A stretch of 63,470 nt of DNA, counting the filler, from Intoshia linei (Eukaryota; Animalia; Orthonectida): NCBI GenBank assembly GCA_001642005.1. It is 8 parts of 8 records of this genome, joined end to end, with 100 filler letters (N's around TTAATTAATTAA, not from the genome) between each part and the next. Parts side by side here need not be neighbours in the genome. Positions count along the whole stretch, not along the records: positions 50,748 to 57,439 come from LWCA01001670.1; 7 more parts are not named here. One strand, given 5' to 3'. This document shows positions 1 to 63,470 of this stretch, piece by piece. Made by a program: the position numbers and the translations under genes. How positions within the stretch are numbered: the stretch's first letter is position 1; every line of letters starts with the position of its first letter. The notes below the pieces were generated by a model. The model did not search any database. It was not told the DNA's origin and saw nothing but the letters and a program-made list of their open reading frames with translations.

Positions 1-430
1 TGGGGTTGAAATTTTGTATTTATATCAACTGGAATAAGCTCTATCAGAATAATCGTTTTTTTAAATTTTCGGACGTTAATTATTTCATATTTTTTGTTTT
101 AATAAAATATTTCGGAAAAAAAATATAGACCTTTAATTATTTCACATTTTTTGTTTTAATAAAATATTTCGGAAAAAAAATATATGAAAATTAAATGCTT
201 TTTTTGACCGTGAAGTCGTCACTTATCAGATTTAAATTTTTTGTTATTAACATGATACAACTGTACCTACCTGTAAATTTTTTGAAATTCTAGGGCTGTT
301 TTCATAAAAAAAGAAGGGTAATACTGTAAATTTTTTTAAATTCTAGGGCTGTTTTCATTAAAAACAGAAGGCCAATTTGTGGTTTTGGCCCTAAAGATAT
401 AATTTTTTTAAATTTATGATTATGTTTAAA
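1..430 (-). mobile_element. Internal part of an abundant non-autonomous Helitron-like repeat
   Basis: Aligns with 29765-30090 and 38710-38960; internal subrepeats aaattctagggctgttttcat..aagggtaatt. Confidence 0.6.
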
Positions 431-452
431 AATTATAAAAAATTTATATTAG

Positions 453-3400
453 AAAAAAGAAGATAATGTAAATAATAATATATTATACGATCATGAAATG
501 CAAACTTTCAACAATGTGGACAAATATAAGGGAGTTCAAACTCAGGATGTTAAAAAAGAGGTAAGTGTTTATATTTATATATATTTATAATTACATCATT
601 TTATTAATTGCATAATTATGAGTAAAAGTAAATCTTTTTAAATTTTTGCATGCACTTATATGTATGTATGTCTGGTGAATTTATTACAAACTTTTTTATC
701 AATATGAATCGGTTTCCTATGATTATGTTCGTGGAGATCCTAGAGCAGTGGTTCCCTATTCAAATAGTGTACGTACTACGGACCCCCATTTCAAAATATT
801 TATTTTTTAGGACGGCAAAGAAAACATGAAATGTAAAACATTTATAAAAAAATTGATGGTTTTTTCTCATATGATTTGGTAAGTCGGATTTATCAAAAAA
901 ATATTGGAAAAAAGGGGTTTTTCCATTAAGGATTGGTAAAATTGCATTTTGAATTAGGAACTGTTGCTCATAAGATTTAAAATAATCAGATTTTTCCCTG
1001 AGGGTTTAAAATTATATTTTTTATTAAATTTTATTAATGATGGATAAAAGTGGCATTTTTGAAAGAATAAAGGACCGGTTGTCTAGTATTTGAGATAAAT
1101 TCACAACATCTGGCAAATCTGTAATAAATATTAAAAATTCTCCTATAAAAATAAACAAAAGTTGATAAAATTTGTTGTATATTTTTTTAAATCTCATGGA
1201 TCCCAGAAATATTGTTTTTTACCGCATGGGGTTCAGGGACCCCAATCGGGAACCACTGCCATAGAGTGAAGATAATAAGGCCAGATAAAAATTACTGTGC
1301 AATAAAACTCCTATATAAACATGACAAAAATTTTTTGGTTCCTCTACATTGTTGTACTGTATTAATTCTCAATTTTTTTTCTGTGTTACCTTACTGCAGT
1401 AAAAAAATTACGCCGACTTGATAAATTTCGGGTAAAATAAAAAATACGTTTCATGTCATTTTATCCATTTATTGAAAATTTGAAACAAATTTAACAATTT
1501 TAATCCAATTATGAAATTAATGTATTAAAACAGCACAAACAAAATTACGCAACCCTATGCGATCTTCAAGAAAGTGATCATTTGCTTTCTGCTGACAATA
1601 CTTTAATGGAAATAATGTCTTCAAGCAAAGATACTAAAATAAAATCTGCATCAAGTAAAAGTGCTATATCTACTGCGTCTACGGAAATTGAAAATGTAGA
1701 AAATAATTATATTAATATATTGGAAATCTCAGAAAAAATTATAGCTATAAATAATTATAAAGTCAATTTGGCTAAATATCAAGGTAATAATAGATACGTA
1801 TTAAATTTTCATATTTAAAAAAAAAATAAATAAATTTTTTTTTGTTCAAACAAATATTGCCCATGATAGACTAGAACAGAGGTGGCGAAGCATTTACTGT
1901 TGGAAGGCCACATTAACGTCCCAAAAATTGAATAAGTCCGCACCTTTCTAAATAAAATTTTATCAAATACAGCAGTGCTTTTCGTGGCGGTGACTGGTCA
2001 CCCCAAGGGGTATATAATAATATAATAATAATACGAAAATTTTAAATAATTGGGGTGAATGATAAATTTTTAATATATTTTGTTCAATTTAGTAAAATCT
2101 CATGAGAAAAAACCAAAATTTTACCAACCTTTAAGGTAAAAATTCATCCATCAAATCCCAAAAGAAAAAACATAATTTTACCAACCCTCAACCAATATTT
2201 TTCTGAAAAATTCCACTTTACCAAAAATTAATATTTTAAAAATAATTCAGATTGTTCAGAAGGCTCCACTGTCCCCACCTCTGGACTAGAATAAAACTTT
2301 TAAATTTTGATAATTTTTTAGACATCAAACCTCCATCTACTGCCGGAATTAGTGGTATTTTTGATATTGACTATTCTGATCAAGATGAAATGTTTCATTT
2401 GGAAGAATTATGGCGACTTGAATCTGATGAAACCAATAAAAATGTAACAAGTATTAATCTCAATCCTAAAAATGAAGTAAGGTTAATAAAAAATGTTTAA
2501 AAAATAGTTTATACTTGCTATAACTCATGGGAATTACGACAAATTCAGAACAGAAGATTATGGTTTAGTTTCCTGTTGGTCTCTTAAAAATATAGAGGTT
2601 TAAAAATTAATTTTTCGGAAAAATTGATAAAACGAATCATTATTATAATTATTAATCTATCACAAACAGCTGGCTTTTAATTCTAAAAAATTAAATTTAA
2701 TATTTAGCATCCAAAGAGAATGCATCAATTCTCAACAGGTGTCATATCTTGCGATTTTTCGAAAAAGAATCCAAATATATTAGCGGTAGATTTTATTATC
2801 GGTAAGTTTATAATTTTTTAATTTAAGATTGGATTACATGACGGAAGAATCATACTATTTGATGTAACCCTCGATGAAAATCCAGTTGTTTTGGACAATA
2901 TGTAATGATTATAATTACATTTGATATAAAATAATTTTTTTTAAACTAGGAACAATCCTGATAAAAATATTGGCATAATTTGGAAATTATGTTGGGTTAT
3001 CATTGAAGAGAAAAATGATGTAATTAAATTGGAAAATTTATATAGTGCATCTCAAGATGGAAGAATAACTTATTGGGATAAAGAAAAACGATTTGAAGCG
3101 AACGGTAAATATTTTTATACTCATAATATACATGTATTTATATTTATTATATAGACATCATGTTAATGAAAAGAGCGCCAATCCGAAAAACAAACCAAAA
3201 ATTAACAAACTCTGAAATTGGTAAATCTGAACTAGAAAATCAATTTTTAACAGGGTATACCGGTGCAATTTCAATGGATTTCAACAAAGATAATAACAAA
3301 CTGTTTTAAATAAAATATTGTATACAATATTATTTAGTTACCTTGTCGGAACAGAAGATGGATCTGTACAACTCTGTTCTATATCTCATAATGAACAATA

Positions 3401-4548
3401 CTTGCAGACATATTATTACCATACCGTATTATTGTAGTTATATATACAATGTACTTACATTTAACGTTAGGCACCAATTAATAAAATCGTGTGGTCGCCA
3501 TTTAATTCAGACATTTTTATTACAGCCTCAAGTGATTGGACGATTTGTATTTGGTCAAAACACAACGACGAACCCATTGTTTGCTTACATGGAACGGTAT
3601 TGCATTTTTGTAAATATAATTAAATCAATGCAGAAACCAGTATTGGATGTTATATGGTCACCAAGTACTTCTACCTTGATTGCATCAATAACCAGTGAAA
3701 CACTTAACATTTGGGATATGACTGAAAATTTGTAAAATAATTTGTTTCGAATTATTTACTTTTGTTTAGATTAGACCCCATTACTACAAATAACGCTCCA
3801 CCAAATTCCAAATACACTTGCATCAAATTCAATCATGATGGAAAGGTAATGTGATGTACCAAGGCAGAGGTGGGGAAAAATTTACTGTTCGAAGGCCGCA
3901 ATAACCTCCCCAAAAAATTTAATAACCTTTCTAAATAAAATTTAATCAAATACAGTAGTGTTTTTCATGGGGTAACTGGTCACCCCAAGGGGTGAATAAT
4001 TTTATTAGGAGTGAATACGAAAATTTTAAATAATTGAGGTGAATGATAAATGTTTAGCATATTTTATTCAATTTAGTAAAATCTTATGAGATAAAACCAA
4101 AATTTTACCAACTTTTAATGAAAAAATCCCATTTTACCAAAAATATTATAATAAATAAAATAATTTTAAATGAAAAACGATTCAAATTTTCCATAACGCC
4201 GCATCAAATAAGACAGGGTTGTCAATAAGACCGTACTTTGCCCACCTCTGTACAGCGGCCTTTCACATTCAAATTGGCAACTAAATTTAACGAGGGTGCC
4301 ATTATTGATGATATTTGTTTGAATTGAGACAATTTAAGAATTCCCATCTCATCAAATTAATATTTTTAATACAACTCCATTTTTAGAGCATATATGTTGG
4401 AACAAGCGTAGGAGTTGTATATCTGTATTCCCTCGTTGGATTATCTGACAAAAGCCTAAATAATAATGTAAGATTATAAAATTGAATTATAAATAATATC
4501 TAGAGTAAACAACTTAAAGCAATACTGGAATCGAAAAAAATCAATTAA
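453..4548 (+). CDS. WDR78: WD-repeat axonemal dynein intermediate chain WDR78/DNAI4, multi-exon, 5' end outside window
   Basis: Spliced exons read EMQTFNNVDK, LEELWRLESDETNKNVTSINLNPKN, GLVSCWSLKN, GVISCDFSKKNPNILAIGLHDGRI, YLVGTEDGSVQLCSISHNEQYLQTYYYH, PINKIVWSPFNSDIFITASSDWTICIW, LNIWDM. These match WDR78 motifs; GT-AG introns; stop TAA at 4546-4548. Confidence 0.85.
746..1258. mobile_element. hAT-type MITE in WDR78 intron
   Basis: TIRs cagtggttccc...gggaaccactg; imperfect 8-bp TSD tcctagag/ccatagag. Confidence 0.7.
1877..2283. mobile_element. hAT-type MITE (cagaggtgg family), copy 1
   Basis: TIRs cagaggtgg...ccacctctg, perfect 8-bp TSD gactagaa on both sides. Confidence 0.85.
3865..4250. 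mobile_element. hAT-type MITE (cagaggtgg family), copy 2
   Basis: Same TIRs and internal sequence as 1877-2283. Related pieces at about 11090-11400 and 17877-18082. Confidence 0.8.
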
Positions 4549-4594
4549 AGAATTAAATTTATAATAAACATTTATTTAAAAATAACATTGTTAT

Positions 4595-7261
4595 TCACAT
4601 ACTTTCATTTTGATTTAACAAAATGTAAGTAAACGCTAAAGTTGTGGTATTTACTACAACAGAAGCTATACTAGAAAATGCCGCTTGGCCTTGTGATATC
4701 TAAAAAAATATGTATACTATCATAAAAAAATTACAAGTGGAGTTATTAATGATCGATTGGTCGACATCATGATGATAACTGCGATATTTATTGTTAAAAT
4801 ACCAGTAGTAATAAACAAAGCAAATCGTCTGTTTCGAATGGAACTGTATTCTGAACTTGTGTCACTAGTTCGATCAATGACAAGTAAAGGTAATGGAGCA
4901 CAAATATAAAAAATTATATTTAAGAGAGGCCACCAATTACTACAATATAATAAATATATATACAGTAATATCAATTACTATGAATCATGCACACAACATC
5001 CTAAAAATAAAATAAAATATGGTATAAAATTTAAAGTAAAAAATATTCATTTGTTAGAAAGAACCCGGAAAAAACTATAAAAAATATACTAATAACGTCA
5101 TATTTTTTTAAACAAGACGGCAATATTACATTTGAAAACACAATTTTGATAGAATTTTAATTATACATCACATCAATAATTCATTTATATGTTAAAAATA
5201 TTTATTAGCATTGAGAATCAATATTTATTAAAAATAAGGATTTATTGATGGGGAAAAACTATAAGACACTAACTTCAATATAGTTAAATAATATCGTATC
5301 ATTTACTAAAATGATAATTAAATTACGAGTAAAGACTCCAAATTTACGAATAACCTCAACAACCCTAAATCAAAATCAAATTTGTACTATAAGTGTTGTT
5401 AAACATTTTTAAAATGAAAAATTGCGTAGCAAAGAAAAGAAAGCGAATGAATGAATTTATGATATTTCCACCAATATCTCTTTATTGGAAATGTGTAGAC
5501 ATTTTTATGAAAATGTGTGTGGGAAGGTAGTTGAGGGTATTGATATTCTTAAGAAAATAGTGGTAATATAAAATAATTGAAATTTTAATGTACCAAAGAT
5601 ATTTTTGATGACGGATAAACAAATGTTGAAATAAGGTCTGTTTAAAATTTAAAAAACAGTTTCTATCTATTTTCTTAAAAAAATAATTTCGAAACCAAAA
5701 AAAAAATACTAAAGTGCTTTTTTGATCCTAAAGGTGTCATTCTGTAATATTTTGAAATTTTTTGTGTATGTTAACTGGATATAACTGTATCAACTATTAT
5801 TTTTAAAAAGATTTTAATACTATTTTCATTTTTTAAAAAAAGGATAATCTGTGGTTTTGATCGTGAAAATGCCCTTTTTTAAAGTTGTTATTAAGTTAAG
5901 TTAGAGGTTAAGTTAAAGTATTCCAGAATGTATGTTTTATAATATCTTAGGACGTATTTCATTTTTAAAATAAAGGGTAATTTGGGATTTTGACCATGAA
6001 GTTGTGCGTTTCTGAGATTGAGATTTACGCAATATTAATAAAAAAAGGGTAAATTGAGTTTAAGATCTTGAAAGACTTAATTTCGAGAAATGAAACACAT
6101 ATCAAACATCATAACATGATATCAAAATAATTTTTCTATCAATTAAAATTGAAAATATAATTGAACAAACATTAACCAAAAAAACCACTATGTTTTTAAA
6201 ATGTCTTAGTTCCAGCATTGTAAAACTCTCAGAAAAACCTGTAATGAAAAACGGCGAATATTCAATTCAGCAATACATCTTAGAAAGACATAAAATCGGT
6301 TTTGTTAATGAATCATAATATTTATTTTTTGACAATCTTTTTGTGGTTTGTTATTTATTAATAACAATAAGCCACATTTTGAAGGGTTTTAATGGAATAT
6401 TTTTAACATTTCATGGGATCTTCAGAATCTTTAAAAATTTGATAAAAAAAATGTTCTCTTAAAACCCCTACAAAACATTGGTCCAAAATTATCTTCAAAA
6501 TCTTTAAAAATTGGGTAAAAAGAAATTTGAATTTGGTAAACAAAACAATCATTGTTTAAAAAAATAAACGAAATTGGAGATGGAGCACTGAAAATCAGTT
6601 ATAAAATGTCCAAACTTAACAAAAATTTACATGGAAAAATTGGTACTTATGCATATACAAAAATAGGTATATTTTATGCTTTTTTGACGAAAAATAGTTC
6701 AACATAGAAGGGTCTGATAGTTATTGTATTTGTTTCCAAGATGTGAGAAAACGGTAATTATTTAAATTGAAACGACATTGTGGAGAGAAACGTATCAAGC
6801 CTTGGAAAGTTTTAGAAACAAATTCCAAACAAAATACTTTAAAAATTAAATTAAATTTTGAAAAATATTAACGTCCATTTGACTACACCATTCTCGCTGG
6901 ATTGAAATAGAAACTATATGGGGATAATTAAAGGAATTGTTAATTAAACCTTCGTTCGGTTTAGATGCACTTTGGAACGATATAACCAACCCACAATTGA
7001 TGTCTTAATTAATAGTATGTCTTCCAGAATTTGCGGGTCATCATTTTGCCACCCTTGGCCTAATGTATATAATACATCAATAAATACTCGTAGTTTAAAT
7101 TAAAAAATACCTAAAACGAGAAATAAAATTCCAATTGTAAGAGAAATGGAAGAAAGCAACAGTCTATACAAATATTTAAAAAATAAATTTATAAATCTGG
7201 TACCCTAAATATAAAATCTGAATAATTTAAATAAAAGTAGGCCATTACCTTTAGTCTTCAT
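4595..7261 (-). CDS. LEPROT: Leptin receptor overlapping transcript / Vps55 family membrane protein
   Basis: Spliced protein MKTK-G-LLLSSISLTIGILFLVLGCCVHDSYNWWPLLNIIFYICAPLPLLV...FALFITTGI...; WP and FxTTG motifs and four TM segments typical of Vps55/LEPROT; stop TGA at 4595-4597. 2.1-kb intron at about 5001-7110. Confidence 0.85.
5513..5655 (+). pseudogene. Duplicated fragment of the PPIE penultimate exon plus intron start, inside the LEPROT intron
   Basis: gggaaggtagttgagggtattgatattcttaagaaaatag...tgatgacggata.acaaatgtt aligns with 9513-9645 ([13 protein letters not shown]). Confidence 0.8.
6455..7030 (+). mobile_element. Degenerate Tc1/Tc3-like transposase remnant, copy 1
   Basis: Decayed reading resembling FDEKxFNIEGxDG..CFQDVRK..KRxCGE (Tc3-type DEKKFNLDGPDG..WHDLRK); near-identical copy at 11705-12230. 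Confidence 0.55.
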
Positions 7262-7647
7262 AAACTTTTCAAAATAATGTAAATATTAATAAAATTTGTT
7301 ATTTCGTAACTAAATTTATTTTTATCGAAGTTTATTTTACAAAAGTACAAAAAGAATAATAATAATCTAATATAAATAATACAAGTTCTTCAGAAACTGG
7401 TTGTAAACATTTTAATGTTTTAGATTAAGATTTATTTGTGCAAATGAGGTGATTGCATATAATTACTTTATGTACAATTCTAACAATTACAAAAAGAGAA
7501 GTTGTAAATTGTAAGTTTTACCATTTTAGACTAAACTTTAATTTAAGACTAAACTTTAATTTAAGACTAAACTTTAATTTTTTGGGACACAAGTCTTGAA
7601 GTCGTAGTAATATGTGAATATTGCTAGGGTATTAAAATTTAAAATTA
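7262..7647. promoter_or_regulatory. Putative bidirectional promoter between LEPROT and PPIE, containing a 3x18-bp tandem repeat (agactaaactttaattta, 7528-7580)
   Basis: Head-to-head ATGs are 386 bp apart; the repeat is seen directly. Confidence 0.5.
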
Positions 7648-10600
7648 ATGTCCACCGAAAATCGTATAATTTATATAGGTAACTATTTTTAGTTAATTTT
7701 AAATGACATGACTTTTAGGTGGATTGGCTGACCATGTAAATGAAAAAAAAGTTAGACAACTTTGTTGTCCATTTGGAGAACTATTAACAGTTAACATACC
7801 AATTGATTATTCTACACAAAAACACAGAGGGTTTGCATTTGTTGAATTTGAATTACCAGATGACGCCGATGATGCAGTCGATAACTTGCATAATGGAGAG
7901 TATTTTGGCAGAATTTTAAAAGTTAATTTATCCAAACAAAAAGGCGTTTCTCAAAATTCAGCTAGGCCGAGTAAATTTATTTTTAATTTTATTTACATTT
8001 CACCACAGTTTGGTCTACTGACGATTGGATGAGACGGTATGCAAATGAAACTGAAGAGGAAGAACAAGTTGATACTGTAATTTCATTTTTTATTATTAAT
8101 TTTTAAAATTTAACTTTACATTAAGACTATACCTGAAAGTCTTCAATTGAATCAGCGTGTTTTTATGGAAATTGGTATTGGTGCTGAATCTATGGGAAAA
8201 ATTGTCATTCTTCTTAGAGAAGATGTTACTCCTAAAACTTGCGGTAATAATTCAAATTAAAAGTATACGTTGCACCAGGCTCGTACAAGTACATTTGAGG
8301 TTATCACCCAAAAATACAATTTAGAAATTTGGCATAAACGTGTGAACATTTCATTGTATACATCATTGTAGTTACAATTTAATATTAATAGAAAAAATTA
8401 AATTGACCTTACTAAAATAGAATGTGAATAATCCAATTTTTCTAAATATCTGGAATAGCCACAATTTACTAAATTCGAATGATATAATAAGTTTCTTAAA
8501 ATGGTGTCCACGAACCACAAACGTTGTATTTTCCAGGGAGGTCCTGAAATATTTTGTATTAATTATGAAAAATCATGACGAAAATTGGTAAAAATTTAAT
8601 ATTTGTTTATTTATGTTAAATATTCCTGGGTTATGTAATTATTTTATTGATACAAGTTTCATTTAGAAAATTTTCGTGCTCTTTGTACACATGAACAGAA
8701 TTTTGGGTACAAAAATTCAATCTTTCATAGAATCATTAAAAAATTTGTAATTTATCAAAATTTAATCAACACTATTTAATTTAATTCAACAGATGTGCCA
8801 AGCTGGAGATTATACTAATCACGACGGGACCGGAGGAAATTCTATTTTTGGTGATCAATTTGATGATGAAAATTTCAAATTGAAACACGAGGGATTAGGT
8901 ATATTTTGAAAAATATGTAAAGTTTAATTTTAGTGTTTATTTTATTATAATAATATATATGTGTGACTTATGGGCTTAGGTGGACGATTCTAAAAAAAGG
9001 TTGAGAACCACTAGTTCAGAGTCTGGTATTACAGTAATTATTTTTGAAAAATATAAGAATTCTCCAATTCAGCAGTGATCCAGTTAATCAATGATATTGC
9101 TATAGAAAAAACAAATTTAGCATTTAGGAACCTCTACTTTAAAAAGCATTATTGCCTTGTATAAAATGATAATGTCGTCAAACTTGGCGATCGTAATTAT
9201 AAATTAGAAGGAAGTGAACATTTTAACCAATTTTAATCATCTATGAAAATAGTAAAATTCTTCCACAAGGGAAGAATTCCCCGGCTGAGAATCACTGATC
9301 TATAGACTTGAAAAAAATATAAATTTATAAATTAAAATAAATTATAAATTTGAAATTTCCATAATAAAATATTAATAGGTACTGTTTCAATGGCGAATGC
9401 TGGACCGAATACTAATGGATCTCAATTTTTCATTTCTTTTTCCAAAACCGATTGGTTTATTTTCAATTTTCATAGTTAAATATTTTTTAATAGGCTGGAT
9501 GGTAAACACGTTGTGTTTGGAAAGGTAGTTGAAGGTATTGATATTCTTAAGAAAATAGAGGTAATTAATATTAATAATTGAAATTCTAATGTATTATTGA
9601 TGACGGATAGACAAATGTTTAATTAATGTCTGTTTAAATTTTAAAATTAATTAAAAATTTTTTTGACTGGGGTAATTCATGGAACGCGAATTATCTTTTT
9701 AATCTCCCTTAAAATTGTTTAACCAAGAAACCAATTACATTGCTACATTTTTATGTATAAAAATTTTAGGTAATGAAAATGTCTTTTTTAATGTACTGGT
9801 TTGTATCATACCATATAAATTGTATGGTAATCTGATCTGTATCAATTTTTGTTACACATTTACCGCACTTTTTAAAAAATAGACAGTTATTTGAATGTTT
9901 TCAAGTGTATTTGGGATATTATTATAAAAATATACAAAATTAAATAAATACAAAAATTAAATTTAGCCATTTTTTGTTAATTTTTAATAAGCGCAACTTT
10001 GTTAACAATATTTTTGAAAAACAAAATTCAATATTTAGTTTAATTTAAAGTGAATTCATGTATCGTTCAACTTTCAAAATGCGTGTTAAATTACTTTGAA
10101 AAAATAAATTGTGAATATATAATCTATGCAAAAGAAAACTAAAATATATTAAGTTAAACGGCTGTAGAAAGATGTTTTAGCAACACAGAAATATTCACTC
10201 AAATGTTAGAAACAGCCTATTTGAATCAACACTGAATGATTCTTTATATATAAGATGTAATTTTTATCTGCCAAAGAAAAAAAACTTATGAAGTGATGAC
10301 ACATTTTGAAAAATAGAATTAATTTATTTGTTAATAAAAAATTACTTATACTAATGTTTGAGGGGTAAACCCAATGCGTATTATTCCTAGATTTTCATTT
10401 GATTAACGACACATTATTTACTAACAAAAATTTTAAGTACATATAATTAACACTTATTAATGAACCTATAATTTTTGTATAAATGAATAATTGTTAATTT
10501 GCAAATTTCACGTATATTTCATAGAAATTTTTTTCTTAANATAATTGTTAATTTGCAAATTTCACGTATATTTCATAGAAATTTTTTTCTTAATCTTATC

Positions 10601-10981
10601 GCTTCTTGTATGGACAATAAACGGTTAACAAGGTTTTAGTGATATTTTTATTTTACATTTGCTAAAATTCAATATAATATATGAAATATTATGCTGGAAA
10701 AACAGCATTGCTGTACCGGTACAGCAGCCGTTGTTGCTGTTACCAGCAATTCCACACAGCCCTGGTGATTTCTATTCAAAAATACACATATCTACCTTGT
10801 ACGTTTTGAAAAATCGCAAAATTTAAAATAAATGTGAACCCTACTATGCACGGGCAACTGAGAATGAATGGATTTTGTACGAGTAATACAATGTATAAAT
10901 AAATTATTTTAGACATACGGAACAGAATCCGGTAAACCAACAGAAAAAATAATAATATTAGACTGTGGTGCAGTAGAATGA
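7648..10981 (+). CDS. PPIE: Peptidyl-prolyl isomerase E (cyclophilin 33; RRM + cyclophilin)
   Basis: [13 protein letters not shown]...[11 protein letters not shown] (RRM), [66 protein letters not shown], last exon [22 protein letters not shown] (10913-10981). Confidence 0.95.
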
Positions 10982-11704
10982 TGTGTATATATTTAAATAA
11001 ATGTGCAATAAATTATTTTATTCACTATATATATTAGGGTGTCACACTCATCAAAGAATCAAGGGCAATCAAGCGAAATCATAATTTTAATAGGGGGTGA
11101 ATAATAAATATTTAGCATATTTTATTCAATTTAATAAAATCTTTTGAGAAAAAACAAAAATTTTACTAAATTTTTAAATCAAAAATCCCTCTTTCTGACC
11201 CCATTAGAAAAAACCTAATTTTACCAAACCTTAATAAAAAAAACATATTTTACCAAACTTTTAGATCAAAAATCTTCCTATCTGACCCCAAAAGATAAAA
11301 CCTAATTTTACAAAACCACAAGGAAAAAACCCTTTTTACCAATATTTTTTAGAAAAATCCCTCAATCTGATCCCAAAATAAAAAATGAATAGGGATGATA
11401 AAAAGGTTATGAGTCATATTTCGTCATAACTTATGACGAATTGAAAATTTAAATTAGATAAACCAAAGTTCATATATTATAAGAAATTATAACTTGGCTT
11501 TAAGGTAGAAACTAAAATGAATTGACTATAAACTAAAAAAATATTTTTTAATATTTGTTGGTTCTACAGTTTTTCAGTCTTGGGTTTGTAGATACTTTGT
11601 AATCTATTAGAGGCCAATTATATCATTAAACCATGAAATTTAAATGTACGATATATTTCACGTTTAATTTATCGCTCAATGTATCAATAGTTTCTAAATA
11701 AATA

Positions 11705-12230
11705 TTCCCTTAAAAACCCTACAAAATTTTGGTCCCAAAATTATCTTTAAAACCTTTATAAATTGAGTAAAAAAAAAAAAAAATTTGAATTTGGGAAACA
11801 AAACAATCATTGTTTAAAAAAATAAACGAAACACTGAAAGTCAGTTATAAAATGTCCAAACTTAACAAAAATGGACATGGAAAAATTGGTATTTTGCATA
11901 AACAAAAATAGGTATAAATAATGCTATTTTGACGAAAAATGGTTCAACATATTAACTGAATATGTAAATAGAAGGGCGTGATGGTTATTGCCACTGTTTC
12001 CAAGATGTGAGAAAACGGCAATTATCTAAATTGAAACGACAGTGTGGAGAGAAAAGTATCAAGCCTTGGAGAGATTTTGGAAACAAATTCCAAACAAAAT
12101 ACTTTAAAAATTAAATTAAATTTTGAAAAATATTAATGTCCTTTTGAGAACACCATTCTCGCTGGATTTAAATAGAAACTATATGGGGATAATTGACGGA
12201 ATTGTTAATTAAACCTTCGTTCGGTTGAAA
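11705..12230 (+). mobile_element. Degenerate Tc1/Tc3-like transposase remnant, copy 2
   Basis: Highly similar to 6455-6960. Confidence 0.55.
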
Positions 12231-12346
12231 TCAGTGCTTCTCATCAGGATGACTGTGCAAAACAAACGTGAAGCCTACTATGCACCGGCAACTGAGAATA
12301 ATTGTATATTGTACGAGTAATACAATGTATAAATAAATTATTTTAG

Positions 12347-12415
12347 ACATACGAAACAGAATCCGGTAAACCAACAGAAAAAATAATAATATTAGACTGT
12401 GGTGCAGTAGAATGA
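12347..12415 (+). other. Second intact copy of the PPIE terminal exon with its acceptor and 3' flank (duplication 12268-12460)
   Basis: ttttag|ACA TAC GAA ACA...GTA GAA TGA = [22 protein letters not shown], one G>E change versus 10913-10981. Confidence 0.85.
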
Positions 12416-12613
12416 TTTGTATATATTTAAATAAACGTGCAATGAATTGTTTTATTCAATGTGATAAATTATCACTGATAATAGTGTAACTACTTTTATT
12501 GAGACTAACCCAGATATATTGATATTGTTAGAATACACTTCATTCAATTTATAACTTATAGTTATAGAAACATAAATTTAGGCAACATTTTATATTTTAA
12601 AAATATCAACATA

Positions 12614-15390
12614 ATGTCAAATGATATTGTAAAGTATCTTAACGCAAAACGTTCAGAAGTAGAAATGGAAATCAAACAAGATGAATACATGCGGGAAATG
12701 TAAAAAAATTATTTATATAAAATTGTTATTGATAATAATGAATAATATTGGAATGTTATCAGGAATCATGAAAAGTATGTGAAATCTCCAGACAGATATA
12801 TAAGAAGACGTAGTAGATCTCCAGTGCGGAATAGACGTGACGATTCTGTTGGTCGCGACAGACATAGAAAAAAAGATACCGATCGACGGGAAGACTCTAG
12901 CCGCAGAAGACGCCATAAAGATCCATCTAGGGAGCGAAGTAGCAGACACCACCATTCGCATAAAAGCGAAAGCTACAGAGTATGTTATATTATAGTCATT
13001 TTGAGATGGAAAGAGAGCCTACCACAATTTGCATAACTCATTTTAATTCTTTTCTAAATATAGAACTCTGATTCTTACGACTATTCTGCTAAAATTGTCA
13101 TGTCTAATCTCGAGTTAGACGATGATGAATACATGGTATAACTGATGATACCTCAGACATTTAAATATTAAAAATTACATCATCTAGATACGAGCTGCCA
13201 TGAATCCAAAATATGAAGAGTGTATATATGATATAGGGATTGTGCGAGATCCGATTTCAGGTACAAATTTAGATTCCGAATCAAATACATCTAACCAAAC
13301 AGGTGAAAGTAAAGGAATTGCCCACATTGAATTTAAGGAGGTGGAGGATGCTGTCCGCTGGATGAAATCTATCAAGGTACATTGTTTATTTATTGTTAAT
13401 ATGGTTATTTAGCACAACTTTAAAATTGAGTCGGGACGGCGAGTTCCGTGTTCTTATGTTTCTAGTTTTAAAAAGAGAAACACCAATTCTGCAAAATTTG
13501 AATGGACTTGTTCACGAGTAACCTAGTTTTTTAAAAACGTTTCATTTTTGTTTAGTGTGGAATTTTGAATTACGCAAAAGACGATTCTTGTTATATATGC
13601 CACTTTGTCAGAAATACCCTTGTTACTATAGAAATCACTAAAGAAGGATTGGAGGAAGTAGGGACAAGTGCCTGTTCTAGTAATATTTATTTTATTTAAT
13701 TTAACGATGTCTAGCTTTGATATTTCGAGGTCTGGATGATTATTCTTCAGAAAGCGATTTACTCCAAGCAATAAAATTGATTATATCATCTCCTCAACAC
13801 GTCAGGTGTAGGGTTATTAGAGATGCTGACAACAAATCACTCAGATTCGCTATAGTTGAATACTCTACAATATCAGACAGTTCCCAAATTTTAAGAGCAA
13901 TTTTGAATCTCCAATTTCAATTCAGTGTGTCTGGAAAAGCAGTCGTGGTTAGTTACTGCAACAATACATATTCATCAATGTATATAAAATGTGATTATTT
14001 TAATCTATTTTTAGGTTAAAAAAATATAAACAACCAGAGGTAGTAACCGTTATTTTTGTTGATTAATTTTTTTAGCCAATTGAAAAAAAATTCACATACG
14101 AACTTCCCCACCCATCACAAGAAAATATTAAAAAGGGAGCATTCAAGCGATATCGTAACATTTAATTAATTTTTATAATTATAATTTTAAGCATTTCCAA
14201 ACGTAAAAATGTATCAATATGAACCTGTCTCAGGGTTTTTCTATGACACACTAACTGGTCTTTATTATGATTCCAAAAGTCAGGTACAATTAATTTTATG
14301 TTATTTTAAAATTTTATATATAAATAGTATTACTACAATTCTGCGTCTAAAGATTATTTGTATTGGGACCCAAATCTAATGACCTATATACCACAAGTTT
14401 ATGCTGAAGAATTGAAAAAAGCCGAAAATGAGAAAGTGAAAAAATCAATTACTGAAGCTATGAATGTTTCAATGGTTGTTTTTTAATGTTTATTTTTTAT
14501 TCATTTATTAGCAAATGGAAGAGTATGCTAAAGAAGTAAATTCTCAAAAATTAAAAGATAAAAAAGAAGGATTACCAGAAAACGAACCTTCAGTAGGCGT
14601 TGAAGTTACTAATGAAACTAGAGATAATGTGAAAGAAGAAGAAAAGCCAGAAATAGAAATAACTAACTGGGAAAAGTCAATATGTATATTATGTCAGCGA
14701 CAGTTTGAATCTGAAGAAAAATTAACAAAACACAATAAAAAATCAAAACTACATAAAGAAAATTTAGAAAAACATGGAATTACCCCAGACCAAGAAAATT
14801 CATTGCAAGATTTTAAAGTTATCCATCTATCATTTATTTTATAAGTCCTTTTTAGTTCGAATATAGAGACAGAGCTAAAGAACGGCGTGAAAAATTCTTA
14901 GTTACCGACAAGGTGGCTAAACAAGTTCAAAAAAAATGGCAAAATACGCTTAATGCTCCGACAGCACCTCAATTGCAATCTGAAAACATTTACCGCCAAA
15001 GCAAAATGTACACTTTTAATCAATATTTTATAATTAAATTTAGAATTACTATTCCAATGGAACCCTTACCTGTAAAAAATAACGAAGAAGCTTATATTAT
15101 TCCCCCCGAGCCACTTCCAGAAAGTATTGGTTCAAAGTTATTACAAAAAATGGGTTGGAAAGAAGGATGTGGCCTAGGAAAAGAAGAACAAGGCATTGTA
15201 GAGCCAATCCAAGTAAACATTGTCACTATTTTCTATATAAATTATATAGGCAACCGGAAAAGCTCGAATGAGTGCAGGTCTCGGATGTGAAGAGATTTAT
15301 GTAAATGATCCTCAAGCCAATTACCACCAAAATGGAAAAAATATTACAATTAAAAGATTCCAAAATTGTCAATCACCACCAAACCAATAA
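12614..15390 (+). CDS. RBM5: RBM5/RBM10-family splicing regulator (RS-rich, RRM, RanBP2 ZnF, RRM, OCRE, C2H2, G-patch)
   Basis: SKGIAHIEF (RRM1), [20 protein letters not shown] (RanBP2 ZnF), LIFRGL...RFAIVEY (RRM2), [28 protein letters not shown] (OCRE), [11 protein letters not shown]...[48 protein letters not shown] (G-patch). The start ATG is tentative. Confidence 0.92.
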
Positions 15391-15399
15391 ATATGTTAA

Positions 15400-17839
15400 T
15401 TATTTATTTTTTTCATCATATTTTGCCAATGCTTCAAGACGTTCGAGTAAAGTAGGATGATTAAAATTGCAACATGAATAAAGCCAATCGTTGTAGGGAT
15501 TTGACAAGTTATTGACATGTAGTTTTATCAAAGCACTTTGTAAATTTTTTGAGTAATTCAGCTTTGATGAAAATTCATCTGCACTATATTCCATCTTTCT
15601 TGAAAATTTCAGTAGAACTATTTGTAACATCTAAAATTTGTAAAAATATTGAAACATTAATGAAATATTACTTGATTAAACGCAGACATTATCATAAAAA
15701 CAATGCTAAATCCTATAACTGTCGGTTGAGTTTTAAATCCGAACGATATATACATTTTTGATTGATTCTGGAAGTATGCAAACACGACAAAAGTAAAAAG
15801 CATGTGGATCTAAATTGAATATATTTTCATATTTTAATCAAAGTTAAACTAATAAAGTATTATACCAAAAAACTACGGTGCATGACAATTTAAGCAAATT
15901 TACCTCAACCTTTTACATGTGGGCCACATGATGTGGCGCATTTTAAACATTACGCCCCACAAACTGCAAATATTATGTTCTATCTGGGGTGCTTACTTTT
16001 CACAAGATTTTACAGGTAAAAGAATACTTACCATTTGAACACAACCTATGTTATTTTTGAAAGAATAGTATCAAGGTTTGAACTGAATGTTGTCGGAAAT
16101 TTGAAGAAAAAATTTAGATTTTCACCGGTTGGGAAGCACTAACAAAGTCCAGATATTTCAAAAATAATATAATTTTGATCCGTTAGTATTGGCGAAGCTA
16201 CCATACCCGAAAATCAAAAATCGGCCCCTGATTATTTTTTTCACAAAAAATTTCGGGTAGGTTAGACTCTGTCCACCAATGACAATCCCATTAATTTGAA
16301 AACAATTACATTATTTTAGTTTAAGGTTTCTAGTAATTTTCAACTAATAATAATAATTTAAGCATCTACTTTTATAAAGGATTAAAAACCCAAATTGTCC
16401 TTTTGTTAAAAAATAACATCAGCCCAATATTAAATTATACTTATATAAAACATAAATTCAAAGATGCGTTTTAAAATAATTAAAATTATCGTAAATCTCA
16501 ACCTCAGAAACGCACACCTTCATGCTCAAAACCACAAATTACCCTTTTTTTAAAAATAAAACATCTTCTAAAATTTTTAGATTTTTTTTAAAATCATAAT
16601 CATTATAATAAATGGCAACCTTAAAAAAGTGCATTTTCACGATCAAAACCACAGATTACCTTTTTTTTAAATAAGGCCTTTAACCCTTTCACTGTCTGTG
16701 TATTCCCTACTATACACAGCAATTTCACTTCATACGTCTGTGTATTCTATGATATACACAGCATGATTTTGAAAAACTTTATTCTTTTATTTTCATACAT
16801 TTTCACATAAGTAATTTAAAAATAATACAAGTTTAAATTAAAATATAAATTCCAGACGTGTGGTGATAGTAAATAAAATTGCATCAGACAGTGAAAGGGT
16901 TAACACTTTAAAAACCAAGTACAGTGTATTAGAATTAGTATTAAAGAAATAAACTACCTGTCCAATGACAAAGTTGCATAAAGTATGAGAATAAAACCAA
17001 TGTCCCAATTCATGAGCTAAAATGGCGCAAATTTCATCGTTTGTGCAACCCTAAAAATAAATGTATTAATTCAAAGCAAACTATTCACACTTGTAATAAA
17101 ATTAATACAAAAAGGTTAAATACTTACTGCCTGTCCTTCATTTTCTTTCACATTTTCATCAAATTCGATCTTATCATCGACATTAGTTTTATTTTTAAAG
17201 AGGGTATCAAAAAGTACAATACATTTATTTTTATAAAATCCATACATGTAAGCATTACTATGGTGGGATCTGCGAGAATCTAAAAAGATGAAAAAAATTA
17301 AAATAGAAAATACTCTCTACAACAAGTAATTTTTTCAGTGGATAATTAATACTGACAGCTAAATTTTCAATTTTTTGTTTTAAAACACCTTCTTTAAGTG
17401 GACGATAAACATCAAACAATGGAAGTATATAATCTGGAACGATTGTCATCAAAACCTAGAAAAAATGAAATATCGTATCAATTAAAAATTACAATTGATA
17501 CAAGGATAACAAAGAACCAAGCATAAATATAAAACATTTTCCCGGTCGTAAGTACAATGTAAATAAAAACCTAAATATTGAGTAAAATCAATAAATATAT
17601 CAATTACAGTCAGGATGGGCATCATTAGAGCGATCATGATAAAAAATTTTTTAAATTGATCGTACAAGAAAAATTTTAAAGTCTAAAAACAATAAAATTT
17701 TTAAATTTTAAAATTAAAAAACCTGCTGATTGAATCCGTATTTTTCCTCTATAACAAAAGTTTGATAAATGGACCAAGGCAAATTTGATATTTTTGACGA
17801 AATTGACTCCACAGTCACAAATACACAAGTAACCAAAAT
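15400..17839 (-). CDS. ZMPSTE24: CAAX prenyl protease 1 (Ste24/ZMPSTE24, peptidase M48), 5' exons missing at gap
   Basis: LPWSIYQTFVIEEKYGFNQQ, PDYILPLFD, SNAYMYGFYKNKCIVLFDTL, AILAHELGHW (HExxH), SRKMEYSADEF, LIKLHVNNLS, HPTLLERL. Confidence 0.95.
16684..16899. mobile_element. piggyBac-type MITE
   Basis: TTAA on both sides; perfect 15-bp TIRs ccctttcactgtctg / cagacagtgaaaggg; subterminal ctgtgtat..atacacag palindromes. Confidence 0.85.
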
Positions 17840-18085
17840 CTTAATAATAGATTTTGAAAAAACGACACATCTACATCAGACGTGGGTAAGCATTTACCGT
17901 TCGAAGGCTTAAATTTGGCACTAACGTCCCAAAAACATTTAATAAGGCCTCACCTTTTTAAATAAAATTTCAACAAAATATGCTTAATTGATTATTTTAT
18001 TAGGGGGTGAATAATAAATTTTTAGCATATTTTATTCAATTCAGTAAATCTTATGAGAAAAAAACCTAATTTTACCAAACCTTAA

Positions 18086-18318
18086 CCCTTCAGTGCTCGC
18101 GCAGTGTCCATTTTATGGACGATTTTATTCAATGAAATTTAGTTACTCTATTCAACAGGATTATAATGAATTATCAACTGAATTTTCTAATTAATTTTAT
18201 GGACAATTTATTTCAAGATGATGTAGATGATGATTTTAACGAATTTAATGGTATAGAATCAGATGAGGAATATATTAGTGAACATATGACTGAAACTGAC
18301 GAATCTATCTCATACAAA
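18086..18318 (+). mobile_element. Left end of a piggyBac-like element with an acidic ORF start, running into the gap
   Basis: ttaa|cccttcagtgc end, followed by MDNLFQDDVDDDFNEFNGIESDEEY, the acidic N-terminus typical of piggyBac transposases; inserted in a cagaggtgg-family MITE. Confidence 0.5.
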
Positions 18319-18418
18319 NNNNNNNNNNNNNNNNNNNNNNNNNNNNNNNNNNNNNNNNNNNNTTAATTAATTAANNNNNNNNNNNNNNNNNNNNNNNNNN
18401 NNNNNNNNNNNNNNNNNN
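18319..18418. other. Artificial scaffold gap linker (also at 31208, 43611, 50648, 57440, 59194, 60718)
   Basis: Identical 100-nt N-ttaattaattaa-N spacer with stops in all six frames. Confidence 0.95.
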
Positions 18419-18813
18419 ACGCTTTTATTTGCCTTATTCTCCCAATGTGAACATATGGAATGTGAAATAACTACATTAACTAACGTGTTAACACTATGCG
18501 TGTGATAACATTTGAAATTTGTTAGCATTCTATATTTTCCAACTACTGCTTTTTCTTTTTTTTGATATTTCGTTGAGTGGACTTTTAAACCATGAATATT
18601 ATAGAAGCTTAAAAGAGTTTGAATCGTTTTTTTAGTGCATCATCTTCTCAACGGCGTTAAACTTGTATGATCCAGTATATATTCTGCATACTAATATTAA
18701 CTGGGTGAACATATTTATCCATATATCACATTATTAATGATGTGATAAATTATTATAAATGTAAAACATGAATATTAAGGATTCCAATCTAATAATCTAA
18801 AATAAATTTTTAG

Positions 18814-21161
18814 TATCTAATGATGCCAAATATTCCGAAGCAGGAGTCCAAGAAACAGTTCAAATCCAAGGACAACCCAATACTCCTTTAATCTATACAT
18901 CAAATAACGATCCGTAATTGAATTTTCAATTTTGATTTTTTTTAATATTAATTGTAGAATACAATATCAAGATGAATCTGTGTATACGACAGTTTCGAGA
19001 AATAATTCAAATTACTATTCAAACAACGAAATTTCCATGAACGACCAACAAATCCATATGAACCAAAATATGTCACAGCATGTCCCTGGAACCTATGTGG
19101 CTCACAGGAATACCATGCAATCGGGATCTCATAATATTAACCACACAAACAGAACTGCACCAATAACGGTTTGTAATTTATTGTACGTTGTTTATTTCAA
19201 TTTAGGTGAGATGGCTTATTGAAAATTACGAAACTGCAGACGGTGTAAGTTTACCTAGAAGCACGTTGTACAATCACTATCTACATCATTGTCAAGATGG
19301 TGACATGGAACCCATGAACCCAGCTTCTTTTGGAAAGCTGATTAGATCTGTTTTTCTTGGACTGAGAACTAGAAGACTTGGAACTCGGTAATTGATTTTG
19401 TGAATAATCTGATTAACGACATACATTATGTATGCTAGATATGTATTTGAACAATGTAAATTGTGTATCTAATGAAATATTGTAGTGGAAATTCAAAGTA
19501 TCATTACTATGGATTGAGAATTAAACAAGATTCTCCGTTAAACCAATTTACAGAAGAAAATGTTGTGTCTTTGCGAAGCAGCGGAATGAGAAGGTTTAAT
19601 TATTAATTTTAAATGTGTAAAACTTTGTTTATATTTATATTTTAGTCATGGAGGTACAGCTGTAATGAGTAACACGCAACAACAACAATATCTTGGGGAA
19701 GTGAGTGTCGTTTTACCAAACATTGAAACTGAAGATTTTTCAAATCACCATTGTCAAGATTTGTCGGAAGATCATTTAAACACATTTGAAACCATTTACA
19801 AAGAACATTGTGAAGCTATTTTGGATGCAATCACAAATTTGCAATTTAACATGGTTGAAACCTTATGGGCTTCATTTTGGAAACCTTCGGAAAGTATAAA
19901 TGAATCAATAACCAATTTACTTGATTTGCCTACCATGAAAAAATTATGCGAACAACCAGTAGTACAAAAGTTTGTTTTACAGTGTGATTTTGCATTTTAC
20001 CAAAGTTTGGTTCAAGTGTTGATGCCAAATGTGTTGCGACTAATACCGGGAGCGCTGACTCAATCAATACGAAATTTTGCTAAAGGTTTGGAAGGAATTT
20101 TGAAAAACATTATCGAAGGATATGACATAGTTTTAATTCAGAACAAAGTGAGTGCTGTGGTAGCCTTTTCTCAAACATTAAGAAGATACACTTCATTAAA
20201 TCATCTCGCTCAAGCAGCTCGAGCAGTTATACAAAATCATACTCAAATTAATCAAATGTTGTCTGATTTGAATAAATTGGATTTTGCAAATATTCAAGAA
20301 CAAGCTGTGTGGATCTGTCAATGCGACGATGAAACTGTATTTGGAATTGAAAATCAAATGAAACTTTTGTTGCGACAACATCGAAATTTGGAACAATGGG
20401 CGAATTGGCTCTCTGGAATAGTCGGTGCTGCTCTTCAACCATATACCGAATCTACTTGTTTGAAACGCTTTGCTAGAAAATTTTTGAAAAAGTGGTCTTT
20501 CTACAGTTCGTTGGTAATTCGAGATTTAACTTTGCGAAGCGCTGCTAGTTTTGGGTCATTCCATCTGATCAGATTGTTGTTTGATGAATACATTTACTAT
20601 TTGGTTGAACACCATGTGGCTCTCGTAACAAATGAACATGTGATATCATTGACTATGGCAAATAATGAAGATAACCGAATTGATACTGTAAAGGTGAATT
20701 TACCACCACTGATTAACCAGTCTGTTAAAATTGAAAGCAGCATGATTGTGCCAAATCAGTCTATTGCAACCAGTCAAATCAATGTTATTCAGAATGATTC
20801 CATGATTTCTATAAATAAGGAATATAAAGTTTCTGAAGACGTTAAGCACAACGCGATTATTGATAATGTAAACAACTCAAATATTCAAAAAACTCCCATA
20901 AAAATTGTTAAACTCAATAATACTAACGGTGATTCTCCGTATGTACTCTCTGGAGGTCGCAGCAAAATTGCGTCTGCATTCGCAAAACCGAATAGCCAAC
21001 ATTTAACGGAAGTTAACGTTCCCTCTGGAAATCATACCAATGGTCAATCTGCCATTAACGGAATTTCTCTTGAAGACGAAAATGGTGTTTCAGTAGCTAA
21101 ACAGATGCGAAGCGATGAGTCAAATGAACCTGCCAAAGCGTCTGAAAACTCTGGAATTTAA
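18814..21161 (+). CDS. RFX: RFX1/2/3-class winged-helix transcription factor (daf-19-like), 5' exon(s) not located
   Basis: [29 protein letters not shown]...[37 protein letters not shown]; [61 protein letters not shown]. Confidence 0.97.
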
Positions 21162-21262
21162 TGTAAATTATTGTAAGAGATTATTTAATATTTTACTTAG
21201 TTTTAATGAAATTTTTGTATAAATATTTTAATTTATGTATGAATAAATATTGTTTGATTATT

Positions 21263-21660
21263 TTATTTTCGATCTTCAACCATTATGATGTGATATCCAA
21301 ATTTTGTTTTTACTAGGTCGCTAGTGGTTGGAGAATTTACATTGCTAGTTGGGAGATCAAATGCTATACTAGCAAATTCGCCTACCAGTTCATTCCGTGC
21401 TTTCCAACCAAGATCACCCTAAAGACAATAACATTACAATTAAAAAAGTAAACCCCTCGCCTAGCTTTATCTTCGCTAAACTCTCTTGCAACACTATCAA
21501 AGCTTTTTCCATTCTTCAACGCTTGTTCTGCTTTCAAAGCCTTAAACTGTTTCTCGCACAGGATATGACGAACCTACATTATGTAAACAAATTTAAATAT
21601 TTAATTTCAATCAACTTTAATTTTTGTAGCCTTTTTTAAAGTTTCGATTTTCTTGGTCAT
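21263..21660 (-). CDS. PIN4: Parvulin Par14/PIN4 peptidyl-prolyl isomerase (3 exons; missed by ORF track)
   Basis: [15 protein letters not shown]|[40 protein letters not shown]|[23 protein letters not shown]...[16 protein letters not shown]. Confidence 0.95.
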
Positions 21661-21698
21661 AATGTGTTTCTATAACTAACGAATAAAGTTTCTAAATA

Positions 21699-21870
21699 AT
21701 GAAAATGACTGAAAAGCAATGATTGGGGTGCTGCATATGCTCAGTAGAAACTGGGTTCGAAAACAACCCTATAGTTTACTGCGACGGTGGTTATAAAGGT
21801 GAGTTAATTAATTGAGTTGTTAATTTAATATTCACACATTTTAGCCTGTTATAGTATCAATTTTGCGTGG
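21699..21870 (+). pseudogene. Decayed 5' remnant of AF10/AF17 (MLLT10/Alhambra) PHD finger
   Basis: MIG(frameshift)GCCICSVETGFENNPIVYCDG...|intron|ACYSI versus the AF10 pattern MxGGCCVCSDERGWAENPLVYCDG..C.VAVHQACYGI; frameshift or in-frame TGA, loss of the C..H ligands, no downstream continuation. Confidence 0.7.
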
Positions 21871-22518
21871 CTGGTAACGATTATCCTTGACGGATCAATT
21901 AAATTTAAATGTTAACAGCGGTATAGCCAGTGGTCGGGAACCTTTTGTATCTCGTGGGCTACTTTTTTATATCAAAAAATTACATGGCCTTGTTTTTGAT
22001 TTCATTTAATATAGTAATAAATAAACATTGATATATTTAAAATTATCTGTATAGGTTCATATATGAATTTCTAGCAATTCAAGTAAATAGGTAAAGGTAA
22101 ATATTAATGTATTTACATATAACTCAATACATTTAACATTTTTTTTAACAACGTTAACATGAAATTTGTAATCTTTTCTTTTCTGGTTATTTCGAATATT
22201 TCATCCAAATTTTTAACCAAAGACAGCCCTTCTGTTCGGTAATTAATAATATCCATCATTCTATATATTTTTACATTTTAGTCATCATAAAGGAATTCAA
22301 AATTTAGATACAGAATTAAGTATGTACAATTTTTTAGACTATCATAAACAAATGTAGCAATATTAAAGGATAACCATATTATGCAGTAGCTTGTCTGTTT
22401 TTGACTGCATACCAATGATATATAGATTTCATTGGGCGAATGTTTTTATATGGGCACTCCATTGTGACATTTTAAAAATTCTACAAAATTTAAATCTTGA
22501 AATTTATTATTGATTTTA

Positions 22519-25500
22519 TCAAAAACTCAGAAATCTATTGATATGTTCGGGGATGGCTGAAATGCTGGTACTAGTCGAATTTAGCTGGAACTGTTTAGTG
22601 ATTTGATTATATTATTAATTACCATTTTCGCACTCAGAGTCTCAGTTTCAGACATTTTTTGTTTAAATTTATTTTTTATGATGTCACAATTTCCACAGTT
22701 ACCTGAAAAAATGTATAACAAATTCATGTTTGTTTAAGTAATTATCGTCAATTTGAAGGTCACATTCCAAACTGCATAAGTAGTAGTCGAGTCTTAAAGT
22801 GTTAATAAGATAATTATTTAAAAATTTTAGAACACATAACATGTTTGTCATTTGAACGGTTTCTACTAGTGGTGAACCTACCGTACCCGATACCCCTTTT
22901 CGGTGGCCTAGACGAAATTTTTGTAAAACGGAGCATTAAAAAATTACATTCTTGAATATCATAACTATTTTGTATGATAAATTTAAAATGTCAAATCAAG
23001 GGTCTTAACGAGGTCGTTAGAGTCGATATATATTAGGTGTTCTTTTTTCATCGTTAAATTCAATTCTACCTCACTTAATTTTCTTTTTAGTGAAAATTGT
23101 TATCAGTGAAAAATGATAATTTTTATAAAATTATAAGAATTTTAAATATTGATAAAATAAAAAGTATTTCGTGTATAATTAGATTATTCATTCATTGTAT
23201 ATATATTAATTTTTTCTAATTACATTATAAAAACAATGCCAAAATCCATATGAACGGTCATAAAAGAGTTAGAATTTTAATTTGAAAAAAAATAATCATA
23301 TAAAGCGACTAACTATCAAAATGGAGAAATGTACAAACAAATTTTGTCTCGATAAATGTTTGTTCATACTTCAATTTTAATTTTATTCAAATTCACATTC
23401 AAATTATAAAATAAATTATTTGCATGTTAATTTTTTTAATTTCAGATGAAGTTATCAAAAAATATATAACAAAGGAAGTGAGAGTACAGATTATTCTCAA
23501 AAATTCACAATTTACGGAAACGAAAGACGCCATTTCAAATGATGCGGGTGACATTGTTAATTTTAATTTTTAAAACCATGATATAGTAAAAGTCAACGCA
23601 AGCCAAGTAACAAAACTTGATAATGGAAGCAAAAATAGCAAGGTATTTAAATTATTTGAGTGTACTCGTCGTTACTTTTATAAAAGTTTAATTTAATGCC
23701 AATTTAGATAATTTATAATTATTGTTGCAGTTTAATAAATTAATATTTAATTTAATATTAATTTTTAAGTTTGTATTAATAATACTAATGTTCAAACTGA
23801 CTAATATGTTCCATGAGTGATATTTTTGAAACGTGGATATGCAAATTTTAAATTTTTGATAAAGTAGTGTCTTTAATATATTTTCTACATATACAATTAC
23901 TTTTCACTATGGCCTCGGTAAAGATATATACCTAATTAGTATATATCTTTTTTGTATTTTTGTACACTGAAAATTAATATCGCTGATAAAAATTGTAATG
24001 GTGTGATAAAGAAAATATTACAACGTTGAACGTTTCATGATGTCTGAATATACGTATAATTAGTGTATTAGTTTGTCATTCATTTTATCATAATTTTCAA
24101 TATACAATGTGCATTTAGGTCATCACAACACTGAAACCGTCTGACCCATCCTTTAAATTTTTAAGATACTACAATTATCACGAGGATCATTTGCGTACAG
24201 ATAAAGATATAAAAGTAAAGTTTTTTATAAAGTTTAGTAAACTTTATGCCACGAAATTTCGAAAAATTTCTAAAAATATGCAATATGTGATTATATCAGC
24301 TATGGGTATTATGGCATTTATCATTTTTATGTTGTTTGTGAAATTAATCTTCGTTGTCAGCAAAAAGGTATGTTGTATAACTAACCACCTTACAAATGTA
24401 TTAGAAACAAAAAAAAACTTTTCCTTTGCTCATTAACGATAAAAATTATTGTGTCGAAGAAAAAGAGCTTAATCCCAAAGATGAATTCATTCATTCCGAA
24501 TAAATTTTAAAATAATTTTCTTCGCATTACATTGTATTGTATATGATTCATGAATTATTTATTATCCATTATATTACTAAATTTAACAGACTTTTCGGTC
24601 GATAAACTGGGTACGGAAACTGTGTAAGACAAAAATTCATTATATTCTTCGTTATCATTTTCGTAAATTGAAGTCTACAAATTCGATAATGTAAAATTAG
24701 AAATAATCCCTAATTACATCAAAAGCAATGGCAATTTTGTGTAGTTGTGCAGCTTCAGATATTGTTTTTTTTCTAATAAATGATTCTTGTTTTGTTTTTT
24801 GTAATCTAAAAATTATATTGAAATATTAATAAACGTAATAATAATTTTCAATTTTTAACTCGTACAATGTGGATGCCATAAACAGGAAATTTTGGAACCC
24901 TTTTAAGGTCTGGTGTAAAAATGTATATACACGTAATGTGAATTTATTTGGTATTTTGCAGCGTATGAACAATGGAATCAACACTTGTTATGTAATATCA
25001 TTATAGAAAAATTTACACATTTTGTAATTGCTTGTTTTTATTGGTCCAGCTATTATTCAAATCTTTAATATATTCTTTCAATCTACAATAAATGGTTTAT
25101 AATATCATTTAGTATAATTAATTAATTTATAAGTATTATCATTTAATATATTTATTAAGTCGATATAATCAATTCGACTTTGAAAAGGTCAATATTCATT
25201 TTTGTCTAAATACCTCCAATTTTCCCGAAATGGAACATTCGATTACTCTGCAATCGAAAAACATGATAATAAATATTTTTGTAGGCGTAATTCTTATTTA
25301 TTCATGTATTTGACAACATGTGTAAATAAGAGTTGCTGCAATCACGACAACTGTGAGTGGCGAGATAAAGGTTAAAATTTAAAAATCAAATGTACTACCT
25401 TTTAATTTCAAAATCTAATTTTTTATCTTGACAAACGTGTGGTTTTTCAACAGATTTTTTGGTATTTGGTCGATTTCTATTTTTTTCTAAGCTCTAAAAA

Positions 25501-28500
25501 ATAATGTTAATTATAATTATTCATGTAATAATATAAATAATTCAAATAACAAATTGAAATCTAAAAAAAAATTGGAAATTCTAAGCATTGAAAAAAGATT
25601 TCAACGTAATATATTAAATAGTAGTTCAATTTTGATGTTGTATAAGATTTCATTTTAACATTTTAATGGATTTAAATATTTAAAATGTATTACATATATT
25701 ATATACAAATAATGTTAATTAAATGTAACAGTTATATTTGAACATACACTGTGATAATTTATTAAAAATTGATAAGTGTACATAAAATTTGCGCCGTTTG
25801 CTATTACAATTTGTCGACCAAAGAGGTCCCTGGGGACCCATTTCGGGATGCTAAATTACATACACATTTATAAGTGTATATCACCTTTTAAATATGATGT
25901 TAATATCAACTAACTGTTGAATTACATTTTTAAAGCAAATAAAATTGTAAAATATTATCAAAAAATTACCTCAATTAATGAAGTTTTAAGTGTTTTTTTC
26001 TCACTATTTAACGTTTTTATTTTATTTTCGAATGCAATTATATTTTCTTGGTTTAATTCTTTTAACATAATAATCTACAAATAAAGTTAATATAACAGTG
26101 TGACAGATACTAAACTACAATACCTCAAGCAGGGTCGTGGTGAGCCAACAGTGGTCCCAACAAAAATAAATTATTAATTAATTATTTTCATCAACAAAAA
26201 TTTTATTATTCTCTATACCAAGTGTTGAAAAGTGGGTCATATATCAGGGGAACCCGGCTCTACACCATTGTTTAATCGTGGTGTTGTTGAACACTGTTTT
26301 CAGCCTTACCCTGCGAGAGTGAGAACATTTCGTACCATAATACCACAACCAAGGTTTTAATTAAACCACCTATTAATTTATAATAATAAGTCCCGTAATG
26401 ATCGGCTCGCTCCACGCCCTGTCCCAGAACTTTGAAAAATTTTGATACACTTTTTAAATTGTAATTATTACCATAAAAGCATAAGTAGCATACATCATAT
26501 ATAACATATATATATAATATATATTTATATTAATATCTTTAGATAAAAATGAAAATTAGGGGTCTATTTTTAAATATGGTGGTTTTAGAGTTGAATGTGG
26601 TATTTTAGATGTCACAATAAGCCTATAACTATTATTATATAGACATCCTCACCATTTCAAAAATATGGTTACATATATAATAGTGTTTCCTAACCTTTTT
26701 ATACTAGGCCCAGTTTAACTCTTAAAAAATCCCAGGCTCCACTTCAATAAATGACTAACGGTAACTTCAATTGCATGGGGTTAAATTTACATAAGTTCAA
26801 TCAAAAAAGAATTATTATTAAATCAGTAATTATTTTTTACTAAAAAATATAATTTTCTAATAAATTATAAATTAAAAGATTTTTTGTCGAAAGTTGAGCT
26901 CATTAATGATATCACTGAACCTGACTATTCTTACATATTTTTTTAATCCGAAATAAAACATTAAAAATTAAGTCGTAGAATTAAAGCAACCACAATTTCT
27001 AATACATTATTTCGAGAGTCATGTTATCATAACATGACGATAATAGTTATCGCAAATTTTTTTTCAAAAATTGAGCCATTCAGGATCAAAAACCTAAATT
27101 ATGTTTTTTTATTAAATAATATAATCAGTCCTAGCATTTTAAAGAACATAAATTCTGGAACGGGTTTTAACATCAATACTATTGTTTTAAATCTCAACCT
27201 TAGAAACTTACACCTTCGTGTTCAAACCCAGAAATGAACCCTTTTTTGAAAAATGAAAAAAGTTTCACACTTTATAAAACATCAATTCTCAATATTTTTT
27301 AAAACATGAGCATTATCATCAATCACAACCTCAAAAACTTAAAATCAACTAAAAAGTTCACCCTCGGCAGAGTTAGCTACTGTTTTTTAGAACCAAATAA
27401 CAGTCAAACTAGTATTGTACAAAATTAATAATGGGACAATTAACAATTAAACTAAACTTTTCATAATTCCAATAAATTAGTGACATGTCCCTGGTTCACC
27501 AGTGGGGCCTACCCCCACGGTTAGGAGAAAGTGGTTTATAATATGCATCCACTTCAGTTATTTTACTATACCTCTTCTTCAAAATCAGAAATTTTCAATT
27601 TTGCTTCCTCTAGTGACAATTTTAATTCTTCAATAATATCCTACAAATATTAAAATTACCCATTAAATATCAAAATTTTACATTTTTCTCTTTTAGTTGA
27701 TCTAGTAACAATAATTGATTTTTCTGGTTTTTCATTCGCTAAATTAAAATTTATTACAATACCAAATTTACAATGTAAAAGTAGGGTTAGAATAATCAAA
27801 TATATGATAAACCTAACATTTTAAATAAGGTGCTCAAATTGCAACAAGGCTATGTAATACACAGTTTGTATATTGATTTTACAAATGTAAAATTTTTTCT
27901 GGTAAATCTTTACAAATTATATTATACATGCATGTAGTGAGAGCCGAATCTACCATACCGAGACCCAAAAAAAATGACACTTTAGACAAAAGAAATTTTT
28001 GTAAAATGAAGACCACATTTTTCCCAAATAATACTACAATTTAAAAAATGCGGCACCCTCAGTTTTTGTGTAATTTGATAATGTAATGTTAATTTCTTAA
28101 CATTTACAGCTATCGCATAGCAATACATTTAAATTAACCCCGTTTTGGGGCAAAAAATATTAAAATTAAAAGTATTTAAAATTTTTATTTCATTTTATAT
28201 TATTCTAATTATTAATTTGTAAAATTTAAAAATATGACAAAAAAATTTACACTATCCATTAATTCTTGTAATTTATCATATTCATCTTGTGTAATTTTGA
28301 GTGTACTTTCTATGAAAATAAAATGAAACAATAATTTCCACATTAACCTGTTTCTACCAACTTGTCTTTCAAAATTTCAATTGTTCTATTCAATTCGTTG
28401 ATCTTATCGTTCATCATAACAATATTTTCATTTAATTCCTTAATTAGTAATTCTTTTTCAGATTCAGTATTGAGTTTCTGAAAGTACATGTATAATTGTA

Positions 28501-30914
28501 TATCAGATAAACAGTTTATTTCCATATTATGTATAATTATTTCAAAAAAATGCAAAAAAAATTTCAAACGTTTTGTGTATACGATTACTCGCAACAATTT
28601 TTCAAATAAAATTTAAATTTTGAAATAAAATGAGGCAATATTCCAATATTATAAACTTTTTTGTAAACCGTATCTAATTTGCTAAATTTTCAAAACTTTT
28701 ATTGGTCCATAACTTTAATTGAACCGGACATATAACCATTTTTTTAATACTGTACTCGCTATTCAGATCGTAAATTAATTCATAACAGATAATGCAAAAT
28801 AGCGACCGTTAACAGCATAGAATATTACAAAAATCATCATAATGGCGATAATTATAGTCAAATTTAATAAAATTATTTTTTTAAACTAAAATGTGACGAG
28901 TTTTAAATGGTTGATTTTTTTAACAAAATATGGTTAAACAGTTGACTAAAATTATCGTTACTATTAAACTTTTTGAAATATTCGCTGTTAACATGTGGCT
29001 ATTATGATAATCGTAATTTGTAAATATACACCATAATTCATGAATAGTTCGTTCAATGAACTATAATAATAAATTTACCTCTAAAAGAATATTTTTGGTT
29101 TCAATCTAAATATAATATATTCATTAATAAAATATGCTTGGTACCGTTTTTTTTAATTCTTCAATTTCGTTTTTAAAATTTTCAATATCTTTTCTATTGT
29201 CTCCAGATTCACGAATGTACTTTTGTTGTAATTCATTATAATTATCAGTTTTACTTTTTAATTTTTCTTTTAAATCGTTAATTTGTTTCAAATATTTACT
29301 CTAAAATGTGATGTACAATGACATGGGAGGCCATAACATTGAAACGTTGCACAATTTTTGTACAATGTAATTAGTTACTTCTTAGTTAAGTGTACTTACT
29401 TCTTAGAATTAAAAATTACTGAGACTCACTAGCGTCATTGAATTCGGTTTATTTTTTACAAATTAGTCATTTATAGAATTAAAAAATTTTCTGGTACCAG
29501 CAATTCGATCACCCTTGTATATAATCGATTTAGATTTTACATATACACTATCGAGTCAATAATATAACTTGTCATTTATAGATCATGAGAAACTTATTAA
29601 TTCATTAACTTAAATTTTAAATTGTAATTTAAAATACCGTCATGTACATCATATGTTTACTAGACGTACATAACTATTTCATATTTTATTTGAATCGAAA
29701 TATTTGAAAAACATTGGTTATAAATAATATTAAAAATTATTTTTCATCGGGAATGCGTACATTTCTCGGGTTGAACTTTTGTATTTATATTAACTAGGAT
29801 AAGCTCTATCAGAATAATCTTTTTTTTTAAATTTCGGAACGTGAATTATTTCACATTTTTTGTTTTAAAAAAATATTTCGAAAAAAAATATATAAATACT
29901 AAACTGCTTTTTTGACAGTGAAGTCGTCACTTATTCAGATTGAAATTTTCTATGTGTGTGTTAACAGGATACAACTGTACAACCTGTAAATTTTTTTAAA
30001 TTTTAAGGCTGTTTTCATTAAAAAAGGAAGGGTAATTTGGTGGTTTTGCCCTGAACATATAATTTTTTTAAATTTAAATTTATGATAATGTTGATGATTT
30101 TAAAATTCGCATCAGTATATATATTTTTTTAAATTCTCCAACTCGTTTGATTTTCTATAAAAGAGACAATTGGGGTTTTTAACCCGTAAGATGTGAGTTT
30201 AGGAAATTGAAATTTATCTTATTATACGTCCCGGAAAAAACTGTAATTGAAATGTGGACTTTATAAAATTTTAAGACTGGTAGTTATTTCAATAAACGAT
30301 AACACAAACAAATATTGCATAGTATATTATAATATGCTATGATTATATAAGTACACACAAACAAAAATCGCGTAGCATGTTATATAAGTTAGGATTAGAT
30401 GTATATTATCCATCTGGCCAACGGATTTTTTTTAGTTATTCCGGTCCCATGTCAAAAAGTTTGGTGACCACTGCCCTAGTATACAAACAATTGTAAATTT
30501 ATGTTTGTTCTTTTTTGTATATGTATATGTTGCATAGAATGTGTACAACTGTGAAATGTATACATTCATGGGTTATTCGTAGAATGTGTAAGAATTTATA
30601 TTTTAGTTTAATTTATGGGTTTTAGAAATTTTTTTTGAACCAAACTTTAAGGGGAGGATTTTTAGAATTTGTTTTAAACCAAACTTTAAAGGGGTTTTTA
30701 AAATTTTTTTTTGAACCAAAATTACAGGAGGTGGTTTTTAGGATATTTTTTTGAGCCAAACTTTCAAGAAGGGTTTTTAAGATTTTTTTTTAAAATGTAG
30801 TATCTCAAAAATTTAAATAGAATATATAAAATTGATTACATTGAATTTTTTTTGATTAGATGCAAGAGAGTTTAACAATTCCTGTCTATAGCAGTTGCGA
30901 ATTTCATCAATTTT
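22519..30914 (-). CDS. Multi-exon coiled-coil protein, C10orf67/DUF4709-like (5' end beyond gap)
   Basis: About 13 frame-compatible GT-AG exons: KIDEIRNCYRQELLNSLAS, SKYLKQINDLKEKLK, KELLIKELNEN, DIIEELKLSLEEAK, LNNSWTNKNKQLQNVLQKTKQESFIRKKTISEAAQLH. Family assignment is from remembered resemblance only; the final exon is tentative. Confidence 0.6.
23321..24503 (+). CDS. Nested hypothetical single-pass membrane protein in the opposite-strand intron
   Basis: In-frame exons EVIKKYITKEV...NDA|VKVNASQ...NSK|VITTLKPSD...YVIISAMGIMAFIIFMLFVKLIFVVSKK|KQKKTFPLL...IHSE*; a hydrophobic TM followed by a basic stop-transfer. First exon uncertain. Confidence 0.6.
27080..27412 (+). mobile_element. Helitron-like repeat, 3' portion ending in a hairpin and CTAG|T
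   Basis: Inverted internal subrepeats, then ccctcggcagag..ctgtt..aacagtcaaactag|t. Confidence 0.55.
29700..30396 (-). mobile_element. Helitron-like repeat with 5' terminus (TCC.ACTTATATAA...TGTTTGT on minus strand)
   Basis: Ends cgcgtagcatgttatataagttagga, the reverse complement of the family's TC-start 5' end. Other family segments at about 5690-6100, 16380-16670, 31665-31990, 35640-36420, 36560-36824, 38640-39480, 40470-41006, 44780-45050, 60033-60670, 61853-62020, 63110-63260. Confidence 0.6.
30615..30790. repeat. Tandem repeat, about 38-bp unit, 4-5 degenerate copies
   Basis: ggttttta(g/a)aattttttttgaaccaaactttaaggg repeated. Confidence 0.7.
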
Positions 30915-32479
30915 CTAAAAATATTAATGATAATGTATTACAGTGCGCGCAATAAACATAAAACACTCCAATTTATATTATTTTTTGGTCTATTAACATT
31001 AATTTTCATGAATATTGCATCTCTATTAAAAAAGGAATTAAAAACTACGCTTGTTGATATCATTATTTTTCTTCTGCCACCTTTATATGAAAAGTTATCA
31101 GACAAATCACTAATTAGCCGCATTATAAACATAGGACACTTCAAATTAAAATAACTTTTTTTATACGATAATCAAATTTAAAAATGTAATTACCATTTTC
31201 ATTATGTNNNNNNNNNNNNNNNNNNNNNNNNNNNNNNNNNNNNNNNNNNNNTTAATTAATTAANNNNNNNNNNNNNNNNNNNNNNNNNNNNNNNNNNNNN
31301 NNNNNNNTAAATAGTAAAATTGAACTAAATTAGTCTGGCCAGAAAACATACTTACTATTAAATTTTAGATTATGTGGTAAATAATGTAGACCAAAACTAC
31401 TTATTTATGATTTTCTACTTAAAAATTATTTTAAATAAACTAAAAGAGATAGTACGTATTTTTTGTCTACTTTAACTAAATTGTACACGCAAATACTAAT
31501 ATTTCGGTAACTGTGCAACAGTGGATAAAACTGCCGCATATTTGAGAAATTTAAGGGTGAACGACATACTGTACATTTTGGTGACACATAAAATAATCTG
31601 AATTATTATATTTTAAAAATGTTTATTTGACTGAGATTAAACAATTTAATATTATACACACACTAGCTTGGCTGTTTTGTACTTTGTACAAAAAGCACAT
31701 AGCTTTTCCGAAGGCAGACTATTTTAATTTTACCAAAAAAATATATTCAACAATACAATTTTACTTAAAAATGCTATTATTTAATATTATCAATTATTTA
31801 GAAGAATGGTTCTTAAACTTGTTATAACATGGCCAGGTCGTTTGGAAAAAAAATATTTTTTGATAATATATTGAAAGTTATTTTATAGCGGGAATGAGTA
31901 TATTGCTGAGGTTGTCATTTTGTATTTATATCAAGTGGAATAAAATGTATTAAAATAATCTTTTATGTTAATTGTAGGACTGTTAATTATTTATTTATAT
32001 AACAATGATTGTATCTTTATTATCTTAACTTTTTTAATGTTACTTAATATTTTTATCAGAAAATGTTATAATTTATCGTAAAAATATATTTTTAATCAAA
32101 TAGTCGTAAAAGAATCTTATCAATATCGTAATTTGATACATTTTTGAATTCAATATATTTAAAAATTCAGATTAAATTTAAATTTTCACGAATATATAAA
32201 ACAAAATTGTCAACTATTGACACTAAATTTATGATTAATTCATTGCATTGTTTCAGCAAAAAACAACAGTACACATCGAAAACAAAATATTTAATTTTAA
32301 ATAAATAATATTTGGCAACTCTGCATAGCAGCCCATTNAAGATAAGATAATGTTAAAAAGTTTATTATTTATAAAAAATGTATCTTAGTTGCAAAATTGA
32401 ATTTGAGTTTTGCAATTATGAGTTTGACTGTTAAAATTTTGTGTTTGACTTTTGCAAAATAGAGTTATAAAAGGTATAG

Positions 32480-33100
32480 TTTCTCAAGATAATTTTTGGT
32501 CTCATACTTTGGGTAATAAGCTCACTTCACTTTTTGTATATATAATCATGTTCATAGTATTATTATCAATTACCACAGGGACAGTTACATTTCCAGAATC
32601 AATATATTTTACACAATTAAAATTACATATTGATTTCTTTTTTTGTAATAACGGTTTGCATATTTTTGCATAATGGTTCATCTTTTTACATTTATGGCAT
32701 ACAGATTTTTTTGCAGGGTAATCCGGAAAAGATGCTAAATGATGAATTGAATCACAGCGATAACTTCGTTTTTCAGTTTTGATCGTTTTAATTTAATTGA
32801 CTTGGTCATATCAGCAATTCCCAATTTAGGCATATTTCGTTTGCCCTATGCCATGTTATTTTATCTTCAATTATTAATTTTGATTTCAATTTGTTAGATC
32901 CACAATCCTTAATTAAAATATCTAATATAATTATTTCAATATTATATTTCGTGTGATTTTACAAACGTTTATTCAAGAAACTATTGTCTTTTTAATAATA
33001 TATTATAAATTTTCCAATCTTAATTTCCGTAACCATTTCAGAAATTTTTTTTTGTTTTTAATTGATTTTCACTTTTTTTTCAACGCAATGTCTACAACTA
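32480..33100 (-). mobile_element. Ty3/gypsy gag zinc-knuckle and protease remnant
   Basis: YRCDSIHHL...PAKKSVCHKCKKMNHYAKIC (CCHC knuckle), followed by YIDSG (aspartyl protease motif). Confidence 0.7.
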
Positions 33101-33942
33101 GATAAGGCAATTTTTCTCACCCCACTGACATCATCCCAATTAATTTTTATGAACTTATTAAACACCTCCAGTCAAGTAATCAATTAATAAGTCATTTAAT
33201 CAAATAGTCGTAAAAGAATCTCATCAATATTGTAATTTGATACATTTTTGAATTCAATATATCCAAAAATTCAGACTAAATTTAAATTTCCACGAATATA
33301 TAAAAAATTGTCAACTATTAACACTAAATTTATGATTAATTCATTGCATTGTTTCAGCAAAAAACCACAGTACACATCGAAAACAAAATATTTAATTTTA
33401 AATAAATAATATTTGGCAACTCTGCATAGCAGCCCATTTATTTATTTACATGTTATTTTTGTTTGACTAATACAATTAAGGTCCTTTTTTATTTTTTGAT
33501 ATGTTTTGCTTTGATATTAAATTTATTTATAAAGTTAAATTTACAATTTTTCTGTACGTAAAATCTATAAACCTATTACATGTAGGATGATAAAATAATA
33601 AAAAAAATAATAATTTATAATATTAGTTATTAAAAATTTACCGATATTGTTAACTAAAAAAATTACACATATAATGTATTATAATGTGAATTCTTACATA
33701 ATATTATAGTGAAGTACTACAAAGTACATTATTTATGTGAGTTATGTGAGATTAGAATGTGTGGTAAAATCTTAATTATAATAAAATTAAATTGGAATAA
33801 TTTATTTTAAATTATTATTCAAGTTTAACACTCCATTAAAGGATTGATAATAGTGAGTCGAATTTTAATTAAGATTATATTATTGAATTCAATTATATAT
33901 TATAATTGTATATTATATTTCAAATCAATTTTTTCAATTGCT

Positions 33943-34215
33943 TTATTGCATGGTAACCGGGATAGACAATCTGCTACAGTGTTCATTTTTGCGCTGATGT
34001 ATTCTAATATACTGATACTGCCTTAGAAAAATAGACCATCTTTTAATTTTGGGTGCGACGTGCCCACTCGTTATTGTTTTCATTAGATGTAATAATGGTA
34101 AATAGTCTAATAATATTAAAATTATTTTTCTGTCATACACATAGTTATATCATTTCTTAATAGCAAGCAGACAAGCCAGGTCTTGTTTTTTACCAGTCGA
34201 CTGTAGCTTTTATAA
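33943..34215 (-). mobile_element. Ty3/gypsy RNase H remnant
   Basis: LACLLAIKK*YNYVYDRKIILILDYLPLL...KIKRWSIFLRQYQY...VADCLSRLP across frameshifts. Confidence 0.75.
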
Positions 34216-37200
34216 CTGAATTTTGCAAAAGTGAAACTCATAATTGCAAAACTCAAATTCAATCTTAAAACTTTATGGCGAATTTCATGAGATATATTTT
34301 TAATTGAATTATATTAATAATTTAGACTCTAAATGAAACTAAATAATATTTTAATCGTTATTTAATTTTGACACATTTAGATAAGAAGGAGTATTTAATT
34401 AAAATACTGGCAGTTTTTAATATAAAATTTTATGTATTTTCAACATAAAATCGTCAGTATAAAAACTAAAATGTCAGTATTCAATTACATATTTGTCAGT
34501 TTTTAATTGCTTTCTTGTCAGTAAATATATTCACTAGATTAGTATTTATCGAAAATTGTAAGTAACTCAACAAAAAAGTATACAGAAATAAACACATTCT
34601 ATGAAATAATATTTTGTCAGTAAAAAAATTGAATTGTAAGTTTGATGATTTTGGAGTGTCAGTATAAAAATTAAAAATCTAGTTTTTGAAATAATATATT
34701 ATTTACTACAGACCCAAGTTAAAACTGAAATATTACGATAGCATATTATACCTACGAACCATATTAAAAAAAATTAGAAATATTATGTTTTGTACACCAT
34801 AGAATATTTTTTTATGAGAACAAATTGAATATTTTACAAAAGCAAAAAAATACATTTTTGACTTCGCCCCAGTATCTCATATTGGATTTAAATTTTCGAA
34901 ATGTCAAAATTTCGATTTCTTTGGACTGAGTCAAGTTTTTCATACGATATAAAATTTACATTATTATTTATGTGTGTAATTAAAGCATGTTAACTGTTGG
35001 CATCTTTTTAAAATGACTTAATTTCAATTTTGTGAATGCTTTATTGTATAATGAAATATTTTATTACGTCAAATTGAAAAAGTGAATGAATTATCATTTA
35101 TAATTAAAATAATTAATGAATAATAACTGAATAAATTCTTTTAACATTTTTCCATACGATTGTAAACTTTTGTCTTTTAGATTAGAATTAGATTGTCTCA
35201 TAGAGTTTATGGCTTGTAGAATTATGTTACAAACTTTAGATCATAAAGACCTAAATATTATAAAAAAATTTAAATTAATCCAATTTAATGTTGTAATTAT
35301 GATATTTCTGTAAATCAATGTTTTTTAACAAATATTACTGAACAGTTTCGTGGACCGTACAATTAGATCTGTGACGCGCTTTATACCACCCTGAGACATA
35401 TCATTCTGCTGCAAATTCATAGATGTATATATTTAAATTAAGATTATTTTTTATTAATTCACCAAACGTACACTGTTCACACAGTATTCTTGAATACTTG
35501 TTCACATTAATGCATATTGATCAATACATCATAATTATTAATTATTGTATTTTATTTTTATTTATTATAATGCTAAATTACTTCTCTCTTCTGTAATCCT
35601 ATAAGACACTAAATTCAAAATATTATATTTTATAAATTCCCTAGCTTGGCTGTTTTGTACTATGTGCAAACAACTTAGCTCTACCAAGAACGGACTTATC
35701 TAAATCTATCAAAAAAATAAATTCAAGAATAAAATCTTAATTAAAAATACTACTCATTATTAACAATCATTTAAAAAAGTTATTCCTAAACTTGAATTTC
35801 ACATTACCGTTTAATTTAAAATGAATAATTTCCACTAAATGTTATTTGGTGAGCATTTTTGTATAGAATTTTAAAAAAAATTTTGTGATGCTATTTTTTT
35901 AATTTATTAGAGAGTGCAAGTGTATAATCTTAAAAATAAAAATCCTTACCATTTTTATAAATACCTTTAATTCTATCAAAAATAAAATTCTAAATTCCGG
36001 TATTTTCTTTTGAACAATTATCTTTGCATATTGAAATTTTTTTTGAGTGTTAAAAAAATATAATTGTATCATGTACAATTTTTTTGAAAATTCTAGGGCC
36101 GCATAAAAATTTAGGATTTTGACCGTGAAGATAATTTTTTTTGAGGTTACCATATATGATTATGCCTATTATTTTAAAAGCTATCCCAAAATTTATTCTT
36201 TATAAAAGTCTAGAAATCGTTTCATTTTTAAAACAAAGGTCATTTGAGGAATTGACTATCAAGGTGTGCGTTTCTCAGGCTGAGATTTACGACAATATTA
36301 ATGATTTTAAAAGCGTCCCAGAATGTATGTTTCATTAATGTTTTGGAATGATTTTACTTTTATACAAGAAGGCAAATTGGGTTATTGATCCTGAAGGACT
36401 CAAATGAAGAAATTGAAAAAGAGAACACGCAAATAGAATACAGAAATGGAAAAATAAAACACGTCCTGGGAAAAACTATATTAAAAAATTTATAAATTTA
36501 AATAAATTAAATTAAATTTGGTAAATAAATCCTAACTTAAATAAAATGCTACATAATAAATTGAAAAAATGGGATAAAAATTGTTTTTAAAATTCTTTAC
36601 GCAAATGTTAACAAACAAAAAATCAGTTTAAAGTAAATAGTAATGTGATATGATGGTTCCACCTGAAACAAATTTGGGAACCACTCCTTTAAAAGATTGA
36701 TAATAGTTAATAATGGGATTTTTAAGTTAGATTTTCAACGTGAATTTATTTTTTTGGTATAATAAAAATGTGCCCTCGGCATAGCTAGGTGCTGTTTGTA
36801 CGTAGTAGATAACAGTCAACCTAGTAAATATATCAAATAAGTTCAATAAATTAAATTTGGTTTTTTAATTATACGCGAATTAATTTAAAAAGAATAAAGC
36901 AGAGTTTTATGTTTTAGGTGGCCGCTTTAGTAAACTAGACAAATTCGAATTTAAAATTAAAAGCATTATTATGTGTCATCGTTTCATGCAAATGGCCTTG
37001 GTATTTTAGATAGACAAAAACATTGTGTTCACAATAAAAGTTTGGTATGTCCACTTGGATTTGTCAAAAAGGTCACATCTTATATTTAATAATAGTATAA
37101 TAATTACTTTTACAAAAAAAAGTGGTAATTAAGAAAAAAACCATATTTAATCTAATTTCAAAGAAATTCATTTTGATTCCTAATATAATATTTTTTATAA

Positions 37201-40200
37201 AATTTGTTTAAACAGTGATAATTGTCATAGTCATAAATAGAGAATAATAACTAGGTTATGCTCTTAAAAAAGTTTGCATCATTGTATGATATCATTAAAA
37301 TTTATGATTTGTAATTTACAAATGTAATGTACATTATATAAATACGTTGGGTTGTAATTTAACGACTTTATATAAAATGGTGTGGTCCCTCGAGTAGTTA
37401 CATTTAATTTCTATCAATTTAAATTATTATTTAAAGGTTTTTATGAATACACCAAAGTTAAACTAGACGCACAGTATTCTTGAAAACTTGTGACACCCTA
37501 ATAAACATCTATCAAATTTAAATATTACGCTTTCTAGGAGCTTTCTCGATTAAATAAATTAGTTAATACATTAGTTAAAAATTAAATAAAAATTTAAATA
37601 TACAACAATAAATAAATAACATTGTAAAATGAATCTACCCAAAATGTCTTGTAAATTTTGTACTAAATTAAATATTTAACTTTTTTAATGACGATTATTT
37701 GTTATAAAATAAATAAGTTTAATTCAGAAAAATGAAATATATTACCTAATCAAATATATGGAAATCTTATATTGCAAAAAATTTTTTGCGAATTTTTTCA
37801 AATTAATTTGTAGTTATAAATATTTGTTAAAATAACCCCTGCTCTAATAATTATATATAAAGTCATCTTTATTTTACAGAATTCCACTTATAAAATCCAC
37901 CCGCTCATAGACAGCAAAATTATATATGCGATATGATGAATATGAGCAGATTCTACGATATTAGCATATCCGTAATTGTTGTATACATGTGAAGTATATA
38001 ATTGAAATAAAATTACGTTGTAAATCATTAATTCGGTTGCTAATTTCTAAAAATATTATAAAAAAATTAGGAAATACATTATATGGACAAATCCGTATTC
38101 TCACATAGGAAGAAAGATTTTTATGAAGTATTAAACTAAACATAGTAATCATTTCTTCATTAATTATTTTAAGGGATTTTTTCGTTAGTGTCGAAAAATT
38201 GGTCTATTTTGTAAAGTTAAATTCAATAAGAAAACCTAACTTAATCATATTCTATGTAAAAAAATTAATATTCACTAATATGTATCACTGTATGATATAC
38301 TTTAAAATAGTGGTCACTAATCTTTTTGATATGGGGGCGAATAACTAAAAAAAATCCACAGTTAGATATAGAATATACATGATGGTATTTTAAATTACGA
38401 TTTAAAGTTTAAGTTAATGAATTAATAAGTTCCTTATAATCTAGAAATGACAAGTCGATGATATATGATAATTTGTAGGATATTAAAATGTTGTAGTTTG
38501 TACTTCGTTGTTTTAGTTTTAAACAAAATCTTTTGATAATAAGTATTTGAGAATCAAAAATTGCGTATCAATAAAAAAAATCCGAAGGAATATATGTATA
38601 TAGATTTCCTTCTATATTTCTTTATATGTCTACATAAATGTGTAGAGATTTGAAAAATATTGGTTGATAATATATTAAAAATAATTTCTCACCGAGATGA
38701 ATACATTTCTGAGGTTAAAATTCTGTAATTTTATATCAACTGGAATAAGCTGTATCAGAATAATCTTATTTTTTGAATTGTACGGTATTTTAAAATTTTC
38801 TGATTTAAAAAATAGTTTCGAATTAAAAAAAAATGAATATTAAAGTCCTTTTTTTGACCATGAAGGCGTCACTTAATCAGATTGGAATTTTGAGATTGAT
38901 TGATTGAAAACTGGATATAACTGTATCATATGTAATTTTTTTAAATTCCAGGGGCGTTTTGATTTTGGGATCAAAAATGGGATAAAAATTGTTTTTAAAA
39001 ATCTTTACACAAATGTTAACAAAACAAAATTAAGACGGAATAATTCACTTTAAAGTAAAAAGTAAATGTGATATAATGGTTCCCCCTGTAACAAGTTTGA
39101 GATCCATTCGTTTAAAGGATTGATAATAGTGAATAGTAGAATTTTTAAGTTAAATTTTCAACGTGAATTTATTTTTTGGTACAATAAAAATGTGCCCTTG
39201 GCAGAGCTAAGTGCTGTTTATACATAGTACATAACAGTCTAGGACTTTTTTTATTTTTACAAAAAAGGGTAATTCGGTATTTGGTCATGAACATATCTAA
39301 TGATTATGAAATTATGAAAATTATCATAGTATTGATGAATTTAAAACGTTTTATCAGAGTTTATTTTTGATAATTCTAGGACTGGTTTGAATTTAAAAAA
39401 AAAAATTGGGTTTTTTGTCATTGAAGGACTTAATTTTTGAAAATAAAACTTGCGATAAAACAACAATCTCGAAACACTATCAGAAATATGTAATTTTTAA
39501 AACTAGAATCCTCTTACTGTCTTAAATGAACTACATGCATCAAGCTGTATTATTTTTTACTTTAAACGTTTATCTGATGGACTAAAAAAATTTTTTTTTA
39601 TATATATTTTTTACTCATCGAAAGCAGATACTGAATATATATTTTAATTAAGTTTAGTTGTTTTTAAAATTTTTTACACAAATGTTAACAATCCTAACTT
39701 TAAAGCATTGATAATAATGAATATTGAATTTGTAAGGTTAGATTTTTTAATTAATCTTATTTTTTGGTATCATAAAAATTTCCGCTCTAGTCAGATATTT
39801 ATTATTTTTGTAAATAGGTAAATAGGTACATTGTACCTACTTGATCGCCTATCATAATTATATAAATTGAAATACAAAATATAATGATAATTACGCTCTA
39901 ATTGAAAATATACAAAATTTTTATTAAATAATATAGGAACTCTGGATTCGGCTTATAATTCATATACAGTAATGTAAAAAAAATAAAATGTGTTTATAAT
40001 ACATCCTTACTTATATAATATGCTACGCGATTTTTGTTTGTCTATGTGTGTATATATTTTTTTGAATTCTCGAACTTTTTTGATTTTCAAAAAAAACAAT
40101 TGGGGTTTTTGACTCGTAATATGTGAGTTTAAGAGGTTGAAATTTAGTTTGCGAACACCCCCAGAAAAAAACTAATTAAAATGTGGACTTTATAAAATAT

Positions 40201-43200
40201 TAAGACGCGTAGTTATATAAATAAAGTTGAACACACACACATACAAAAAAAATAGCGTAGCCTATTATATAAGTAAGGATGTATTATAAATAAAAATATT
40301 ATATGATTATAGATTATACAAATATATTACAATATGAATCAATATAATCACCTCCTAAAACAAATCTTTAGCCATTGTAAATTAAATTACAGGTATAAGG
40401 TCTGAATCAGAGATAATCAGACTAATTTTTTATCTTGAGTATAATAAGCTCGAAATAAATATACTGTAACTGGGTTTTTGGACCGTGAAAATGACGTTTT
40501 TTGAGGTTACTATTTATTATAATGCTTATGAATTTAAAACTTTTAAAATTTTTACAAAAAAGGGTAATTTGGGTTTTGGCCGTGAAGATAAGAAGTGAAA
40601 ATTGAAATTTTAATTATAATCATATCATTTGATTTTATTGATGAATTTGACAATTATTATTAGAATGTGTAATTTTTATAATTCTAGGACGGGTTTGAAT
40701 TGAAAAACAAAGGACAATTGGGGTTTTTAACCTTGAAGAAATCAATTTCGGAAATTGAAATTTGCGATATAACATCACTCTGGAAAACTGTAAGGAAAAG
40801 TAATGAAAAGGAAAGGTAATAATATATGAATGTTCCAAGTGAAATAAGTTTAGGTACCACTCTAATGAATAAAAACCAATAGCTCTAATGAATAGTAGCA
40901 TTTTTAAGTTAGATTTTATGATTGAATTTATTTTTTAGTAGAATCGAAATGTGCCCTCGCAGAACTATATGCTAGATGTTTGTACGTAGTACATAACAGT
41001 TGACTAGTAATATTAATAAAATTTTTCATAGATTTAAGTTCAATGAAGCGTTCTCTGCTCGCCAAAATCGATAATTAGAAAAATTTGAATGAGAGTAAAA
41101 TCAATTTTCTAGGTATCTATTAAAATCTTTAGTATATATTGCTATATATTTAAGACTGTGTGACCAACAAATAGATAGATCCGTAGTTCGTTAATTCTCT
41201 AATTCGACATATATTTGTACCATTTCTATACATATCATGACATTTATCCTATTCGGAAATCTTTTTCAAAAAAACATAAATATAAAAAAAAAGCATGAAA
41301 ACGGTTTTTGAGTCATTTTGTAAAATTATTACCAATTAATGGAAACTACAGAATGAAATAGATTTTATGAAAATCAAAAGTTTGTAAGAGAATAACAGAA
41401 TTGTAGAATAGTGGAAGCTCAACTTATTTGAAATTGTAATTTCATCAACAAAAAAGATATTTGACAGATATTATCTAAGATCTGTTTATTTAAACGATAG
41501 TGAAACAGAAAATTTTATAAGATTAAATATTTAAATTCTTAATCTAAGTCTTAGATTCTAAGACATCTAATTGAAAGCATACATATTGAATGGTTTCACT
41601 TATCGCTAGAAATAGTTTTCTATTGTTTATCCGACAGTTTTTCGAAAAAATTAGTTTTATTAACTAATTTAATTTATATCATGTATAATTAATTACTGTT
41701 TGATAAAATTTTTGGTTATGAGTGTATTTCTATGACACAAAATAAAAATATAGTTCTAAATTAAAGTGGCCAGTAAAATACGTACTATCACTTTTAGTTT
41801 ATTTAAAATAAATTTTAAGCCGAAAATTTTTGTTAGTCATCATAGATAAGTAGTTTTGGCTTTACATTTAACACTAACTAAACTAAAATTGATAGTACGT
41901 ATTTTTTTTGGCCACTTTATCTAAACTAATGTTAGACTTTCTCTATAAAAATAATGTATATAAGAACAGCTAAAAACTGTTCTTATAGTTTATTGTATGA
42001 TTACTTTCTATATAAAATTTAGAGTATTTTCATTATTATCAAAATCAATGGTTCCTAATGTGATAAATGGAGTCCCTTATTAACTCAAACATATGATATT
42101 TTCTAAAATAAAAATACAGTAAGTCGTCTCAATAACGAGATTTTCTTATTTTAAACACACGTTTTACATTTTACATATATTTACGGCTGTATTGAGAATA
42201 TAACGTTGTATCAAATAGATCATGGATACGGTAACTATTTTTTAATAAGAAATAATAATGGCGGTATTGAGAGGTCTGACTTTACTTTCGTTTTTATCTT
42301 GAGTTATTTACAGAACATTTTTCGGAACCAGCTTTATATAGTGTATTTAATTATAGTCAAACATAAATATTAAAGATGTATATTTACGAACTAGAATAAT
42401 TTTTAGTGATTATTTATAATTGAATTTGATAATAGTTCAATTGATTTGGACACTCATATAGTATTATAAAGTTATTAATAGTTTGTATATGAACAGTATC
42501 TAAAAAAGCTTTACAAAATTATATTAATGTTTAGCCAATAACTAGCTCCTAGTTACAGTAGTACAGTAGTGTATTTAAGATCTTCAGATTAATTTGTAAG
42601 CCTGTTATATAATATGATGCATATACAAAATCAAAATACTCTATGATAATGAAGATTGCCTTTATTGAAGAAATTTATCTTTTTATTAATATTATTATTA
42701 GAATATTATAGTCCTAATTAACTATAAAAATTGAATTTAAATTTTAAATTATTGTTACTTGGTTATTTCACTAATTGTAATCACTCTGAGTTGTTAAAAA
42801 ACTAATAACTTATGATATTATATCGTTATTTCATAAGCATTGTCTATTAGTTGAAGTGTTAATGAACAGGTCATAAAAGTTAGCGTTTTTGTTCATTATT
42901 AAGGTTTCATTTTTTGGATATATATAAACATTTACTTTCACCTATAATATGGATAAAAGTATATTTATTTTTTATCAAATTATAATGTGGAATATACTAT
43001 TATAAAACAAGTACACTTTTAATTTTAATTGAAATTATTAAGCCAGTGCTACTCAACATTTTTTAAATTTGCTACAGAATAAACACGAATCTATCAAAAA
43101 GTGTGGTTCTATAACAAAAACTATTCAAATGGAATGTTGACACTTTAATATTTGAAGAAACCAATTAAATTTACTAGCCAAAATAACATGTCATCAATTT

Positions 43201-43561
43201 AAATTATTTCATGGCTATCAAAAAAATTAAAAATAATAGATAAATGGGAGTATTTATAGTCGAACGCTCAAGATTGAAATCTCATTTTGTACTTTCATTT
43301 TATATATTCTGTAATTTTTAAAATCTTATTTTTTACTTTTAAAATCTAACAAGATATTTTGGTGTCAAACGTTAAAAAAATATTAATCTAGTTATAATTC
43401 CATATAATTTCAACTAATTACTTAAATCCAAAAGATCATTTGCATCTAAACAAAATTTATATTTAAATATAGATTATATTGATTATGAAAATTATTTATT
43501 ATACAATTAATTTCTTCATACCTGCTATTAAATTAATTACACATTATCATATGCATAACTA

Positions 43562-43610
43562 TTAGGTCGTTTCATAAGTAATGTCGTTTTTATTGTAACT
43601 TTATTATAAA
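43562..43610 (+). mobile_element. Mariner TIR (left end) truncated by gap
   Basis: TA|ttaggtcgtttcataagtaatgtcgttttt, the same TIR as at 60003-60031. Confidence 0.7.
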
Positions 43611-43749
43611 NNNNNNNNNNNNNNNNNNNNNNNNNNNNNNNNNNNNNNNNNNNNTTAATTAATTAANNNNNNNNNNNNNNNNNNNNNNNNNNNNNNNNNN
43701 NNNNNNNNNNGTAATTTGTTGAAAATTTATATTGGTACCGCCTTATTAT

Positions 43750-43902
43750 GGTTTGTATACAAACTAATGTAAATTTATGAGTAGTTTTTGGCACGTATAC
43801 AAACCAATGTAAATTTATGAGTATGTTTTGGCATCTATACAAACCAATTTGAATTTATGAATGTAGTTTTTGGCATCTATACATGCAATTGTCTCGTAAG
43901 GG
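43750..43902. mobile_element. piggyBac-like right end with about 40-bp subterminal tandem repeats
   Basis: tatacaaac.aatgtaaatttatgagta..ttttggca x3-4, ending aaggg|ttaa. Confidence 0.5.
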
Positions 43903-43909
43903 TTAATAA

Positions 43910-44332
43910 TGTACCAAAGATTTTCAATTGGGTTCCTATCCGGTGATTACGAGGGCCATGACAATACTTCAATGCCATGGTGCTGAAAAAATTATGCATG
44001 AATGCCTAAACTATTTCTATAATTTATAACTGAATTATGAGAAACATTGATATTGAATTTTTCTTCCACTTTTTTCAACATCTTTCGAGAAGAAATTCTA
44101 CTATTATTTAAAGTTTCAGTTTCAATATAGTTTAATAATGTCGAATTAGCTTTTATAGGTCTTCCAGATCTTTTTAAAGTTTCAGTAGCACCAGTTCCTT
44201 TAAATTTTTTGATTATATTGCTAACAGTTTTTTGGGATACACCTATTTTTTTAGCAATTCCCTGTCTGAATAACCCTCTTTGTGGTAACTAATTATCATA
44301 CCTCGTTTGAAATCACTTGTACTTTTGACCAT
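43910..44332 (-). mobile_element. Tc1-family transposase pseudogene (internally deleted)
   Basis: MVKSTSDFKRGMII..EGYS..IAKKIGVSQKTVSNIIKKFKGTG..LKRSGRP (HTH) and VLSWPS*SPDRNPIENLW. Confidence 0.85.
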
Positions 44333-46352
44333 GCCGGATGAACGGAATTATATTTGAATCAAAATTTAAAATGAAAGTAAGTTTTAATGTCCAAATTTGA
44401 ACTTTTTAAAAATGAGTAAATATTTGTTTATCAAAAAATATTTTTGGGAATTTAATTAATTAAATGGTGATCAATTAAGAATGAAAAAGGGAAAACAATA
44501 GTTATAATAATACGGACGTAGTATTTTCTTCTCGAATGATATACATTATTATGAATTATCTTCATTTAGTCAAAATTTACATGCATATTAATAAATGATT
44601 AAATAATTCTATAAATAGTACTACAAAATAATAAAAATTTATATATGTTTGTCGGTTTGTTACCATTTATTTAAGAAATTACGAGGCGTAGAGATTTCAA
44701 AATACAAAGTTCTAATACAATTTTTCAAGAGTATGATTGTGTCGCATAGTTCTGCACTAACAATCTGATAAATTAAAAAAAAATAGGATCACAAAATTGA
44801 TTTTAAAATTATTTACGCTAATGTTAACAATAAAATTAATATAATTTACTTTAAATTGAATCTAATATAAAAGGATGGTACTATGTTTAAACATATTTGG
44901 TAACCACTCCTTTAAAGAGTTAGTAATAGTGAATAGCAGCAATTTTATGTAAGATTTCATTATTGGATTTCTTTTTTTGGTAGAATTAACAAAGTACGCC
45001 CTCGAAAGAGCTAGGTACTGTTTGTAAGAAGTACATAACAGTCAAGCTAGTAACTATATAATGTATAACCGTAGAAAAAACTGTTAATTTTATTCCTTCT
45101 CTTTTGACACGTTCTTTAAGAAAGATGTCAACAATTGTTTTTATCATATATCCTAAAATACATAAAATACTTAAACAGTATACTTATTATATGTATTATT
45201 ATTTTTACCACCAAGTTTTCTTGTAATACGGTTATTAGTGTAAAGATACACATAATATGTATGGTACATGTTGTATAAACTTTGATAATAAGTCAAGTTT
45301 TTTTGGTAAATATTTAACATCCACGGTTCTAATTTGTTATATTTATTCTAAAAAATTGTATAATTATATGATATGGTTAAGAAATTGATCAATTTATATT
45401 TCTCAAGAAATTAAATTTAAATTGAATGTTAATAAATAATTTTTGTTTATTGTCTATAAATAATTGTTCAAATTAATTAATTTTAAAATTGGTAGAATGT
45501 TAGAAAATATGAGTAGTAATTCCATACAAGAGTTTATTAATAAATCCGGTAGTATCATAAAGAATTGTTAATAATAATATAATAAATTGTAATGATAAAA
45601 TGACTGAATAAATCATAAATAGATGACAGAATTACTGCAATTTGAATGTGAAATAGATAAAGAATCACTAACTATCGATTTTACTATGTTATGTCAAAAA
45701 TACAGAATCTAAATTTTTTTTTATTAATAACAAATAATATCTAAAAAGAGTTAATAAATTATAGATTTGTCAAAATCTTAATATTAATCGAATTTTCTAA
45801 TAGTTAGTTTATTAATTAATCAATATTTTAGAGTATATTTAAATTAACATTTTTTATATTGTTAATTATAATTATAAACAATATATTAAATTATAAAATT
45901 GCACAATGTAAATATAAATTATTTTAATACTCCATCAATGTCTAAAACAGTGTTTTTTTTAACCCTTTTTACTTCAAGTTGTACTTGTAAAATAAATAAA
46001 AATTTTGGAGCACCTTAAATTTTTGTAAAAATAAAAAATCGAAGTTCGAAAATGTGAAAAAATTAAATTGTAAATCCCAAAAAATTCAAATTTATAAATA
46101 AATTAAACAAAATTAGAATTCTATGTAAATTTATCAAAGAATTGTTAATGTAAAAATTTATAAAATAACGTCAAAATTTATAAAATTTTCTTTGCCTTTT
46201 AATGCACCCATTAAGAATCACTGGTCTAAAATAATATATAAAATTATTGGTTCTATGGGTCGTTCTTTAATAAATTGAGTAACAATAACAACGTTTTTAT
46301 TAATTTTAGAGGGGCGATTTTAAAAAAAGGTTGAGAATCCCCTGCTCTAAAC

Positions 46353-47844
46353 CAGGGGTTCCAAAACTCATTTTGCCTACCGCCACCTTTTTAGTAATAT
46401 ATTTTCTCAACGCCCCCCCCCTAAAAAATTTTTCGACTACGTCATATATATATTTATTACTGTCACTTTTTATATCAGTGGATCTAAACTTTCTATAAAA
46501 ATATCCCCTTACAACCAAAAAATTCATCAACGCTTCACTCTATCCATCTAAAATCGTTTTTTGGGAATACAGTGTTTTTATATTGGTTTTTGCACTTTAC
46601 AAATTGTTTGAACAAAACTGTATTGTCTATAAATAAATAAAGTAAAAAAAATATAAAACCACTTGTACATAGAATATATAATTTATTTTATAATGTTTCA
46701 ATATAACATGTGTTGTAAATGTGTGTAATTAATAATTAAAATGTTATAATACAGTGTTGTGCACTGATATGAATGCACAATAGCTCGTATATCAGTGCAC
46801 AACACTTTAAAACAATCAATGAACATTGACATGGAACTATATTGAATTAAATTTGGTACCGCATCAATTTTACTATAATTTAATACAGTGATGGCAAAGT
46901 ACGTGTTTGCGTGTAAAAAATACACACTTGACATTTTTTTTTACACACTTGAAAAAATATCTAAGTTGTCTTCAAATAAAAAATATTACTAAAATAATTA
47001 ACGATATTTTAATACATCTAAAATTATCTATAAAATTCAAAGATTTATGGCCAATTTTTCAAATTGCGTGGGTCATCCTCTGGTTGGATTTCATTGCATT
47101 ATATACCAAGAAGTACTCTGCTCTAAAACAGCTCTGAGTCACTTAAATATGGTTGTTATCACTGTAATGAAAATCATTAATTACATCCCAGCACGCATTT
47201 TACACAAAAGAGAATTCACTTTGATGTTAAAAGAAATAGAATCAAGTTGTAATGGACTGCTTATGTACAGCAATATCAAAGAATCAGTAGAGGTAAAGTT
47301 CTTGAGCGCTTTGTGGAATGCTTATCAGAAAATTAAAAAATTTTAAAGATATAAAAATAACTCTCAATTAGATAATAACGATCGAATTGTTAGTCTTATG
47401 TTTTTTACTGACCTTTCCTTGCATTTAAATGACCTTAAACGTTAAATTTCAAGGGTGCGGGAAGACTTGTAATTTTTAGTATTATTAAGGCATTTGACTG
47501 TAAACTATCAATATTCTATAGTGATATAGAAAATAAAGATTACAAATATTTTTCTAAATTGAAAAAATACATGATAGAATCAATTTTTTAAATCTAAATA
47601 AATTTAAGAATTATTTTTTTAACTCATTTTCCATCAAGTTATTCGACTTAATTGACGGTTCTGATTGGCGTAATATTTTTTTAATAAAAACACACTAGAA
47701 AAAAATTTCTGAAAATAGTATTAAATTCAACACACCTAGTTTTAGTTGGCTGCCATCACTACTTTAATATTTATTAAAAAAAATTTCTATTTGTTTTTAT
47801 AATCGCCCACTAACTGAATTAATCGCCCACTTTGGGAACCCCTG
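46353..47844 (+). mobile_element. Buster/Charlie-group hAT element, deleted derivative
   Basis: TIRs caggggttccaaa / tttgggaacccctg; 8-bp TSD ctctaaac/ctctagag; FHCIIYQEVLC...VMKIINYI.AR.LHKREF transposase remnant. Confidence 0.85.
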
Positions 47845-50747
47845 CTCTAGAGTATCAAATGTGCTCACAGATTTAATAGTCACATACAAATTATTAATTA
47901 TGTCACGTCATCAAGAGGGCTTTGAAATGCTGATATAATGCATTAAAAATATACCTTATGTACCATTGATTCGAAAAAATCCCACATAGTATTAACGTTC
48001 AACCTTCTTTCTGTTTTTTTCCGAATAAAATCCATTAATGGCTAATTTAATTAAATGTATGTAATGTATTTGTCTCCCTTTAATAAATAAATGAATAAAC
48101 GAGTTATTTTAATGGGAATAATTGTGGTAAACATTGTTTTTTAACCATAAATAAAAATACAATTTTCTTTCATAAACTTTCAAATTACTTTCATCATTGC
48201 ATTATTTTAAAAATACATTAATCCGATTAATACAATCAATTTTTAACCAAAAAAAGGAAATCTTTGTCTAATCTCAACCACAACCTTAGTTTACCTTAAA
48301 CTCATATTTTTCTCATAAACTTGAGTTAAATATTTTAATACAGAGTGATCTAAAGCGTGGTCCGCATGAATAACAGTTAATATTACTTTGTATTTGTAAT
48401 TAAGCTTATTTGCATAGTTTATTAAATCATTTGTAAATACCAATGAGGGACATGCAAATTTTGAGAATAGAAGCTAATTAAAGTAATTTATGAAAATTTA
48501 AATTATTCATACATAGTCATGTTTTTTTGGAAAAGAGTGAATTGGTAGAGGAATTGTTATTGGAGATGCTTTTTCAGATAATAATGCTAGTGACATGATA
48601 TAAGAACAAGTAAAACCTATATGTAGGCTATTTGTTCGAAGGTAAATCTAGATTTATTAATTAACAAATTATATAAATGAATAATAAGAGTAACGTCTGC
48701 TTTAGGTAGAATCGAATCTAGTACTCTTTATTATTATATATCTATATTACTTCTATATTCAAAATTCAATTGCATCATTCTCATTTATTTTGAGAATGAA
48801 TACGATCATGCCCTGACTGTAAGGAAAAATGTTACTAGGAAAAAAGCAAATATTCTAATTTTATTTTATTTTTGAGCACCTAGAATTTCCTGTAAACCAC
48901 TTTGGAAATTACTTTTAAGGGGAAGTTATTTACACTTGTATAAAACCACATACAATTTAAAATTAATATAAATTTGTAATTTAAATTACACTATTTTTAC
49001 TTGCATCAAAAAAAGATGTTGAGTTATGAATATATCGATTTCTAATTAACAATCCAGTATGGTGGCAGCCTAATTTTCCAATCTAAAGTAGCTAAATAAT
49101 TTTAGAAATATTTTAAAAGAACTAATGTTTAACCCGTAGTCTCTGTCCAGTAGTCGGTTCAACGGTTAAAATCTTTAAGGAGGTGTTTATATTACACATT
49201 TAATAATAATTAATATATTGATAAATTAACCCTTATATACTATGTGCCACTTTTGTATTGACATAGTAAAATAATTTTACAAGAAAATTGATACATACAA
49301 TCAGGGATTGGAATTAATTGAGTGCAACCCATTTAATTGCAATTAATTAGTAAAAATCATTCAAAAAAAATCAATTAATTGTTTGTTCAAAAATTATTTT
49401 TCAATTAATTGACGATTAATAACAAAACAATAATTTTTAAAAAACTGGTCACGTGGTAATAATTATAATAATTATAAATTCATTTAAGACAACCTCAGTT
49501 AATATTTTTCGATTAATTGGAGAGTGTATTTTATCCTTGTTTATATATTTTTTTCTCGAATCTGCAATAGTTTCTCCGTGTCTAGTAAACTAAAATGTTT
49601 CATATATTTATATAAATTTATACTATAATTGATTCAACGAGTGTTAAGTCTTTTTTACATTCTAGCAGAGGAAACACAAATAAAATCACAAAGTATAATG
49701 TATCGATGTGTAACATTAAGAAAAATGATCGAAAAAGGTAAATATTGATTTAATTTATTTAGTATTTTATTTAAATTCCATATCGTAGTAATAATTGAGC
49801 GTACACATGCGAACTTACGGAACTCAAAGCCACCAGAATGTAAAAATAGGCTCTAACAATTTTTTTCGAATATATTATATACGTACTGTGATATATCTTT
49901 TATCACCACCATAAATTGTATATTCAAGAATATAACTTTTATTATTATTTTTTTATTTATTTCAATGTTGGTATAATTGATCCGAAATATGTTTTTAAAG
50001 TTCTGAATCCGTTTATTAATGCTACAAAATATTTAGTACTACTCTACTTTGTACTGATGGTGGATCAGCTGAATATAGGTAAAAACGGCTCAATACAAAA
50101 ACAGCACAACTTAAATAATTAGAATTACATAGCAATGAAAATACAATTGTATTGATATGATTACAAGTAGAACTTGAGATTAAATTTACGGAATGAGTAT
50201 TAATAATACATTATAAGATCTGCAAATAATGTTATCATTTATTAGTATATTACAGACAAAATTTTGTTATAACTTATAAGTAGGGCAAACTTTTTATAAC
50301 CTATAAAATTAAAAAAATGTAACCTATAAAAAAAAATTTGTAACTTTATTAACCTATAAAAAATTTATAAACTGTTTTCAGTAAAATTCATGTTTCATCA
50401 ATTAACAAAAGTGACTATTACGTGGAAAGTCATACAAATAAGACAAAGTATTATTTCATACTTTATTATGGTACAATATTAAATATTTCTTTATATTGTC
50501 ATGTGCAAAATTTCTTTGTTTAGTTAAGAGTTTATTCAATATACTAAAATTTCTCTATACCATTAGATGTTGATGGTCCATTTCTTAATTTACTGTACAG
50601 TGAAGGAGGCTTAGATTTATCCAAAGCCATCATTATATTTGTAATGTNNNNNNNNNNNNNNNNNNNNNNNNNNNNNNNNNNNNNNNNNNNNTTAATTAAT
50701 TAANNNNNNNNNNNNNNNNNNNNNNNNNNNNNNNNNNNNNNNNNNNN

Positions 50748-51168
50748 GGAAGTCTGATTTAATTTTTTGTGATTATTAATTATTTCGTGGTTCAACCTGA
50801 GATTTTTGCTATGAAGGTGAATACCTCCTTGGAAGTCTTATTTAACTTTTAGTGATGATTAACCATTTCGCGGTTTGACCTGAGCTTTTTGATATGAAGG
50901 TGAATACCTCCTTGGAAGTCTGATTTAATTTTTTGTGATGATTAACCATTTCGCGGTTCGACCTGAGCTTTTTGCTATGAAGGTGAATACCTCCTTGGAA
51001 GTCTGATTTAATTTTTTGTGATTATTAATTATTTCGCGGTTCAACCTGAGCTTTTTGCTATGAAGGTGAATACCTCCTTGGAAGTCTGATTTAACTTTTT
51101 GTGATGATTAACCATTTCGCGGTTCAACCTGAGTTTTTAGCTATGAATGTGAATACTTGAAAGTCTGA
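50748..51168 (+). ncRNA. SNORD14: Tandem array of U14 (SNORD14) box C/D snoRNA genes, 83-bp period, in the intron before the last HSC70 exon
   Basis: Each unit has box C gtgatga, catttcgcggtt (U14 domain A-like), an internal ctga, acctccttggaagt (domain B-like) and box D ctga. Copies at 50769-50840, 50852-50923, 50935-51006, 51018-51089, 51101-51168, plus a 3' remnant at 50748-50757. HSC70 is the known U14 host gene in vertebrates. Confidence 0.85.
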
Positions 51169-51286
51169 TTTAATTGTGTTATTGATTAACTGTCCAATGA
51201 AATTCAGTGTTTTACTAACTTTTTATTAATGACAATTTATTTATGATTATATTCAAAAAATAATTATTATTTATAATAAATTTTAG

Positions 51287-51535
51287 AATGAAACTAAAGA
51301 AGTTTACGACAGTCACAAAAAAGCATTAGAAGATATTTATAATCCAATTGTTAGCAAATTATATGGTGGAGCTGGTGGTGGAATGCCCGGCGGTATGCCA
51401 GGAGGAATGCCCGGTGGTATGCCTGGAGGTTTTAATATGCCCGGTGGAATGGGAGGCGCTGCTGCCAATGGTGCTGGTATGTCTGATGCAGCTGGAGCTG
51501 GAGCTTCTGGACCAACGATTGAAGAAGTCGATTAA
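51287..51535 (+). CDS. HSPA8: Terminal exon of cytosolic HSP70/HSC70
   Basis: ttttag|[48 protein letters not shown]...SGPTIEEVD*; branch point tactaac at 51213-51219. Confidence 0.93.
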
Positions 51536-51597
51536 ATGTGTACAAGATTAAATTATTACATTTATATTTATTAAAATATTGTTTCGTCATTTCATTT

Positions 51598-52855
51598 CTA
51601 AAAATATGGTGCATTTTGATGGTTTATATACTGATGATATTGGGAGAAATAATGGTTGTACAATGGTGGTTCAATGAAATTATTCATGGGAAGATGCATC
51701 ATTAATGGAACATTGCATTTTTGCGGTGTCACACTTCTTGGTATGTTTGCTAATCTCACTATTATTTTGTAACCTAAAGATGCAAATCGGTTGTTTTCAC
51801 TTGTCATTGCATTGGCCGCAGTCACTTTGTCTTTAAAACAGACAAAACCGTATCCCTGCGGGTGACCGTTTTTGAATATGACTTTTGCTTCAGCTATTTC
51901 GCCGTACTTTTCAAAAATCTAAATTTTATTTTATTTATTGTGTGTATTGTTTTTAACATGTTACCTTCTTTAGTTGATACAATGTCATTGCACCAATATT
52001 TTGAACGATTAAATTGTTTCTTTCTTTTCTTTTTGCTTTCATTTGTAAGTATCTGGTTTCAATTTGTTGCTTTCTTTCACTTTTTTTGATAGCTTCTCTA
52101 ACATACAGTTTTTTGCATTTATTGTTAATAATCATTACGTGTTCACTTCGAAGTGCTTTGAGGCCATCTTCCATATGTGTGAATGTTACAAAACCAAATT
52201 TTTTAGAAATTCCATTTCTATCTTTCATTACTATTGTATTATCAATAGCACCGAATTGACTAAAATAATTATTCAGATCGACTTCTGTCCAGTTTCCCAG
52301 ATATTTTACATATAAATTGTATTTGCGTGTTTTTTTTTTTGGAACGTATTTTTCAATTTTAACATGTCTAAAGACGTGCGTTTCACGAATAATCTTTACA
52401 GATGCTATTGATTTTGAAGCTGCAGACACGTCATAAAATTGGATGAATGCGTAGGCGCCCTTGTCTGTTCTTTGAAGTTTTGTCGAATATATTTTTCCAA
52501 ACTGTTGGAATGTTGCATACAGTATTCTTGTATCTGCACTAGCATCTATGTAACGGAGAAATAAGTTTCCTTCTCCAGATTCTCGGCGTTTTTTGTCAAT
52601 ATCCATTAAAGAGATTTGTAAATTACGTGATAAAAATGGGGTGTTACTAAATTTAAATATAGCTTCTAATGCATCAGATTCATTGTCAAAATATGCTCGT
52701 GCAAATGCGTATTTTCCTGTATTGTGGTAATTGTTTCCTACTATTGTTAATTTTTTAATGTTTACTTTTTTAGCAAAGTGCTTTTGCATTTCCATTTCAT
52801 TTGCATTTTTGTCTATATTAGTCACGTGTAAAACAGTTTCTTTTCCGGTGAACAT
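51598..52855 (-). CDS. Divergent cytoplasmic poly(A)-binding protein-like, 4 RRMs, no MLLE domain
   Basis: RRESGEGNLF, LYATFQQFGKIYS, YNLYVKYL, VMKDRNGISKKFGFVTF, LYVREAIKKSERKQ; one intron (about 51919-51964), then IFEKYGEIAEAKVI..GYGFVCF (RRM4) and a short Pro/Tyr/His tail. Confidence 0.8.
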
Positions 52856-54271
52856 TATTTTTTATTTCTTTTTTAAAATTTCGTTTATTTTCTTTAAAAA
52901 TAATTATTATGATTGACACATTTATTTATTTGTATTCAAAAGAAAACTAGGTTTAATAAACCAGTTTTTTGGAAAATCTGGATGTATTGTTTTAACATGC
53001 AAGCTCAATCTGTTTTTTTAACATCTAAGATTTGTTTATATATTGCACAAATTGATTGAATACTACAATATTTGGGTGAAACTACAACTGTAGTTATTTC
53101 TGAAATAAATTCTCCGGCTATTTTTATAAGTGGTTTAAATCCAAAAAACTTGAGTCAAAAACGCATTTTTTTAATTATAATTAATAATTTCATATTTTAA
53201 TTGCTCTAAAGCCATTTTTTATCATTTTAAAGTCCGATTTTAACAAAAGAAAAGTGTTAATGTTAATGTTTTTATAAATGTAAGATGTCATCTAACATAA
53301 GAAAAAATTTCCTTTAGTAAATAAGTCATTAACGAGATATAACGTGTGGCTAAATAGTTGACTGCTGAGAAAAATGGGTTAAATTAAAATTGTTTAGACT
53401 CAACTTTAAAATAAATACACAGACAGCAAAGTAATTTTTTCAAAAAAATAATTTAGAACCAGTAAATTTAACAAATATAAAAAATTAAATAAAATTGTAA
53501 GTTTGGTATTAAGTAAAAATATAGATTAATGTAATTAAAAATAAAATAAATTAATCCATTTAATGATTATAATCGAATTATAAACAGCTGATCATCAGCT
53601 GTAAAAATTATAAAATAAATTCTTAAATCTTAAACATAAATACGATTGATAATGAAATCAAAATTTAGATATCAAATTAAAATGGTACACAGAAATATTG
53701 ACCCATAGTTAACAGTACACTAAAGTGTCACATTTTTTCGATAATTTTAGAATTTGATATACAATTAGCACTAAAAGTGTGTATTTTTAAAATAGAAAAA
53801 CTAATTCGCAATCAAAAATATTTAACGCTATCTATTCAAGTTGCGTTTGTCATTTTAAATATCACTATAAATATTGTGAAAAAATAAAAACTGAACTTTA
53901 TTTTAACGAAAATCGGCATTTGAGCTTTTAAACGTGGTACCGCCATTATAATACTGTTTTCAATGTTTAGTTATACAGTTTATTTTTTTAAATTTGTTTC
54001 TAGCTTAATTTTTTTGTATTTTATTAACGATTTAATTTTTTGAATTCTGGTTATTTACAATATAATAAATTCATTCAAATACACGACATTCAAGATCTTG
54101 TTAATCATGTTTGCAAAAATATAGTCATGTTTTCAATGAATATGGTCAATACAGAGATTCCATAATATACCAAAATTTATTAGATATTTTTTAGAAGCAC
54201 AAATTAAATTAATTTTTCACAATATATTCGGGAAATTAAAATTAAATTTATATTTATAATTATATATATAT

Positions 54272-54493
54272 TTATATCAAGTTAATATTATTTGCATGAA
54301 TTGTAGTTTCAAGATTATGATTGGATGTGATTCTACCTTTACAACCAGAACTTACACATTTCCAGTATAATGTGGTCATGTTCCTTTGATGTATTGTATA
54401 CATATATCCAAAGTGGTACAGCTTAGCCTTTCCTCTTAATGTCGAAAATAATTTTATACTGTTCGATTCCATGTTGATGTTAGTCTCTTCCAT
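54272..54493 (-). mobile_element. FLYWCH zinc finger, probable MULE transposase remnant
   Basis: RGKAKLYHFGYMY......YWKC...GCKGRI..H pattern. Confidence 0.65.
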
Positions 54494-54799
54494 TAAGTCT
54501 TTTGTTTATAATTTGAGTGACTATTATTAAGAGATTAAAATTATTTTTCAATTAAAAATAATCCTGTTGAAAAGATTTATTATTATAAAGTATTATAATC
54601 AAAATATTTTCCCTTTTTTTTCTAGGACAGAATTCACTACCAATATAATTTAATTGAAATATAATCTTGGATTAATTAATATCTAATCATTATTTATTAT
54701 TAATCTCGCCTTATAAATACTGCAGCACATATATTAAATATTTACGCTATTGAATATTTGATTTACGTTCATTATTTTTATATCAATTTCAATTCAGTT

Positions 54800-57420
54800 T
54801 TATTGCAATCTTTTAAAATACCAAAAATGACCACAAGAATTGGAGATATTTTNATATATAATCATTATTTATTATTAATCTCGCCTTATAAATACTGCAG
54901 CACATATATTAAATATTTGACTTACGTTTATTATTTTTATATCCTTTTCAATTCAATTTTATTGCAATCTTTTAAAATACCAAAAATGACCACAAGAATT
55001 GGAGATATTTTGGTTGGTCCATATTTCGGTTTCATTTTTAATGAACAGAAACTACCTACTAATAAAAATTNATATCAATTTCAATTCAGTTTTATTGCAA
55101 TCTTTTAAAATACCAAAAATGACCACAAGAATTGGAGATATTTTTGTTGGTCTATATTTCGGTTTCATTTTTAATGAACCAAAACTACCTACTAATAAAA
55201 ATGTTCTTTGCAGAATATTGTCAAAAAATAATCAAAACATAATATTACCATTTCGTGGTATTGCAAGTTAAATTTTCGATATATATTGTAAAACTGGATT
55301 GAATATAATAGGCATTGAACGTATTTATGTTAAATTAAAATATTTATTTCAAAATTACCAAAATGCATTCAGAAATTCTAATTCTCATGTATCATGGGTG
55401 GTGATGATGGGTGTGACACCCTACAGTATACAATTACATTTCATCATAGTAATAATAATAGTAATAATTTATAATATTATAATAATAGANTTTCAATTCA
55501 ATTTTATTGCAATCTTTTAAAATACCAAAAATGACCACAAGAATTGGAGATATTTTGGTTGGTCCATATATCGGTTTCATTTTTAATGAACAGAACCTAC
55601 TAATAAAAATGTTATTTGCAGAATATTGTCAAAAAAGAATCAAAACATAATATTGTCATTTTGTGGTATTGCAAGAGAAATTTTCGATATATATTGTAAA
55701 ACTGGATTGAATATAATAGGCATTGAACGTATTTATGTTAAATTAAAATATTTATTTCAAAATTACAAAAATGCATTCAGAAATTCTAATTCTCATGTAT
55801 CAAACAATTTTAAGCATGACTTAAATGCTTTATTTGAGGTTGCCAAATTCGACCAAAGCAAGACACTTAGTGAAGATATAGATTTTCTCGAGAAGCAAAA
55901 AATCGGAACAGGATATATGGCCTGTCAATATGGATATTATGGTAGTCCATCATTTAATTGATGTCAACTGAAGAAAATATATTTGAAGAGAAAGATGATT
56001 CTAAAATTAATATGTTACGCGTATGTGACTCTAAATTAATTTCAACACGAGGGGCAGCTATATTAATGGTAAATTATTAACACTAATGTAAATCAGGGTT
56101 CGGCAACCTTTTTCATCTCGTGAACTACTTTTATCAAACTTTACACATGATAAATTTTATTAAAATTTTATTATAATACAAACAAATAGATTTTTGGCGT
56201 AGGTAATATCAAATCATGATTAATTTTGATAAATTTATTATTTACGTAAATTAATGTAACAATGCATTCTAATTAAAATTTTAATCTTATTTTTTATGAT
56301 GGTTATATATTAATTGATAAAAATTTAAAAATAAATCATTGACTCAAAGAGCCACCAAAATTAATATGTGGACCACTGGTTGTCGATTCCAAATATAAAT
56401 AATGTATATATTAAATTTATGTTAATTAAATTACATGTATTATTAAAGTATATATTAATATAGGGTACATCTCATGAAACCAATAGAAAGAACAGAATGT
56501 TGGTTAAAATGAAAGACATAAAAACTATTCGGAGTTAAGTTAACAAAATTGTCAAATTTGTTATATATTTTGATAGCAAAAAATTTGGAACCGACGAAAA
56601 AATTGCAGTGGTGGTAATTGACACCAAAACAGCTAAAGAAATTGTTTTAGGTGTACCGAAACAATTAGGTGCAAAACGATGTACCACAGCTGCATCAGTG
56701 TGCAGAATTTTACAAGAATGGAATGTAAGTCATAAAGTTGTAGGTTTATGTTTTGACACAACTGCATCTAATACAGGATTTAAAAGTGAAAGCGTAAAGT
56801 TAATCAAAGATATACTAAATCATCTAATCGTGGAATTGCCTTATCGTCCTCATATCCTTGAGATAATTCTTTTGTCGGTTTACAAAAAATCCTTCGGGGA
56901 TACATGTCAACCAGATATAAATGATAATTTCGTAACAAAAGTTAAAGATATTCATTTTAATAATATAAACCGATATAATAAATGCTATAATCCACCAAAA
57001 TTAACAATGAATAACATTAATTTATCCAATATTATATTAACCCTATAACAAATACAAGAATACAAACGCGACGATTACAAAGAATTCAGTAAATTATTTA
57101 TATCAATTTTAAGTGGTAACAAAGTTACTCTATTGAAACCAGGTGCAATCTTAAAGGCTCGTTGGATGTGTAGGATTATATATGCCCTTAAGGCGTATAT
57201 TCTTAATATAGACAGAAGTCAATTAATAAATTCATGTCTATTATTTACAGCATATGGTTACATAACATTCTAGATGAATGCGGGCAGTGCTACGAATGCA
57301 TACCATAATGATGTTTAAATGGAACAATTTTGGCATGAATTAAGTATTGCATCTATGTCCTTAAAAGTATTATGTGATGTTGCTGTTGAGAAACATGATC
57401 TTCACAATTATTATATAGGG
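54800..57420 (+). mobile_element. Decayed hATm-like DDE transposase, partly duplicated at single-n joins
   Basis: KLPTNKNVL, VGLCFDTTASNTG, LPYRPHILEII, RDDYKEF, KPGAI.KARWM..IIYALK; tagggtgtcaca-type ends at 55410-55422 (-) and 11036 (+). Confidence 0.65.
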
Positions 57421-59299
57421 AAAGATGTTTCAGTTATTGNNNNNNNNNNNNNNNNNNNNNNNNNNNNNNNNNNNNNNNNNNNNTTAATTAATTAANNNNN
57501 NNNNNNNNNNNNNNNNNNNNNNNNNNNNNNNNNNNNNNNTTAAGACAAAAAGTCTCACTAGTGAGTCACTATTAGTGACTTCCAATACAGTTGAAAAATT
57601 CACTACAATTATCAATATATTTTTTAATTATGTTAATGGTTTCTATTTTCTATAATTATAAATTATTATTATATAATTTATAATCCAAACTAATAATACT
57701 CAACATTTTTTATTCTATATTGATAATTATAAATGAGTGGTCCCAATTGAGGTTCCTTGGGCCATTGGGGCCAAAACTATATGCCTGGGGATCCTAAGAT
57801 TTACATAAAATATAAACAAAAAATTTATCAACTTTTTGTATTATAATTGTTAATAGGAGAATTTTTAATATTACAGTTGCCAAATGTTTGGAATTTAGTA
57901 TAAGTATAATTAATAAGTATAATTAGTATAAGTGGAATAATTTACCGAAACCTAGAAGATAGCTACATTATTATTTCAAAAGTTCAATTTTTATCCTACA
58001 ATTAATAAAAATTCATAAAAAATACCATGACACATCTAAAAAAGTATCGAATTTTATAGCTCAAACTATTAAATTTTACGACTTGACTAATTTATTGCTT
58101 TTTATATACATGTATATATATTTTTCATTCATTAATATGGGTCATTTTTTTCTACTTGCTACTATTAATGTTATATTTTAAAAAGCGCGACCACTATAGG
58201 GTTAAGCGAAAAGTCCCCTTATTCCAATATTTTGTTGAAAACACTACTTTATCATATCTTATGAGACCTTTAAACGTTTAATTTTTTTATAAACGATTTA
58301 AATTTCATGTTTTCTTTGGGGTTCAAAAAAATACACATTTTTAAATGGGGGTCCTTACACTATTTGATTCTGGAACCACTGGTTTAAGTTGATATTTTTG
58401 ACCCTTTAATGGCAATTATTTGTAAACAATTAAGTTAATTTATTAAAACTTACTTCATGTTGTGACACTTTATANTAATCAAATATAAACAAAAAATTTA
58501 TCAACTTTTTGTATTATAAATGTTAATAGCAGAATTTTTAATATTACAGTTGCCAAATGTTTGAAATTTACCGAAACCTAAAAGATAGCTACATTATTAT
58601 TTGAAAAAATTCAATTTTTATCCTACAATTAATAAAAATTAATAAAAAATACCATAACACATCTAATAATGTTTTAAATAGTGTGATGCAAAATGAAAAA
58701 GTATCGAATTTTATAGCTCAAACTATTAAATTTTACAACTTGACATATTTATTGCTTTTTATATACATGTATATGTATTTTTAATTCATTAATATTACGT
58801 CATTTTTTTCTACTTGCTACTATTAACGTTATATTTTAAAAAGCGCGACCACTAAAGGGTTAAGCGAAAAGTTACCTTATTCTAATATTTTGTTGAAAAC
58901 ACTACTTTATCAAATCTTATGAGACCTTTAAACGTTTAATTTTTTCATAAACGAATTAAATTTCATGTTTCCTTTGGGGTCCAAAAAAATACACATTTTT
59001 AAATGAAGGTCCTTACACTATTTGATTCTGGCTTGGACCACTGGTTTAGGTTGATATTTTTGACCCTTTACTGGCAATTAATTATTTTTATCTTAACTAT
59101 TTCATGTTGTGACACTTTATAGTTTGATATATATTCATTAAAATCATCTTTTAGTATAATATATTGATTGTAATAATGCTGAAATTCATTAAANNNNNNN
59201 NNNNNNNNNNNNNNNNNNNNNNNNNNNNNNNNNNNNNTTAATTAATTAANNNNNNNNNNNNNNNNNNNNNNNNNNNNNNNNNNNNNNNNNNNNGGATTT

Positions 59300-60031
59300 A
59301 TTTGGTGAAAGCCATTGTTTTTTCAATTTTGTGTTATCCCATAATACTTATTTTTCATCTCCTGTTATAATTTGTTCTAAAAATAATTCATTTTTAAGCC
59401 TTTCAAGTAGTGATTTGCAAATATTTAAACGATTTAATTTGTGTTGACTAGTTAATACATGAGGAATCCAAATACCACATCTATTCGATTTATTCATCAT
59501 TTTAAGAGCTCGATATACACTTGTTTTTGAATAATTAGCAACATTTGATAATGACGTACATATTTGAATTGGAGATTTTATCAATTCCTCTTTAATTTTG
59601 TCTTCATCTACTAGACTAGGTCTACCAAAACGTTGGAAATTTTCTAGGTTATAATTGTTTTGTCTGAACTTTAAAAACTATCTTTAAGTTTTTCGTATGT
59701 TGATAGCATCTTTGCCATAAACATTACATATATTTTCATTAGTTTCCGATACGGTATGCCCCATATGAACTCATAAAGTAAAATATGTCTGATATGACCA
59801 TCATAATCATTCAATTATTTTCTCTAAATACTAATTAAAAATATGTTTGTCATCAGAAATTACTCTTTTATCCATATTTTTGTAATCGGAAATTACTCTT
59901 TCATCGAATACACATTTGTCCATATTTCGTAAAAATAAAAAAATAACGCGCTTACAATAAATATTCGATAAAAATATAGTTATTTATAATAAAGTTACAA
60001 TAAAAACGACATTACTTATGAAACAACCTAA
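59300..60031 (-). mobile_element. Mariner transposase pseudogene with left TIR
   Basis: HIRHILLYEF, RFGRP, GIWIPHVLT (WVPHEL), FLEQIITGDEK*; TIR ttaggttgtttcataagtaatgtcg with TA TSD; in-frame stops. Confidence 0.88.
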
Positions 60032-63000
60032 TACTAGCTTGATTGTTATGTATTTAAACTAAATTTTAGTCTAAAAAGCACATAGCTCTGCTAATATAAC
60101 TTTTTTAATTCTAAAAAAAAAGTATGTCTGAATTACCCCGTTTTACCATTTGGTTGTATCAACGCATTAAAGAAGTGGTTACCAAACTTATTATACTATG
60201 AACCCGAATTTTACATTAAATTAATATAACATTATTCACACTATAATGTCAAATTTGAAAATGTAATGGACGGTTAGTACTACCTTTATTTTTTAAATAA
60301 AAACACTTGAATTTGTTACGTTTGTGTGAGTGTGTTACCGTTCATTTAAAAAATTAAATTTCGTAGAATTTAAAAAAGCCAAATTTTTAATACTGTGATT
60401 TCAGAGTAATGTTTTTATGCAAATTATTTTCAGACATTAAGTCCTTCAAGGTCAAAAACCCAAATTTCCTTTTTTTTAATAATACCACCACTGATGGTCC
60501 ATCAGCCCTAAATTTTAAAAAAACAAATCAAACTCGTTTAAAGTCATTAACATTGTCGTAAATCTCAGCCTCAGAATTCTACATTTTCATAGTCAAATCT
60601 CCAAATTACCTTTTTTTTAAATATGAAGTCCTAGAATTTAAAAAAAAATGGTCAAAAAAGCATTTAGAAAACAAAAACGCACACAAGAAACAAGGACACT
60701 GAATAAACAAACTAAGTNNNNNNNNNNNNNNNNNNNNNNNNNNNNNNNNNNNNNNNNNNNNTTAATTAATTAANNNNNNNNNNNNNNNNNNNNNNNNNNN
60801 NNNNNNNNNNNNNNNNNGTTTATTTAGATAAATATTGAATTCTTTTAATTTTTTGAAAAGTATTTCAATCAATTTAGTACTACAAATTGATATATGTAAT
60901 TTCATAAGATCCAATGTTTTTCTTATTTATGAACATTAATGTTTATTTAGCGTTTGTTTTTAATAAAAGTGTACTCATCTAGGGTTAGGGAATACCTAGT
61001 TCCCAATTCTCTTTTGTTTTTCAAAATATTTTTGATATAGTTATTTTTTGTCAGCAGAAAGATTCTTGAATTAATGAACTCTTGGCTATAACAATAAAGC
61101 TTAATTTATCTTTACTAGCTAGTCGCGCAACATCTTATCTATAGATCTTTTAATAATTATAATAAATAATTATCTATCATTGGTTGATTTAAATTTTTAT
61201 TGTCACGAGTGATACTATGTACAACCTTTAAATGGTATGATAAAGATGAGGTAGAACCGCCACCACATTTAATTTTTTTGGAACACGCAGTACATGTGGC
61301 TTCACCGTTGATTTTCGTTGATTAGAAATATTGCCAAACAATAGAATTTTTTTTCATAATATAAAACAAGCATAATAATGTCTTAAAGGAAATTTTAAGT
61401 GAAAATATCAGAACGTGCATGATGTTATGATTGATATTATAGAAAAATCTTGTGTTTATTTATTTTTTAGTAATGCAGAATAAAAAATTTTAATTTATTT
61501 TATAATTATTTAATTTTAACCGGTTATCAACACTAAATAGAATGTGTATATAATCTTAAAAATAAAGTAAAAACAGTACAATCGATTGTATTCAGTTTTA
61601 ATAGGAAGCGCTATCATTTGAAAATTTTATACAGGGGCACTGGAGAATCAAAGGTTGGAAAACACTGTTGTAATGAATCAAATTCAACAGCCCAAATGAC
61701 TTGGGCGTGATTAACTAATACGTATCCCAAATTTTCAAACATTTATATGATTTTGTTAGTAAACCATCGCGGGTCACAATTTGGCCACCTTTCATTTATA
61801 TCAAATTTTTGATTTTTTAAATGATTTGGTACAAAAATTTCACATCATCAATATCCTTACTTATACAATATGCTTTGTTTGTCTGTGTGTCAATAACTAC
61901 CAGTCTTAAAATTATTTTTCTTATTCTACCACATTTCAATTACAGAATTTTCCGGGGTGTTAGCAAAATAAATTTCAACCTCCCAAACTCACATCTTACG
62001 GGTCAAGAAGCCCAATTGTAGTATAATGTTGTGGTTCGCAAAAATTCTAAATTTAAAATTTAAACTTTTAAATAAATTTGCCAGCTGTTGCCCCCCCTGG
62101 TTATATGATTAAAAATACTGAATATCGCTGAAATGGGGTTGATAGGGATATGATATAATATAGGATATAATGATAAGGAATGGGGTTAGAAGTAAGAGAT
62201 ACTTATTTTTAATTAAATTAACTAACTAAATACAAAAACTAAAAATAGCTCTGTAAACCCCAAAAATTGATTATGCAGCCCGGTTAAGAACCACTGCTTT
62301 AAGCACTTAATTGTATAGTTTATATATATACAGTAATCTCTCTACAACTCGCCAATTCTATAACTCGCCAATTGTGTATCTCGCTATACGATTATTACTG
62401 TAATATAAAAATATTAACATTTTATTCTATAACTCGCCATTTCTTTTACTCGCTATTAATTTAAAATATAAAACTAAAATTTTTAAAACCATTTTTCAGC
62501 ATAAGTTACGATTTTGTGTACTTAAGTTTTAAATCACGTTGAGGATTTATTACTTCCCTGCTTGAAAAAAATGTCGCAATTGGTGAAATACACGGATGTT
62601 AGCATTTCTGTGTTGTATATTGTCTTTATTTGTATGATTCTGTTTGACAATCCATTAAATGTTGCTTTTTTCTTTGCTGGTTCTTGTTCTATAAATATGA
62701 ACACTTTTATTGGAAATTCGTATGTTTTAATACACTCACTCTTCGAGTTCATGCATTAAAAGAAAACTGGTATCAGAAAGTGAAACTTTACGCACTAGAC
62801 ATGTATATAATTATTATCAATTTACATTATGTAATAAATTCAATAAAATATGTTCAAAAATTTTATAAAACAAAACAAAAGTATTCATTTATAAAATAAC
62901 ATATAAAATAATTTGTATTTTTAACAGTGGGAAACGAACAACATAAAATCTCTGAAAGAGTCACGGAAAGAAAAAGGTTGAGAACTATTGAAATAGATGA

Positions 63001-63470
63001 TTCATTTATTACGTCATCAATAAAATAATATACTTTTACAATAATAGTTTATTTATCAGTCTAAAATGGATTGATCGTACATAATTTATGTTTTTTTATA
63101 TTTTGAGGTAGATTTAAAAAAAATGGTTAATTGGGTTTTTGGCTCTTAAGAACTAAATTTAGGAAAATGAAACTGAGATATTAACATTATTCTCGAAAAA
63201 CTGTATTAGAGATTGGTGTTTTTTAATTCTACAACTTTTAATTTTTTAAATATACGGTAACACACACTGACATTCAATTTTATATTAGTAAAGTATTTTA
63301 CAAATTGTGTTGAATAACAAAAGAGGAAGAACACCAAACAAGATGGGTAAGACACTTCTTCATTTATCTTTAACTGTTGTGTAAATAAAAAAATGTTTTG
63401 ACTGAAGTTGAAACTAAAATGTAGCTGATTTGAAGAAGTTTAATATGTTCGTTAAGAATATTGGCAAAAT

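Follow-up and report, generated by a model that had tools for sequence, protein, structure and literature searches.

A candidate tandem cluster of U14-type box C/D snoRNA units in the last HSC70 intron of Intoshia linei

The last intron of the HSC70 gene of the orthonectid Intoshia linei probably harbors a tandem cluster of U14-type box C/D snoRNA units that originated by local unequal duplication. The cluster lies in a stretch of 63,470 nucleotides, filler included (8 parts of 8 records of assembly GCA_001642005.1 joined end to end; hereafter the window, whose positions are used throughout), in the part that comes from LWCA01001670.1 (27% G+C). There, Tandem Repeats Finder (TRF) reported one array, a head-to-tail repeat of period 83 at positions 50748-51175, with 5.2 copies, 90% matches, and a score of 688. 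Because the array is truncated by the left edge of LWCA01001670.1 at 50748, the five full units plus one partial unit are a lower bound; this result, together with the register alignment, bears out the initial annotation, which had described at least five full units and a partial one arranged head to tail. The core of the unit, which opens with the G of GUGAUGA and closes with the A of CUGA, spans 72 nt, and the U-rich spacer between CUGA and the next GUGAUGA measured 11 nt, the length that had been estimated. The TACTAAC motif, which had been placed about 45 nt past the last unit, was found 44 nt after the last CUGA. The order of elements in each unit is box C, a domain-A-like U14 stretch, a D'-like CUGA, a domain-B-like guide, and box D (Table 1).

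Table 1. Features of the array and of the adjoining HSC70 exon (positions in the window)
Feature	Positions	Strand	Basis
3' remnant of the edge-cut unit (GGAAGT, CTGA, and spacer), 15 nt	50748..50762	+	TRF, register alignment
U1: box C TGATTA, domain A with CGTGG, box D CTTA	50763..50845	+	register alignment
U2: canonical GTGATGA (50852-50858) to CTGA (50920-50923), 72-nt core	50846..50928	+	SNORD14 23.1 bits
U3: canonical, core 50935-51006	50929..51011	+	SNORD14 24.0 bits, Afu_294 26.6 bits
U4: box C TGATTA, rest complete	51012..51094	+	register alignment
U5: boxes intact, C'-like ATGAAT, guide with 4-nt deletion beside box D (AATACTTGAAAGT)	51095..51173	+	
Possible decayed start of a further unit (TTGTGTTATTGATTAAC)	51174..51200	+	similarity weak
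TACTAAC, candidate branch site, 68 nt upstream of the 3' splice site	51213..51219	+	sequence
3' splice site AG	51285..51286	+	contigs of X3, X4, and X7 fit from 51287 and diverge upstream into exon sequence
Last coding exon, cytosolic HSP70/HSC70 (NETKEVYD...GPTIEEVD, stop)	51287..51535	+	1ud0 (E 5e-12), spliced contigs

Two recurrent unit types were distinguished, GAUGAUUAACCA in U2, U3, and U5 versus GAUUAUUAAUUA in U1 and U4. The original claim that every unit runs from box C to box D held for U2 and U3, which are fully canonical, and for the boxes of U5, and it failed for U1 (TGATTA and CTTA), for U4 (TGATTA), and for the guide of U5, from which 4 nt are deleted. The pair formed by box C (RUGAUGA) and box D (CUGA) is thus present in U2, U3, and U5 and absent from U1 and U4, and lesions in an essential element (box C, box D, or guide) affect three of the five full units. 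The domain-A-like and domain-B-like stretches are both complete in U2. Units U1 to U4 share an identical 29-nt block that extends from the C'-like box to the end of domain B, and all but one of the 11 variable columns fall 5' of it. To judge from the K-turn and stem II mutagenesis reportedly carried out by Watkins et al. (2000, 2002), replacing G by U in box C should cost it the G-C pair with box D through which Nop56, Nop58, and fibrillarin are recruited, and with CUUA the sheared G.A pairs should be lost. On these grounds U1 and U4 would be dead or weak, with U1 probably dead, and U5 appears to have lost its guide. Intact inner copies neighbor damaged ones, and decay rises toward the 3' edge (U5, then the remnant), a pattern that fits a birth-and-death array.

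The reading frame that opens at 51287 encodes GGMP repeats followed by GPTIEEVD and a stop codon, which is the C-terminus of a cytosolic HSP70, and the exon product matched the C-terminal domain of rat Hsc70 and also other cytosolic HSP70s. Contigs of four public runs were aligned to positions 50748-53000. Two runs of one 2024 study (X3 and X4) provided one high-depth contig of about 2.37 kb each, and a run of a 2019 study (X7) provided a shorter contig; all three join the window at exactly 51287 and have in common an upstream sequence from outside the window that translates in frame (...IEFCDANP). These spliced HSC70 mRNAs indicate that 51286/51287 is a used 3' splice site and that the array sits on the sense strand of the last HSC70 intron, a location that is well supported and that confirms, with spliced transcripts from three runs of two studies, the intronic position proposed initially. 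The array is therefore transcribed within the HSC70 pre-mRNA and then spliced out. X3, X4, and X7 were treated as RNA-type on the basis of these spliced contigs, the run records labeling none of the runs as RNA. Another high-depth contig of X7, belonging to the HSP70 of a different organism, matches only the GGMP repeat at 51389-51423 (5 differences in 35 nt) and represents a conserved-repeat cross-match rather than Intoshia HSC70.

The array-bearing intron is at least 539 nt long, about 10 times the genome median; its remaining part and the exon before it are not included in the LWCA01001670.1 piece. The published median intron of the I. linei genome is 57 bp (PMC6543705), not the approximately 40 nt given by the initial annotation. 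No exon intervenes up to 51286, and hence five units plus a partial one share a single intron, two snoRNA units in one intron being enough for an intronic snoRNA cluster. When compared with human HSPA8, whose intron 8 boundary we take to be Q585/T586 in phase 0, the intron lies 18 residues before NPI in both genes, with residue 3 of the query aligned to the EKEEFEH stretch. If that boundary is right, the Intoshia intron occupies the position of HSPA8 intron 8, and an old linkage is favored.

Other features were observed in the same record. The HSC70 3' UTR reaches at least 51881 according to the contigs and overlaps the last exon (51773-51918) of a gene on the minus strand, such that the convergent transcripts share about 100 nt. 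This gene (51773-52855, A3Q56_07554) is annotated with 403 aa and three RRM stretches; its 297-aa ORF at 51965-52855 is 100% identical to the NCBI entry 'hypothetical protein A3Q56_07554 [Intoshia linei]', its 46-nt intron (51919-51964, minus strand, GT..AG) was confirmed by run contigs, and its contig depth in X3 is about 10 times that of HSC70. Farther along, a FLYWCH zinc-finger ORF (54272-54493, minus strand, Pfam E 3e-08) is possibly a transposon-related gene remnant, and a repeated sequence at 54758-55961 includes a 133-bp unit present twice at 54937-55202 (94% match), the ORFs at 55299-55520 and 55626-55961 having a long identical peptide stretch in common (NIIGIERIYVKLKYLFQNY...). Three single N bases are found at 54853, 55071, and 55490.

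The family of the units was addressed with Rfam. No match to any family was obtained in the piece at the gathering thresholds. In a permissive search of positions 50748-51300 with all 4227 families, 30 of the 32 matches, all of them sub-threshold, were to box C/D snoRNA families on the plus strand. SNORD14 (RF00016), the family of U14, was second best, with full-model alignments to three units (24.0, 23.1, and 22.1 bits versus a gathering score of 64; E 0.018-0.06), and its loss of score came largely from two deletions, one of the internal hairpin and the other of 9 nt between box C and domain A. As a calibration, a metagenome was scanned for a domain B and box D separated by a short spacer from a box C and the core of domain A, and a U14 pair of a distant eukaryote recovered in this way (L001) scored 59 bits. 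Since a bona fide distant U14 pair also falls below 64, the RF00016 cut-off is strict; the Intoshia units, at 24 bits, are nevertheless much farther from the model than L001.

The two U14 domains were then compared with the Rfam U14 consensus against dinucleotide shuffles of the unit interior. Of 19 aligned columns, domain A matched the consensus in 15 (14 in U3 and U4; shuffle p 0.007-0.009); domain B, which abuts box D, did so in 14 of 17 (shuffle p 0.003-0.005), and both domains were jointly attained in at most 1 of 5000 shuffles (p <= 2e-4). The stretch after domain A also tracks U14, with CAACCUGAG versus the consensus CCACCUAAG. The host gene provides an independent argument for the U14 assignment through its vertebrate precedent, because U14 resides in hsc70/HSPA8 introns of human, mouse, and rat (PMC7277114) and in chicken hsc70 introns 5, 6, and 8, intron 8 being the last one (PMC2653536). 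Taken together, these comparisons support well the derivation of the units from U14, as a call of homology and not of function. The U14 identity advanced at the outset thus stood as far as the box C/D-like organization and the two domains that beat shuffles are concerned, and the SNORD14 covariance model, which had been named as its check, was matched below the gathering score (24 versus 64 bits).

The pairing of the guides was examined with the reverse complement of the consensus U14 domains as a target that stands in for I. linei 18S rRNA. Against this canonical target, domain B forms 12 pairs with one A/A mismatch and one bulged target base, the mismatch falling at the third position from box D and two positions off the predicted methylation site, and the duplex reaches -15.0 kcal/mol compared with -23.6 for canonical U14. 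Domain A gives 9 contiguous pairs, a G.U among them, compared with 16 for canonical U14, with duplex energies of -12 to -13.5 and -26.4 kcal/mol, respectively. Pairing to a standard 18S is therefore weakened, since the guide deviates from canonical U14 at two places. Counting from box D, the fifth position of the domain B duplex falls on the first C of CCAAGG, and this is the U14 site (human Cm462, yeast Cm414; PMC3511168). The U14 of the fly and of Tetrahymena is known without a working domain B (PMC3273799). With this precedent, a weakened domain B is compatible with U14 function.

If the deviations of domain B are two substitutions, they presumably correspond to E. coli 16S positions 340 and 349, which we take to be the partners of one helix-14 pair that in eukaryotes is an A.A mismatch. 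The changes would then imply a U.G pair in 18S helix 14 and a guide-target co-evolution, to which we give modest weight, and the I. linei 18S would be predicted to read ACUUCCAAGGAGG, not ACAUCCAAGGAAGG, at the helix-14 CCAAGG site. This covariation idea is weakened by the fact that the second deviation of the guide can equally be a 1-nt deletion. The rRNA of I. linei is fast-evolving, and it may match the altered guides.

The public runs were read as assembled contigs, from which RNA ends, strand, and sizes are not visible. Short contigs of X3 cross the U2/U3, U3/U4, and U4/U5 junctions with 0-1 differences, the UGAUUA type included, and unit junctions are also spanned by contigs of X4 and of a 2016 run (X1). 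A U1-like unit, combining TGATTA with CGTGG, was present in an X3 contig that aligns to U4. In X1, which is DNA-like, the unit contigs had a depth of 25 versus 26 for flanking single-copy sequence; given this single-copy depth, the array is local and low-copy and not a satellite dispersed throughout the genome. A 1837-nt contig of X1 consists of non-array sequence followed, at its end, by the first 30 nt of a unit, and this end is probably the left border of the array. The last unit of X1 differs from that of the window by another guide sequence before CUGA, and 18 differences separate X1 from the window over 51161-53000, 15 of them listed at 51195-51328, 52376, and 52703, with a concentration in 51195-51328, toward the 3' part of the intron. 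The divergent last unit and these differences suggest that X1 represents another haplotype or strain. Array copy number and unit composition probably vary among individuals, and two 113-nt contigs (83 + 30; X1 and X4) that resemble closed repeat cycles suggest runs of identical units in other individuals.

In X3 and X4, the depth was 2-17 for the array contigs, about 0 for the unique intron sequence at 51176-51286, and 1100-4700 for the mRNA. This pattern fits, without being decisive, a stabilized array RNA lacking its 3' flank; the excess depth of the array could also stem solely from the presence of several identical units. Every array contig in X3 and X4 contains spacers, and because these are RNA-type runs, RNA molecules with adjacent units exist. 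Ordinary libraries would miss monomers of about 75 nt.

An unlikely alternative that nonetheless deserves weighing takes the array for a decaying minisatellite made up of U14 pseudogenes, which would form no functional snoRNPs and whose RNA would be degraded with the intron, while a working U14 resides elsewhere, e.g., in another HSC70 intron or in another host gene. The lesions in box C (U1 and U4), box D (U1), and the guide (U5), the departure of both guides from the canonical sequence with its cost on canonical targets (-15 versus -23.6 and -12 versus -26.4 kcal/mol), the absence of a terminal stem, the low Rfam score, and a last unit that is unlike between the window and X1, as in unconstrained sequence, would all be in agreement with it. 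Against it, U2 and U3 keep all elements, the 29-nt block is invariant in U1-U4 and the variable columns are, with one exception among 11, located 5' of it, the RNA-type runs contain array RNA and not the adjoining unique intron, and the fast-evolving rRNA may suit the changed guides. We favor a cluster in which some units at least are likely to function.

It is improbable that the units are C/D snoRNAs of a specificity other than that of U14, either relatives of Afu_294 or orphans. Afu_294 (RF01506) was the top match of the permissive search (26.6 bits, E 0.004), a likeness carried by the cores AUUUCGC and CCUUGGA, and it guides 26S Cm1851, at a CCAAGG site, and 5.8S Am43 (PMC2377427). This match is, however, far under the gathering score of the family (43), and by hand pairing the LSU site offers 7 contiguous pairs compared with 8 plus flanking pairs at the 18S U14 site. 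For the core CAUUUCGC of the 5' guide, hand pairing gives 8 pairs with GCGAAAUG, which we take to be a conserved 5.8S sequence, but this 8-bp duplex would lie 9-16 nt from the D'-like box, out of methylation register. The spacing after domain A follows that of U14, and the HSC70 host also favors U14. Finally, a chance likeness of an AT-rich minisatellite to snoRNAs is hardly credible: TGATGA and CTGA are frequent in sequence of a genome with 27% G+C, and no Rfam family reaches its gathering score, but the joint score of both U14 domains against shuffles, the correct order of the elements on the sense strand, a host gene as in vertebrates, and the near-exclusive C/D, plus-strand identity of the sub-threshold matches all speak against it.

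For the favored U14-type cluster, a working scheme can be proposed. Intronic C/D snoRNAs are produced by particle assembly, debranching, and exonuclease trimming to the particles (PMC11028025). By analogy, Snu13/15.5K, Nop56, Nop58, and fibrillarin would assemble on the excised intron at the units with intact C/D boxes, at least U2 and U3, the lariat would be debranched, and exonucleases would trim both intron ends up to the protected particles. Domain A, the 5' guide, would pair with the 5' region of 18S (GAAACUGCGAAUG) as a chaperone of rRNA folding or processing, and domain B would bind helix 14 of 18S at its CCAAGG loop and guide 2'-O-methylation of the first C there. The units with UGAUUA, CUUA, or the guide deletion would be decaying copies of an array that evolves by birth and death.

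The release of individual units is constrained by their spacing. Because the spacers are only 11 nt long, exonucleases alone would free only a unit without an assembled neighbor, and each intron may yield one monomer, several monomers (after a cut in the U-rich spacer), or a chain of joined units. Two assembled neighbors are predicted to give a joined product like a sno-lncRNA, unless an endonuclease cuts the U-rich spacer. When single units were folded, they did no better than shuffles (z -0.01 to +0.77), and neither a convincing terminal stem nor a spacer hairpin was found. An RNase III-type release signal was consequently rejected as unsupported, in line with the absence of an obvious stem of this type noted at the outset. 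Unstructured guides are usual in C/D snoRNAs; the absence of a terminal stem and of an RNase III-type signal bears on assembly and release. The initial suggestion of an undescribed processing mode in an animal was not established, intronic snoRNA clusters being already a named class (PMC11028025). A more ambitious view, held only tentatively and well short of an even chance, combines a U14-HSC70 linkage as old as the bilaterians, perhaps in the same last, phase-0 intron, with a U14 dosage met by the array and with either stemless spacer cutting or chained multi-snoRNP particles.

The closest known system is vertebrate U14 (SNORD14C/D/E in HSPA8/hsc70 introns 5, 6, and 8), with which the Intoshia units have in common the C/D boxes, domain A, a domain B beside box D, and a sense-strand location in introns of cytosolic HSC70, the last intron included (PMC7277114; PMC2653536). 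Vertebrate U14 occurs as one copy per intron and exceeds 64 bits in Rfam, whereas the Intoshia array has at least 5 copies with 11-nt spacers that reach 24 bits, and its units are shorter (72-nt core) and altered in both domains.

Several snoRNAs in one intron are known as 'intronic snoRNA clusters' (PMC11028025). As in these, the array puts multiple snoRNA units into a single spliceosomal intron, where they are transcribed along with the host gene. Such clusters were reportedly described in rice by Liang et al. (2002) and in Drosophila by Huang et al. (2005), and in most known examples the spacers are longer and the snoRNAs either differ from one another or form a small set of paralogues; the Intoshia array differs from them in being a near-identical, partly decayed satellite of period 83 with 11-nt spacers. 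In sno-lncRNAs, exonucleases halt at the snoRNPs and the RNA between two assembled units survives (PMC11028025). By this likeness, dimers or multimers are predicted from the Intoshia array if an endonuclease is absent, although sno-lncRNAs have a long functional internal sequence and the predicted Intoshia product would contain an 11-nt spacer or further units.

The polycistronic snoRNA clusters of plants, yeast, and protists also include U14 genes that follow one another head to tail across short spacers. The metagenome scan retrieved four loci, none of them Intoshia-related, and two (L002 and L003) were set aside as probable chance matches in G+C-rich stretches. The other two come from one eukaryote (L001 1385-1688, equal to L004 1840-2140) and contain two canonical U14 genes, spaced by 20 nt and preceded by another C/D snoRNA; each U14 has a Y-domain hairpin whose loop resembles the plant consensus. 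Upstream of this cluster there is a GTAAGT, and downstream a pyrimidine-rich tract that ends in AG; both suggest that the cluster may be intronic, and the adjoining ORFs are, by eye, unlike HSP70. In contrast to the Intoshia units, those of L001 and L004 keep the Y-domain hairpin and canonical guides (59 bits). The release of yeast polycistronic snoRNAs depends on RNase III stems, and the Intoshia array has no such stem.

The SNORD115/116 and SNORD113/114 repeats resemble the array in local amplification of C/D units, copy gain and loss, and homogenization (PMC11028025). All Intoshia copies lie within one intron of a protein-coding gene. The SNORD repeats, on the other hand, are orphan snoRNAs, each in its own intron of a repeated non-coding host. 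In the literature searched, no satellite-like homo-array of near-abutting snoRNA units within one intron of a protein-coding gene was found for an animal, nor any U14 in an invertebrate hsc70 or any report on Intoshia snoRNAs.

U14 is among the few snoRNAs required for 18S rRNA processing, and its presence in hsc70 introns was the founding case of intron-encoded snoRNAs. Over deep time, snoRNAs were generally concluded not to stay linked to their hosts (PMC3511168). Finding a U14-like gene in the last HSC70 intron of a spiralian would therefore point either to an unusually old linkage or to independent capture by this broadly expressed gene. One snoRNA per intron is the usual animal pattern, and near-abutting units would be an extreme break with it. 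The array thus provides a natural experiment on how animal cells deal with polycistronic intronic snoRNAs, by resolving them or by making joined products, and its intact and damaged units may display the gain and decay of snoRNA genes within a single intron of a strongly compacted genome.
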